A DNA stretch of 64,000 nucleotides from Chloropicon primus (Eukaryota), in NCBI GenBank assembly GCA_023205875.1, contig CP060755.1, positions 186,001-250,000 on the forward strand, read 5' to 3'. Shown piece by piece: positions 1-64,000 of the stretch; the first letter of the stretch is position 1; every line of letters starts with the position of its first letter. The position numbers were made by a program, and so were the translations under genes. Below the pieces are notes generated by a model. That model was not told where the DNA came from. It searched no databases and worked only from the letters and a program-made list of their open reading frames with translations.

Positions 1-1070
1 ATTCGTTGTAGCACGACTCCAGGGCCGGGTCGAGATCCACCGGCTCCTCTGTCCTCACAATAATCTACGAAAGGCAGAGAGCGTGTCAGGCGAGGGGAGG
101 CACGGACAAGAACAAGTTGCGCGAAACTTACCATCTTGTGCGAGAAGGACACGCCACACGCAGCATTCGATTTCACGATGAGAGGGACCTTTCCCTTGAA
201 GTCCCTCCCAGCGCCCCCGAAAGGGATCGTGGCCGGTACTATCAAGCGATCGGAGAGGCCCAGGTCCGGGTCCCCCAAGCCCATGAGAAGCTTGTGCATT
301 TCTGTCCTGCTCCATAGGGCAGAGGTCCGTTCGATAGAATCCAACCAAGGAATTTTCGCACCAGCCAGCGAATCGAACACGCTCGGAAGGGACACGGTCA
401 CGTCCAATCCAGAGCTGCCTAGGACAATCCAGTCCGAGGCCTTGTGCATCAAAAGATCAAACTTGCAGCGCCTCTGCTGGAGGTCGAAAGGCGTCGCGTG
501 ATCAACTGGGACGAAGGATACTCCATTGATGGCCTTGAGGTGCAGGAGACCTTGCCTCGAGAGGGAGGACTCTCGAGAGGGCCTCATGATGTACCCCACT
601 ACCACCACACGCTCTGCACCGTCCCGCGACCCGCCCTCCTCGCGACTCTTCAAGTAGCTCGAAAAAATGCGTTGCAGCAGGGAGGTTGGAGACGAGAGTC
701 CACCGGCGTTGCCTGGAGTGCAAGCGATCAATTCCACGTTCATTCTCCCGGCCGCAGAGCGCATGGCGTCGTCCCTGCTGTCGCAGAAGAGCAGCGCCCT
801 CCTCCCCCCCGCCGAGTTCAGCGCCCCAGAGGAACTGAGCGCGTAGAGCAGGGCAACCTTCGCAGTCCTTTCCGTTATGATCAAGAGTTGATTGCTCTTT
901 ACGAGTCCCCTGGCCTTCCTGATCTCCTTGTCGGTCCTCCCGTAGGCCACAAACCATGCCCGAATCCCTTGATTCGCGATCACTTCCGCCAGCATCGACA
1001 CTTGCCCCGCATTACCCCTCCACAACTTGTCCAGGGCCTCGACCTGGAACACAACAGCAAGGTCTCCCAT
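1..1070 (-). CDS. Inositol-tetrakisphosphate 1-kinase (ITPK4-like); 3' end lies outside the window; intron 65-131
   Basis: Manual translation (absent from the ORF track because the frame runs off the edge) gives VVVGYIMRPSRE...FVPVD...DLLMHKASDWI...PLIVKSNAACGVSFSHKM|IIV, matching plant ITPK4 motifs. ATG at 1070; GTAAGT donor at 131 and TAG acceptor at 65. Confidence 0.75.
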   Translation of the reverse strand, partial: MGDLAVVFQVEALDKLWRGNAGQVSMLAEVIANQGIRAWFVAYGRTDKEIRKARGLVKSNQLLIITERTAKVALLYALSSSGALNSAGGRRALLFCDSRDDAMRSAAGRMNVELIACTPGNAGGLSSPTSLLQRIFSSYLKSREEGGSRDGAERVVVVGYIMRPSRESSLSRQGLLHLKAINGVSFVPVDHATPFDLQQRRCKFDLLMHKASDWIVLGSSGLDVTVSLPSVFDSLAGAKIPWLDSIERTSALWSRTEMHKLLMGLGDPDLGLSDRLIVPATIPFGGAGRDFKGKVPLIVKSNAACGVSFSHKMVSFAQLVLVRASPRLTRSLPFVDYCEDRGAGGSRPGPGVVLQR

Positions 1071-1506
1071 CTCTTCGCCGCCGCCAAACCTTATCGCCGA
1101 TAGGTGGAGGCCTCCCCTGCCACTTTACCCCAGCATGATACCCCTCCGTTCATGCCACCGGGACGAGTGCCCAGACTTCCACAACCCGCGCTAGGCCCTG
1201 TGCACTCCTTCCATCCCCCTCTCGTATCGGACCGTCATCAATCCGTCTCCCTCTTCTGCCTCGTCCCCTCCTCCTTTACACAGCAGAGCTCCGGGCCAAG
1301 GGCGCCAAGCGAGGTGTTTCGGTCGACCGAAAGCTTACCGGACCCCTCTCGTCGCGTATCCACCCACCCTCGCCGTTCCCCTCCTCTGCTGAAACGCCAA
1401 AGTCCAGTCCACCCACCGAGGCCGAGGGGAGGAGTGGAGTGGAGTGGAGTGCGTTCACCGGCGATCGTTGAGGAGAGTTGAGGAGAGAGGAGAGAGGAGG
1501 GGAGCG

Positions 1507-2604
1507 ATGGGCGGGGACACGAAGAATGGGAGGGGAGGACGGGGGAAGATCCCTCGAGGGCTGGGGAACGCCAAGACCGCGGAGGATATCTTGAAAGGCT
1601 CCGGGAAGAGGAAAGGGAAGAAGAAGGGCGAGGAGGTTCCCTCCATTGAGGGTCAACCTGGGGTAGCGAGGACGGAGGACGGCAAGTTTTACGTGATATC
1701 GAACGGCCACCTCGTGCAGGCGCTGGTGCAAGCGGGGAAGGAAGAGGCCGAGGAGGCGCAGGTCGTCGGCGAATTCATTTACCCGTACATCGAGCACTGG
1801 TCGGGGCTGTGCGGTGCCAAGAGCGTCGCGCCAAACCTGACGGGCATGCTGCTCGAGATGGATCTCGGGGACCTGCTTCACCTGACGGAAGACCTGAACG
1901 CGTTGAATGCGAAGCTCTACGAGGCTTTCGTTGTCCTTCAGCAGGCGGGGAAGGTGCCCCCGAGCGCGAGCACGAGCCAAGCCCCCGCAGTGCCCCAGAA
2001 GAGTCCGCCTGCGCAAAGCAAGAGGCAGGGAGGCAGGGCCTGGGGCAAGGTTGACCTCAGGGCGGAAGCTAAGGCGTTCAGGCACATTAGCGGTGACTGG
2101 CCCACGCTGCCCACGGACAGCGCGGAGCGAGCCCACTACGAGACTCGGGGAAAGAGGGGAGGAGGCAACGACGAAGAGGAGGAGATCTCTGATTACGAGA
2201 GCGACTACTCGAACTACTCCGATACGGAGAAGCGGGTGATACTTGGCGACGACCTCCTGGGTTACGAGGCCGAGGGGTTAGAATTTTTCGAGCTGGAGCA
2301 GGATGGCGAAGAGGAGGACCTCGAGGCGGAGGACCTGGAGAAGGAGAGGCTTCTGGGCGCGCTGCAGGCGCAGTCCAAGCGGGAGACGACGACGGCGGTG
2401 CCTGCCGCAGCCCCGGTGCCCGCGAGAAAGCCCGTTGGCAACGTGAGAATCAAGAAGAAGGCGGGAGAGGAGGCTGCCCAAGAACAGGCGAAGGAGGCAC
2501 CGGAAGACGCCCAGGACGCCCCGGAGGAACCAGAACCCGCCGTAGACATGTCCTCGAACATCGATAGCTTGATTTCGGAGCTCGACGAACTCAAATCAAA
2601 ATAA
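1507..2604 (+). CDS. MLLE/PABC domain-containing protein with acidic low-complexity C-terminus
   Basis: GEFIYPYI...APNLTGMLLEMDLGDLLHL...ALNAKLYEAFVVL matches the MLLE consensus (GE.LYP.I...A.KITGMLLEMD..ELL.L). Confidence 0.7.
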   Translation: MGGDTKNGRGGRGKIPRGLGNAKTAEDILKGSGKRKGKKKGEEVPSIEGQPGVARTEDGKFYVISNGHLVQALVQAGKEEAEEAQVVGEFIYPYIEHWSGLCGAKSVAPNLTGMLLEMDLGDLLHLTEDLNALNAKLYEAFVVLQQAGKVPPSASTSQAPAVPQKSPPAQSKRQGGRAWGKVDLRAEAKAFRHISGDWPTLPTDSAERAHYETRGKRGGGNDEEEEISDYESDYSNYSDTEKRVILGDDLLGYEAEGLEFFELEQDGEEEDLEAEDLEKERLLGALQAQSKRETTTAVPAAAPVPARKPVGNVRIKKKAGEEAAQEQAKEAPEDAQDAPEEPEPAVDMSSNIDSLISELDELKSK

Positions 2605-2669
2605 TAGAGAGGCAGTTCGCGCCGCGCGTGACGGGAGGGGAACACCGACCCCTTGTACACGCACGCGCA

Positions 2670-2670
<1 letters not shown>

Positions 2671-2709
<39 letters not shown>
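2671..2709. repeat. (CA)n microsatellite
   Basis: Perfect AC dinucleotide run. Confidence 0.95.
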
Positions 2710-2712
<3 letters not shown>

Positions 2713-2965
2713 TATGTATGTATGTATATACACAACACTCCAACAGACAGGAGCAAGACTCTCGCCATCTTCCCTGTGAATTCCGATCTTGAGAGAACCC
2801 CCCCAGGCAGAGGCAGAACTCCGGAGAGGGGGGGGAGGAGAGGGGCCACGGGTGGTGGAGGTCTTGGTCTTGGTCTTGGTCTTGGCTCGAGGCGGAGGAC
2901 CCGGAGAAGGAGAGGCGTCTGAGCGCGAGAGATAAGAACTCGCACGAGCGACAAGGTGGCACGGT

Positions 2966-5545
2966 ATGACTGGAGGGGACAGCGACAAGGGCGATCATCC
3001 CGCCGGGGTGGAACAGTTTCGAAACCTGCCCGTGAGCCGATTGAACTCCAAGTACTTGTATTCGAATCAAACGTCTCACGCTTGGGTCTTCGGCGCTATC
3101 GCGGAGCTTCTTGACAACGCCATGGATCCGGATTGCTTGGCGAGCCAGGTTATGATCCAGCTGACGGAAGTCCAGGAGAAGGCCGTGCTGGTCATCATGG
3201 ACAACGGGAATGGCATGACGCCCGAAGCCCTCTACAAGGTGAGTGTTCCTTTTCAACTTTGCCTCGCTACTCTGGCGCGGGAGCTTACGCGAACCCTCTG
3301 TGTCTTTTGATCCTTTCAGATGCTTTCCTTCGGCTACAGTGAAAAGACGCAGGAAGTGATCCAGGGAAGGAGGTCGATCGGTCACTACGGTAACGGTTTC
3401 AAGTCAGGGAGCATGAGAATAGGGAAGGATGCGCTCGTGCTCACAAAGTGCGGGGACACGCAGTCCGTGGGGCTGCTGTCACGCACGTTTTTGGAAACGA
3501 TCGAGGCGGAGGAGGTGTATCTCCCATTGCTCACGTGGGATCACGAAGGAAAACTGCAAAACGAGGACGATAAGACGGTGAGAGAGGGGCTTGAGGCGAT
3601 CAGCAAGTACTCTATCTTCGACTCGGAGGAGGATCTCTTGTCCGAGTTCGAAGCCATCAAGGAGACCGGAACGATGATCATCATCTCGAACCTGAAGAAG
3701 CTTGGGGACGAGAACGACGCTGACAGTCCCTTGGAGCTTTGCGTGGACCCCGAGGAGGCAGACATCAAGATCAGTAGCTACTCTCCGGACGGAAAGTCGA
3801 AGTTCCAGCAGCTCAGGGTTGGCCAGGGAAGCAATGTGGACATTCCTCTGGACTATTCACTGAGAGCTTACGTCTCGGTCCTGTACAAGGTCCCGCGCAT
3901 GCAAATTTTTCTTATGGGAAAGAAAGTGAAGTGCAAGCGCGCGAGTCAGCAACTTTCGGAGAGAATGCACGACACCTACAAGCCCTATTCCGCAGGTGGC
4001 CAGCCAGCCGACATACTGATCGGGTTCTCAGAGCCAGAGGACTTGTACGGCATGATGATGTACCACAATAACAGACTCATCAAGCCCTATGTCAGGGTAG
4101 GATGCCAGATGGAAGCGAACGCAAAAGGCGTGGGGGTTCTCGGCATCATAGACGCCAACTTTCTGACTCCAATGCACAACAAGCAGGATTTTGCTGACAC
4201 GAAGGAGTACAGGGGGCTCATCAACAAGCTGTCTCAGAATCTGAACATGTTCTGGTGGGCTAAGGTTGAGAAACCGGCTGCAGAAGAGAAGGACAGGGAA
4301 GAGCAACAGAAGAAGAAAAGGAGGAGGAAACAACCAGACGTTAACTGGGTCCAATGTGGGTATCCTCCTTGCGCAAAATGGCGTATCTTGCCCAAAGGAA
4401 CAGATATGACGCCATTCAACGACGAGAACTTTCACTGGGTTTGCTCCATGCACCCCAATCCAAAGATTGCTGATTCGAACCACGAATACCCTGAGGACAC
4501 TTGGGACATTGATGTGGTCCAGGGAGAAGAGGCAGCGGCAAAGAGAAGGGAATGGCAGGCTGAAAAGAGGCAGAAGAAGGCGGAGGAGGTCGCAAAGAAG
4601 GACGCACAAGTTCTGCAGCTTGCTCAGGAAGGACTGCTGCAGCACATACAGTTCGAAGGAGTAAACCAGCCAGTAAATGCTGGCCCAGAACCCCCCAGAG
4701 AGGTGCAAGTGCAGCAGCCAAGCCAGCCACCGACTTCTGGGGCTCCAGAACCCCCCAGAGAGGTGCAAGTGCAGCAGCCAAGCCAGCCACCGACTCCTGG
4801 GGCTCCAGAACCCCCCAGAGAGGTGCAAGTGCAGCAGCCACTGGCTTCTCCAGATGCTCTAGAATGCAAGAACGATTCTGATTCTGATACAATATCTGAG
4901 GATCACGCTGCAGAAATCCGACAGCCACCTGTCACACAGAAAGAGGGAACAGCGGTACGGAGCTCAATGCAAGTCAGCACCCAAGCTACTGCTCCTTCGA
5001 AGGGAGATCGTGCGAGAAGTGATACCCAGGCGGGTGTTGGTGCAAGTGGGACCCGGCAGGTAGACATAGAAAGTTTGGGAATAGGCATCATAGAAGACAA
5101 TTTGGTGAGAACCCGGGTGAGGCGAGAGGATGCTGACAATAATGCAGGTGGCGCTGAAAGGGGGTCCCCCCAGCCCGGACCACAACGCCAAATCTTGTCC
5201 GCACTACCATGCCAAGTCTCGCCCGCACTACCAGCAGGCGCCCCCTTGCCGAATCTCTTTGAGGAGGTACTCCAAATTGGAGTTCACCATGGCAGGCCTG
5301 TTCACCAACCTTGGGACCAACTGACCCAAGATCATCGTCTTGCTTTGTGCCAAACAAAATTGAGACAGTGCTTGCAACTCATCTACCTCACTGCGCAGAG
5401 GGGAGGGAGGCTTGCTCACATGCCAACGCTTAACCTTGTATCAAATTCAAGGGATGACGAGTTGGCCAGGATAAACATGCGGGTGTACTTCAGAGCGATT
5501 GGTTTGGAAGACTTGTATAACCAGATGTTTGCCCATCATACATGA
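2966..5545 (+). CDS. MORC: MORC-family GHKL ATPase with CW-type zinc finger; intron 3239-3319
   Basis: FGAIAELLDNAMD, DNGNGM, IGHYGNGFKSGSMRIG, S5-domain GMMMYHNNRLI...PMHNKQDF, and CW motif NWVQCGYPPCAKWRILP...WVCSMHP. GT..AG intron joins the two ORFs. Confidence 0.93.
4685..4840 (+). repeat. In-frame 60-bp tandem repeat (~2.6 copies; PEPPREVQVQQPSQPPTxGA) inside MORC
   Basis: Successive 60-nt lines are nearly identical. Confidence 0.95.
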
Positions 5546-5596
5546 GATTTGTAGTAGTGTAGAGTAGTAGTAGTTTAGTTCTAATGCTTACAGTGC

Positions 5597-7349
5597 CTAC
5601 AGAGTGCCTCGAATGCCCAACAGGTACTCCTTGCAGTCTTCAGCAGAGCCATCAGGATGAGCAAGCTGCCACTTCGTCATTTCCTGGACTGCTTTGCCTA
5701 TGACCGGGCCCTTTGCGTTCAGCAGATTAATCAAATCCTTTCCGTTTACCAAGGGTTTCATTTGCCACGCCTTGTCGATCTTCAGAGACACGGCAACCTC
5801 CTCGACTTTCGTGGCATACGTCAAAGATTTCTCCAAAGAACCGTCACTGTCTCCACAAGCCACCGCAGGAGATTTGTCTTCCTTCCCGAGTGACCTGCCG
5901 CATGGCAGTCCCATGACATAGGAGACCATAATGGCTAGCTTCCAGAGCTCCTTGGTGCTCTTGATCGCCATTCCGAGTTTCACCTTTGTCTCCTGGGAGA
6001 TGCTTGACGTATCACGAATATCCCCCGAGACGCTCAGGATGTCCCCAGCACCCTTCTGAAGGCAACCGACCAAATTCGAGACCTTCTTCTTCTTCAAGGA
6101 CACGCTCACGACGTGTTCTGGCAGGCACATACGCTTGTTCTTCTTCTCGCCTTCCGTCCAAAAGTCTCTCAGGGGCAGAAGGAGAGCGCTCAAGATACCA
6201 ATCCTCTTTGTCGACTTGTTTCCTTCTCCCGCGAGGAGATGGGCCATCAGGATCCCACAACTGATGCAAGGCTCCGCGTACCCGGGGGGCAGCTCGCCCT
6301 TCATCTTTTCGGGGATATCCAAGATGACATCAAGCAGACCAAACGATCGTATCAGCTTCAAAGCCAGCTTTGGATCGGGCCCTTCCATCATCGCTTCGAA
6401 CTCGGTGCTTATCCTTTCCCTGCTCACTTTGGTCTGCGTGAAATGAAGTCGAGAGCAAGGCGTGTCAGACGCCAGAACGAATCGTCTTGGTCCCAGAAAA
6501 AAACTCACCTGGAGCGCCGCTTTTACCTCCGAGGAGGAAGCAGCTTCAACAAGCTCCTCGTGCAAGTCAAAGTTAAGGCGGGAGGAGAAGCGAACAGCCC
6601 TCAACACCCTCAAAGGGTCGTCCGTAAATGTCTGCAAAGCTGGCAGAGGGGTGCGGATCAGCTTATTCCTGGCGGGGAAGGCGGGGAAGGCGGGGAAGGA
6701 AATCAAAACCACACAATCGTGTCAAACAAAAAGGTGCGGAGCTCGGACAAAACACCTCCTTACCTCAGATCCTCAAGACCTTTCCCTGTGAGGTCCTCCA
6801 CGTTGCCTTGCCCGATGTTGTAGAACAACGCATTGATCGTAAAGTCCCTCCTCACAGCGTCTTCCTCTGCGGTGCCAAACTCGATCTCAGGTATCCTGCT
6901 GGTGGACGCGTACGACTCGGACCTCAAGTTCACGAAATCGATCTCTATTCCCTGGTACTTGACCTTGGCTGTCTCCAAGTGCTTGGACTGATCTGGGTTG
7001 GACCGGATCACCGCAACGTTTGCTCTCTGCTCGCCGTGAGATGTCAAGTACTCGTTCAAGTGGTTCGCGAACTAGTAGGAATCGAAAACAGCAAGCGGAG
7101 GGCTCGTTCGTCAGCTTTCGACTCAATTAACCGGTCCGAGCAAGAGGAAAACCAGAGTCGTCTCACCTCCTCCCCACTCATGGTGTCCAGAGCGATGTCA
7201 ATGTCGTCCGAGCCTCGCCCGAGGAGCTTATCCCTCACCCAACCTCCCGCACACCGAATCTCGACCTGCTTGTCTCCCAGACCTCGGGCGACGCTCCTGA
7301 GCAAGTCGAAGAGTCGACGCTCCTCCTCGTTCAGATCGATGCCGCTCAT
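5597..7349 (-). CDS. CCA-adding tRNA nucleotidyltransferase (multi-exon)
   Basis: RCAGGWVRDKLLG..DDIDIALD, NPDQSKHLETA, DFVNLRSE, DAVRRDFTINALFYN, DDPLRVLRAVRF, spread over exons separated by GT-AG introns. Confidence 0.93.
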
Positions 7350-7638
7350 ACTCAATATCTAGGGAATGCCCTCGTCGTCTGAGTCCCCTTCACTCCATCA
7401 CGCCCGGCTCAACTCCCGTCCTCGTCGTCGACTTGGCGCCTCTCTCTCCCCTCTCCTCTCCCTCTCTGACTCTGAAGAGACAGCGACAAGCGAGTTTTTG
7501 AAGGTTTCCTATGAGAGAGAGACGGTCTAACGCTTTCGCTGGCCGGACTGTGTCAAAGGACTTTGTGCAAGAGGGAAGTCTTCGAAGGAACCCTGGGTGA
7601 GCGGTGCAGTGTTGTTTGGTGCTGTAGATTAATTAGAA

Positions 7639-9780
7639 TTAGTGCTCAGAGGAAGGAGGGACGAGGAGGTACGTCATCATGTCGCCCTTGCCCTTGACCT
7701 GGACCTGTCCTCTCTCCTCCCAGTCGAAATCATCGCGAACTAAGAGGTCGTGGGTGACTTTGGAGACCTGGATTCGATCGGGAAGGCTCGTGGACTCCAT
7801 CCTGCTGGCGGTATTCACGGTGTCGCCGAACAAGCAGTACCTCGGCACCCTGGTTCCAACGACGCCGGAGCAGACGTCGCCCGTGTGCGCGCCGACTCGG
7901 ATCCGGCATTCCTCTCCGTTTGGCATGGTGATCTCGCGAGCTACTCGGACAGCTGCCTCTCCGAACGACACTGCAGCGGCCGCGGAAGAGACCTCGTCGG
8001 TCATTTTGCACGAGATGATGCTCTTCGCCGTACCCTTCCTTGTCGCCGGTCCCCGAATGGATTCGTCTGAAGAGTAATCATGCCCGCTTTCTGCATCCAT
8101 GTCCAGGCCAGCCGCAAGCATCAGCGCGTCTCCGATGGTCTCCACCTTCCAGAGTTGCTCGTCCTCGTCGATCAAGTCGTCGAATGCAATGAAGAGTCTG
8201 TGTAGGAAAGACATCACTTCCTGCGGAGGACAAGCCTGCGACATTGCGGTGAAGCCACAGATATCCGTGAACAGGACAGTGACCTGCCGATGGTGCCTCG
8301 CGACTACTCGACCAAAAAAACCTATCGAGCTGCACGAGAAAGTCCCCATCAGCGTCCTCGTTCTTGTGAGCAGATTCATCTCTTGCTCGTTGACCAGGTC
8401 TCGAGCAATGGCGGAGGGAAATATCGAGTGGATCAAAGCCTCCTGGTCCGACTTCTGCTGCAGCAACTGGCGTTCCCTTTGCCTTTGCAGAGCCGTGACG
8501 ATCTTCTTGTTGATGAATGCCTTCCGGTTCGATTCATCGATGAAGAAGTTGACGACGATGATCGACGCGAAGATGGTAGCCATAATCACAAACGCGAAAA
8601 TAATTTTCGACAAGAAGAGCCACTTGCAGGCCACGGCCACAGACGGAGATTGAAGGCATCCCTCAAAGTCGGCGTTTTCGGATATGATATCCTCCATTGC
8701 GTTGGACAATCCGCTCCGAAGTGGATCCCAATAGCCTTGGCAAATTGGCACGATGATAAGGAGCACCACGGATCCAGTCAGGGCCAGCTCCAGAGTAACG
8801 TCGCTCGGGAGGTTCATAAAATACAACGAAAGGAACGGAGGAAGAACGTAAAAACACAGCATCATCACCCATCCCGAGAACTTTCCGTACGTAGAGGACC
8901 AAATTTCCCCACTCCACGAGAAGTCATAGCCCATTATGATTGCGTACAGCAAAAAAGCTGCCTCGCACACAAGCTCCACAATCTCGAGCTTGCTCCCCTC
9001 TCCCTTGCAAACGATGGCGATAGTGAGCGCCATGGCCACTACAAACGTGAGGAGGGCGAGGCAAGGTGTGATAAACCACCGGAAGTAAGGAAGCTCCGTC
9101 TCGCCTGTGAGCGAGTACCTGAACTCTCTTGGAATCCTCTGAAACAGTGCTGTTGTGGTGATAGTATCCAACAGCGATCCTAGCAAAACGAGCACGGAAC
9201 TCAGTGCCAAACCTGAAGAAGACAAGAAGGCACAAGTTCGGGTCAGCAGCGAGAGAGAGAGAGAGAGAAAGAGAGAGAGACTCGTTCTCACCTGCGAACA
9301 ACCGCCTCGAGATGCACCTGTACAGCCACTCGCGGTACTCCCTTTCCAGGTGGCGGTCCTTGAACCCCAGGAGGAAGTGCTGCTCTGGCCGCAGAGGAAT
9401 GCTCTTCGCGCTCGTTTTCCCGTCCTTGTGGCCTTCCACTTCCTTGTCAAGCTCCGTATCGAAGTCAAACTTTTGCTTGTGAAGAACCTCTCGGAACCTC
9501 TTCCCCCAGAGCAAGCCCAGGCCAAAGAGAACCATCGCACTTTCCCCTTCCCCTTGCCCTCGTCCCCTTCTACATCACCACTTCCTCCTGGTTCGGCGTC
9601 CCCTCCTGAGGATTTCCTCGCGCGAACCCCTGAAGGAGAGGAGTTGAAAACGCGAGTGAGATTTAACGCCCGGGTTCGTCGCACGACAAGGGAGAGGGAA
9701 GGTGTGCTTGTTGAGGACTTTGTGCACGGACGGGGACGAAGAAGGGGAGGAGGTGTTGAAAGAACGGAAGGGCATCTCAA
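7639..9780 (-). CDS. Multi-pass membrane class III nucleotidyl cyclase, probably a guanylyl cyclase (5' exon structure uncertain)
   Basis: TVLFTDICGFT, WKVETIGDA, RVGAHTG, PRYCLFGDTVNTASRMES. The Glu and Cys substrate residues are GC-type. Several hydrophobic helices precede the catalytic domain. Confidence 0.88.
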   Translation of the reverse strand: MRCPSVLSTPPPLLRPRPCTKSSTSTPSLSLVVRRTRALNLTRVFNSSPSGVRARKSSGGDAEPGGSGDVEGDEGKGKGKVRWFSLAWACSGGRGSERFFTSKSLTSIRSLTRKWKATRTGKRARRAFLCGQSSTSSWGSRTATWKGSTASGCTGASRGGCSQVRTSLSLFLSLSLSLLTRTCAFLSSSGLALSSVLVLLGSLLDTITTTALFQRIPREFRYSLTGETELPYFRWFITPCLALLTFVVAMALTIAIVCKGEGSKLEIVELVCEAAFLLYAIIMGYDFSWSGEIWSSTYGKFSGWVMMLCFYVLPPFLSLYFMNLPSDVTLELALTGSVVLLIIVPICQGYWDPLRSGLSNAMEDIISENADFEGCLQSPSVAVACKWLFLSKIIFAFVIMATIFASIIVVNFFIDESNRKAFINKKIVTALQRQRERQLLQQKSDQEALIHSIFPSAIARDLVNEQEMNLLTRTRTLMGTFSCSSIGFFGRVVARHHRQVTVLFTDICGFTAMSQACPPQEVMSFLHRLFIAFDDLIDEDEQLWKVETIGDALMLAAGLDMDAESGHDYSSDESIRGPATRKGTAKSIISCKMTDEVSSAAAAVSFGEAAVRVAREITMPNGEECRIRVGAHTGDVCSGVVGTRVPRYCLFGDTVNTASRMESTSLPDRIQVSKVTHDLLVRDDFDWEERGQVQVKGKGDMMTYLLVPPSSEH

Positions 9781-9968
9781 GGGCTTTCGATTGATACCTC
9801 GGCTGAAGGTTTTGGCAAGAAGGAGAGTGGTCCTTCTTTTGAGACGACAGGCGTTAGTGGAGGTGTGCCTCGAAGTTTGTTTTGTGAGTTGTTGGCTCGG
9901 TTCGTGAAGAGGAAGAGAAGGGCAGTCTTCGTGGAGCTGTGCAGTGTTGTGCGGTGTTGTATTTCATC

Positions 9969-11180
9969 ATGAGGCGTCCCACGAGACAGAGACGCTGGAC
10001 ACGCACCAGGTCGACGGCGGCGATGATCGCGGCGGCGAGGGCCGACGACGGTGGTGATGACGACAAGGGAGGGTTGTCCCCAGGTGCCATGGACATGGAC
10101 GTGGACGGAGAGTATTTGGCGAGCTTCGTGACGGGCTCTACGACGATCATCGAAGAGGAGAGTGACAGTGAGGAGGATAGTGGTGGTGCGGGTTCGTCCT
10201 TCCAACCTGAGCCAGAGAAGGTGACTATGATAAGTGGCAACGCACGTCCTTTCAGGACTCGCAATGGAAAGAGAACGCTTCGGGATGCCATCTACCTCGT
10301 TCTTCAAGATGCTGCGGGAGGGAGCTTGCGCGCCAAAGAGATCCATGCACGGATCCAGGCCAAGAAGTTGTATGTGTTTAGGCGTATGGATGGTTCTGTT
10401 CATACTGATGTTGAGAGAATGCGGAACGCTGTCAGCTCTGCTTGTACAAAGAGCCCCTTCTTTGTTCGCACTGCACGTGGAACATATGCCATTGCCAAGA
10501 AATACTTGAATGGGTCCAATACTCAAGTTGCTGTCAGGCCCTCACCACTTCGGGATGCCATCTATCGCGTTCTTCAAGAAGTGGGAGGGAGCTTGCACTA
10601 CAGAGAGATCTTTGCCCGGATCCGGGCGAAGAAGCTACATGTGTTCAGGCGGAAAGATGGTTCTGTTCATACTGATCCGAAGAGAATGCTGAAAACTGTC
10701 AGTAGTACTTGTGCACAGAGCCCCTTCTTTGTTCGCACTGAACGCGGAATATATGCAATTGCCAAGGAATACTTGAATCGATCAACCGCCGACAACCTCA
10801 ATGAGCAGAATTCCAACGCCACCACCAACAACAACAACATGAAGACGACGAGATCTCCTTCTCCTTCTCCCTATGCTTTGGATTTGAGAGAGGCTCTCGA
10901 GTCCGGCCTGATGACGGAGGAGGAGTACGCCAGCGCAGTGCAGGAGGCCCAGCGTTACGACAGCAAGTCATCAGAGAAGAAGAGAGAGATCGCGGACTAC
11001 AACGAGGCGTTGAGGATCATCTTTGCGGACGCATCTCTTAAGCTGAGCGACAAGGAACAATGTATCGTGAAGAGAGAATACCTGGAAGAGGTCGGGCTCT
11101 GCAAAGTTCGTCCTCCGTCGTCGAAGAGAACACGAAGCAAGATGGCCCCTTCCATCGTCAAGGTCAAGCAGGAAGAGTGA
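9969..11180 (+). CDS. Protein with two tandem HARE-HTH-like winged-helix domains
   Basis: LRDAIY.VLQ..GGSL...EI.ARI.AKKL...FVRT.RG.YAI occurs twice with a ~270-bp period (10278-10511, 10548-10778). Confidence 0.65.
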   Translation: MRRPTRQRRWTRTRSTAAMIAAARADDGGDDDKGGLSPGAMDMDVDGEYLASFVTGSTTIIEEESDSEEDSGGAGSSFQPEPEKVTMISGNARPFRTRNGKRTLRDAIYLVLQDAAGGSLRAKEIHARIQAKKLYVFRRMDGSVHTDVERMRNAVSSACTKSPFFVRTARGTYAIAKKYLNGSNTQVAVRPSPLRDAIYRVLQEVGGSLHYREIFARIRAKKLHVFRRKDGSVHTDPKRMLKTVSSTCAQSPFFVRTERGIYAIAKEYLNRSTADNLNEQNSNATTNNNNMKTTRSPSPSPYALDLREALESGLMTEEEYASAVQEAQRYDSKSSEKKREIADYNEALRIIFADASLKLSDKEQCIVKREYLEEVGLCKVRPPSSKRTRSKMAPSIVKVKQEE

Positions 11181-11454
11181 AGAGGCAGATTACTATGTGC
11201 AGAGCATGCAAGCTGTAGGAGACTGTATAAACGAAATGTAGATAGCAAATAACTTCACTCTGTGTCCTTTGCCACCTTGCCTTTTGTCCTCCTCATCATC
11301 ATCATCGGCGACGACACGAGACCACCGCGTGCGTTACAAAGGAGGTGCAGGTCAACTATTTCCTTGCGGCGTCCCATCATGGGTTCCGGCGCCGTTGTGC
11401 GCAGCCGCTACTTGGTCGGTAGTTGGCTAGGGTTATTCTCCGTGAGAATCACCG

Positions 11455-11566
11455 GGGAAGAACATGCGGAAAACTGTCACTTCTGCTTCTATAAGGAGCC
11501 CCCGCTTTGATCGCACTGCACGTGAATTATATGCCATTACCAAGGAATACCACTTGAATGGGTCCG
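11455..11566 (+). pseudogene. Degenerate third copy of the 3' half of the HARE-HTH-like module
   Basis: actgtcac...cgcactgcacgtgaattatatgccattaccaaggaataccacttgaatgggtcc closely resembles 10428-10517 but has indels. Confidence 0.7.
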
Positions 11567-11664
11567 CGATCGCTTGATCCATAACGACATAAATACTCTC
11601 GAACTCTCTTTTGCAAATTCGTCTCATCACCATCATCATCGTCGTCGTCGTCGTCGTCGGTCGG

Positions 11665-13222
11665 TCAATCGAAGTCATCCAAGTCCCAGTCGCCGAGCCA
11701 GCTTCCCCCGTCCCCGTCCCCGTCGCCGTCGTCATTTCCAAACCACCCGCCCTCGTCGCCGTCGGCGCCCCCTTCACCCAAGTCTCCTGGAGGGGCGGCC
11801 TCTCCCGATCCCGCTGCATCTACGTCCTCCGAGCCTCCTCCGAAAATGCCAGGGAAAGGGAAGAACCAGGGCATTGGGGTCCCTCCGCCGCCGATGCCAT
11901 GGCTTCCGGAGTGCCTCGAAAAGTAGTCGAAATCGATCGAGATGACAGCTGAGGGCACGACGCAAAAACGCGAGCACAGGTCAGCGGTGATGATTTGTGT
12001 GCTTGAATGAGGGAGGGAGAGAGAGAGAGAGACTCGGACTCACCTGCGAGGGTAATCGCCCTCTCCGCCATGCTCAGGGGCCTCGCAACCTTTATGGCAT
12101 TGTACTGCTCGTCCTGAACCTCCACGTTCGTTCGACTCTTTGCCATCGCGGTGACGTTGGTCGAGGTGCTGGTCCACGGGTGGCCGATCTGCGTCGCCGG
12201 CCCGGTCCCGTGCCCTTCGACCATCTTCCTGCCCTTCGAGTCTCCCCCAAAGTGAATCACGTACTTGCCCGCGTCGGTGAAAAGCTCGATTCCGAAGCCT
12301 GAGAAATTCCTATCGATCAAAGCCAGCGTTCCTCCTGCCTCGTCCGTAATTTCAAACTCCCACGCCAGGAAGTTCCCTTTGATCTCCCCGAACTGGCCCT
12401 TGCCAAGGTACAAATCGTAGTTCCTCTTGAAGAGGTGCCACCGTTGGCGCACCTCGCCCAAAACGCCGCCGCTGCCGTCCTCGATGATGATGGTGGAGCT
12501 GATGAAGTAGCTGGAGACGGCGTGGAAACAAGAAAGCTGTGCTGTGAGTCGAGGAGGTCGAGCGTTTGCCCACTCAGGGGTGCGAGTACTTACAAGGGCC
12601 TGTAGATTCTGTACAGGAGACTCCCCCTGGAATCGAATATGTTGGCCGTCAGTGGCCTCCTCGTCCTCAGGATTTGCCTGGAAATCACCTTCCCGATGCC
12701 TTCGCCCTCCTCCTCGACGTAGCCGGCCACCAAGCCTCGGCTGTCCCTGAGGGTGTACCTGTTCTTCTGCTCGAAGCCGAGGAAGACATTAAACATTTCG
12801 ATCTCCCTGGTCACGATCAGGGCCTGCTGATCCAAGGAGAGCTCCCCGGTGTCCCGCACGAGGTCGTCGTCTCGCGTGTCATTCCTCTCCGCCAGAGAAG
12901 TCTCGACCCCTCGCCTCGCTAACCCTCCCCCTCCCCCCGATCTGGAGGGCGAAGGCGGAGTTACCCTCCTGCCCCTCCGCATCTTCGCCCTCTGCAACCT
13001 CGCCTGCTTCTTCTCTCGAGACATTCCGGACGAGTACTCCCTCGCCATCGTGTCCACAGGTTTTTCGTTCTGCACTCCCTGTCGCGACAAAAATCCAAAC
13101 AAGGACCCCCACAGCTTGAACCCGCCCAAACCAGTGGTAGACCCCACGCTCGTGAGGTCGGGCATCCTCGTCGCCGCCCGCGACACGAACCTCCCTCGTC
13201 CCAGCCTCACCAGCAACGCCAT
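11665..13222 (-). CDS. Phospholipid scramblase family protein (AIM25-like), multi-exon
   Basis: VTREIEMFNVFLGFEQKNRY, RQILRTRRP, GEVRQRWHLFKRNYDLY, ELFTDAGKYVIHF, AVISIDFDYFSRHS. Confidence 0.88.
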
Positions 13223-13294
13223 GGCTCTGCCCCCTCTGTTCCCCCAGAGTCAAAGATCTGTTGGGGAGCGCGGGAGGAGAGACAGAGACTTGTG

Positions 13295-14423
13295 ATGATG
13301 ACGAAGGTGATGGCGAGAGGCTCGGGGCGGAGGAGGGGTGTGGAGTCTTCCTTGGGGTCGGCAGCCTCCACGGCGACCTCGACTTCCTCAGGATGGACCT
13401 CGAGGAGGGCGGCGCGACCGAGGTTGGAGTCTAAGGCACCCGAGGTGAGGATGAAGATCTCGGCTGTCAGTGGTGGTGGTGGTGGTGGCGAGAGGAAGGA
13501 GCAGAGCGTGGTGGAGCAGCTCATCTTTCTTAGAATAGATCCCGAGCAGGTGGAGCCCGAGGACGCGAGGGAGTGCGTGGAGAACATTTGGTCGCTCCAG
13601 TACCAGACCGCTGGAGTCGTTTGCTCCTCGGCAGGAGCGAGCCTCGAGGAGAAGATAGGAAGCGGGCTGCTGGGCTCTCCCAAGGGCCTCGGGTACTTCA
13701 CCCACGCTGTCCACTTTCGGTTTCCCGGCAGGGACCAGATGGACACGTTCGTCCAGTCGCCTGTGGTCCAAAAGGTAAGGGGGATCACGTGGTGCGTTGC
13801 GTTTTGGATTCTCAGATCACAAGAGCTGACAAGAGCTGGCAACTGCCGTTTTCGATACTGTTCAGGTTTTTGCCAAGGAGTTCACCTCGAGTTGCGCGGA
13901 CAGGGCCGCGCTGAGCTTCGTGTCGAGCATCCCAGAGGACCTCTTCGCCATCTTCAGGAAGGGCCAGGACTGGGACGAGGGCTTTGACCACCTCATGGTC
14001 ATTCGGTGCGACACCACAGGGGAAGCAACAGCCAGAGTTGCGGGCATGAGGAAGCAGGTGGAAGAGCATCAACCGAGGATGGAGGAATACGGAATCCAAC
14101 AGCTCACGTTCGGCGTAGCAATCGAAAATGAAAAGCAAATCGGTGAGTTCCCACGCCTTAAGTGAGAGTGGTGGTGCACCGCCACCACCACCACCACCAT
14201 GACCGACGCGAGTTTTTGAGTTTTTGTGTGCTGATCGACGCGCTCTTTCTCTTCTCTTCGGACGGACGAAACAGGGGTCCTCATGCGGTTCAGGAACGAG
14301 TATGATTTCGATTATTTTACAAAAAGCATTCTTTACGCAAACTTTATAGGAAGTAGCAGCGTAAATTCCATGTCCATAGTCACTTACGGAGTAGGAAGCC
14401 AGCAGGAATCGAGACATTTGTAA
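13295..14423 (+). CDS. Stress-responsive alpha/beta-barrel (Dabb)-like protein with transit peptide, 3 exons
   Basis: VVEQLIFLR...IWSLQY...FTHAVHFRF. Introns near 13774-13865 and 14143-14274; spliced stop TAA at 14421-14423. Confidence 0.6.
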
Positions 14424-14488
14424 ATGATGCATCAATGACCAACAACCAAACAAAAACTCTTTCTCGCGCTCTAACCCTCCCCTCTCCC

Positions 14489-17400
14489 CTACATGTAGTC
14501 CGACGCGAGCATGTCATGGAGTCTGTTTTGCATGCCCGTGCCGAGGTGTTGGTCAGCAAGCTGAAGGAGCTGCGTGCCCATGGACTTGTGGAGGGTCATC
14601 ATGAGCTTCTGAGTAGTCATCCTGACCGCGGTCGACTTCTCGTTTAGCATCGAGAACGCGACCGGAACCACGTACTTGTTCACGAGCTGCTGCTTCCTGG
14701 AGTACACGCTTGGGACCAGGAAGTTCAGGTGCTCCATCAGCATGGGCTGACTTCGTGGGCCAGAGTGCTTGACGCAGTGGGAAAGGTTCTGCACGAGGTA
14801 AACCGAGTCAACTTCGTTGCATAACGAATTGAGGGTCTTGGACGCCTTCTGGCGTATCTTCTCGTTCGTCGAACCAATCGCAGAAGCTAGGGCAGGCATC
14901 AGGACGTTCAGGCCCACGACAGAAGTGTTCTTGGCGACTCTCACGACATCCGAGGTGGTCTGGAGGGCTTGCACGACCACCTTTGAGTTTCCGTCTGATA
15001 TTCTAGGGACCAGGGCGTCAAAGGCAGCGATCAATCTGCTCTCCTGCACATCCCCGAGCCTCACCAAATCCTTCTCGAGCGATTGCAATCCCTGGTACCT
15101 CTCCCTCCAGTCCTGAGACGCCTTGATCTTTTCGACCGTCTCTTGGAAGCTCTCCTCCGCCTCGGGACTGCTCGAGTTTCCTGCTCTGCGCGACCTTGAG
15201 GGGGCGCGCTGCTGCCTCTGCGTCCCATCGACGGTAAGGCCTTGGAACCCCTTGCCCTCCGCGGCGTACTGGGAGCCGCTCCTCTCCTTGGACCTTGGCC
15301 TCGCAGTCCCGCTGGCGCTGGCGCCGGTGCTGGTCGTGGCCGGAGGTGGGTTCGTCACCGCATTCCTGATCTGCTTGGCCTTGATGTCGGAGACCTTGTT
15401 CAGGAAGCTCCTGACCTCGTGAGGAACCACCTCCCCGAGCGTCCAAAACAGTTGCTTGCTGTACCCTCTCGTCACGTTGGAAGGTTCATCCAAGTAAGAG
15501 GCCGCCGTGGACATGATTTTGTCCAACAAGTCCCTGTTCTGGAAGACCCTCCTCGAGGACTTTGACACCACCTTGTGAAGGTGCATAATGACTTTGGTCC
15601 TAATCGTGCCCGACTTGTGCTTCGAGCAGGCCAGCAGGGCCTGGGCGGACTTCACCTCGTTGCAGTTTGCAACCATCTTGCTCAGCACTGCATCTGCTTC
15701 CTGGGAAAGGAAAGTCTTCTTTGTCCTCCCAGCCGTCGAGGACTCGCCGGCCTTCTTCAGCAAGGAGGGAACAACGTGCTCAAGCTCGGGGTCTGCGTAC
15801 GTCTTGAGCGTGCAAAAGATTTCCCTGAAAAGCATCATCGTGTTCTTCACGGTGTAGGACCTCAACTCCACCAGGGCAGGCTTCACTGCCAGGATCAGGG
15901 CGTGCAGCTGCGGCAGAACGACCGAAGAGTGGTTCACGACCAACCTCCTCGCATTTGTCACCGCCTCGTACTGGGCGATCCAGTTCAGCTCCTTTCGATT
16001 GGCCGAATTCGCGATCGCGAGCGCGGACAGCACGTCCTTCAAGGTGCCGTCGGGGTCCAGGCACGGCTGGAGCTCGTTTGTCGCGAACTCCAGAGGCTTG
16101 CCTGTGTCATTGAGGCCATTCCTCTCGTATTTCGAGCTCACAAGTCTGCAGACCGGGGACCTCACAGTCTCGCTGTTAAACACGGACCTTTGGTTCCTGA
16201 AAGTCTTTGGAGTGCTGATCCCCCCGGAAGCAAAGGTGGAGTTCGAGGCGGAAGAGTCCGTCACAGTGATGTTGCACTGCTGCGCCTTCGCCCTCGCAGT
16301 CCGGGCCATCCTTGGGGTGCTGTACCTTCCCGGCGGGGGGCAGAGCGAATTCGAGGTGAAGATGCTCCTGTTGCTGATCTGAAGGGGATCGTTCATGTAG
16401 TAACCGAGCGTGGGGTCTGATTTGGCCCGCTGGAGGACGGCGTTTGCGCTGTTCGCCCTCCTGCTCTCTTGCCTCCTCTTCAAGATCGCCAGCTTGTCGA
16501 CGACCATGCTGCGCCCAGAGGCACGCCACCCGCTCCCAGGCCGAGACCCGCCCTGGCCCTCCTCCCTGCCCTCTCCAGACCCGCTCGCCGCTGGGGCTTC
16601 TGCCTTGGAAGTCGCCCTGCTTGGTCGAATGTACCTCTTCTGCTGAGGCCTCTTGTCCATCTCGGACGAGGACGATGCTGGGACAACGCCTTCCTTGCTG
16701 TACCCCCTGGGGAGATCCGGCCTGCCGTGCATGTCTGGCTTGCCGTTGACACCGCTGTCGTCGGCGGGATCCGGGCCCCCGAAACCCAAAGACCGCCTGA
16801 CCTGAGGAACGTACTTTCCTATGCCGTTCGCGTCTCCATTCGCTTTCCTGCTTTGCTGGCTCCCGAGCATGTAATCTCCGTTTCCGTTCGACGTCATGCC
16901 AGCCTGGTACTCAGCGGCGTCTTTCCCGTCCAACCCCATGTTAGTGTTGCTGCTCGCGTACGTCGATGACATAAGGGAGCTGTCCTTGTTGGTGTACGCG
17001 CCGCTGTCGTACTTGGAGATGGCGTCCATCTCATTGTTGGACAAGGGCATGATGTCGCTCCTCGTGCTCTTCAGCTGGTCATAATCAGTAGTCCCGTTCG
17101 AGACCACCACCCGGCGAGTATCCATCCCCCTCTGCTCTGAGTACGGGACCTCCACCAGACCCAAGTTCTCCTTCCTCCGCAGCAGGGGCTTGCCGCCGTT
17201 GAGGTACTCCGTCTTGGCGTCCTTGGGCGACGAGTTCTTCCTCAGCATGGCCACGGTGTTCTTGTTCTCGTTGTTCAAGATCCTTCTCGGCTTGCTCGAC
17301 CAAGAGTACTGGACGGTGCCGTCCGATGTTATCACAGGCAGGGAATCGTTCTGCACCCTCTCAGTGATTCTGTTCTGCACCCTCTCACTCACGTTGCACG

Positions 17401-17662
17401 AGGAGAGCAAGCTGGAGAACCTCGAGCCCGTAATCTTGTTCACAACAGCGATGGCTTCCAGAGCGACAGATCCCGTTCTTTGGCTCTCGTTCCCAACAGC
17501 GTTTGTGAGAAAGGGAAGCATCGACCCAAAGTCGAACTCCTCGTGATTAATGGTCAAGAGCGCGGTGACGACAACGTTCAAAGTCTCCTCCGAGGCTTGC
17601 ATATTCGAGTAGTTGAACTGTGTCATGGTCCCCGGAATAGGCTGTGCCTTCATAAGCTTCAT
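14489..17662 (-). CDS. TOG/HEAT-repeat microtubule regulator (TOGARAM/Crescerin/CLASP-N type); 5' end uncertain
   Basis: WIAQYEAVTNARRL..H, ELRSYTVKN, LLKKAGE...FL, DWRERYQGL...RISDGNSKV: two C-terminal TOG domains after a disordered linker. Confidence 0.75.
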   Translation of the reverse strand: MKLMKAQPIPGTMTQFNYSNMQASEETLNVVVTALLTINHEEFDFGSMLPFLTNAVGNESQRTGSVALEAIAVVNKITGSRFSSLLSSCNVSERVQNRITERVQNDSLPVITSDGTVQYSWSSKPRRILNNENKNTVAMLRKNSSPKDAKTEYLNGGKPLLRRKENLGLVEVPYSEQRGMDTRRVVVSNGTTDYDQLKSTRSDIMPLSNNEMDAISKYDSGAYTNKDSSLMSSTYASSNTNMGLDGKDAAEYQAGMTSNGNGDYMLGSQQSRKANGDANGIGKYVPQVRRSLGFGGPDPADDSGVNGKPDMHGRPDLPRGYSKEGVVPASSSSEMDKRPQQKRYIRPSRATSKAEAPAASGSGEGREEGQGGSRPGSGWRASGRSMVVDKLAILKRRQESRRANSANAVLQRAKSDPTLGYYMNDPLQISNRSIFTSNSLCPPPGRYSTPRMARTARAKAQQCNITVTDSSASNSTFASGGISTPKTFRNQRSVFNSETVRSPVCRLVSSKYERNGLNDTGKPLEFATNELQPCLDPDGTLKDVLSALAIANSANRKELNWIAQYEAVTNARRLVVNHSSVVLPQLHALILAVKPALVELRSYTVKNTMMLFREIFCTLKTYADPELEHVVPSLLKKAGESSTAGRTKKTFLSQEADAVLSKMVANCNEVKSAQALLACSKHKSGTIRTKVIMHLHKVVSKSSRRVFQNRDLLDKIMSTAASYLDEPSNVTRGYSKQLFWTLGEVVPHEVRSFLNKVSDIKAKQIRNAVTNPPPATTSTGASASGTARPRSKERSGSQYAAEGKGFQGLTVDGTQRQQRAPSRSRRAGNSSSPEAEESFQETVEKIKASQDWRERYQGLQSLEKDLVRLGDVQESRLIAAFDALVPRISDGNSKVVVQALQTTSDVVRVAKNTSVVGLNVLMPALASAIGSTNEKIRQKASKTLNSLCNEVDSVYLVQNLSHCVKHSGPRSQPMLMEHLNFLVPSVYSRKQQLVNKYVVPVAFSMLNEKSTAVRMTTQKLMMTLHKSMGTQLLQLADQHLGTGMQNRLHDMLASDYM

Positions 17663-18405
17663 TCTCCACTAGGTGGGACGCCAGTACTGTCCAAAAGATG
17701 AACACCCAAGCGCACCAAAACACAACAAACCTATATGTAGATAGACAAACTCACGGGGGCGTCACACACAGCAGCGGCTCTTGGTTCCAAGGCCACTCAT
17801 AAGATCCGTCCCTCCCCTTGTTTTCGTCCTCCCCCTTTTCTAAAGCCCACAACGCTCCCCTGTCGGTTCCTCTCTCTTGTTCCCTTCCCTCGCTGTCTCT
17901 GTCGACCCTCTCCCCTCTTCCCTCTCCTCTCTCTCGGCGAAGACAACGAACAACGAACACCAAGGAGGACAACACCGTCCCTCTGCTTGCGCCGAAACCA
18001 AAGCCACACCAAGCCACACCAAGCCCAAGTGTGTGTGTCTCTTCGTTTGTCCTTAACTGAATCCATCGATCCATCCATCGGGAAGGGAAAGCCAAAGGAG
18101 GAAACCCGAAGAGAGAGAGAGAGAGAGAGAGAGGAGAGGAGAGGATTCGAAAAAAAAGAGAAAGAGAAAGAGAATTGAATCAAGGGAAAGGAAAACTCTC
18201 CTCCTCTCTTCCTCCTCTCCTCTCTTCCCTTTACACCGAATCGATGACGTCCTGCCAACATGACCCGGTTCCCGCGTTTTTCGGTCCCTGGCTGGATCTT
18301 GGGAACAAGGACAAGGACGAGGACGGGAGCGAGGCACTCACTCCTTGACTCCTTGACTCTTTCAAGATACCTTTGGAGGGGCAGAGCGGGGCCAAGACGA
18401 CGAGC

Positions 18406-20898
18406 ATGTCGTTAAGGGAGCCTTCGGTGAGGGTGGTGAGCGAAAGGAGAGGGAAAGGGGCGGGTCATGGGGTGGTCAGGCCCTTGTCAGCACCGGTGGT
18501 CGTCAGGGAAAACTTTGTCACGGAGGAGAGAGGGGACGGGGACGAAGGGGATCCAACGCCGTTGGCAAGAGGTGGCCAAGAGCTGACTGGGTCTTCCTCC
18601 CAACTCGGCAGGAAAGATGCCAGCTTGGCGGACAGCATGCTGGACACCGCGCGGGAGGCCCTGGGCAACCTTGAGGACCTGAAAAAGTGGGTGTACGACG
18701 ACTCAAGCAAGTCCTCCCTGTCCAACCGCGTCAGCGCTGCTACGAAGCAGAGGGCCTTGAGGAAGACGTTGCTCAAGATTGCAACGACCTGCCACTCGCT
18801 CAAGGAGCTGGAGCTGAAGTGCGAGAACAGCAAGACCCAGGAGGCCGAGCTGGAGCTGGAGCTGAAGCTGAAGGAAGAGTCGCGCTACGACACGCTCAAC
18901 ACGCTCAACGAGACGGCGGGGGAGCTGCAGAGGGCCGTGGATGACCTGAAGTCCCTGAGGGAAAAGCACGACGTTCTGGAGAGGGAGAACGTGATAAAGG
19001 AGAGGAAGCTGGAGGACCTCGAGGATCGCTCGAAGCAGACTCTGGAAGCCCTCAACAAGCTCGAGGAAGCCCACCAGAGGACCGAGGCGGAGAAGGGGGA
19101 GATCACGGACAGGTACAACAAGCTGGTGGAGACCGAGCGTAAGCTTCACCTCCCAGACCTTAGGAACGCGCTCTCGTCCGCCACGGCGAAGGTGGCCAAG
19201 TACGAGAAGTCGCTCGAGCAGAGCCAGAAGATCATCGCCCAAGTCACCGCGGACAACCTCGTCTTCCTGACCAAGTTCAAAGACGCGGAGGAGAAGTTTA
19301 GGGAAAGCGAGATGAGAAGGGAGGAGCTCCAGGTCATGGTCGACGAGCAGAAGGGCCCTTGGTTCGACAAGGTGAGGGGGGATATTCAACAGCAGGTTGA
19401 GAGCGACTGGCAAAAGATCCACAACCTTGAGAACGAGCTCTCCGCAGCAGAGCTCGAGTCGAAGAAAGAGATCAATCGACTGCAAGAGAAAGTGGAGGGC
19501 CTGAGCTCCGAGAACGAGGAGTTGCAAAAGGTCAAGGGCAGCATGGAGGAGAGGATCAAAAGCTTGAAGGAAAAGCTGAGGCAAAGGGAGGAGAAGGACA
19601 TCAAGGCTGCTACAGACTTTGAATCACTGAACCAGCTGCTCAAGGACAACTTGGCGGAGAACAAGGTATTGAGGGAGACGATTAACGACGAGCGGCACAC
19701 GATCGCAGATCTGACGCTCGAGTCCCAGGACCAGAAGCACGTGATCGAGCAGCTGAAGAGCGACCTGAAGTTCGACAGGGTCACCTTGCAGGAACTCAGG
19801 GTGAACTTGCAGAAAGAGAAGTGGGCCCTCGAGACTCAGAGGCGCATCAACAAGGAACTGATGAGCAGGAAGGAGGAGATGGAATGGAGGCTCATGGAGT
19901 TCCAAGTTGGGGGAGGGGAAGGGAAGAGTGCCGAGGACTCGAACGCTGACCTGGCTGCAATGAGGGAGGAGGCTGGGACAGGAGGCCGGCAGGAGAGTCA
20001 TTCCAGACCTTCTGCGAACTCTGCCGAGAAGCAGCCGGAGGCAGTGGCCCCTCGGAAAGACGACGCGGTCAAAAGCGACTTCTCGTACAAGGTTGTAGAG
20101 AAGGAAAAGAAGGTGGAGGAACAAGTCGTGGAGAGGAAATCCCCCGGTTTCCGCGAGGAGGTTTGCGAGCCCTCCGGGAAAGATGATACGCAGGAAGGCT
20201 CGGTACCTGCTGGCCTGACGGAATCCAACTTGAAACGCCACATACAGGGAGAGAAAGCCTCGAAAGCTTCGAAAGCTTCAAGTGAAGCGAGTGGCAAAGC
20301 CGCGAAGGGGGAAAGATTGACTATTGAGGAGCTCGAGGACAACATAGCAACCTCGAAAGACAAGCACGCGGAGCTGCTACAAGCATTCTTTCCTGCACAA
20401 AGTGAGAAGAGGATCGAAGAGAACCCTCTGCAAGTCCACCAGAGACTGGTCCAAAAGATAATTGGCGACGATACTTACGTCCCTGTGAGTCACAGCGTTC
20501 CTTCGGGCGAGATTTCTTCCGCGGATGCCACGATAGCGAGCATGCTCCGAGAGAGCATAACGGAAAACTCGAGCATAGGGGAACTTGAGGCCTCCATCGC
20601 GTTGGCCAAGAGCGAGTACAGCAAGATGATGGATAACTTCTCTAACCTCGTGGACAACTTGAAGAATGAGTCGGCCAGCCCTGGGCTGGAAACGATGCCC
20701 GTCCTGCCGGAAAGCATACAGAAAATGGCCGAGGAACAATTTGTGGAGCACTGGCAGATTGCGGACGGCAACCACTCCGAAACAAAGGAGTCGATCCAAG
20801 CCAGCGAGATCAAAGTCAGCGAGTGGCTGGACAATAAGATAAGCGAAGAGTGGAACAAGCAGTTCATGCCTGGATACCAGGAAGGGGACGAAAGTTAG
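18406..20898 (+). CDS. Long coiled-coil protein of unknown function
   Basis: About 830-aa open frame with heptad, E/K/L-rich composition. Confidence 0.8.
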   Translation: MSLREPSVRVVSERRGKGAGHGVVRPLSAPVVVRENFVTEERGDGDEGDPTPLARGGQELTGSSSQLGRKDASLADSMLDTAREALGNLEDLKKWVYDDSSKSSLSNRVSAATKQRALRKTLLKIATTCHSLKELELKCENSKTQEAELELELKLKEESRYDTLNTLNETAGELQRAVDDLKSLREKHDVLERENVIKERKLEDLEDRSKQTLEALNKLEEAHQRTEAEKGEITDRYNKLVETERKLHLPDLRNALSSATAKVAKYEKSLEQSQKIIAQVTADNLVFLTKFKDAEEKFRESEMRREELQVMVDEQKGPWFDKVRGDIQQQVESDWQKIHNLENELSAAELESKKEINRLQEKVEGLSSENEELQKVKGSMEERIKSLKEKLRQREEKDIKAATDFESLNQLLKDNLAENKVLRETINDERHTIADLTLESQDQKHVIEQLKSDLKFDRVTLQELRVNLQKEKWALETQRRINKELMSRKEEMEWRLMEFQVGGGEGKSAEDSNADLAAMREEAGTGGRQESHSRPSANSAEKQPEAVAPRKDDAVKSDFSYKVVEKEKKVEEQVVERKSPGFREEVCEPSGKDDTQEGSVPAGLTESNLKRHIQGEKASKASKASSEASGKAAKGERLTIEELEDNIATSKDKHAELLQAFFPAQSEKRIEENPLQVHQRLVQKIIGDDTYVPVSHSVPSGEISSADATIASMLRESITENSSIGELEASIALAKSEYSKMMDNFSNLVDNLKNESASPGLETMPVLPESIQKMAEEQFVEHWQIADGNHSETKESIQASEIKVSEWLDNKISEEWNKQFMPGYQEGDES

Positions 20899-20957
20899 CT
20901 TGGTGAAAACATTTTGTACAGCAGTCTAGGATTGAAAGATACAAATAACTTTTTTTT

Positions 20958-22174
20958 TCAGGTCGCATCCTCCACATCCTTCTCGTCCACTTTGACAATC
21001 TGGCTGTCATCAGAAATGCTCCCCAAGTCCTCCTCCAGCTCGTTAATGTAGTCGTCAAGGTTCTCGTCGTCGTCGTCGTCGTCGTTCACTCCGTCCCCTT
21101 CTTCGTCAGACATGTCCTTGTTCGCCAGGACGCTCTCTAGATAAGCCTCCAAATCATCCGACAAGTCATCTGCCACCTCCCCTTCGCTCCCCTCGCCGTC
21201 CGCACCCGGGTCTTCCACCTTGCTCTCCGAGGGAGCTTCCTCACCCAAGCTCATTCCTGAAACCTTTTCCGTGGCCCCCCTCAATGGATCCGCCCTCTCT
21301 TCCTCTCCCCCCGTCCTGCCGGTGTTGTCCTTGCCCCCGCCGCCCTCGAAAAGAAGTTTCTGGGAGAGGGCAAAGTAAATCTCCCAGAAGCGTTGCTCGC
21401 TCATCTTCTTTGGGGTGAGAAGGTACCTGCAGTCCCGGAGCTCCTTCGATACCTTGAGGATCTGGAGGACGTGGTTCTCTTGCCACGGCGTCAGCTTCCA
21501 GGACTCGTTGTCCTCCTTGGGCCACTCCTGGGACTTGGCGAGAAACATGTCAGAGGTGAGACCCTTCACGAAGGAAACCATCTCCTCAGTCACGCGATAT
21601 CGTTCCATCTCGCTCTTCTGGCTCTGCTCTTCCGAGGGGGGGCCTCCCATCTTCGCGGACAACAGAGCTGCAGGCCCAGAGAGAAAAACGAGGAGAGAAA
21701 AAGTCAGTTTATCCCTGTCCGGCCTCGGCACGAGTCCCACCTCTCACGCACCTGCAGAGTTAGCCGTGAGTTCGCGTAGCTGGCCTTGCGCCTCCTCCGC
21801 CGTCGCCTTCGCGTTGTTCGCCATGTCCTTGGCCACATCCTTCGCCCGAGAAAAGAGAGTGCTCAAGCTGTCGAGGCCTGGAGCAGGCCCAAGAAGACGA
21901 GGGGCAAAGTCAGTCAGTTCTGCAAAGCTGAGAAAAAGCGTCCGCCGCACTCACCTGTGGCTTTCGTCTCCCCGGAAGAATCAACGTCGGCCTTGGGGAC
22001 CTCGTTCCCGCTCGTCGAGCCCTCGTTCTCGGCACTCGTCGTCGCACTATTCACCACCCTGCGAAACTCCTCTTGTGTCTTCGCAGCGTGTGTCTTCGCT
22101 TGGGCCGCTGCCTGTGTCGCCGCTTCGGTCGCCTCTTTCGCCAAGGCGCTCACAGAGGAAAAGAACGACTGCAT
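20958..22174 (-). CDS. BSD domain protein, multi-exon
   Basis: LTPWQENH...KELRDCRYLLTPKKMSEQRFWEIYF followed by an acidic tail. Confidence 0.85.
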
Positions 22175-22577
22175 CGTAGCCCCCTCGCTCGCTCGTCCTC
22201 CCCTCCGAAGGCGAAGGGTCCCCTCTCCTCTCCTCTCAATCTCTGGCCATATTGCATATTACATCAGATTTAGCAAATGTTTAGAATCCTCGTGTGATCG
22301 CTGGTGAGAGCGATCACACTCATGGACGCACCCGCAGGGCTTCGCCAGAGCTAGGCCTGCTCAATGAACGCTTCCATTCCCTGGGCGGGACTTGGAGAGG
22401 ACACTTGCTAATCCCAGTGCGGCACACCCAGTGCGGCATCACCATCGTATCGACCTGTTCCCATCGTGTAGGGGACGAACCTTGCTCTCAAGGCAGGGCG
22501 TTCTGTCCTCCTCATCCTCATCAACAACTATCAACAACTACAACAACTATCAACTATCAACAGTCCAGGGGCGGAGC

Positions 22578-24401
22578 ATGGCAGAAGCAGGGGGCGGACC
22601 ACGGCCGCGGCCGCGGTGGACCTGGGTCGTGGTGGTGGTGGCCGTGGTGGTGGGAGACCTTCTAGGAGGCGTCACTTGCAGGAGGAGGGCCGGGGTTGTT
22701 GGGAAGGAGACAGCGAGGGACCTCATCGGATGGAGGGGCGAAATTCACAAAGTCGAGAACGCGAAGCCAGAAGATGGAAAGCCTTTCGTCCTCACCGAGT
22801 TCTGGGAGCAGGACGTGAACCAGCCGATGGGGTTAGACCAGTGGGTCGCTTGGTACGCGGGGTACAAGGGCTTCCCTTTGGACGACGTGGCTGGCCTCCT
22901 GATGGAGAGGAGAGACGCCCACCAAAAAAAGCAGCCAACGAAACCGTGCATGCCTCTCTCCAAGTTCGTGTCGGCTGGCGAGGAAGCGAGGATGTTCGAC
23001 CAGGGGCGGAAAAAGGGCAGCGGCATCAAGTCCTTCCGTGTGTTCCCCCAAGCCGGCTTGGCGGAGAGGGGGGTCCTCCCAGGGTACGCCCACATGGCTA
23101 CTCTGGCGGTGTCCCCCAATGGATCCATTGCCTTGGCCTTTCAAGCGAGTCCAGGCATCGAAGGTGCGGACGCGCAGAGAATCCAATTGGCGTTCACCAA
23201 AGGCAGGAGTGTGGAGTCCTGGTGGCCTGCAGGACCCGTGCCGGTGAAGCAGGGTGGTGGCCACTTCAAAGATCCGGAAAACAAGTTCGTCACCTCGGCG
23301 CAGTGGGGGCCGGTCCTGCACGAGGACAGGGAGGATGGGAGACTCCTTCTCATTTACAGCGAGTCGACGGGGGACTGCCACGAGCCGGCGAGCCCTGAAG
23401 ATGGCCACGATGGGCGGTGGGTGGTTGGGGGAGACGTGAGGGTGTCGCCCCTCCTGGATCACGGCGACGGCGGGGATTGGGGTCCTCCCAGGTCGATTCA
23501 TAAGCAGAACGAGGGCAAGGTGCCTAAAATCACTGCGAACGGGGCGATCGTGCACAGCAGTGGAAGTTGGATCCTGCCTTTCTGGAGGCAAAAGCCTCGG
23601 CACATATTCATCCACGATCCAGAGACCGACCAGACGACTCGGAGGTGCAACGGGCCCAAGCGCGAGAAGAGAAGGACGTCCGCGGCTGTTCTCATTTCTA
23701 AGGACAGGGGCAAGACTTGGCGCTCAAGCCCAAAGCCAATCGAGTCGAGAACAGCAGGCTGGCTGATCGAAAACACGCTGGTGGAGCTGTCGGACGCGAG
23801 TCTCCTTATGCTTTTTCGAACGAAGGCAGGAGCAGTCTTCTCGTGCAAGTCGGTGGACGGGGGTGAGACGTGGAGCACCGCCGCTGTCATAGAGGAGCTC
23901 GTCAACACTGACTCCAAGATTCATCTGATCAAGCTGAGGGACGGGAGGTTGCTGCTTGCCTTCAATGATCACCCGAGGCCCTTCGTCCACGACAGGGCGA
24001 AGAACGAACTGGTCGCGAGCCGAGAGAGGACTCGGATGGTTGTCTCCATTTCGAGCGACGAGGGGAGCACGTGGAAGAGGCTGTTCCGGATCGACGAGCC
24101 CTCAGAATCTGCCCCGAGCGGGGGCATCCTATCCGGGTTCTTCGGCAACCCGGAAGCGAGCAAGCGAGTCGTCGATGACGACTTTCCGAATCAAGACTCC
24201 GAGAATCCCTTCCAGTTGCGTGACATGGACGAGACGAGCGACCTCGCTGTCCAATACCACTACCCTTGGCTCCTGGAGCTCCCCCAGGACCAGTCCGGAC
24301 CCGAGTGCTCCGTGCTGATCGCGTACACGAAATCAAGGTTAAACGTCGTGTCGCAGAAGACCAACGGGCACGAAATCTGGGTCTCTTGTATTCCATTGTA
24401 A
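22578..24401 (+). CDS. BNR/Asp-box sialidase-like beta-propeller with N-terminal membrane anchor or signal
   Basis: Asp boxes ISKDRGKTW, SVDGGETWS, SSDEGSTW; YAHMATLA motif; C-terminal YHYP. Confidence 0.82.
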   Translation: MAEAGGGPRPRPRWTWVVVVVAVVVGDLLGGVTCRRRAGVVGKETARDLIGWRGEIHKVENAKPEDGKPFVLTEFWEQDVNQPMGLDQWVAWYAGYKGFPLDDVAGLLMERRDAHQKKQPTKPCMPLSKFVSAGEEARMFDQGRKKGSGIKSFRVFPQAGLAERGVLPGYAHMATLAVSPNGSIALAFQASPGIEGADAQRIQLAFTKGRSVESWWPAGPVPVKQGGGHFKDPENKFVTSAQWGPVLHEDREDGRLLLIYSESTGDCHEPASPEDGHDGRWVVGGDVRVSPLLDHGDGGDWGPPRSIHKQNEGKVPKITANGAIVHSSGSWILPFWRQKPRHIFIHDPETDQTTRRCNGPKREKRRTSAAVLISKDRGKTWRSSPKPIESRTAGWLIENTLVELSDASLLMLFRTKAGAVFSCKSVDGGETWSTAAVIEELVNTDSKIHLIKLRDGRLLLAFNDHPRPFVHDRAKNELVASRERTRMVVSISSDEGSTWKRLFRIDEPSESAPSGGILSGFFGNPEASKRVVDDDFPNQDSENPFQLRDMDETSDLAVQYHYPWLLELPQDQSGPECSVLIAYTKSRLNVVSQKTNGHEIWVSCIPL

Positions 24402-24697
24402 ATCATCCTATTCTTTTCCTCGCCCTGGTCCAGAGTGCCGCATCGTCCATCATCCAATCGTCCATCATCCCTCCCTCCTCCTCCTCGGTGACATGTCCAA
24501 AGATTGGATCTTGGCCTTTGCGGGCGAGACGGGGATCCGGCCCTTCGTAGAGTACGAACGGAGACGCCTTGCTAGCAAGTAGGCCAGGGATGGCGACGCA
24601 CTGTGGCACATTATCTTCAAGCAGAACCCCTTCTCTCCACAGCACCTTTCAACTTTCGCTGGTGCGTTGAAAGTCTGGGAGGATCTGCAAGACAGCC

Positions 24698-26704
24698 ATG
24701 GGGGCGAGGGGAGGGACCTTGCAGTTGCTTTGCAAGCTGTTCCTCGCGCTGTGCGTGCTGCAGTCCGTGGGTTGTAGAAGGACGCCGGGCGTGCCGAAGG
24801 GGGAGATCCTGAGCAGGCTCACCAAGCTCTCAGTGCACAGAAACAGCACGGGGCCGACTGCTCTCGGAGGGAACGTGAAGTTTGGGCTGCACGAGTGTGA
24901 AAACTACTTGGACGTGCCCAGCGTGAAGGGTCCGCAAAGGCCCTGCAGTGGCAAGCACTATGCAGAGTGGTCTCAGGCGTCCGTATTGGTGTACAAGCCC
25001 AAGGACGTGAGGACGCTGGTCGAGGCTGCGGCGGCGAGGAAGGTGAAGGAAATCATCGTATTCGAGCAGCTGCGAGACAGTCCGGATGGAGTTCTGATCG
25101 ACTCGCTCACGGGAGCCAACCACTTCATCGTGTTCTCTAGCAGAGATGTGGACGCCGCGCACGCGTTCAACAAGATGGGGCAGATGGCGAACAGCGACCT
25201 GCTTGTCATGATAGTTGGGGGGCAGGAAGGCGACTTGGAGGGGGCCCTCGCTGGCAAAGTCTTGGACAACTTTAAGAGAGACGCCAAGCTCGGGGCTCTT
25301 ACGACGTCTTTTTCTGTGGGTCTGGACGGGTCGAAGGGGTCGACTCCGGCCGGGACGAAAACTTCAGTTAGCGCGGCACTCTTCGGCCCTCTGGTTGCGC
25401 GGAGGTCTGCTTTCATGGATTCCGGGATGTTTCACACGGGGTACTCGAACGACTGCCTCCAGCTGAACGCCTTGGACCTCAGCGTGAGGCTCGGCAATCT
25501 CGGCTACGCGGTTGCGTCGTTTCCAAGCGGCAGCAGCGGCGGCGGGCAGGGGGACGGGTTGGCCTCTCTGAGGAACCTTGACACCGCGGCCTGCAAGGCG
25601 TTGGGGGAAAACGTGTATGCCAGGCTGGAAGGGGGGAGCAAGAGGGCGTGCTACCGAGCGTCAGACTTCCAAAAGTCGACGCCGCTGGGGTCCCTCGTTG
25701 TACAGTATTTCAAGCGCTCGGGGAACATCAAGAGCATCGTGGACTCCTTTAAGCCGTACAAGACCAAGGCGGAGTTGATCATAAACGACGACTCGAGATC
25801 CGACTACGAGGAGTGGGCCAAGGCGCTGCGGGGGTGGAACGGCTTCCTCGTCTACTCCCCAGACATCCACGAGATTCGAGGCTACAACCGGCTCACAAAG
25901 TTTGCGGACTCGGAGCTGATGGTCTACTTGCAGGACGACGATCTCGGTGCGGAGAATTTGGACTGGCTGTCCAAAGCTCAGAAGCTCTTCGCGAACCAGG
26001 GGGACATGGCCTTGCTCGGAGGCTTTCGGGGCAGGATGGACTTCGGCACGACTTACAGCAGGAAGCACCTGATCAACGGCCCAAAGTACGGGGTCCCCAG
26101 CGACAACCCGAGGTGCTGCTTCAAGATTCCGTGGAAGGACCCCAAGAGCGGCATCCCGCTGATGTTCATCTACAAGGTCAACATGGGCCCCATGATGGCG
26201 CGGCGGAGTCTCTTCATGAAGCTGGGGATGTATCACCCGGGGTTCTCCTGCGCCGGAGACCCCGGGATCGGCTTTGACTTTGAGTTCTCCATAAGGGCGT
26301 GGAAGCTCGGGTACAAGGTGGGCCTGACGGTATCGGATTTCAGGAACAGGGTCGCCGGGTCGATGGACTCGGGGACGCACGCCGGGCCCCAGAAGAAGAT
26401 CAGGGACGCGAACGAGCTGGTGAACAACAGGGCGACCTACAGGATGTACCCCGGGTTCCATCACAAGCAGGGCACGAGGAAGGCGTCCTCGGCGAACAAG
26501 GACCTCAAGGGACCGAGTTACCGCGGCTACTTCACGGACAAGAAGGCCGACGAGGCCTACGACAAGACCACCAGGGGGTACAAGCGGCGCCAGCAGCGCG
26601 CCAAGAGGTACGGCACCGGATCGAGCAGGCTGCAGAGGTGGCACCAGCTCCAGGAGAGGCAGCAGAAGATGAGGAAAAAAAGGAGGGGCAAGAGGGGCCT
26701 GTGA
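24698..26704 (+). CDS. Secreted or Golgi GT-A fold (GT2-like) glycosyltransferase
   Basis: Signal peptide; LIINDDS, HEIRGYN, VYLQDDD, GFDFEFSIRAWKLGYKV. The N-half looks like a degenerate duplicate of the C-half. Confidence 0.7.
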   Translation: MGARGGTLQLLCKLFLALCVLQSVGCRRTPGVPKGEILSRLTKLSVHRNSTGPTALGGNVKFGLHECENYLDVPSVKGPQRPCSGKHYAEWSQASVLVYKPKDVRTLVEAAAARKVKEIIVFEQLRDSPDGVLIDSLTGANHFIVFSSRDVDAAHAFNKMGQMANSDLLVMIVGGQEGDLEGALAGKVLDNFKRDAKLGALTTSFSVGLDGSKGSTPAGTKTSVSAALFGPLVARRSAFMDSGMFHTGYSNDCLQLNALDLSVRLGNLGYAVASFPSGSSGGGQGDGLASLRNLDTAACKALGENVYARLEGGSKRACYRASDFQKSTPLGSLVVQYFKRSGNIKSIVDSFKPYKTKAELIINDDSRSDYEEWAKALRGWNGFLVYSPDIHEIRGYNRLTKFADSELMVYLQDDDLGAENLDWLSKAQKLFANQGDMALLGGFRGRMDFGTTYSRKHLINGPKYGVPSDNPRCCFKIPWKDPKSGIPLMFIYKVNMGPMMARRSLFMKLGMYHPGFSCAGDPGIGFDFEFSIRAWKLGYKVGLTVSDFRNRVAGSMDSGTHAGPQKKIRDANELVNNRATYRMYPGFHHKQGTRKASSANKDLKGPSYRGYFTDKKADEAYDKTTRGYKRRQQRAKRYGTGSSRLQRWHQLQERQQKMRKKRRGKRGL

Positions 26705-26763
26705 CGGGTATATTCCAGGTGGACCACGTCTATTATTATTTGGATATAAGATGCTTAAAAGAC

Positions 26764-27840
26764 TTACGAAGAAGAAGAAGAAGAAGGGGTTGCCTCGATC
26801 GCCTCGTACCCGTCCGGGATGAACCACCTCTCCTTGAGCTCCTCGCTCACCGAGAGGGTCTCCACCCTAGGAGCGATGTGGTGCATCATCTCTTCATGAA
26901 CCAGGCCATTGCTCGCGAGGAGGGACTTGTCGAACACCGTGTACGGCCGACCGTCCAGCGTCGTGACCTTGCCCCCGCTCTCCTCCACGATGAGAACGCC
27001 CGCGCACACGTCCCAAGGCTTGAGGTAGAACTCGTGGTACGCCTCGGTGACGCCCAGGGCCACCTGGCAGAGATCCGCCGCGGCCGCGCCCAGGCGCCTC
27101 ACGCCCCTGCTCACGTCCGTGAAGTGCTTGAAGAAGTCCATGTTCATGGCCCAAGCCTCGCCGTGGTCGTACCCGAACCCCGTCACCAGCAGGGCGTCCT
27201 GCACGGAGTCCCTGTCGCTCACGGAGATGGGCTCCCCGTTGCACGTCGCGCCAAGGCCCCGCCCCACGGCGTACGCCCTCGTGCCCCAGCAGGAGGGTCC
27301 CCCCGTGAACTCCACCACGCTGCCCGCCACGGCGACGCCCTTGTACAGCAGCCCGACGCTCGTGGCGAAGGACGGGAAGCCGTGCGCGAAGTTCGTCGTG
27401 CCGTCCAGGGGATCGATGCACCACAAAAAGTCCGAGTCAGGGTTCCCCGTGTACCCGCCCTCCTCGCCCAGGATCATGTGGTCGCCCCCGAGCTCCCGCC
27501 GCAGATACGCCAGGATTGCGTCCTCCGTCATCTTGTCCGTCCTCGTCACGAGGTCCGACGCGTTCCTCTTGGTCTCCAATCCCTCCACGGGCTTATCCAG
27601 GGCCTCCCAAATCACTTGGCTCCCGATCCTCGCGGCCTCCGACGCGGTGTCCCGAAGGAAGGGGACGTCGACGCCGTCGAGACCGAGATCGAGTTCGACG
27701 GGGAGAGCGCGAGGACAGATGAAACCGCCACGCTGCCGCCGACCCACCAAACCCTTTACGCTTCTCCTGCTCCTGCCCACCCTCCATCGCGGGGGCCGAC
27801 TCGTCCCTGTCCCCGTCCCCATGATCATTCTCATTCTCAA
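26764..27840 (-). CDS. IMPL1: Plastid inositol monophosphatase-like protein
   Basis: DLVTRTD, ILGEEG, WCIDPLDGTTNFAHG, RRLGAAAADLC, KPWDVCAG. Confidence 0.9.
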   Translation of the reverse strand: MRMRMIMGTGTGTSRPPRWRVGRSRRSVKGLVGRRQRGGFICPRALPVELDLGLDGVDVPFLRDTASEAARIGSQVIWEALDKPVEGLETKRNASDLVTRTDKMTEDAILAYLRRELGGDHMILGEEGGYTGNPDSDFLWCIDPLDGTTNFAHGFPSFATSVGLLYKGVAVAGSVVEFTGGPSCWGTRAYAVGRGLGATCNGEPISVSDRDSVQDALLVTGFGYDHGEAWAMNMDFFKHFTDVSRGVRRLGAAAADLCQVALGVTEAYHEFYLKPWDVCAGVLIVEESGGKVTTLDGRPYTVFDKSLLASNGLVHEEMMHHIAPRVETLSVSEELKERWFIPDGYEAIEATPSSSSSS

Positions 27841-28020
27841 TTCTCCTCTCCAAAGTTTTCGTTGAACTTTTTCTGGCTTTTTGATTCTTCAAAAACATAA
27901 GGTGTGATTTCTACGCGTCACGTGACCCCGGGTTTGCCGAGATTTTCATCCGCATCCGAGCTGGCGAAAAAGAGAACAGCCTCGACCTCGACGACGAGGA
28001 CGACGAGAGAGGAAGACGAA

Positions 28021-28054
<34 letters not shown>

Positions 28055-28191
28055 CGCTCGCTCGCTCTTGGTCCCTTGCGCTCTTTCTTTCGCGGCGCGC
28101 AAGCGTGGTTGTTTTTTCTGTAGGGGGCTTTGTTTCCTATTTTTTTGTGTGTTGTTGGCGATCCCCCCTTGATTGAGGGGAAAAAGGATTA

Positions 28192-29073
28192 ATGACGACG
28201 ATGGCGACGATGGCGAGGTGCGCTGCCGCCCTCCCGACCCTCCCGGCTCGCCGCCGCCGGAGGGCCGCCCGATGTCCCCACGACGTGGCCGCGGGGTCGC
28301 TGAGGAGGTCGAGGAGCCTCGACGCAAAGGCCGTGTCCCTGGACGGACTGGGCCGGATGGAGGAGCAGGATGGGGGCAGGGGCGACCGCCACGGGGGTCC
28401 TGGCCACCCCTTGGCCCTGGCCTCCGCGCTGGCGCTCCCCATCGCCGCGGTTCGGAAGGGCCTCGAGTCCCGGCTCGAGGCGGACGAGGAGTTCCTCTTC
28501 AAGCTCCTCTGGGAGGTCGTCCAGGACCAGGCCATCATCGTGCTGACCGTGGTGGGGAGCTGCGGCCTTCCCGCGTTCTGGACGCCGGAGCAGCTCGCGA
28601 GCGCCTGTCTGCTCCACGCCACGGCCTTCTTCAACGACATCCTCCTGGTGTACTTCCTCGCGGCGACGACGACCGAACATGTGGGCGAGCCCGGGAAGCG
28701 CCTGGCCCACATGTTCCAGCCCTCGGAGACCGCGACGCTGGGCGACCGGTGGGCGTGCTGGCTCGACAAGTTCTGCCTCTACGGCCCCCTCGGCCTGGGC
28801 ACGGCGCTCGTGTCGCACGTCATCATGTCCGCCGTGTTCCTCAAGGACCCGTCGATGCTGAGCCCGGCCCACGTCCTCAAGGTCGGTCTCGTGGGCCTGC
28901 TCCACCTGGGGATCTCCTCCAACACGAGGTACCAGGTGGTCAACGGGGCGGACGTCCTCTACTACAAGGTGCTTGACAAGGGGGCGGCGAGGTCCGCGAC
29001 GATGGCCTCCAGACTCGTCAACCAGGTGGTCGGGGGGAGGATGTTCCTCTGGCTCTCCGCCCTCATCCTCTAA
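28192..29073 (+). CDS. RETICULATA-related (DUF3411) plastid membrane protein
   Basis: RLEADEEFLFKL..EV, HMFQP....LGDR.AC..DK..LYG, HLGISSNTRYQVVNG. Confidence 0.82.
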   Translation: MTTMATMARCAAALPTLPARRRRRAARCPHDVAAGSLRRSRSLDAKAVSLDGLGRMEEQDGGRGDRHGGPGHPLALASALALPIAAVRKGLESRLEADEEFLFKLLWEVVQDQAIIVLTVVGSCGLPAFWTPEQLASACLLHATAFFNDILLVYFLAATTTEHVGEPGKRLAHMFQPSETATLGDRWACWLDKFCLYGPLGLGTALVSHVIMSAVFLKDPSMLSPAHVLKVGLVGLLHLGISSNTRYQVVNGADVLYYKVLDKGAARSATMASRLVNQVVGGRMFLWLSALIL

Positions 29074-29153
29074 GTTATCAGGCGCACGTGACCCCCCTCT
29101 CCATTCTTTTTCCTTGTAAACTAGTATAAAGCCTCTTTCTTTTGAACATTGTT

Positions 29154-30644
29154 TTAATACGTGCTGTTGCCGTCCATGTCGAGCAAGTTCAAGCTCTTCA
29201 GGCGGCGCTCCTGGTAGTACTCCTTGAAGGGAATTTGGGCCTTCTCGGCCCGGAAGAACTTGACGAGCGACCGGAGGGTCCTCTTCTCCACCAGCCTGGC
29301 CTCGACCGCGATCCTGGCGTTCGAGTGCTTCGAGCCCCCGTCCGCCGCGAGCCGCGCCAGGATCTCCTCGTCCTCCTCGATCGAGGTGGGAAACTCCGCC
29401 AGGGCCTCCTCGCAGGACTGGATCATGCTGACGCAAACGTTGGTCTCGTTCTCCCTGCTCACCGGGTCCTTCATGAAGCCCCAGATCTCGCTCCGGAACA
29501 CCGGCTCGAGGAGGAAGGCGTCGAAGCCCTCGAGCTTGACCAGCCTCAGGAAGGCCAGGACGTCGCCGGGGACGCTGCCCTCCGAGACCGCAAAGCTCTC
29601 CCTCACCTGGAGCCCGGCGGCCTCCTCGACCACGTCGCACTTGTCCAAGTAGTTGGGGTCGTTCTCGTCAAGCTCGAGGGTGAGCTCCATCCCCCCGGAC
29701 GGGGCCTCCACGTCGAACACGCCGTAGTCCACCAGAATGTCGATCTCAGCCTTCGCGGGATCAAAGTCGTACGCGAGCACGTCGCCCTCCTGCAGACTCC
29801 GGGTCGCGAGGAGGTCCAGGGTCTCGTCCTTCTTGAAGATGCCGCTCGACGCGAACTTGCTGTTGCAGTTGGTCCGCCTGCCGTGGGACAGGATGTTCAG
29901 CACCGGCACGAGCCGCAGGGCTTGGGGCTGGGAGAAGGGCCTCAGCGCGTTCGTCTTGAGCGCCCCGAAGGCCCAAAAGAAGTCCTCCCTGGACACCCGG
30001 CCCGCCAGGCCCAGCACCGGGTAGACGAACTCCTCCATCTGCAGCGACGTGGTCTCGAGGTACTCGTTGTACGCCTTGAGCTTCTCGAAGGTCTGCGTGC
30101 ACTGGAGCTCCAGGAGGTCGGCCTCGTCCCACAGGAGCGGGTGCCTCCGAAACGTTCTCGAGTCGTCCAGGGCCCGCAGCAGGGGCATCCACTTGCCCTC
30201 CTCGTCGCCGGCTCGAAACCGCAGGAGAACCAGCACGAGCTTCATCCAGGGCTCGAGGCCGGCGAGGGACCCGTCGCCGCCCGCGCCAGGGAAAACCTCA
30301 TCGAACACCGACTCGGACAGGGTCTCGTCGATGGGCACCCGGAGCAAGACATCCCCGGCATCCGCCGCGCGGCTCGCGACCAGGCAAAGCCGGCCCGCCA
30401 CCACCTCCAGGGAGCACCCCCGGAACTCCTGAACGTTGAAGGACTCCAGCCAAGACGTCTCCAGGACTCCCTCCGCCCCCACGTGAGTCCGCACGGCGTG
30501 CCCCCACCCCTTTGCCTCCGCCCGTCCTCGTCGCGCCCAGCAGGGTCCGCCGTGTCCCTTGGCCCTCCCGGGCGACGTCCTTCGCCTCCCGCTGCAGGAC
30601 GCCGCCCCTCCGGCCGAGCGGCAGCACCTCGACGCCAGCGCCAT
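29154..30644 (-). CDS. Rubisco large-subunit N-methyltransferase-like SET-domain protein
   Basis: FFWAFG, LVPVLNILSH, DAFLLEPVFRSEIWGFM..PVSRENE, EYYQERRLKSL.L. Confidence 0.85.
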   Translation of the reverse strand: MALASRCCRSAGGAASCSGRRRTSPGRAKGHGGPCWARRGRAEAKGWGHAVRTHVGAEGVLETSWLESFNVQEFRGCSLEVVAGRLCLVASRAADAGDVLLRVPIDETLSESVFDEVFPGAGGDGSLAGLEPWMKLVLVLLRFRAGDEEGKWMPLLRALDDSRTFRRHPLLWDEADLLELQCTQTFEKLKAYNEYLETTSLQMEEFVYPVLGLAGRVSREDFFWAFGALKTNALRPFSQPQALRLVPVLNILSHGRRTNCNSKFASSGIFKKDETLDLLATRSLQEGDVLAYDFDPAKAEIDILVDYGVFDVEAPSGGMELTLELDENDPNYLDKCDVVEEAAGLQVRESFAVSEGSVPGDVLAFLRLVKLEGFDAFLLEPVFRSEIWGFMKDPVSRENETNVCVSMIQSCEEALAEFPTSIEEDEEILARLAADGGSKHSNARIAVEARLVEKRTLRSLVKFFRAEKAQIPFKEYYQERRLKSLNLLDMDGNSTY

Positions 30645-30973
30645 GATGATTGATCGTCAACAATAACGTGATCCCGGACTGGTGGATGAGCGAGCTCGCT
30701 GCGATCTCCGATCTCCAAGGAGGGGGGAAAAGGGAGGGAGGACAGAGAGATCGTGGGGGTCATGGAGGGTTTGGGGAAAGCCGCGGCAGGACGGGAGCTA
30801 CGGAGGGAAGCACGACTGGGGTGGAGGACGGCTTCAAGGAGCTCCTCTTCCGAGGGCGCGCACACAAGACTCATTTATGTCTTCTGCTGCAATGAAAAAC
30901 AAAGATTTATACATCACTGAGTTTGAGTGGTGCCTTATTATTTTTCCTTTACGCTTAAATCGAATTATTACAT

Positions 30974-32050
30974 CTACAACTTGTTGAAAGACAAGATATC
31001 CACGGACTGAACGAGCTCGGACTGGACCTCCTCGTCCTCGTCCAAGAGCAAAATGTCCTTCTCGATGATCTCGTCGAAGGATGGGATCTTGGTGTCCTCG
31101 ATCACAGCGGTCATCTGGAGCTTCTTCATGCCGAAGGCGAAGGTGACAAGCTTGGAAGAGCCCCACAAGAGCCCGTCGTAGGTGATGGCCCTGACGTCCT
31201 CCTCCATCTTCTTGAGGTCGGTCTCGTCGTCCCATGGCTTGATATCCATAACAATAAGAGACTTGCACTTCTTCTCCTTCTCGGCGGCCCTGGCCTTGGC
31301 GGCGGCGATGACGGCCTTCTTCTTCTCCTGGGCAGCCTTCTCCTCCTCGGTCATCTCACCGAACAAGTCGAGGTCGCTGTCGCTGTCGCTATCGCTGCTG
31401 TCGTCGTCGACCTCCATCTTGGCGGCTGGAGCGCTGGCTCCGGCGCTGGCTCCGGCGAGGCCGACACCCTTACCCTGGCCTGGAAAGCTTTCTCCCAAAA
31501 GAGCTTTGATGTGGTTGTACCACCTGGCAGCGTGCGGGTACTCCTTGGCGGAAGGGGCGCTGGCCATGGCACCGAACACGGCGAGGTCATCACGAGATGC
31601 CTGGTATCTGTCGTCGTCATCGTCGTCGTCGTCGTCGTTTTCACGAGAGGGCGAGGCGGGGAGGGACAGAGAGAGAAAGAGGGAGAGGGGAGCGCGTCAG
31701 TAAAACGTTCCTCGTCGGTCGGCGGTGGCACAGATCCCCCAAACAGCATCAGCAGCATCTTCCAGAAGCGCGTGCCTCGTCAAACTTCTCTCTCTCGCGC
31801 GCGCGCGGCCCTCGGCGACTCCCGGGCCCAAAGAGGCGGGCTCCGCGAAGAGAGGCGCCCGTGGTCCGGGCGCCACTCCCCGCGCAGCGAGTCCCCCGAA
31901 GCCACGCAACGAGTCGCACGATGCCTCGTCCTTTTCTTTTCGAAAAAGAGACCCAACTCCCACTTACCCCGTAATGTAAGACTTTGTGAGGAGGAAGGTG
32001 TCGAGCTCCTTGAGTCCCTTCGCGGAAGAGAGATCGGAAAAGCTGGCCAT
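30974..32050 (-). CDS. EF1B: Translation elongation factor 1-beta; intron 31608-31967
   Basis: [83 protein letters not shown]. Confidence 0.95.
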
Positions 32051-32755
32051 AATGATTCTGTGCTGTTGTCTTAAGTGGTCTCTGTCTTGGTCTCGTGGTT
32101 GTTCTAGGCTTCCGCCGTTGCCGCTTGAGTTGTGAGTTGTGTGTGGGCCCGTACCCCTCGATCTCTGGCGGCTGACTGTAGAAATCCCGTACAACAGAGC
32201 CGCCAGAGAGAATACTCTACTTTTGGGTGTAATCGGAACATTGTTTCGGAGTCGTTCCCCTGACGATCGGCAGAAGCAATTGCACGGAGCAACGGAACGC
32301 CAGCGAGTTGACCAAGATGAAGGAGAAGATGAAGGAGAAGATGAGGTTTTAGGTTTTTTTATAGTTTTTTTAGAATGAATGGAGGATGGCATCCATCCGA
32401 TCCGATCCGATCCGATCCATCCTTCCTCCTCCTTCCTTCTTCTTCTTGTTCTTCTTCTTGTTCTTCTACCCTTGCCAAGCGATCGAGCGCTGCCCTTTGC
32501 AGTCCTCGTTCGGTCCTGCATGCGGTCCACGAATGTGCTGTATGCGGGACGAGCTCCCCTCCGTGCTTGCTCTCCCTCTCCAGCATTCGCTCGTTCTCGT
32601 CTGCCCACCCAAGCCTTCAGGCCCTCCCACCCAAGGAAGCGCCCCCTTTCCACCACCTCTGCCCTGCTGCTGCTGCTTGGTTCAACTTCAACGCCTGGTG
32701 GTGGTTCTGGCTTGCCGTGGTGGACACGCACACACGACACACATCGAGCGCACGC

Positions 32756-33649
32756 TTAGACCCTGTGCATGTCGACCCTGATGTGCAAATAGAGAGGCTT
32801 CACGCTGAGCAAGTTGAAGGTCTTCCTCATGAAGTCCGTGGGCTTCTTGTAGATCTCCAGGCAGATCTCCTTGCCGCTCTCGCCGTTGATCTCGTCCAGC
32901 TCCAGGAAGCACCACGCCTTGGTGCTCACCTTGTTCTTCTTCGCCTTGTAGTGCTTGAACTCGAAGAAGAAGCCAAAGTCGTTCTCGATCAGGCGCATCG
33001 GGGTGTTGAAGTGGACCTCCTGGTTGAAGATGACGTGGAAGGGCTTGGATATCTCCGTCGCCTTGATCTCCTCCAGCTGCTCGATGATCACGCCGTTGCT
33101 GTCCACGATGGAGAGGGTCAGCGTGGGGTCCTTGAAGATGGAGACGTCCTTGAAGCCCATCTTCGCGACGTGGAGGGTCAGCACGATGTCTCCCTGCTTC
33201 GCCAAGCTCTTGTTTTTCATGTTCGCCATGTCGTAAGAGTTCTGCCGCGAGAAGCGCTCCTTGATGTTGTTGATCTCCGAGGTGCTCATCAGGTCCCTCG
33301 AGATGGACGCCATGTCTATCGGGAACGGGCGCGTGTCGACCAGGAGGGTGTTCACGTAAGGCTCGAGGCCCTGGATGCCCGAGAAACCTATCCCGTGGTT
33401 CCTGTCATTCTTGATCTCCAAGATCCTGACTTTGAGGCACGACACGAGGTCCTTGAGGGAGTCGACCTCCTCGGCCCTCACGTCAAGCTTCTTCTCGTCC
33501 TGTATGTTCAAAATCTTCCCGCAAAGCTCCTTGTAAGCCTTGTGAGCCTCTTCAATCTGACCCCAGCTATCCCACTCCACGGCCGTCCTGTACTCCTTCC
33601 GGAGCATCTGGCTGGCCTCCTTCCTCGCGAAGGAGTCTCGTCGCGCCAT
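32756..33649 (-). CDS. AIDA: AIDA (Axin-interactor) C2-domain protein
   Basis: WDSWGQIEEA..AY, FFEFKHYKAKKNKVSTKAWCFLE.DEI, LEIYKKPTDF...L.LLS.KPLYLH. Confidence 0.85.
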   Translation of the reverse strand: MARRDSFARKEASQMLRKEYRTAVEWDSWGQIEEAHKAYKELCGKILNIQDEKKLDVRAEEVDSLKDLVSCLKVRILEIKNDRNHGIGFSGIQGLEPYVNTLLVDTRPFPIDMASISRDLMSTSEINNIKERFSRQNSYDMANMKNKSLAKQGDIVLTLHVAKMGFKDVSIFKDPTLTLSIVDSNGVIIEQLEEIKATEISKPFHVIFNQEVHFNTPMRLIENDFGFFFEFKHYKAKKNKVSTKAWCFLELDEINGESGKEICLEIYKKPTDFMRKTFNLLSVKPLYLHIRVDMHRV

Positions 33650-33849
33650 CCCTTCCTCCGCGCAACGCTCCCGCCCTGACTCCGACTAAGTTACTCTCTC
33701 TCTTGTCTTGTCCCTTCCTCCCTGCCCCCCCACCAACCCCACATCCGTGATGAGGTTTCCTTCTCCCTCCGAGGAGGCTCACCTCGTTCCTCCCACCCAA
33801 CCCACCCAATGACAGAGGGAAATGACCGACCTTGCTCCCTTCCTCGTCC

Positions 33850-33874
33850 TCCACCTGTCCTTCGAGATTTTGAA
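33850..33874. repeat. Left copy of 25-bp direct repeat (putative target-site duplication) TCCACCTGTCCTTCGAGATTTTGAA
   Basis: Identical to 38812-38836. Confidence 0.92.
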
Positions 33875-33995
33875 CACAGATAAGTCACGAAAGGACGGTA
33901 AGAAAATCACAGTCAATACTGGAAGCACAAAGGCAAGTTCTCCTTTCCACTGAAAGAGAGAAACACGGAGAGAACGGAGACCGGCCACAACTTAC

Positions 33996-34148
33996 CTGTT
34001 AGTTTTCTGCAAAGGTCGTTTCACCGAGTTTGTAAGTTTCTCGGCAGGGTAATTCAGCCCTACCACGACCATTCCACCGTACATGAACGAATACTTCCGC
34101 CCACGCACGGCAGCCCGTACTAACAAACGTATGTGCAACCCTGAGGAG
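33996..34148 (-). ncRNA. Candidate Fanzor omegaRNA scaffold (boundaries approximate; may overlap the ORF 3' end)
   Basis: Directly downstream of the stop codon. Nested stems on the minus strand: TGTTAGT/ACTAACA, GGTCGT/ACGACC, GGTAGGG/CCCTGCC, CCGAG/CTCGG. Confidence 0.6.
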
Positions 34149-36317
34149 TTACACACTTTTTGGTTGACGCAAGTGCTTCAGGAGGACGTTGCGTGCCCCG
34201 TTCACATCCCGACCGCACTTGAAGCCACACTTCTGGCACTTGTACACCTCTGCTCCACCCAGGTTGTCCTTGATGTGTCCGCACCTGCCACAGGTCTTGG
34301 AGGTGTACTCCTCCGTCACGATCGCCAGCTCACTGCCGTGCAAGAGCACCTTGGAAGCCAAGAACGTTCTGAACGCATAGTGCCTCAACGTCAAGAGCGT
34401 GCGAGCCGTCTTCTTCCTGATCACTCGGCGTCTCCCGTTGTTGTTCTTCTTCACCATGTCTTGGGACTTGAACTCCGGGAGGAGGATTGTGTCGAACCTC
34501 CTGCATAGATCGTTGGCTACCTTTTTGTGAAGCTCGTTCGTCAGACCTCGAATTTTCTCCATGCAGGCGTATTGCTGTCTCTTCAAGTCGCGGCGGTCGA
34601 GGTAAGGGAGCTTCACCTTTGGGTCTTTGCGCTCGGAAATGATCTCATCAATCCTCCAGCAGAGGTTGAACAGCCTCGCGAAGCCTCGCTCGCCCTTGGC
34701 ATACTCCCCGACGCCTTCTTGCGGCGAGTACGACGTCTGAAAGGTCCTGACTCCCGGATCCAGGGCGACAACCTTCCGCTTGTTCTCAGGCTTCAGGGGT
34801 GGCAGGCGATCCCATGGCGTCGCGATGGGAATGTGCATGTGGAACTGCCCAAGGCGATTTCTTGTGATCTTCACGGCACCCTCGATCTTGCCCCCGGGGA
34901 TCTCCTCCGTCAAGTACAGGGGCCCGCCGGCCATCTTCTTCTTGAACACCTCCAGCTTGGTCCACTTGCGTCGTTTCTTGTGCTTCGTATCATCCTTGTG
35001 CCTCGTGTTTGGCCTTTCGATCGTCTCCACGTTCTTTAACTCTCTTGCATCAATTTCAATAGTCCAAGAGCTCGGTTGCTGACGTTGACGATACTTGAGA
35101 ACGAAGCGGTGCCCCTTCTCCTCGCCGCGCTCCTTCATCGCTTCCTGCTTCGCGGTGTTCGAATCCCATGCCTTGATGAGACTTCGCACGGCAGCTTGTC
35201 TGATGGCACAGGGGGTTTCCTTCAGCCAAGGATGCTTCTGATTCACAAAGGCCCCGCTAACGTAGTCCCGGTCCTTGCCCACTTGGATGCGAAAAGCTCT
35301 GCCTCCAATTTGGCTCTCGAGTCTCTTCTCTCTGGCCGCGAAAAGCTCTGCCTCCTGTTTTGTCCATGGCCGTGGAGAGCATTGGATTTCTTTCAGCTCT
35401 TTCTCCAGGCCCTCAAAGACCTCAGGGCGTCGCGGTTTGGCCGTCACAAATCTGTCCAGCAGGACGGTCCAAACCAGCGGAAAACCCTCCTTCTTGACCG
35501 CCTCCAAACACTTGTTGTATGTGAAACGCGCAGCTCCCATCCAGTTGCAAAGTGTTCTCGCCTGCTCAGGGTTCAAGCGCATCCTAAGCTTCCTCGTCCG
35601 CATCACCGTTCGCTCCGACAATAGCTTGGAGGTCTTCAGTTTCTGCTCCCTCTTCCTTTTGGCGGGCGACTGCAATGTCTCGACGGATACCACAGAATCT
35701 TCTGGAAGGTTCAAGCACGACCTCCATCCCGTCTTCGGACACTTTACCTCTACAAGTTCTCTCTTGATCGATGAGAACCAGGTCTTCTTCACGCTGTCGT
35801 CCGCCAAGCCACCCGGCTGCTTCCCTGCTTTCTTCCCCCTCTTGTTCTTCTTCTTCTTACCCTTCTTCTTGTTCTTCTTCTTGCCCTTCTTGCGAGGCTT
35901 CTTGCGAGGCTTGCCTGACGAGCTCGAACTCTCACCCGCAGAGGCGTCCGCCTCCGGCGGACGCCCCTTCCGCTTCCCCCCCCGCTTCTTGCGAGGCGTG
36001 CTCGAACCCTCCTCGAAAGCAGAGGCGGGGTCGTCCAGCGGCTTCCCCTTCCGCTTCCCCCCCCGCTTCTTGCGAGGCGTGCTCGAACCCTCACCCGCAG
36101 AGGCGGGGTCGTCCGCGATAGGAAGCAGGCACAACGCGTAGAGCCAGGCTAAACCCTGATTCCAGAACCGACGTAACGGCTCCGTCGTCGGAGACTCCTG
36201 CCCCGACTTCGAAGCGCCCTGAGCATGACTCTCGCCAGAGTGCGACCTCCTTGTGGAACTCGTCGAGCCACTCCCCTGCTTCTCCTTTTTCTTACGGCGC
36301 TTCCCTGATCGCGCCAT
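34149..36317 (-). CDS. Fanzor2 / IS607-type TnpB-like RNA-guided endonuclease, 722 aa
   Basis: OrfB HTH RTRKLRMRLNPEQARTLCNWMGAARFTYNKCL; RuvC-I VALDPGVRTF; ILLPEF (Pro at the canonical Glu position) with alternative Glu in VTEEYTSKTC; zinc ribbon CGRC..CQKC; RuvC-III RDVNGARN. Confidence 0.93.
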   Translation of the reverse strand: MARSGKRRKKKEKQGSGSTSSTRRSHSGESHAQGASKSGQESPTTEPLRRFWNQGLAWLYALCLLPIADDPASAGEGSSTPRKKRGGKRKGKPLDDPASAFEEGSSTPRKKRGGKRKGRPPEADASAGESSSSSGKPRKKPRKKGKKKNKKKGKKKKNKRGKKAGKQPGGLADDSVKKTWFSSIKRELVEVKCPKTGWRSCLNLPEDSVVSVETLQSPAKRKREQKLKTSKLLSERTVMRTRKLRMRLNPEQARTLCNWMGAARFTYNKCLEAVKKEGFPLVWTVLLDRFVTAKPRRPEVFEGLEKELKEIQCSPRPWTKQEAELFAAREKRLESQIGGRAFRIQVGKDRDYVSGAFVNQKHPWLKETPCAIRQAAVRSLIKAWDSNTAKQEAMKERGEEKGHRFVLKYRQRQQPSSWTIEIDARELKNVETIERPNTRHKDDTKHKKRRKWTKLEVFKKKMAGGPLYLTEEIPGGKIEGAVKITRNRLGQFHMHIPIATPWDRLPPLKPENKRKVVALDPGVRTFQTSYSPQEGVGEYAKGERGFARLFNLCWRIDEIISERKDPKVKLPYLDRRDLKRQQYACMEKIRGLTNELHKKVANDLCRRFDTILLPEFKSQDMVKKNNNGRRRVIRKKTARTLLTLRHYAFRTFLASKVLLHGSELAIVTEEYTSKTCGRCGHIKDNLGGAEVYKCQKCGFKCGRDVNGARNVLLKHLRQPKSV
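35888..36116 (-). repeat. 81-bp in-frame tandem repeat (~2.5 copies) encoding basic NLS-like DDPASA.E.SSTPRKKRGGKRKG
   Basis: 35964-36036 is nearly identical to 36045-36116, with a third degenerate copy. Confidence 0.9.
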
Positions 36318-36492
36318 GACTGTTAGCTGCTACTGCAAGGGTTTCACTCGCTGCCCTCCTCGTAACTCCTCGTAACTATAGATTTGCCTTGTCCAGCAAG
36401 TGAGAACACGAAAAAACGCTTAGTGGGTTGTCCTTTGGGTGTGACCAAACTGGTATACACTGGAATCCCACCAACAGGGGAAAACCTCCAAC

Positions 36493-38509
36493 ATGGGGAG
36501 CGCGGGAGGAGAGACAGAGACTTGTGATGATGACGAAGGTGATGGCGAGAGGCTCGGGGCGGAGGAGGGGTGTGGAGTCTTCCTTGGGGTCGGCAGCCTC
36601 CACGGCGACCTCGACTTCCTCAGGATGGACCTCGAGGATCGCTCGAAGCAGACTCTGGAAGCCCTCAACAAGCTCGAGGAAGCCCACCAGAGGACCGAGG
36701 CGGAGAAGGGGGAGATCACGGACAGGTACAACAAGCTGGTGGAGACCGAGCGTAAGCTTCACCTCCCAGACCTTAGGAACGCGCTCTCGTCCGCCACGGC
36801 GAAGGTGGCCAAGTACGAGAAGTCGCTCGAGCAGAGCCAGAAGATCATCGCCCAAGTCACCGCGGACAACCTCGTCTTCCTGACCAAGTTCAAAGACGCG
36901 GAGGAGAAGTTTAGGGAAAGCGAGATGAGAAGGGAGGAGCTCCAGGTCATGGTCGACGAGCAGAAGGGCCCTTGGTTCGACAAGGTGAGGGGGGATATTC
37001 AACAGCAGGTTGAGAGCGACTGGCAAAAGATCCACAACCTTGAGAACGAGCTCTCCGCAGCAGAGCTCGAGTCGAAGAAAGAGATCAATCGACTGCAAGA
37101 GAAAGTGGAGGGCCTGAGCTCCGAGAACGAGGAGTTGCAAAAGGTCAAGGGCAGCATGGAGGAGAGGATCAAAAGCTTGAAGGAAAAGCTGAGGCAAAGG
37201 GAGGAGAAGGACATCAAGGCTGCTACAGACTTTGAATCACTGAACCAGCTGCTCAAGGACAACTTGGCGGAGAACAAGGTATTGAGGGAGACGATTAACG
37301 ACGAGCGGCACACGATCGCAGATCTGACGCTCGAGTCCCAGGACCAGAAGCACGTGATCGAGCAGCTGAAGAGCGACCTGAAGTTCGACAGGGTCACCTT
37401 GCAGGAACTCAGGGTGAACTTGCAGAAAGAGAAGTGGGCCCTCGAGACTCAGAGGCGCATCAACAAGGAACTGATGAGCAGGAAGGAGGAGATGGAATGG
37501 AGGCTCATGGAGTTCCAAGTTGGGGGAGGGGAAGGGAAGAGTGCCGAGGACTCGAACGCTGACCTGGCTGCAATGAGGGAGGAGGCTGGGACAGGAGGCC
37601 GGCAGGAGAGTCATTCCAGACCTTCTGCGAACTCTGCCGAGAAGCAGCCGGAGGCAGTGGCCCTCGGAAAGACGACGCGGTCAAAAGCGACTTCTCGTAC
37701 AAGGTTGTAGAGAAGGAAAAGAAGGTGGAGGAACAAGTCGTGGAGAGGAAATCCCCGGTTTCCGCGAGGAGGTTTGCGAGCCCTCCGGGAAAGATGATAC
37801 GCAGGAAGGCTCGGTACCTGCTGGCCTGACGGAATCCAACTTGAAACGCCACATACAGGGAGAGAAAGCCTCGAAAGCTTCGAAAGCTTCAAGTGAAGCG
37901 AGTGGCAAAGCCGCGAAGGGGGAAAGATTGACTATTGAGGAGCTCGAGGACAACATAGCAACCTCGAAAGACAAGCACGCAGAGCTGCTACAAGCATTCT
38001 TTCCTGCACAAAGTGAGAAGAGGATCGAAGAGAACCCTCTGCAAGTCCACCAGAGACTGGTCCAAAAGATAATTGGCGACGATACTTACGTCCCTGTGAG
38101 TCACAGCGTTCCTTCGGGCGAGATTTCTTCCGCGGATGCCACGATAGCGAGCATGCTCCGAGAGAGCATAACGGAAAACTCGAGCATAGGGGAACTTGAG
38201 GCCTCCATCGCGTTGGCCAAGAGCGAGTACAGCAAGATGATGGATAACTTCTCTAACCTCGTGGACAACTTGAAGAATGAGTCGGCCAGCCCTGGGCTGG
38301 AAACGATGCCCGTCCTGCCGGAAAGCATACAGAAAATGGCCGAGGAACAATTTGTGGAGCACTGGCAGATTGCGGACGGCAACCACTCCGAAACAAAGGA
38401 GTCGATCCAAGCCAGCGAGATCAAAGTCAGCGAGTGGCTGGACAATAAGATAAGCGAAGAGTGGAACAAGCAGTTCATGCCTGGATACCAGGAAGGGGAC
38501 GAAAGTTAG
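36493..38509 (+). pseudogene. Chimeric coiled-coil ORF, frameshifted in this assembly
   Basis: ATG is formed at the element/copy junction. The frame stays open through the fusion into the coiled-coil frame and is broken only by two homopolymer deletions. Confidence 0.6.
36494..36638 (+). repeat. Exact copy of 13262-13406 (5' end of the Dabb-like gene)
   Basis: Base-for-base match at constant offset 23232. Confidence 0.95.
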
Positions 38510-38813
38510 CTTGGTGAAAACATTTTGTACAGCAGTCTAGGATTGAAAGATACAAATAACTTTTTTTTTCAGGTCGCATCCTCCACATCCTTCTCGTCCA
38601 CTTTGACAATCTGGCTGTCATCAGAAATGCTCCCCAAGTCCTCCTCCAGCTCGTTAATGTAGTCGTCAAGGTTCTCGTCGTCGTCGTCGTCGTCGTTCAC
38701 TCCGTCCCCTTCTTCGTCAGACATGTCCTTGTTCGCCAGGACGCTCTCTAGATAAGCCTCCAAATCATCCGACAAGTCATCTGCCACCTCCCCTTCGCTC
38801 TCGCACCCGGGTC
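36627..38813 (+). repeat. Near-identical copy of 19014-~21212 (3' part of the coiled-coil gene plus 3' end of the BSD gene)
   Basis: Differences seen: two 1-nt deletions in C runs (~37661, ~37753), one G>A (20370 vs 37981) and a ~10-nt deletion at the far end. Confidence 0.95.
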
Positions 38814-38836
38814 CACCTGTCCTTCGAGATTTTGAA
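38812..38836. repeat. Right copy of the 25-bp direct repeat
   Basis: Identical to 33850-33874. Confidence 0.92.
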
Positions 38837-38917
38837 TGAAAAGGATTCCGAGGGGGCCAAGCCGCTGCACGAGGCGGAGACGCAGACCTGGGACCTCCAC
38901 GGGGGCACCGAGGGGGG

Positions 38918-40060
38918 GTGAGGATGGAGGAGAGAGGGTTTGCGTTTGCGGTGACCAAGTACGTGGAGGCGCCAGTGGAGTGGTTGGCGAGGGCACCGTG
39001 CTCACCGAGAGAGGCGTTGTTGATCCTAAACACCGCATCGAGGGCAAGGTGCTTCGAAAAAACTTTTCAAGTCTACGTGGAGTTGGCCAAGAGGAAGAAG
39101 GGCTTGGATGGGGCTTGGAGGAGGGTGGCTGGGTTGAAGGACCTCGAGACGAACGCGATGTTCCACTTTCTGTCCGAGATGCTCCGCGCCTCCAAGGAGG
39201 CTCGGATAAAGGTGTTAGAGGACCTATCCGAGACAACGGACGCGCTCGTGCAGTACTCGGAGGAGCTCTCCAAGTTCTCGAACGTGAACCGGGCATCCGC
39301 GGAGCGGCTGAAGAGGCGGAGCAGGTCGGTGGGCGACGAGGCGATGCGGAAGGCGCTCGAGGAAGAGTTCTTCGGCCGGCACACGCTGGCAGAGTGCGAG
39401 AGGGAGATCGCGAAAAGGATCAAGGACATCACCCAAGTGTCGTGCGGGGGGGAGGGCCAGAAGGTGTCGAGCCTCGAGAGCCTGTCGGACTTCCTTCACG
39501 ACCTAGAGAGTCGTCACGGGGTCAAGGTCGCCGGCAAGGGCCCGGAGGAGGTTCCGGACAGCCAAGAGGACAGGGAATGGGGCGGGCCAGACACCCTGAC
39601 CGTGAGGGGAGGGATCCAAGCGGCGAAGAGGCAGAGGGTCTCCGAAACGCCGACCCCGCCTTTCCACTCGGGCACCCTGGCGTCGAACTCATCCGACGAC
39701 AGTAGGAAGACCCCGAACCTCACGCCAAACCAGACGGCAGTGCTGAGGCCCCGAGGGACTTCTTCTCAGCCGGCCGAGTCTCCCCTCGGCCGAGGCAACG
39801 CCAAGAAGTTGGACTCCAACTCGAAGCAAGGGAGGTCGCCCTGGGCCACGCCCGGAACGCGGAGGGGGAAGGACGCAGGCGAGAGGAAGGGGAAGAAGGC
39901 CAAGGTTGGGGAGGTTGCGGCGGAGGTCGGTTGCGTCTTGAACTTTGACGACGCTGAGATGGCAAACGCGAAGCCCCCCAAAAAAGTGAAGCGGGCGAGC
40001 CTCTCCAACTCGGCGAGCCTGGGGGTGACCCCCTCGCCCACGCTGACCGCCAGCACCTGA
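38918..40060 (+). CDS. Hypothetical protein; its probable 5' end (ATG 33822) is separated by the insertion
   Basis: 380-aa ORF with host-like codon usage. The reconstructed empty site gives an N-terminal extension. Confidence 0.65.
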   Translation: MRMEERGFAFAVTKYVEAPVEWLARAPCSPREALLILNTASRARCFEKTFQVYVELAKRKKGLDGAWRRVAGLKDLETNAMFHFLSEMLRASKEARIKVLEDLSETTDALVQYSEELSKFSNVNRASAERLKRRSRSVGDEAMRKALEEEFFGRHTLAECEREIAKRIKDITQVSCGGEGQKVSSLESLSDFLHDLESRHGVKVAGKGPEEVPDSQEDREWGGPDTLTVRGGIQAAKRQRVSETPTPPFHSGTLASNSSDDSRKTPNLTPNQTAVLRPRGTSSQPAESPLGRGNAKKLDSNSKQGRSPWATPGTRRGKDAGERKGKKAKVGEVAAEVGCVLNFDDAEMANAKPPKKVKRASLSNSASLGVTPSPTLTAST

Positions 40061-40108
40061 CACGTCCTGGACGCTGAGTCGTGATTGTACAAAAAGCCTT
40101 ATAAATAG

Positions 40109-40859
40109 TTATGTAAACAAAGTTGCCAGATCGCCGTCCTGATTCTCGCCCTCTCCACTGGCGTCCAACCAGTCCCCTCTGTTCCTTCTCTCCTCCCTCT
40201 CCCTCTTCACTTCCTCCGGGTCCACGCACACGCCCCGCTTCGTCTGGCGCCTGGGTCTTTCGCCCAGCACGTACTTGTAGCCTTCCCTCTCGGTCTCCGT
40301 GTAGTTGGCCCACACGCCAAAGTGGTGGAGCACAATGCTTCCAGCCACCGTGACGTTCAAGGACGCCGTCCCATTCCCGTGCTGAGGTATGTACACGAAC
40401 CCGTCGCATATCTCCATCTGATTCTCCGTCATTCCGTCGCCCTGCGTCAGCACAAAACCAAACCAAAAAGAAAAATTTAGTACCAATCATCCCACCCAAA
40501 GGCGTCGTCGGGCTTCGCGAACTCACCTCGTTTCCAAGCATGAATGCCGTGTTTCCCTCAAATGGATGGTCGTGCACCGCCTTTGCCCCTTCCACGATCT
40601 CCACGCCAAGAATTCTGCACCCGCATTCCTCCTTCAAGTACCCCCTCACTTTCTCCAAGCTCTCAAAGTGCTTCAGCTTGATGTAGTTCACCGACCCGTG
40701 GTTCCCAAACGTGTTGAACCGATTCGAGCCCACGAGGCATATCTCGTGGACCCCAAACGCGACCGCAGACCGAGCAAGCGTACCTATGTTGTGCTTCTTG
40801 CTCACGTTGTGCACAATCAGGTAGCACTTTGCCTGTTCCTGTCTCGTCGTCGCCTCCAT
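40109..40859 (-). CDS. SpoU/TrmH-family RNA 2'-O-methyltransferase; one intron (~40443-40526)
   Basis: VHNVSKKHNIGTLARSAVAFG, AFMLGNE|GDG, FVYIPQHG.GTASLNVTVAGSIVLHHF. Confidence 0.92.
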
Positions 40860-40940
40860 CCCTTCCCTTCCCTTCGCCTGCGGACCTCCTACGCGTTCGG
40901 TTCCCTCCAAACCAACCCACCCTCGGTCGAGTGACGGTAT

Positions 40941-40980
40941 GTCGTGTCGTGTCGTGTCGTGTTGTGTCGTGTCGTGTCGT
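40941..40980. repeat. (GTCGT)n pentanucleotide microsatellite
   Basis: About 8 tandem units. Confidence 0.9.
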
Positions 40981-41156
40981 ACCCAATGAATCCTCCTCGC
41001 GACACTACTCGCGCCCCCAAGAACAAGAGGTCCGAGGTATGCCCCTCAAGACTCTGTCCCTTGGCCAAGCCGATCGATCTGAGAAACCCGAGCGAGAGCG
41101 AGCGAGCGTGGCGTCTCTCGCGCGGGGAGCTGCAGACTTTGGTGTTGTGAAGGAGG

Positions 41157-42235
41157 ATGAGGAGGGTGGGGACGAGGGTGGGGACGGGTGTGTGTGGTGG
41201 GAGGCTATCGATCGGTGTGGTGGCACGGTGGGCGTCGCGTGAGGGGACCCAACGGGTGGCGCAACCCGGTCGCTTGCTGCTCCGGGAAGGGACGAGGAGG
41301 GTCAGTTGTGGAGCGAAGAAGAAGAAGAAGGGGGGCGGGAAAAAGGGGGGCGGGAAAAAGGTCTCCGCGCTCGATGCCGTCCTCAAGAAGAAGGAGAACG
41401 AGGCGGAGGACGAGGTGGCTGCCGCGCACACGAGCGTGGACACCGTCATGGTAAGCAGGGTGCCCATTCTTGTGGGGAGGACCCCCCTTGGCTTGGACTC
41501 TCCCTCTCCGTCGTCCTGACTCTATTTCCCTTCCTTTCCTCTAACGAAACCTTCCACTAGTGGCTCCTCCTCGTCGTGGAGTCCTTCACGAAGGCTTTGG
41601 GCAGAACCCTGCTGGAGGAGCAGTGCAGCATCACCGAAATCGCGGACAAGGTCTACGAGGCGCCCTTCGTCCTCCTCAGTCACGTCTACGGCGAGGGCGG
41701 CGAGGGCGTGCGCGAGCACAAGTTCAATTACGCGAACAGGCGGGCCCTCGAGCTGTGGGAGACGGAGTGGGCCGACCTGGTGGGAAAGCCGTCCAGCGTG
41801 TCGGGGGAGGACGCGGAGGAAATCCAGTCGGATCGCGACGAGCTCCTGCTCGAGTGCAAGGAGAAGGGCTTCGTGGAGGGCTACGAGGGCTGGAGGATCT
41901 CCGCCAAGGGGAAGAAGTTCTTCGTCAAAGGCGCGACGCTGTGGGAAGTGAAGAGCTCCGGAGGAGAGAGCGTGGGCCAGGCGGTCGTGCTCACGGAGTG
42001 GGAGGACGAGGAGGGAGCGGCGTTCAGCACGCTGGACGGCGCGGAGGCCGCCGCCGAGTCCCCGGGACCCGCGCTGAGCGTGGAGGAGGCCCAGAAGGCG
42101 GTGAAGGAGCAGGGCGACGTGGTGAGGGACCTCAAGGCCTCCGGGCTGACGAACGGGGACGAGGAGGTGCAGGAGGCGGTGCGAGTCCTTCTGGAGAGAA
42201 AGGCGGACCTGGAGAGGCTGCAGCCGTCGGGGTGA
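41157..42235 (+). CDS. MEKHLA (PAS-like) domain plus C-terminal WHEP domain protein; intron 41451-41560
   Basis: YEAPFVLLSH...FNYANRRALELWE..W..L.G.PS...GFVEGYEGWRISAKGKKF; WHEP-like VKEQGDVVRDLKA...VQEAVRVLLERKA.L. Confidence 0.82.
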
Positions 42236-42367
42236 GGCCGAACGAGCAAGCGAACAAAGGCCTACGTTTTTCGTTTTTACATTTACTAGTGTTTCAAAGG
42301 CTTGGCGATACTGTACAGTCTTGTCTTGTGCTCCAGCACTGTCAAAAAAGTTCTTGGCAAAATTTTT

Positions 42368-43186
42368 TCAGAGATTGATCGCTTCGAGGAGCGTGTGGAA
42401 GCTCTTGATCTCCTCGATGACCGCGTCGGACGCCACGCAGTAGGTCTGGCTGCTGGCTTCTAGGCCCTTTGGGATCTGGAGGAGCGTGTCGAAGGACGTG
42501 AGGCGCAAATCCTCCTTGATCGGCTTGCTGCTCCCGTGCTTGTAGTACTGCACCCAAGGCAGCTTGGTGATGTCGTGGGAGTCGCTCACCCCCTTGCACT
42601 TGTCGTGGTGGACCCTGATGAAGTCCTTGTCGGGGTTCTCCGAGGCTATCTGAGCGCAGTGCACCGCCTCCTCCTTGCACGCCGAGCACTTGGGCGAGAA
42701 GTACATCACGATGACGTCCCTCCTGGCCGCCCTTGCCAGCCTCAGGGAGTGGTAGAACTCATCCGAGCACTCCGCGACCACGATGTTCGGGGAGCACTCC
42801 CTGACAACTTGCCACCACTGCACCCCCGCGTCGTAGATCAGTCTCCTCCTCTCCTTCCTCCTCTCCGCCCTCTGCCTCCTCTTCAGGGCGTCGGGGTGGC
42901 TGCTCTGCACCTGGCCCCCCTTCTCGATCTTGTACGACAGGGCGCGGGGCTCCGACGACGAGGGCGCCAGGATGTCCTCCACGAGCTCCGACGCCAGGCT
43001 CCTCTTCGACGGGAGCGCCGGGCGCTTCTGCGCCTGGCACGCCGTCGTCGTTCCCCGTCGCATCCTCTGGTGGGCCGCAGCGCCGCACGGCATCATCGTC
43101 ATCGTCGTCGTCGTCGTCGCCGTCGTCGTCGAGCAGCAGCGCACCGCGCCGGCGGTTCGACCGATCAAGGGCGTGCGCGAGATCAT
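42368..43186 (-). CDS. Atypical plastid thioredoxin-like protein (CSAC)
   Basis: VIVMYFSPKCSACK...FIRV...ITKLPWVQYY, preceded by a transit-peptide-like N-terminus. Confidence 0.7.
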   Translation of the reverse strand: MISRTPLIGRTAGAVRCCSTTTATTTTTMTMMPCGAAAHQRMRRGTTTACQAQKRPALPSKRSLASELVEDILAPSSSEPRALSYKIEKGGQVQSSHPDALKRRQRAERRKERRRLIYDAGVQWWQVVRECSPNIVVAECSDEFYHSLRLARAARRDVIVMYFSPKCSACKEEAVHCAQIASENPDKDFIRVHHDKCKGVSDSHDITKLPWVQYYKHGSSKPIKEDLRLTSFDTLLQIPKGLEASSQTYCVASDAVIEEIKSFHTLLEAINL

Positions 43187-44293
43187 GGTGATCGGGCGGC
43201 TACGTCTGAAGCGAAGCGAACGGAAACGCGATGACCCCACGTGGATGCGTGATCTCTGGATGCCTGAACGTTTCGCCGCTCACCCAGCGGAAACGAACGA
43301 ACGGGCGCGTCGCGTCGCGTGGTCCCAAGGCAGGCCCGTCGTGCGGTCCCAAGGAAGGGCGAGGGGCGAGGCTTGGCTTCAAGTAGGGCCTGCTGAAGCG
43401 TCGTCGTAGTGATGGCGGGCACTTCCTCTTCCCTTCTGGAAGCGAGGCGGAGCTGGCAAAGGGCGATGAAAAAGAGGGAAAAAAGATTTGGTGCTTGGTC
43501 CAGTGTATTTTCCATGTAAAAAAGTCGAGGGAGGTTCGTTTGGAACGATAAAATATCCAAAGGAATGTCACTCGTCGAACAGAGAGAGAGGCCAGGCGGC
43601 CTTGGCTCTTGACAGAGCCCTCGACGTTGGACAATTGTCCCTTGAGGCTGGACATGGTGGAAAACATGAGAGCGCACAAGAGAGGGCCTACCAATGGGGT
43701 CCTGTGGTTGGTATCAACTATCAAATTACGCGTAGAATCAAAACAAGATGTGCGAAGTAATTCTATTTTTAAAGGTAAAGGTTCACGAGAAGACTTGACT
43801 TCTGCCTTCACCATGAAATTTCACGATTGGGCGATTTCACCCGCCTGAAGAAATTTCTTCCTCCTCCCTTCTCTTTCTCTTTCTCTTTCTCTCCCCCTCC
43901 CCTCTCCCCCTCCCTCCCCTCTTCCTTTCCTTCCTTTCCAAGCTCCCGGGAAAAAAAGACCTCGAAAAGCAAAGGTTCCCCTCGTGGAGAGAGGAGAGAG
44001 GGGCTTCGAACACACAGCAAGGGGGGCGTAGAGAGGCACACCACACCAACTCCCACGGGTGCTGTAGACGGAGTGCGAGACTCCTCTAGGGGTCGATACC
44101 CTTGTTTTGCCATATTCGTTTGGCAAGACAAAGAAGACAAACAAACGATAGGGGGCGCGGAATCCGCGAGAAAGAAACTTTTTTGGAAACGAAAACGAAA
44201 CATTCTCGTTTTGCCCACCAAGTGAACTGGAACTTTTTTGCGTTGAAGGTGACTCCTTAGACATACTGAAAGACAACTGACCAAGAGACCACC

Positions 44294-45985
44294 ATGCTTC
44301 GCGTCAACGTGAGCTACACGCTCGAAGTGGAAGAGGACAACGAGGTACGTTGGCAACATTTCTCTCTCTCTCTCTACGAACGATTTCTGACTCCACTGGC
44401 TCTCTCTCTCTCCTAGGTGAACGACAGCGACGGGTACTACAGCTCGGACGACGAGGCTCAGCTGGACTCCCACTTCACCCACCTGCAGCTTTGCGATGAG
44501 GAGGACCTGTACAACACCACAATTCGAAGCGCGGAGCAGGCGCTGCTGACGATACACGGGAACTCCTTCTTGGACAGCGAGAACGAGGACTTGGGCCAGG
44601 AGTCCAACCTGAACTGCTTCGGGATATGCAACCACGAGATACTGAACCGAATCGAGTCGGACAACGAGAGCGTAAGCACCGACCGTGGGTCCCTGGAGGA
44701 GGACGAGGACGAGGACGAGGAGGACGAGGACGAGGGGGAGAACCTCTCGGAATTCGAGGACCAGCGGAGCTTCCACCTCTCGGCCTTGCCTTTCCGGAGC
44801 CAGCTTCAGGAGTCGGACCCTGAAAGGGACGAGAGCACGAGCAGCTGCAGGGGCTTGTACGGCCCACAGGAGTACGACGAGGATGACTTGCCGAACGTCC
44901 CCTACAGGCGGGTGGTGAGGCACCAGACTCGCTCCGGGTTCATGAGGCAGCTGCAGGCCGGGGGGTACCACCAGGCTGAGGACGAGGTGCCTCATGGAAG
45001 GGGTCGCGAGTCCCTGGAGACGCAGGAGGCCTCCTTGAGGATTCACCAGCTCTGCGAAGAAGGGGAGGGCGACGAGGATGACGTGCCGGGGTTGGAGGAA
45101 GGCGTGCCGCCGAACCACAGCCATGTGGGGTGCCAAATGGGAGGCACGATGCAGAGGCCACATCAGGCCTGCGGAGTCGGCTTCTTGAACCCTTTCGAGC
45201 TCGCTTGCGAGGTGCTCCGCTCCGCAAAGCAGGAGTTGGAGGGGAACGCCGACGAGAAATCGGGAGAGTCGGATTCTGGCTGCAGCTACAGCAATGCGGA
45301 GGACGCTGGCCCCTTCCCCAAGTCGACGAAGAGGGCCAAGCCAAAGGAGAGGGTAAAATTCGTGTGGCAACCCTACGAGTCCTTCTCTCAGTACAACTTC
45401 CACGCCATGTACAGCATGAAAAAGAAGAAGAAGTCCAGGGCGGAGAACCCCTTGCCTGCTGTGGGATCGGCCCTCACTGGTTTGGTGCACATGTACCCGA
45501 ACAAAGAGGCCGGGAAGCTCCCGCGCTGTTACTTCGCAAGCAAACAGCCTCCTGTGGAGTACATCAAGTGGAGGGAGCAGAAAGAGAGCGAAGGCCAGAA
45601 GAAGGTGGCTCTGGACCGGGGAGAGAAAGGCAAGCTCACCCTCAGAAGGGAGAGAACCAAGAGCCCTTTGCATGCGTCGATGCTCGTGGCAAAGCACTCG
45701 AGCAGAGCCATTGTCAACGCGTCCAAGGCTGGAGGCAAGACCGGTAGTAGTGTCATCGTGAACCACAGGAGGCCCTCGAGGACGGTTGGCCTTCATCCCC
45801 AGCACAACGGCAATGGCAGCTACCTGAGCAACAGCAGCCTGCTGCACGACTCCTCTGTTCTGGGAGGGAGAAAGGGCGTGGTTAGGGGATTAACGTTTGG
45901 AAGGACCTCGGAAGTGCGGGCAGTGCGGGCAGGGAGTACAAGCAGGGAGCTGCGAATTCAACCCATGGAGAGACGCAGGAGCTAA
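44294..45985 (+). CDS. Hypothetical acidic protein; intron 44345-44416
   Basis: A 17-codon first exon splices in frame (GTACGT..TAG) to a 522-codon ORF. Confidence 0.7.
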
Positions 45986-46079
45986 ACTTATTTCGCCGTA
46001 AACACTTTTTTATTACAAGGCACTACACTTTGTGCTTTCTTGTCGAGGACGAACAAACGCTGGTTGCGATACGTGTATC

Positions 46080-47657
46080 TCACCTAGCTGTCGCCGCTGC
46101 AATTACGGCCGTGCCTATCCCCGAACCGTCAGGGGAGTGAACAAGCTCCACCCTCTTTGCCTGCTCTTTTCCGAGCAGACTGATGAAGGTCTGTTGCATT
46201 CTCTCAGGGTAGCGTGGATAGTGCTCGAAGAGTCCCCCGTCCACAGCAACTACGAATCTCTGGTTCGGAGAGACCTGCTTTGACTGCATCAGGTACCTGT
46301 AAATCGCGGTAACCCCCGTTGCGGCCAAAGCTGCCGACCTGTCGCCGACGAGTTGACAAAGCCGAGAGACGAAACGAGCGCAACCATGGGTGATCTCGGC
46401 GCGGGGAATGTCCAAAGCTGCGGAGAGCTCCTTCTTCACCTGGTCGAGCTTCTCGGGCCCCAGACCATCGATCCGCGAGACCAGCGACGTCGGAAACGTC
46501 CATGCTTGCTGCAGTTTGTCCTTCTGAGACCCGCCGAAGAGGTTTCCCTCGGCGGAGGCCCTCAAGCACGCGAGCCTGACCATCTCCCCAAGGTACATGC
46601 CGCTGATCATTTTCTCAAAGTGCTGCTTGCCCTTGTTCGGGGTCCTCTCGTCCACCTCCCTGTCCTCCTCAAGGTAAGGCAAGCGACTCGACTTGAAGTT
46701 GCCCCACTCGATGTTCACGATCATCTTGTCCTCCTCTCGCTTCGTCTCTCCCCCTTGGAGCTTGGTGATTCTGCGCTTGCCCTCGATGTAAGCGGCGTTG
46801 GACCCGGTTCCCAAAATGACGCCCAGCTGCGTGTCCTGATCGATGAACTTGTGGGCCGCCAGGGTCCCCACTGTGTCGTTCACCATGGCGAAGACCTTTC
46901 CTTGGATCTTGTACTCGCTCAGGGAGCCCTCCAGCAACTCCACCAGGTCCTTCCCAAACGTGTCCTTGATGTCGAACCCTTTGTTCCAATTGACGATCTC
47001 CCCGTTCGCGAGTCCGGTCTGCTTCATGGGGTAAGAAAAGCAAAACCCTATCGGAATTTTTCCACCCTTGCCCTGGCCGCTCTGGGCAAGGGTGTTATGC
47101 TTGCCCAGGAACGTCTTGACCTGCCTCGCGATGAAGTCGAACAGCTCCTTGGTCGTCCCCACCATCAGCTCCTTGGGAATGGGATCCTCGTGGGCCACCA
47201 TCTCCCGCACTTGACCCCCCTTGAGAGCCAGCCTCACGACCCGGGAGTTGGTTCCACCGAGGTCAATGGCAAGAAACTCGCCCTCCTCCTTCCCGCACGG
47301 CATTTTCTCCACAAAGGACGGCAGCATCTTCAACTGCTGCTCCTCGCGCTCGAGCCCTTCCTCCATCCTGGCGAGGAAATCTTCGATGATACCCTCCATC
47401 TGCTTCTTCGTCAGCACGCACTTTCCCTCGTACCCCTCGAGCAAATCCACCTGCGTTTTCGTCATCACTCCCTTGTTGGCGTTTCCCTTTCCCCTCCTCC
47501 AAGGCGTTCTGTTCCTCTTCGTCCGGTTCCAAAAGTACAGCCCAACTCCCGCGCCTATCCCAAGGACTGCGGAGCACACCAAAAGCGACACGGACGACGC
47601 CCTACTCCCCGTCGTCGTCGCCGCTGTCGTCGTCTTCCTGTCCTCCTCCTTCACCAT
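46080..47657 (-). CDS. HXK: Hexokinase with N-terminal membrane anchor
   Basis: LKMLPSFV, LAIDLGGTN.RV, GFCFSYP, MVNDTVGTL, ILGTGSNAAY, NIEWGNF, FEKMISGMYLGE, DGSGIG. Confidence 0.96.
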   Translation of the reverse strand: MVKEEDRKTTTAATTTGSRASSVSLLVCSAVLGIGAGVGLYFWNRTKRNRTPWRRGKGNANKGVMTKTQVDLLEGYEGKCVLTKKQMEGIIEDFLARMEEGLEREEQQLKMLPSFVEKMPCGKEEGEFLAIDLGGTNSRVVRLALKGGQVREMVAHEDPIPKELMVGTTKELFDFIARQVKTFLGKHNTLAQSGQGKGGKIPIGFCFSYPMKQTGLANGEIVNWNKGFDIKDTFGKDLVELLEGSLSEYKIQGKVFAMVNDTVGTLAAHKFIDQDTQLGVILGTGSNAAYIEGKRRITKLQGGETKREEDKMIVNIEWGNFKSSRLPYLEEDREVDERTPNKGKQHFEKMISGMYLGEMVRLACLRASAEGNLFGGSQKDKLQQAWTFPTSLVSRIDGLGPEKLDQVKKELSAALDIPRAEITHGCARFVSRLCQLVGDRSAALAATGVTAIYRYLMQSKQVSPNQRFVVAVDGGLFEHYPRYPERMQQTFISLLGKEQAKRVELVHSPDGSGIGTAVIAAATAR

Positions 47658-47824
47658 GGCGCGCGCGACGGGATTGGATCTTCCCGCTCAATCACGGGTC
47701 ACGCTTGCGCCTTGTGGGGCGGCGACGAGAAGGAGAGGAGGGTACGTGCGCGGTGGACGGGAGGGGGAGAAGGGAGGAGGGCTTGGGGGATCAGGATCAC
47801 CCCTCATTGACACGAGAGAATACG

Positions 47825-48726
47825 ATGTTGAAGGGGTGCATGAAGCGTGCGAGGGACGAGGAGGACGGGGCAAAGGCTTGCGTCCTGGACGAGGAGGACT
47901 TCGACAGGATTCGCAAGGACATGAAGGAGTACGACCAGAAGAGGGAGACGCTGATCAAGACCTCGAGGGACGTGCAGAAGCTCAGCAAGCAGGCGATCTT
48001 CTCGCTCCACAGGAAGGACTTCGACAGGGCGAGGCAGCAGCTGGACGACGCGCAGGGCATCGCGGAGTCCCTGCTTCCCACGGTGGTGGCGGAGCCGACC
48101 CTCCGCCAAGGCTCGTATTCGAACGCCCTCGAGGAGTTCGCCGAGGCGAAGATCTTCCAACACTACTTGGAGGAGGGGAAACTCGTGGCCAGCACCGGGA
48201 TTAAGCTCGTGAAGAACGAGGAGTACCTCGGGGGGGTTCTCGACTTTTGCGGGGAGCTCAACCGCTTCGCGGTCCAGAGGGCCACCGCGAGGGCCGAGGC
48301 CGAGGTCCGATCGTGCCGGGATCTCGTGGAGGAGATCATGGACCAGTACCTCAAGTTCGACTTCCGCAACTCGCAGCTGAGGCGAAAGTACGACGGCCTC
48401 AAGTACACGCTGAAGAACATGGAGACCATGCTGTACGAGCTGTCGCTGTCGAAGGCTGGCGGGGATCATCTTCACGGCGGCGGGGCGGCCAAAAAGACCA
48501 AGATCAACGACAACGACTACAAGGTAAGGTGGTGGGAGAACAGCAACAATGCAAGGTGGCGGGATGGACTACCTGACACGTGCGACCTCTCCCCCCCCTC
48601 TCTCTCCCTCTGTGTGTGTGTGTGTGTGTGTGTGCTCTGTGCACTGCCTGCTCTTTGTGTGTTTTCGGTTTGTGTGTGCAGAAGGGCGCCAACAAGAAGA
48701 TTGACGACAACGACGACGACAACTAG
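47825..48726 (+). CDS. Translin/TRAX family protein; intron 48524-48681
   Basis: RE.LIK.SRDVQKLSKQAIFSLHR, ALEEFAEA, EYLGGVLDFCGELNRFAV, LRRKYDGLKY. Confidence 0.88.
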
Positions 48727-49357
48727 AGCTAGAGAGAGACGAAAAAAAAAAACCGCGCCGAGGGTGTCCACGAACACGGGAAAGAACGCGACAAGGAAGC
48801 GAGCGAGGAAAAAGCCCCAAGAGGGCGCAAAAAATGAAATAAATTGTGGTACTTGTGTCATACAAGTGCGGAAGATTCATTCGGCCCTTGGACCTCTTGA
48901 TGCTCTCCCTCAGGGCGTAGGTGCCCTGGTAATTCTTCGAAAAGCTCAAGGGCAGGTGCGTCTGCTTGTAGAGCAGTACCCATCACCCCTTGCCCCACAG
49001 GAACAGCTCGACGTACACCTGCGAGGCCCTGACACACCTTCGTCGCGAACGGGCTCCGGACGAGGCTCCTGTCGATGTAGTCCCCGTTAAGTATCCAGTC
49101 CCCGCTCGTTCTCCGGCATTCCCGCGGCGATGCCAAGTAGCCGAAGGTCTTGCTGCTGGGCCTCAGTCAAAGTGGCCTCGCCGTCCTGCAGAATGTTTTA
49201 CGTCTCTCGTCGAACACCGACGTCTCCAAGAAGCTCCCCCTCTGTCCAAGAAAGAGAAGCCCAATTTTTTTGATAACGGCTCATGCTTGCTTGCTTTCAG
49301 TCCTTGCTCTCAGTCCTTGCTCGAGTCCTGGCGCACTTGGACGACTTGACTTGAAGA

Positions 49358-50539
49358 ATGCACTTCTCGAAGTTCGCTGTTGCTGCGGCGGCCTTGGTGG
49401 CCGCCGCGTCGGCTCCCCTGGCCGTCGTTGTCGAGGGCGCGACCCACCCCCAGGACCTCGCGGCGCTGGCCAAGTTCAAGGAGGAAGCCCTCAAGATGTC
49501 GAACAACGACGCGAGGTGGAGGAAGGTTTTCGAGACGTGGGTCGGCGACGACCCCTGCGGCGCGGATTGGCACGGCGAGTGGCACGGCGTCCAGTGCCGC
49601 GAGCTGCAGGGGGTGAAGCAGTGGACCCTCCCGGACAACGTGTACAGGAGGGTGACCAACATGCACATCCCGGAGTGGGGTCTCCCGGGCCACCTTCCCG
49701 AGTCCCTGTGCCTCTTCGAGATGCTCGAGGAGCTCGACTTCGACGAGAACGAGTTCGAGGGCACCTTGCCCGCCTGCGTGGGTTGCTTGCCCCACCTCAG
49801 GGAGATCGACATCGAGGACAACAAGTTCACGGGGACCATCCCGAGGGAGTGGGGGAACCTGAAGAACCTCGTCGAGTTCGAGATCGACGGCAACGAGCTT
49901 CTGGCGGGCTGCATCCCGGAGGGCCTCCCGAAGGACGCCGAGTGGTGCGGGGACTGCTGGTCCACTTGCCCGTCCTACGACCCGTACTGCGGCTCGTACG
50001 ACTGCAAGAGCTGCGTGTCGTGGACGAAGGACCCCGAGATCGGCACGAGCTACGAGAACACGAGGATCAAGGGGGAGAGGTGCCCTAACGAGCCGAACCC
50101 TCCCGTGTGCCCTTGGGAGATCTTCAAGGAGGAGTTCGAGGCCCAGCAGGCCGAGCAGGAGGAGCAGCGCAAGCAGCGGGCCCTGGAGGCTCAGAGGAGG
50201 TTCCAGGAGGAGGAGAAGGAGAGCCTCACCGTCAGGAGCGTCGAGGCTGATCCCTCCACCGGCACATTCTTGATCGAGGCCCAGAAGGAGGCCGAGCCCG
50301 AGCCCGAGGTCGAGGTCGAGGTCGAGCCCGCCGCTCCCGAGAAGGAGGAGGCCGAGCCCGCTTCCCCGGGCGCGGCGGCGTGCGGTGATGCGAAGCCGAG
50401 GCTCACCATCGACAACGAGGAGTGCGTCTTCCCTTTCACCGTCATGGACCAGGTCCACTGCGACTGCATCGAGCACGACAACGACTCTTGGTGCACCGTC
50501 GCGGACGGGACCTGGAAGAAGTGCGCCCCCGACAACTGA
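49358..50539 (+). CDS. Secreted plant-type LRR protein with C-terminal fibronectin type II-like domain
   Basis: Signal peptide; DPC...WHGVQC cap; L..LD...N.F.GTLP repeats; CVFPF..CDCI...WC.V..GTWKKC. Confidence 0.8.
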   Translation: MHFSKFAVAAAALVAAASAPLAVVVEGATHPQDLAALAKFKEEALKMSNNDARWRKVFETWVGDDPCGADWHGEWHGVQCRELQGVKQWTLPDNVYRRVTNMHIPEWGLPGHLPESLCLFEMLEELDFDENEFEGTLPACVGCLPHLREIDIEDNKFTGTIPREWGNLKNLVEFEIDGNELLAGCIPEGLPKDAEWCGDCWSTCPSYDPYCGSYDCKSCVSWTKDPEIGTSYENTRIKGERCPNEPNPPVCPWEIFKEEFEAQQAEQEEQRKQRALEAQRRFQEEEKESLTVRSVEADPSTGTFLIEAQKEAEPEPEVEVEVEPAAPEKEEAEPASPGAAACGDAKPRLTIDNEECVFPFTVMDQVHCDCIEHDNDSWCTVADGTWKKCAPDN

Positions 50540-50652
50540 GGGGGTCCTGCTTTGAAAATAAGTGAAGGAAAGCAACGACAACAACAAGCCAGTAGTAGTC
50601 TGAAGATCAATTTTTTTTATCATTACAACAACATCAACAACACCCCACGCCG

Positions 50653-50692
<40 letters not shown>

Positions 50693-50753
50693 TCCTCTGT
50701 CCCTTCCAAAACTACTCCCCCCCCCCCGCCGCTCTCGCTTCTCTCCGAGGCGG

Positions 50754-51467
50754 TCACAGGATCTCGTCCATCTTGCTTCTCACCCCCTTGATGTCTTGCC
50801 AGGTGAGCGCCTTCGGGCTTCCGGGAGTCTTTTGCGGGTTTCTCAGGAGGTAGGACGGGTGGAACACGGGGATCATCCACTTGCCCTCGTGCTCGTACCA
50901 CTTGCCCCTGATCTGAGATATCGGCAGCCTGGCGTCCGGGGAGCAGATGCTTCTCAGGACCGTCTGGGCGGAGGTCCTCCCCACCAGCATGATGATGTAG
51001 GGGTCGATTAGCCTGATCTCCTCCGCTATCCAAGGCTTGTACGCCAAGATCTCCCACTTGAGCGGCGTCCTGTTGTTGGGCGGCCTCCTCTTCACTATGT
51101 TTGTTATGTACACGTCGTCCTCCTCAAAACCGACGGAGCCCAGAATGTTGTCCAGGAGCTGCCCCGACTTCCCCACGAACGGCTTGCCCTGCCGGTCCTC
51201 CTCGGCCCCCGGGGCCTCGCCTATCACCATGATCTTCGCCTCCGGGTTGCCCCTGTACGTCACGATCCTGCTCCCCGTCGTCTCCAGCGGGTCCCCCTTC
51301 AAAGATTTCATGCTCTCCATGAGAGCGTCGTGACTGCTGTAGTTCAGGCTCCTCCCGTTCGTCGTCCCGTTCACGAAGAAGCACCGCACGCCGAGCCGCC
51401 GGCCGTACCCGGCGCCGCACAGCGCCACGCACCGCACCGGCTTGATCCGCATTCGCATCGTCCTCAT
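50754..51467 (-). CDS. Family-4 uracil-DNA glycosylase with transit peptide
   Basis: IMVIGEAPGAEEDRQGKPFVGKSGQLLD, YITNIVK.RPPNNRTP, PVFHPSYLLRN. Confidence 0.92.
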   Translation of the reverse strand: MRTMRMRIKPVRCVALCGAGYGRRLGVRCFFVNGTTNGRSLNYSSHDALMESMKSLKGDPLETTGSRIVTYRGNPEAKIMVIGEAPGAEEDRQGKPFVGKSGQLLDNILGSVGFEEDDVYITNIVKRRPPNNRTPLKWEILAYKPWIAEEIRLIDPYIIMLVGRTSAQTVLRSICSPDARLPISQIRGKWYEHEGKWMIPVFHPSYLLRNPQKTPGSPKALTWQDIKGVRSKMDEIL

Positions 51468-51962
51468 CGCAGCAACAGCAGCAGCAGCTACCCCCTCAAT
51501 AAAATGTGTGAGAGAGAAAGAGAGCGAGAAAGAGAGCGAGAGAGCGAGAGAGCGTGAGAGGAATGAGTTCCCCCCTTGTACCCCTCCCCTTCGCCCTTCG
51601 TCCTCGCCGTCGTCCGTCCACTTCGTCGACCGACCGACCGACCCCGACACGACTGCCAAGTTCCCCCTCTAGGGCGAGATTTGGATGTAAAGCTTCGAAC
51701 ACCCCATGTTCGTCTCCCGATGCACTCGAGGGAGAATTTTCATTCCTGGAGAGCGATAGCGATGAAAACGAGAGACGTAACGCACGGAGAGGGAGAGGGG
51801 GACGTCAACAAGCGAGAGCAAGTCAGAAGAGAAGGACTGGGCGCGCGAGAGAGACAGCGTGTTTCTTTTCGGTGGCCATTGCGGGGATTCTAACCCTTTG
51901 GTGGCGATCGAATTCGACTTGGCGGCTCGAGAGAGAGGGAGGGAGGTGTGTTGTGTGTGAGG

Positions 51963-53810
51963 ATGAGCATGAGCATGAGGGTGGTGGCCGCCACGGCCTT
52001 TCTGGGGGTCTTGGCCTCGGGCGCGTGGGCTCAGCAGCCGACCCCGACGACGGTCACGCACGTGATGCCGAACGAGAGGTGCCGCATGCAGTCCGGGTCG
52101 GCCCACGGGTACTGCGGGCTGCCCTACGAGCTGAGCAACTTCCAGGGCAGGCACGAGTGCGACGACAGGGTTTGGATTGGGCGGCCCACGAGCGTTGCGG
52201 AGATGCAGCAGATGGTCGCGATGGCCGACAAGGCGAAGGGCCTCGGGGTGGGGCACTCCTGGTACAGGGAGCTCTTCTGCCCCGCGAACAACGCGTCGGG
52301 CATCGGAATCGTGACGACGGAGCTGGCCGACCTCAGGGTGCCGATCCCCGTCGCCGCCGTCTCTGACGGGTACTCGAACCCCTTGGGGGAGGGCGTCGCG
52401 TACGCCCCAGAGTTCCCCACGAGCTACCCCATCTGGGTGGACGAGAGGGCGGAGACCGTGAGGGTTGCCGCGGGGGTGACCCAGAGGACCCTGCTGGACT
52501 ACCTCTCGACGTACAAGGGGCCGAGCGACCTCGCGAACGGGAAGGGCTGGACCCTCCCCGCGTTCTCCTGGTTCATCGACCAGACCATCGCCGGGGCCGT
52601 CGCGACGGGGACCCACGGCAGCTCCCTCGAGCACGGCAGCCTGTCCGACCAGGTCCTGAGCTTCCAGGTCGTGGTGGCCAACGGGTCCCTCGTGGAGATC
52701 TCCCACGAGTCTCACCCCCACCTGATGAAGGCGATGAAGGTGAACCTCGGCCGCCTGGGAATCGTGACCGAGATGACGATGAAGATCATTCCCCAGACCG
52801 CGGTCAGGAGGACTCTGGAGACCCTGGACTGGGTGGGGTACGTGGCGCGCATGAAGCAGATTCAGGGCGACTACGTCAGCGCCCTGAGGACCGGCCGCCA
52901 CGCCAACGTCAAGAGGGCCCTCGAGCCCCTCTGGGACACCCAGATCCAGTACCACGCCGCCCTCGGCCAGGTGTGGTGGGCGGACTACAAGAGGCTCGAC
53001 GAGTCGGAGGCCCAGGCGTCCGCGTTCGACGGCCCCGGGGCCACCGCCCAGGTCACGAACATCTTCAACCAGGACTACTTTGGCGGCACGCCGCCCTCGA
53101 TGTTCATGGCCACGATGCAGAACGCCAGGTTCTGGAACAACTGGTTCCAGGGCGTGATCCGGGGCAACTTCGCGAGCGGGACCTTCCCCCAGAGGAGGGC
53201 GTACGTCAGCCTGAGCGACGGGCAGAACCGCATGCACGCCATCAACCCGTACGACCAGTACGAGGTCTCCATCCCCCTCACCACGATGGGGGACTGCCTG
53301 GAGGACCTCGGCCACCTGATGTACGGGCCCTACGCCCTCTGGACCGGAACGAGGACCCCGTTCCTCACCCGATTCGTCAAGGGGGAGGACGCCTACCTGT
53401 CGAACAACCACGGGGGGCCCCGCATGCACATGAACTTGGAGGACTTTGTGCTCTACAGCACCGGCCGCCGCAACGCCGCGTTCCAGGGGATCATGAACTT
53501 CTTCAGGACCAGCGACAAGTGCAAGGCTCGCCTCCACTTCGGGAAGGCCGGCTGGATCGAGCACGGCCAGTGCTTTGACGGCGCGACCGAGTACCCGGAC
53601 TCCTGGTGCGACTTTGGCTGCGCGGCCCACGAGCTCGATCCGACGAGGAAGTTCGAGTCCACTGTGGACTTTTGGCAGTTCACCGCGAGGAGGGACGGGA
53701 AGGACCACGACATTCTCACCCCGAGGGGGCACCACGCGTGCTGCACGAGACACGGGTTCAAGCACGACAAGTGCCAGTGCGTGCCAAGGAAGCCGTGCAG
53801 CAGCGCGTAA
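51963..53810 (+). CDS. Secreted FAD-binding L-gulonolactone/arabinonolactone oxidase-like protein
   Basis: GVGHSW, VRVAAG, QTIAGAVATGTHGSS, LGRLGIVTE, ARLHFGK; signal peptide. Confidence 0.85.
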   Translation: MSMSMRVVAATAFLGVLASGAWAQQPTPTTVTHVMPNERCRMQSGSAHGYCGLPYELSNFQGRHECDDRVWIGRPTSVAEMQQMVAMADKAKGLGVGHSWYRELFCPANNASGIGIVTTELADLRVPIPVAAVSDGYSNPLGEGVAYAPEFPTSYPIWVDERAETVRVAAGVTQRTLLDYLSTYKGPSDLANGKGWTLPAFSWFIDQTIAGAVATGTHGSSLEHGSLSDQVLSFQVVVANGSLVEISHESHPHLMKAMKVNLGRLGIVTEMTMKIIPQTAVRRTLETLDWVGYVARMKQIQGDYVSALRTGRHANVKRALEPLWDTQIQYHAALGQVWWADYKRLDESEAQASAFDGPGATAQVTNIFNQDYFGGTPPSMFMATMQNARFWNNWFQGVIRGNFASGTFPQRRAYVSLSDGQNRMHAINPYDQYEVSIPLTTMGDCLEDLGHLMYGPYALWTGTRTPFLTRFVKGEDAYLSNNHGGPRMHMNLEDFVLYSTGRRNAAFQGIMNFFRTSDKCKARLHFGKAGWIEHGQCFDGATEYPDSWCDFGCAAHELDPTRKFESTVDFWQFTARRDGKDHDILTPRGHHACCTRHGFKHDKCQCVPRKPCSSA

Positions 53811-53964
53811 AAAGTAGAGACATATTTTTATATTTGTGGGTGGGTGATCATGGGGGGGCGGGATCAAGGTTCGTCTCACCGGCAGTAGCAGCGCAAGGTG
53901 GAGTCCTCGCGCGCACGGGAGGACAACTCAAAAAGCGTTACTTATACTTATTTTATTTATACAT

Positions 53965-54190
53965 TTCGATATGGCGTATACTCCACGTTCAGCGCGAACA
54001 AAGAGGGGGAGGCCTCTGTGTACAAGCAGTACGGACACAGTTCCGCACTCTCACAGGACAAGAACAAACAGAACCATCTCTCCACCTGAAACACAAACAA
54101 CTCCTTCGCCTGGATCCGACCAAAGATCTCTTTGACATGCAAGCTCCCTCCCGCATTGAAGAACGCGATAGATGGCACCCCGACCGAAGC
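53965..54190 (-). pseudogene. Frameshifted dispersed copy of the HARE-HTH-like module of the 9969-11180 gene
   Basis: Reverse complement reads gccatctatcgcgttcttcaa..gggagggagcttgca..agagatctttg..cggatccaggcgaag...tttgttcgcgctgaacgtgga, homologous to 10548-10770. Confidence 0.8.
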
Positions 54191-54726
54191 AGCGGTGAGG
54201 CTGCCCCTTCGCTAGGCGAATCGTCTTTTGCCGAAGGCGGCGTGAGAGTAGCATCCACACGTTTTGAAAAAGGATAGGAGGAAGAGCGAGAGAGCAGCTG
54301 CCGGCAGCTTGGCGACGAGGGAACAGACCAAGCTTCGACAACTGCGTCGACAGAGAGGAGAGGGAGCACGCAAAGGTGTCCTTGGCGTCTCGCGAGTGCG
54401 CTCGATCTTGTTCTGCCTGACGGACAGACTCGAGCTCGAGGAGTAGAGTGTGTGTCGAGGGGGAGAGTGTGTGTCGAGGGGGAGAGTGTGTGTGTGTGTG
54501 TTGTGTGTGTGAGGGTGGAGTCGCGGTGTCTTCGCGGGGGTGGGGAATTGAGTCGAGTCGAGGGGCGAGGAGCGGCCAGTGGCCTCTGGAGGGAGTGGGA
54601 CGCCAGTTTTCGGGAGTAATTCACTCAACTCGAGAGAGCGACTGCCGGACGTTGGGAGGAGAACTCGAACTCGGAGTGTCGTGCGTGCGTGCGCGCGTTG
54701 GGTGTTGTTGGAGGGAGAGGTCGGCG

Positions 54727-56352
54727 ATGTGGGCATCGATGTCAGCGAGGAAGCAGACGGGTGGCTTGGGGGCGGCGGGCCGCTTGGGCCTGGCTCGATC
54801 TCCGAGATCTGTGGTGGTGGTGAGACGGCCTCGAGGGGGCCGGTCGAGCCAGTGGAAGGCGGAAGGCCGGAGCGCTGGGCGCCTGCGGATCTCTTGCTTG
54901 GGGAACCCTAAGGAGCCCGAGGTCGAGGAGAAGGTCGGTGGGGAGGCCAAGGCTTCGGTCGACGGCAGCTACGACGAGAACGGTGCTCGAATTATCAGAA
55001 AAGTGGAGATCCCGCTCGAGACGGGAGGCGGGGCCGCGAAGGCGGTCAAGCTGGGGACGACGCCGATCGACAAGATGGAGATGTCGAAGGGCTACAACAA
55101 GCTCGTGTGGACCCTGATCACCCTGCTTGCGGTGGCGTTCGTGCTCTGCAACTTGGACAAGGTGAACATGTCGGTGGCGGTCATCCCTCTGGCGGAGCAG
55201 TTCGGCTGGAGCGCCACGGACAAGGGCCTGGTCTCCTCGTCGTTCTTCTGGGGGTACGCTCTCACGCAAATTCCGGCGGGATTCGTGGCGTCGAAGCTCG
55301 GGGGGGGGCCTGTGCTCGTTTTGGCCGTCTTGACGTGGTCCTTGGGCACCGCGGTGGCCCCCCTGGTAGCGGGCTTGGGGATCGTGCCGCTCGCTCTGAG
55401 TAGGCTGATAGTCGGGCTCGGGGAGGGGTTCGCTCCATCGGCGGTGACGGACCTCCTTGCGACCTACGTCCCAAAGAAGCTGCGGGCCAGAGCGGTGACC
55501 ACAGTCTTCGGAGGCATGGAGCTGGGGAACGCCCTTGGGCTGCTCATCTGCGGGCCCCTGATCGAGAGCTCGGGCTGGGCGAGCGTATTCTATATCTTCG
55601 CGGCTCTGGGTTTCGTGTGGTGCGCGGTCTGGCCCTTCTTCAGCCCCGCCAAGCTCGCCGCGTCGATCGACGATGAGATGATCGAGGAGGTGATGAAGAA
55701 GAAGAAGTCCAAGAAGAGCTCCAAGATCCCGTACGGCTCCTTCATGAAGTCTTCGGCAGTCTGGGCCGTGGTGACCGCGCATTTCTGCCACAACTGGGGG
55801 TACTACACTCTCCTGGCGTGGCTCCCATCCTACTTTGAGTCGGTCTTGCAGCTCAACCTCACCGGGGCGGCGAGGATGAGCCTGGTGCCTTACGTGGCCA
55901 TGGCCTTGATGATTCCAGTGGTCGGGGCCGCCGCGGACGGGCTCCAAGAAAAGTACAGCACGACCAACACGAGGAAGATCGCTCAGGGGATCGCTTTTGT
56001 GGGCCCAGCCGTCTGCATGATCGCCTGTGCATTCTTGAGCCCCGTGGCCATCGCTTACAAGCCCTTGCTCCTGACCGTGCTCTCCGTGGCCTTTGCTTTG
56101 TCGACGTTCAGCAGGGGTGGGCTGTACTGCAATCACCAGGACTTGTCACCAAAGTACGCCGCGGCCTTGCTCGGAATATCAAACACTGCTGGGGCGATTC
56201 CTGGGATCATCGGAGTCTGGATGACCGGGAAATTGTTTGACATCACCGGGGGGGACTGGGGCATGTCCCTCTTCGTCCCAATTGTAGCTGCGCAGCTTCT
56301 GGGCTTCATTGTTTTCACGGTGTTCGGGAGCGGAAAACAGATATGGGAATGA
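54727..56352 (+). CDS. MFS anion/phosphate transporter (PHT4/ANTR, SLC17-like), plastid
   Basis: LCNLDKVNMSVA, SSFFWGYALTQIPAG, HFCHNWGYYTLLAWLP.YF, NHQDLSPKYA..LLGISNTAG. Confidence 0.92.
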   Translation: MWASMSARKQTGGLGAAGRLGLARSPRSVVVVRRPRGGRSSQWKAEGRSAGRLRISCLGNPKEPEVEEKVGGEAKASVDGSYDENGARIIRKVEIPLETGGGAAKAVKLGTTPIDKMEMSKGYNKLVWTLITLLAVAFVLCNLDKVNMSVAVIPLAEQFGWSATDKGLVSSSFFWGYALTQIPAGFVASKLGGGPVLVLAVLTWSLGTAVAPLVAGLGIVPLALSRLIVGLGEGFAPSAVTDLLATYVPKKLRARAVTTVFGGMELGNALGLLICGPLIESSGWASVFYIFAALGFVWCAVWPFFSPAKLAASIDDEMIEEVMKKKKSKKSSKIPYGSFMKSSAVWAVVTAHFCHNWGYYTLLAWLPSYFESVLQLNLTGAARMSLVPYVAMALMIPVVGAAADGLQEKYSTTNTRKIAQGIAFVGPAVCMIACAFLSPVAIAYKPLLLTVLSVAFALSTFSRGGLYCNHQDLSPKYAAALLGISNTAGAIPGIIGVWMTGKLFDITGGDWGMSLFVPIVAAQLLGFIVFTVFGSGKQIWE

Positions 56353-56409
56353 GTACGCGTTTTTACTAATTTACGGTCGTTTGTTTCTAATTGTACACTA
56401 TTCGAAGAG

Positions 56410-57348
56410 TTACAGATCGATCTCTTGCCCCTTCTCCTGTGGCTTCTCCCCCCCGTTGAGCAGCACGGTGAGGTCCACGTAATAGGTCGAGAAGCCGACC
56501 ATGAGCCACAGTACAGTCAAGTATTGCGCCAGCGCCCCTGCCATCGTGTACAAGTACACTTGGTACGAAGAGAATCGTAGCGAAAAGTAGACGGCGAGGC
56601 CGGCGAAGAAGAAGAAGCCTGCGCAGCGAAGCGCCAGCTCCTTGATGCGTCTGCTCGTCTCGAACAAGTCGCTACGCACGATTTTGTGGGCGATCAAGTT
56701 GTGCTGTATGGAGTACGTGCAACACACGTGGACGCAAGCGAGCCCGAAGAACAAGAAGGCGGACAAGCCGTGGATCATGATGCTGTGCTTCATGCTCACG
56801 CACGCCGTGGGCAGCATCCAGAAGCTGCTCATCTGGCCCACTCGAATCGTGGTCTGGCACAGGCTCGTTAACTTCTGGTCCTCGGGCGCCCTGCAGAGCC
56901 CACAAAAGTCTAACCGGGCGAGAATTCGCGCGAGCAGCGAAAGCAGGGGCGGTGTCGTGGCCAGGACTTCGTTGGCGCCCTTCCCCTCAAGCGCGCAGTG
57001 GCGGTCAATGCAGTCCAACTGGGCTCTGCCTATCAGATAGAATGCTCTGAACCCGCCCATGGCTGCGAGCGAGAGGCCAACCGCGAAGATGGACTGCTCG
57101 GGCATCAGAATTCCCGTGTAACTTATCGTCGGCAGCCGGTCCAAGCATATCTTGTCCCTGTTCACCTTGAAGCTCCTGTAAAGAGTGGACTCCTTGATCA
57201 GCTCGCAGACCTCCCTCACGTTGTGGCCGACGGCGAAGAATGTTGTCAGCGTGGCCACGATAGTGCATACGCACAGCAGGTGCACCAAGCCAAGAGCGAC
57301 CCGCGGGTCGTTCCAAACGGAAGACAGTTTCCACCGAATGATGGCCAT
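56410..57348 (-). CDS. Frag1/DRAM/Sfk1-family membrane protein
   Basis: LPTISYTG..MPEQSIF, IHG..A..FF, multiple TM helices. Confidence 0.75.
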   Translation of the reverse strand: MAIIRWKLSSVWNDPRVALGLVHLLCVCTIVATLTTFFAVGHNVREVCELIKESTLYRSFKVNRDKICLDRLPTISYTGILMPEQSIFAVGLSLAAMGGFRAFYLIGRAQLDCIDRHCALEGKGANEVLATTPPLLSLLARILARLDFCGLCRAPEDQKLTSLCQTTIRVGQMSSFWMLPTACVSMKHSIMIHGLSAFLFFGLACVHVCCTYSIQHNLIAHKIVRSDLFETSRRIKELALRCAGFFFFAGLAVYFSLRFSSYQVYLYTMAGALAQYLTVLWLMVGFSTYYVDLTVLLNGGEKPQEKGQEIDL

Positions 57349-57638
57349 ATCGTGTCTTCCCTTGCGTCACCTTTTCCCCTCTCCAACCAACATGTCTCTC
57401 CCCCTCCTCGCTGTTGCAGGGCAGAACCCAAGAAGCCAACGCCACAGGTCCCTTGCCTTTCTACCCCAGCGTCTCGGCGTCTTCCCGAGGGAATGAAGCG
57501 TTCCGCCGGGGCTCGAGCGTGGCGTGTCCTCTCCCCTGGCCCAAGACCCTGACCTTGGCACAACCCAAACCTCGTCGCCTTTGGCAGTCCAGGTCCGATC
57601 TGGGGCCAGGAATCACAGTCTGCCTTCCTCTAAGGATA

Positions 57639-59309
57639 ATGATGGCGATGGCGGTGGCGGAGCGGGGAGCCAAGGCGCCGGGGAGGGGTTGCGCGCGAGT
57701 GAGGAGGGCAAGGTTGCCGCGAGGATGGGGTGGAAGGGTTTGGGGTCTCGGGCAGGAGGCGAGGAGGAGGGGGGGGAGAGGAGGAAGCGAGGGGATCCGG
57801 AGGGGATCCTTGGGTGGGGAGACTCCAAACAACTGTTACTTGGTCGCGGTGGCGAGGCCGCCCGTCGGGATCAAGGGGCTGGGATCTCGACGCGACGCGG
57901 CGGGGCCGCGGAGGCGTTGCCACGCGCGCTCGACCCCCTTCGTCTGCCTGGCCTCCAAGTTTCCAAACTCTTTCGAGGACAAGTCGGAGAGCAGGAAAGT
58001 TTCCAAGGATGTTAGGAAGAGGGTGGAGACCGCGGTGGAGAGGCTCAAGTACGAGGTGACCATCGGCGATGTCGCGTCCAGCAGCGGCGTGAGCCTCCTC
58101 GAGGCCGAGAGGGCCCTGCAGGCCCTGGCGGTGGATTCGCAGGGGACGCTGAAAGTGACGCGGGACGGGGAAATACTGTATTCTTACCCGAAGAACTTCA
58201 GGTCGGTCGTGAGAAGCAAGTCCGTGGCCATCCGCCTGGAGCCAGGGATCGCAAAGACAAAGGCGGTCGCCGCGTACTTGGTGAGGGTCGGGTTCGGCAC
58301 GGCTCTCATCGCCTCCATTGCGATCGTCTTCGCTGCGATTATCGTGATCTCCACGAGCTCGAGCAACGACAGAGACAACCGAAGGAGCAGCAGCAGCTCC
58401 TCCCTGCCGATGATGTTCAGGATAAGCCCCTTCGACCTGTATTACCCTTATTGGGACCCTTATTATTACAGGAGAAGGCGCGAGAGGCTGGCTTACGGGG
58501 AGGAGATGAACACGCTGGAGGCCATCTTCAGCTTTGTCTTCGGTGACGGGGACCCGAACGAGGGCCTCGAGAGCGCCAAGTGGGAAGCGATAGGCCAGGT
58601 CATAAGGCGATCCAAGGGGGTCGTGACAGCGGAGCAGCTCGCGCCCTTCGTGATCGGCGAAGCGAGGGAGGAGGATCCGAACAACCCGTTGGACAGGGAG
58701 AGCTTTGTCCTTCCAGTTCTGCAAAAGTTCGACGGAAGGGCTGAGGTGGACGAGAGCGGGAATATCGTGTACTGCTTTCCAGAGCTGCAGAAGACTGCTG
58801 GGTCGCAAGTACCGAGCGACGTGGCGTCCAAGTACGGCTACTTGCGGGAGGAGGGGTGGCAGTTCACGAAAGCTGCTTCGGGTCAGGTTGCGGCAGCCGT
58901 TGGTCTGGGGCTCGTCAACGTTTTCGGCATCGCCAGCTTGACCAACATCCTGGCAAACTCGGCGATTACCACGTCTCAGATCGCTCAAACGTACGGCGGC
59001 GTTGTTGCCCTTGCCATCAATCTCCTACCGTTCCTCAAGGTCTACGCCGCGGGCTTTTTCGCCATCCCCTTGCTGAGGTGGCTGTTCAACAGGAACACGA
59101 ACAAGGACATCGAGACGAGGAACGCGAGGCGGCTGATTGCTTACCAGAAGCTCAAGCAGATGGAGCCTGGACTGAGGAACAAGCTGAGATCCGCGAGGAG
59201 ATACGCGGACACGCAGGTCATCAGCGACAGAGGGGCGGTGTACACCAGTGATACGGACTTGGAGCAGGCGGCGATGGACGATTTTGATGCCAAGCTCGGG
59301 GAAAAGTAA
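57639..59309 (+). CDS. Conserved plastid/cyanobacterial membrane protein (At5g03900-like)
   Basis: VTIGDVA..SG..L.EAE.AL..LA.D..G.L.V...GEILY, LEAIFSFVFGDGDPN, GVV.AEQLAP. Confidence 0.82.
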   Translation: MMAMAVAERGAKAPGRGCARVRRARLPRGWGGRVWGLGQEARRRGGRGGSEGIRRGSLGGETPNNCYLVAVARPPVGIKGLGSRRDAAGPRRRCHARSTPFVCLASKFPNSFEDKSESRKVSKDVRKRVETAVERLKYEVTIGDVASSSGVSLLEAERALQALAVDSQGTLKVTRDGEILYSYPKNFRSVVRSKSVAIRLEPGIAKTKAVAAYLVRVGFGTALIASIAIVFAAIIVISTSSSNDRDNRRSSSSSSLPMMFRISPFDLYYPYWDPYYYRRRRERLAYGEEMNTLEAIFSFVFGDGDPNEGLESAKWEAIGQVIRRSKGVVTAEQLAPFVIGEAREEDPNNPLDRESFVLPVLQKFDGRAEVDESGNIVYCFPELQKTAGSQVPSDVASKYGYLREEGWQFTKAASGQVAAAVGLGLVNVFGIASLTNILANSAITTSQIAQTYGGVVALAINLLPFLKVYAAGFFAIPLLRWLFNRNTNKDIETRNARRLIAYQKLKQMEPGLRNKLRSARRYADTQVISDRGAVYTSDTDLEQAAMDDFDAKLGEK

Positions 59310-59371
59310 ATGCTTGCTTTCACAGGACAGGGTCCCTCTCTTAGACCAGCGAATTCTTCTTCCGTTCTGAA

Positions 59372-60451
59372 CTAGATCAGATCTTTCACCTCAAAGTCCG
59401 CCCTTGCCCTCCACGATTGGTTGGGTTCGAGCTTGACCCTTTCAGAAGTCTTGGCGTTTTCAACGCAAACGAATTCCTTGTAGCAGGCCTCCATCGAAGT
59501 CCACGGGTTCCACACCACGCAGTCCGACCAATTCTCGTTTTGGATCTGCACTCCGGCGCCTGTTCCCACGTTCAACACGACCTCGCTCGGGGCTTCCGTA
59601 TAGATTCTGTCTGTCTCTCCCGAGAAGGCCACCTCCTCGTTGGCCTCCGTCTCCTGCTTCGGGTTGTTCGGATCGGGCACCTTGTTCAGGTACGTCAACC
59701 CGCCCAAACCAGAGATACTGGCGTTCTCGACACCGGCCACTTCAAAGTAGGAGTGAAGGGCTGCGGTGAACTCGAACGCGGAATCGCCCGTGTTGATCAC
59801 CCTGAAGTCCGTCTGGAGAGTCTCCCTGTGCAGCGTGATGGAGTAGCTCACCCTAAAGGCGTGGGGGAAACCGCACTCCCTGGTGCCCTCGCTGTCCTCC
59901 AGCACGAGCTCCACGTTCGGGTCCCTGTCGTCCGGGTTGTAGTCGGCGGACGTGGATGCTACGCTCCAAACGGAGTCGCGCGCGAACCCGTGCTGCTTCA
60001 TCTCTCCCGGGCCGAACTGGGGGAAGCAAATGGGGATGCCTCCGGAGATGGCCTTAGTCCTATCGAACTTGGCATCCGGGCGGACGTACAGCACTTCATC
60101 GCCGCTCGCCTGCTTCCACGAAGTCACGCAGGCGCCGTAGAGATACACTTCCGCACTGCTCCCGCACGCGTGGTTCAGGACGACCTTTGTCAGCCCGCCG
60201 CGGCCCTCCTCGAACGCCACGCTCTTCCCTTCCTCGTTGGTCAGGCCGTAAGTCTTCTGCAGTTCCTCGGCAGAGGGGGGAACGGCACGAAGGCCCTCCC
60301 TCGACAACAATACGCGACGATCTCGGGCGCGTCCCTTGGCGCACTCCGGTCTCCTCCAGGTTGCACTCGAGGCACCCCTCAAACCCCTCCCTCGCCTTCC
60401 TCGGCTCCCCTCAAAGGGGCACCACCGCGATTGACTCGCCGCACAACGCAT
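59372..60451 (-). CDS. Aldose 1-epimerase family (glucose-6-phosphate 1-epimerase)
   Basis: LYGACVTSW, AISGGIPICFPQFG, QHGFAR, FTAALHSYF, VVWNPW, FVCVE. Confidence 0.92.
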   Translation of the reverse strand: MRCAASQSRWCPFEGSRGRRGRGLRGASSATWRRPECAKGRARDRRVLLSREGLRAVPPSAEELQKTYGLTNEEGKSVAFEEGRGGLTKVVLNHACGSSAEVYLYGACVTSWKQASGDEVLYVRPDAKFDRTKAISGGIPICFPQFGPGEMKQHGFARDSVWSVASTSADYNPDDRDPNVELVLEDSEGTRECGFPHAFRVSYSITLHRETLQTDFRVINTGDSAFEFTAALHSYFEVAGVENASISGLGGLTYLNKVPDPNNPKQETEANEEVAFSGETDRIYTEAPSEVVLNVGTGAGVQIQNENWSDCVVWNPWTSMEACYKEFVCVENAKTSERVKLEPNQSWRARADFEVKDLI

Positions 60452-60857
60452 AACTCTTCGCCGCTCCTGAATCTCAATCTGCTTCTGCGGAGGCCCAAGG
60501 AGACAGAGAGACGGAGACGGAGACGACCTTCCTGTTCCTGAGGGGGTGGGTCCCCTGAACCTTTGCCTCGATCGGGATGGGAGGGGCCCGGAGCAGGCGG
60601 GGAGAGACTTGATGTGTGTGCTTTAAGATCAAGATATCAAAAGTGCTTTAGCTATATATATATAATCGATTGTTCCGTATGCGCCTCCTCGGTCCACGCC
60701 AGTGCGCTTTCCTCCTTTCCTGAGATCCAGCCTCCTCAGTCCTATACGTGGACACACATCCAAGTCATCTTCTTTCCGGCCCGCTCTTGACAAAAATACT
60801 TATACACAAACAACCTCAGAATGAAGGGACAGCGCAGTGGAAGGGTGCGTTCCAGGC

Positions 60858-61782
60858 TCAAGACAACCTGTAGGTTTGGCTTCCATAGTCCGTCCCAGAG
60901 TAAGTCATATGCGATCCCATGTACTTCATGTTGATCTTGTTCTTCCTCTTGGAAGTCGCGAACAAGTTCTTGGAACGGTTCTCGGCGTCTGCGCACCTCT
61001 CCGCTTTCCTCTTCATGAACTCGGCGAACTTGATGGCACCAGCAACGCCTTCAAAGTCGATGTTATGCTTGGAGGCCACAGCGGTTCGGAGGGTGCTGAA
61101 TTTTTCGGTGGGGAGCGTCCCCGTCTTCGAAGGAGACCCGCCTCCTCGCCAAGGCTCGCCTTTGAAGACCTTGCTCCTCCTCAACCCAGACCAACCATTT
61201 CTTGCAGTCGTGTCCGGTCCTCCCAAATCCCCAGGCCCCAGATACATCGTTGTGTAAATGCCCATAGCCTCTTTATCGTAAGCGCAAATACCTGGGCCGC
61301 AGCCTTTCTCCCAAAGGAAGAGCGTTACCTTTCACTCGGCAATGCGAAAGGGAGAGACCCAAACCCAAACGAATGGACAGCCACTGTATAATCTAAACTG
61401 TCGAACCGTCGGTCGGATTCTTCCTCGTCGTCCTCACAGACACCTCGACAGACCTTTGGGGGCCAAGCTCCCGGCAAGCCCGAATCCGGCAAAAGGTCAA
61501 GGTCAAGGTCAAGGCAGAGCCCTCTCTCTCGCCAAGGTCCTCTTCACACAGGGTTCCGTTCCCGTCCTTCGGCTTCCACACCCTTGGTGCGTGCCCTAGT
61601 CCTAGCCCCTCTTCCGACTCCTCGTTGGCTCCTGCTCCTGCTTCGTTCCGTAATGGAGTGTAGTAATCCCCGTTGTATTCTTCCAAGTCGAAGGAAAGAT
61701 GGTTTCCGCGGGAACCATTGACGTCGTGGAATACAATATTGTATAATAGTAAAGCCATGGTGGAATACAAGCGCACCCTCAT
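60858..61782 (-). CDS. Hypothetical protein, probably multi-exon (structure uncertain)
   Basis: Two colinear minus-strand ORFs with a GTAAC donor near 61329. Confidence 0.4.
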
Positions 61783-61908
61783 TGACTGGGATTCCCCCGT
61801 GGGGGGGAGGAAGGAGGGGGGGGGGAGCTCTAAAGCAAAGCAGAGGGTATATATGTATGTATGTTCGGATATCAGGAGTGATGATGCGTTACAATCGACG
61901 TTTTTGGA

Positions 61909-63216
61909 TTAAATAATTTTCCGGACGTACATCAGGGGGTTATCCGCACTGCCTTGGGGGTGGTAGCTGTGGAGGTGGTCCTCCAGGACGTCGTCCACCT
62001 GCTTGCCGGGGGATATCGTGAGTCCCTCCAGCCAAGCTCGGAGTTCCGCGGCCTTCCACCGGGGCCTGACGCGAAAGAGAAGGTCGAACCTGCCCTTCGG
62101 ATCCCGGGGGAGCTTGTCGAAGAAGACGACGGCGCCGCTGTCGTCCTGCAAAGCGAGTCCCTCGAGCATTTCGGCGGACACCTCCATGCCCACTGGAACC
62201 GTGTTGCTCCACTCCTCCATAAACGGTTCGAGCTTGCTGTAAGCCTTCTTCCTCAGCAGCTTCCTCGCGTAGTGGACGCAGAGCTTCTTCTCGACGATTG
62301 ATCCGACGGTCCCCTCCGTCACGCTTCCCAAAAACATCGGGGCGGTTCCCAAGACCCTTATCACATGCAGCGTCGTCTCCCTCCTGAACTCCTCCTCCTC
62401 CATGCACGCGAGGACGCGCTCCAGAGGCAGCTCTCCCCAGCCCCAGCCGTTCTCAGAGACCTTGCTGACCAGAACATCGATCAGGGCCGAGGCCGAGGCC
62501 TCGGTAACGCGGACCCACCTGTCCCCGACCTGCATCGCGTCGCCCCGGCGCTGCAGCTCCTCCAGGATCTCGCTCTCGCTCCCTTGGACCATGTCCACCA
62601 GCTCTTCGAGGGTGTGACCAACGATGGGATCCTCGCCGCCGGCCTGGCCCGATCCACCCAAGTCGCCGTCGTCCCCCGCCCCCAGGAGCTCGTCGAGCAT
62701 CTTGAAGTCGGGGGCGATCTCCTCAATCTCCCAGTTCTCGCTCACTATGGTGCACACCTTCAGGCCCCCCGGCGGAGAGCTCCTGGCGCTCGCGCTCGCC
62801 ATCTGCGTCATGGGGCCCGGGGTCCCCCCGGGAGACCCCACCGCGTCCCCTTCCGCGCGCCCCTCCGCGGGCTTGAAGCACTTGGAGTCGCCGTCCTCGA
62901 CGAGGAAGACCGAGTTGGAAGTCTCCACCACCCTCACCGCGAAGGTCTTGTCCACCGTGCACAACACGACCTTCTCGTCGGGCTCGCTCGCCTTTATCAC
63001 GGCACCGCCCTCCTGGAGGCAGCGAAGCATCTCGTCCGAACCGATCTCGAGCAGTTTGATCCCCTTCGTCTCCTGCTCCTCGAAGGAGAGCGTGAGCGAC
63101 TCGTCCTTGGGCCGCACGCCGGCCGCCTCCTCTCCCTCTTGCGGAGCGCCCTCCGCTTTCCTCTTCATCGGAAGGACTGAACCCGGCCCCGCCGTGCCCT
63201 CGTCGTCGCCGGCCAT
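61909..63216 (-). CDS. DCC1: Sister chromatid cohesion protein Dcc1
   Basis: VLCT.DKTFAVR.VETSNS.FL, VQGSESEI..EL, F..EW...VP, LP.DP..RF..LF..RPRW. Confidence 0.88.
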   Translation of the reverse strand: MAGDDEGTAGPGSVLPMKRKAEGAPQEGEEAAGVRPKDESLTLSFEEQETKGIKLLEIGSDEMLRCLQEGGAVIKASEPDEKVVLCTVDKTFAVRVVETSNSVFLVEDGDSKCFKPAEGRAEGDAVGSPGGTPGPMTQMASASARSSPPGGLKVCTIVSENWEIEEIAPDFKMLDELLGAGDDGDLGGSGQAGGEDPIVGHTLEELVDMVQGSESEILEELQRRGDAMQVGDRWVRVTEASASALIDVLVSKVSENGWGWGELPLERVLACMEEEEFRRETTLHVIRVLGTAPMFLGSVTEGTVGSIVEKKLCVHYARKLLRKKAYSKLEPFMEEWSNTVPVGMEVSAEMLEGLALQDDSGAVVFFDKLPRDPKGRFDLLFRVRPRWKAAELRAWLEGLTISPGKQVDDVLEDHLHSYHPQGSADNPLMYVRKII

Positions 63217-63395
63217 CTCCCTCTCTCCCTCCTTCCTTCCTCGAACGTGAACGAGAACGCGCGGGAAATGAATGAAAGGTCGGCCAGGAGAAGGAAAAAA
63301 GAAAACGGCAGAAGGGCCGATTGGATATATCACAAGTCTAATTTGTCACAATGGTTTTTGGCACAATGATGGTGGTGGTGTAGAACTCGAGCGCC

Positions 63396-64000
63396 TCACC
63401 AGTTCCTTGGCGAAGTCTGAGCGAGCTCCACGACGGGGGTGCACGTTGCGTCGGCGCAACAAGCGTCATCCATGCGAGGCGCCGAGGGGCTGCCGTTGGA
63501 GAAAGCTCGTTGGAACACGGGGTCGCTGTGCACGGGGATGCCAATCACCTGGGAGGCGACGACGTGCCGCTTCCTTCGGTCGAGTTTCCTCTTCCTGGCG
63601 ATGAATCCAGCGGTCCCGGCGAGGACGAGAACTGCGGCCCCGCAGACGGCGTAAAAAATGTTTGAGCCGAGCAGAATCTTCAACCCAAGGACGTTGACGC
63701 TCTCGGAGGCGGAGGAGGACTGCACACTGAATCCTACCTCGATGGTGTTGCTCGGATTTCCCGCTTGATCCATGGAGCTGACGAGGAACTTGTAGTCCCC
63801 AGCAACGAGGTCTTCGATCTTGAAGGGCGACTGGCACCCCACTTGCTTCAAGACGGCTCCGGCCAACACGCCCCCCCCCCCCCTCGCCAACTTTTGCAGT
63901 ACGCACGTGTACAGCGTCGAAGAGTTCTTGTCAAAGGGAGTCCCGAGCCCCAAGTTCGCGAAAACGATGGAGACGGAACCCCCGTTCTCCTCGTCGACCA
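63396..64000 (-). CDS. C-terminal part of a single-pass membrane protein with an Ig/FN3-like module
   Basis: CQSP....L..GDYKFLVSSMDQAGNPS followed by a TM helix and basic stop-transfer residues. Confidence 0.65.
   Translation of the reverse strand, partial: VDEENGGSVSIVFANLGLGTPFDKNSSTLYTCVLQKLARGGGGVLAGAVLKQVGCQSPFKIEDLVAGDYKFLVSSMDQAGNPSNTIEVGFSVQSSSASESVNVLGLKILLGSNIFYAVCGAAVLVLAGTAGFIARKRKLDRRKRHVVASQVIGIPVHSDPVFQRAFSNGSPSAPRMDDACCADATCTPVVELAQTSPRNW

Follow-up and report, generated by a model that had tools for sequence, protein, structure and literature searches.

A used splice donor at the predicted omegaRNA scaffold end of a known Fanzor2 family in the green alga Chloropicon primus

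In Chloropicon primus, a tiny marine green alga, the predicted omegaRNA scaffold of a Fanzor2-type protein ends at a perfect splice donor, and the use of the splice at this scaffold end is seen in RNA-like contigs. The protein, found in the window (the whole stretch of 64,000 nucleotides of contig CP060755.1 that was analysed), and its family are known; the new part is the used splice site at the predicted scaffold end, which may choose the target. The reading that is tentatively favoured here is that the predicted scaffold ends at the used donor and that the joined host exon likely supplies the guide of a likely RNA-guided nuclease, i.e. a known protein family with possibly a new way of setting the guide.

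The open reading frame is stop-free throughout its 722 codons on the reverse strand, and each motif of the intact, intronless frame described in the initial annotation was recovered (Table 1). The OrfB-type helix-turn-helix and the zinc ribbon proposed there correspond to the Pfam matches HTH_OrfB_IS605 at residues 240-275 (E 4e-7) and Cas12f1-like_TNB, the TNB zinc ribbon, at residues 646-711 (E 4e-18), and the guided_TnpB model of NCBIfam scores 91.9 bits, below its cut-off of 100. The mimivirus Fanzor2 ApmFz2 (9b0l) is the best solved relative by sequence (E 9e-20). It is also the best fold match of the predicted model (E 1.9e-14, TM 0.62 by target), with Fanzor2 ranked 1st and SpuFz1 32nd; the mean pLDDT of the model is 66, with residues 64-233 below 50 and predicted to be disordered. 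The attribution of the initial annotation to a Fanzor2 type with a rearranged RuvC site is upheld by this closeness and by the triad lying on the ApmFz2 residues. The definition of both Fanzor types, as worded in the available text of PMC10711439, includes the RuvC-I DPG motif, present here as D520-P-G. The RuvC-II glutamate is shifted to just before the zinc finger, with P614 at the canonical glutamate place, and the encoding is eukaryotic, as indicated by paralogs on C. primus chromosomes, eukaryotic neighbours and heterozygous insertions. E669 is present in all 23 rows of alignment A1, residue 670 being variable; since D520, E669 and D704 align with D324, E467 and D501, given as the catalytic triad of ApmFz2 in the available part of PMC11832414, E669 and not E670 is likely the catalytic glutamate. 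Judged from its sequence, the protein is likely an RNA-guided nuclease, and its residues point to catalytic competence. Of the 22 C. primus paralog proteins listed, themselves only a part of their clusters, 20 retain the DPG and TEEY motifs as well as the zinc finger and its Asp.

Table 1. Coordinates of the observed and predicted features in the window
Feature	Position	Strand	Basis or remark
Host AIDA (C2-domain) gene, downstream	32756..33649	-	Pfam; spliced to scaffold in X5
Would-be guide, spliced RNA	33835..33854	-	AIDA 5' region; putative
141-nt GT-AG intron	33855..33995	-	acceptor CAG, 19 nt into host flank; joint in X5 contig
Multi-copy non-autonomous DNA element, this copy, 2620 bp	33874..36493	-	DNA contig depth, loose ends
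Would-be guide, unspliced RNA	33976..33995	-	inside element; nearly the same in all copies; putative
Predicted omegaRNA scaffold, 3' part	33996..34170	-	fold z-score, covarying helix
Closing helix, 6 bp	34119-34124 with 33998-34003	-	covariation; long inner hairpins between
Hairpin over stop codon	34131-34156	-	predicted fold
Fanzor2 ORF, 722 aa	34149..36317	-	translation, Pfam, alignment, fold match
RuvC-III Asp704	34206..34208	-	aligned to ApmFz2 D501
CxxC motifs	residues 676 and 694	-	sequence
Glu670	34308-34310	-	sequence
Shifted RuvC-II Glu669	34311..34313	-	aligned to ApmFz2 E467
ILLPEF Pro614	34476-34478	-	sequence; aligned to canonical Glu of Cas12m
RuvC-I Asp520 (DPG)	34758..34760	-	aligned to ApmFz2 D324
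Dead IS607 TnpA relic, other frame, with stops	35593..36261 (36082-36261 + 35593-35814)	-	profile match
81-nt tandem repeats, basic, NLS-like	35910..36105	-	sequence; NLS function putative
Left end, TGTTG start	36318..36493	-	same start in a published insertion; likely own promoter

The protein is one intact copy of the already published C. primus Fanzor2* family and is not new. Among 907 matches, the best four bear the name 'putative IS605 transposase [Chloropicon primus]' and are 90-100% identical, and the protein itself is present in the searched collection within a cluster of 46. UPR03652.1, from the table of Yoon et al. 2023, is 98% identical over 86% of residues 170-722; QDZ22394.1, classed as FZ2 in the available part of Saito et al. 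2023 (PMC10432273), falls into one cluster with P0004, itself 100% identical over 68%. The available portions of the published reports describe the family as 25 loci with an RNA-seq depth of 0.7-88 (Lemieux et al. 2019, PMC6731263) and assign it to Fanzor2* (Yoon et al. 2023, PMC10711439, also as a preprint). The latter describe a Fanzor2 carried by a non-autonomous element that has degenerate TIRs and a variable 5-nt TSD, and in that same portion they found no autonomous partner for it. The available text and tables of PMC10711439, PMC10432273 and PMC6731263 mention neither the splice donor, nor the TnpA relic, nor an assay. A literature search mostly at the level of titles, covering few subscription papers, found no activity test of the C. 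primus family and no Fanzor whose omegaRNA is described as ending at a spliceosomal donor. Thus, the wording 'possibly uncharacterised' of the initial annotation stands for the biochemistry but not for the family, which is annotated and, in the parts available of two 2023 papers, named Fanzor2 or Fanzor2*. The multi-copy element, the omegaRNA-like structure and the donor at its end come in addition to what that annotation described. Another C. primus protein, QDZ21418.1, is classed as Fanzor1 (PMC10432273, supplement 3, row 1450), and both types may coexist in the genome. Linked amino-acid blocks of the predicted REC region, at window positions 35278-35297 and 35553-35557, are mixed among the paralogs, suggesting conversion between copies. 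In two metagenome proteins, P0028 and P0089, an XPG/EXO1-type nuclease is predicted to be fused to a C-terminal portion resembling Fanzor; these could be genuine fusions or result from read-through in gene calling.

In a quick tree of 75 rows, drawn without Fanzor1 rows, 72 metagenome loci and near-duplicates and with an unresolved deep order, the window protein belongs to a 99%-supported clade of 12 rows, none of them prokaryote-labelled. This clade is nested in a 95% group with IS607 pro-Fanzors and viral rows. Of the 17 prokaryote rows, 16 fall into a 97% clade that does not include the window protein; 8 canonical TnpBs are far off, separated at 100%. The phylogeny called for in the initial annotation has placed the protein outside the prokaryote clade, and the grouping with IS607 pro-Fanzors and viral Fanzor2, apart from canonical TnpB, is that of a Fanzor2. 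The neighbouring genes are eukaryotic as well (AIDA, Rubisco-LSMT, EF1-beta, SpoU methylase), which together with the heterozygous insertions and the 99% clade agrees with the earlier view of a nuclear integration with contamination unlikely. The absence of a TSD at this copy and the differing flank depths (91 vs 222-308 in X1), by which the locus may be rearranged, would fit contamination by a bacterial TnpB or an error of assembly. Either is, however, very improbable in view of the 25 chromosomal loci and heterozygous long-read insertions in the available part of PMC6731263, the prokaryote-free clade and the spliced transcripts among the RNA-like contigs.

The limits of the element were drawn from the DNA runs X1 and X2, in which the contig depth is about 90-135 left of 33874, reaches thousands across the element and drops beyond 36493, with loose ends of contigs at both places. 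The majority of copies continue past 33874, the right end of this copy being about 38 nt short against full copies. In the published large-indel table, the part of PMC6731263 concerned here, three heterozygous insertions of 2664-2707 bp begin with the ends of this element, and one heterozygous insertion has the full right end with a TGTTG start as in the left end; the letters come from noisy long reads in cells of 400 letters at most, with one clean right end. At some loci, as the heterozygous insertions show, a filled allele stands beside an empty one. The flanks of this copy, TTTGA and TGGGG, form no 5-nt target-site duplication, and a scan of the copy found neither TIR nor TSD; full copies carry TGTTG at both ends, as judged by the one clean right end. 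The missing duplication lowers only the claim of a clean insertion, the copy being truncated. As in other Fanzor2* elements, there is no TnpA gene, only a stop-riddled relic in another frame, and the canonical IS607 traits are absent: there is no serine-recombinase TnpA, and the scaffold does not lie at the element end. No second copy was found within the 64-kb window. The TGT at 33856 was rejected as an element end, the shared sequence beginning at 33874; the 23-24 extra flank bases of two published insertions were also not retained as cleavage scars, one length fitting the element plus about 5 nt and the table cells being capped at 400 letters. The RNA-like cover is near zero beyond about 36373 (X4, X5), where the DNA cover is still high, a weak hint that a promoter likely lies inside the left end.

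The ATG of a neighbouring coiled-coil ORF (36493-37710, forward strand) takes in the last base of the element. On the side of this ORF the DNA depth in X1 is 2.4-3.4 times that left of 33874, a hint that the flank is duplicated or the locus rearranged. In one X5 contig the 5' region of the Fanzor is continued, at window 36326-36348, by sequence without relation to it, possibly as an upstream exon joined into the element or as a truncated copy.

The N-terminal part of the frame overlies the TnpA relic, to which a profile from five close relatives matches with E 6e-7, the best of six frames; a broad 47-locus TnpA profile did not recover it. In these relatives, L001, L002, L004, L005 and L006 (40-56% identity), the Fanzor N-terminus is overlapped by a TnpA frame of IS607 type, and the TnpA of three of them, all three that were tested, gives Resolvase matches in Pfam. 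The similarity of the relic shows a probable descent from the IS607 overlap and may have been retained only through conservation of the Fanzor frame. The 81-nt repeats sit between the two pieces of the relic, and the copy number of their motif among paralogs is 0-3.

The 175 nt of the predicted scaffold fold with a z-score of -4.55, none of 200 shuffles being as stable; L001, L002 and L004 give z-scores from -2.9 to -4.4, and L005 and L003 are not well folded. Among 7 sequences, 39 of the 40 cells retain the closing helix, with a compensatory change in 5 of 6 pairs, the helix having been picked from those same 7 sequences and its own controls being favourable. The 3'-terminal pseudoknot-type pairing of Fanzor2 omegaRNAs is thereby found as a prediction, of nested or knotted topology, and Rfam yielded only sub-threshold matches in 33600-36600, none above the gathering score. 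The comparative analysis places the scaffold end at 33996, two bases past the helix, with an uncertainty of about 1 nt. In the ApmFz2 pseudoknot, according to the available part of PMC11832414, the paired C is third from the RNA end; in ISXfa1 the A-3 is paired and a fixed flank base is part of the scaffold; the 78-nt TIR of L003 ends 2 nt past the helix, and multi-copy prokaryote families end 2 nt past the homologous C, with helix and GG. A blind fixed-rule calibration of the helix-to-end offset gave 1 in four families and 2 in two families, with 3 of 9 unscored. The offset-1 case L158 ends in GTATC-TG against GTATC-GG elsewhere, so that the homologous end position is the same. The scaffold end, searched for as a pattern in metagenome contigs, was matched 0 times; MAFFT misaligned the untrimmed 3' regions, and L007 after trimming.

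Position 33996 is followed by GTAAGT, i.e. a perfect donor AG/GTAAGT stands at the predicted scaffold end, and AGGTAAGT occurs once only in the window, both strands counted. The contigs of the RNA-like runs X4, X5, X6 and X7, from three studies, break or branch at 33995/33996, these runs being labelled RNA by guess and the data being contigs and not reads. In the DNA runs X1 and X2 neither a joint nor a loose end falls at the donor among all 10 loose-end rows. Four distinct long continuations past the donor were obtained (X5, X6, X7), of which only one is tied to genomic DNA, namely the X5 contig that joins the element to the 5' region of AIDA with 31 letters on its short side. The 21 letters between the joint sides in X5 equal a flank allele also present in X1 and X2. 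Of the 4 possible registers of the joint, only the one with the intron of Table 1 gives GT-AG, the length of 141 nt comparing with a genome mean intron of 152 bp. The contig depth before and after the donor, in rough terms, is about 1890 vs 105 in X5 and 1280 vs 170-180 in X7. The richest one-base branches in X5 have a depth of 700-1350, and poly(A) or ends of another kind may account for some of those past the donor. A 46-nt intron to an internal acceptor at 33950 was rejected, no such joint occurring in the RNA-like contigs, and the absent intron cover in X6 was given no weight as evidence. Since RNA-like contigs over 35278-35297 carry another subtype's letters, the RNA-like cover is not assignable to exactly this ORF copy. 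A short derivative was observed at window 35717 in X4 and X5, where the N-terminal part of the ORF leads straight into a motif that resembles the scaffold end and has GG ahead of the donor, and variants of this derivative dominate the RNA-like depth at 35752-35784. Between the window and X1/X2, the sole indel cluster in 1.2 kb lies at 33838-33841, 14-24 nt into the would-be spliced guide; as one case in non-coding DNA, this allele difference was set aside as evidence.

The same observations may be read as mRNA handling only, the splice providing borrowed exons or poly(A), an alternative 5' exon or damping by nonsense-mediated decay, with the Fanzor being a passenger or working without homing. 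The X5 contig shows no branch from the scaffold onwards through AIDA, the intron lies about 155 nt past the stop codon, such a position being a nonsense-mediated decay signal, and intact ORFs in young copies need no selection. An algal Fanzor1 RNP, moreover, formed yet did not cut, as given in the available part of PMC10312701. This explanation, which is rather unlikely, leaves unaccounted for why the donor stands at the scaffold end and not elsewhere in the 120-160 nt right end, and why helix and triad are retained with the nearest relatives being about 55% identical in protein sequence.

Alternatively, the unspliced nascent RNA with its fixed guide would target related sequences, such as the short deletion derivatives, and splicing would compete with it and tune it, as in IStrons, where splicing and guide RNA are mutually exclusive according to the available part of 10.1101/2023.11.20.567912. 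Unspliced contigs are indeed present in X4, X5 and X7, and the short derivative of X4 and X5 has GG followed by a near match to the fixed guide, with 11 of its first 12 bases agreeing. However, that derivative is known by only two loose ends, 23 and 36 letters long, the unspliced depth is about 1/20 to 1/7 of the spliced side, and the first 10 bases of the guide have no further match within the window, so that targeting by the fixed guide is judged quite unlikely.

The favoured reading, in which the joined host exon sets the guide, may be extended by the doubtful proposal that the spliceosome writes the guide, the donor at the last base of the scaffold restoring flank-derived targeting after TIR capture, with a self-protection through AG. 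The ancestor would have been an IS607 element, its TnpA decaying later, and the capture by a TIR element would have put 120-160 fixed bases (122 nt here, about 160 nt in full copies) between scaffold and flank, which alone would leave every copy with the same useless guide. Splicing would remove these bases and bring flank sequence directly after the scaffold again, swapping the fixed 20-nt guide for host exon sequence. The Fanzor translated from the spliced mRNA would load the 3' part of that mRNA and cut the element-free allele beside a G-ending TAM, and repair templated by the filled allele would copy the element across. The available part of PMC13565253 gives an allele-copying homing as proposed for OMEGA systems, and Fanzor2 TAMs as 3 nt long and G-rich. 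With AG just 5' of each guide's own genomic copy, an AG-excluding TAM would protect the locus. Such homing would occur only where an acceptor forms at the junction, with the element ending in CA and the flank opening with G.

In one published insertion the right flank opens with G, and in a second it perhaps does so too (a noisy read), against which two left-end flanks have C, not G, at five bases out. The sole mapped acceptor lies 19 nt into the flank, off the junction, and thus gives no support for homing, against which the persistence of heterozygous sites also counts. The base after the end is T in 5 of 6 close relatives, with GT in four of these, a further point against the proposal, since a donor could thereby arise by chance. 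The truncated end and the acceptor 19 nt into the flank would make the guide of this copy blind to filled versus empty alleles, and its protein could still work in trans.

The available text of Yoon et al. (PMC10711439) raised the question of how Fanzor2 retains its flank-derived guide after capture by a eukaryotic transposon, and a used splice donor here marks the end of a predicted scaffold that 120-160 fixed bases separate from the flank. Should the spliced RNA serve as guide, it would be a nuclease programming possible only in eukaryotes; if it does not, the element still supplies host genes with a transposon-derived first exon. The protein alone is a further member of a listed family, at most a candidate editor. 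The alga is culturable and diploid, with filled and empty alleles, and is suited to testing.

With the C. primus Fanzor2* as set out in the available part of PMC10711439, this copy shares the family and the non-autonomous, TnpA-less element, from which it differs by a right end about 38 nt shorter and by the lack of the described 5-nt TSD. ApmFz2 and the algal protein have in common the triad and a basic N-terminal extension, whereas their identity is 18% and the algal one is 200 aa longer. In ApmFz2 the guide directly abuts the flank, with the TAM GGG (PMC11832414, available part), whereas fixed bases intervene in the alga. The IS607 pro-Fanzor TnpBs and IS607-type Fanzor2 relatives L001, L002 and L004-L006 likewise have DPG and the shifted Glu, the TnpA overlap of the N-terminus and the closing helix followed by 2 nt. 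However, they have a readable TnpA frame (full in L005 and L006), which is dead in the window, and their scaffold apparently ends at the element end, where 120-160 nt more follow in the window. L003 (51% identity), whose neighbours resemble giant-virus genes (poly(A) polymerase, WLM protease), has at 1335-1412 and 3316-3393 a near-perfect TIR of 78 nt in which the omegaRNA end recurs in inverted form, and is a further TIR-bounded Fanzor2 of another design. In L005, an ORF at 2442-2897 beside the complete IS607-Fanzor2 has a weak Herpes_ORF28 match (E 1e-4, below cut-off), suggesting a viral host. The nearest idea to a spliced guide boundary is that of the IStrons, which, in the available part of 10.1101/2023.11.20.567912, likewise have splicing and a guide RNA at the right end of the element. 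There, a group I intron excises the whole element, whereas in 33600-36600 no Rfam family scored above gathering, and the GT-AG intron described here spans the right end only.
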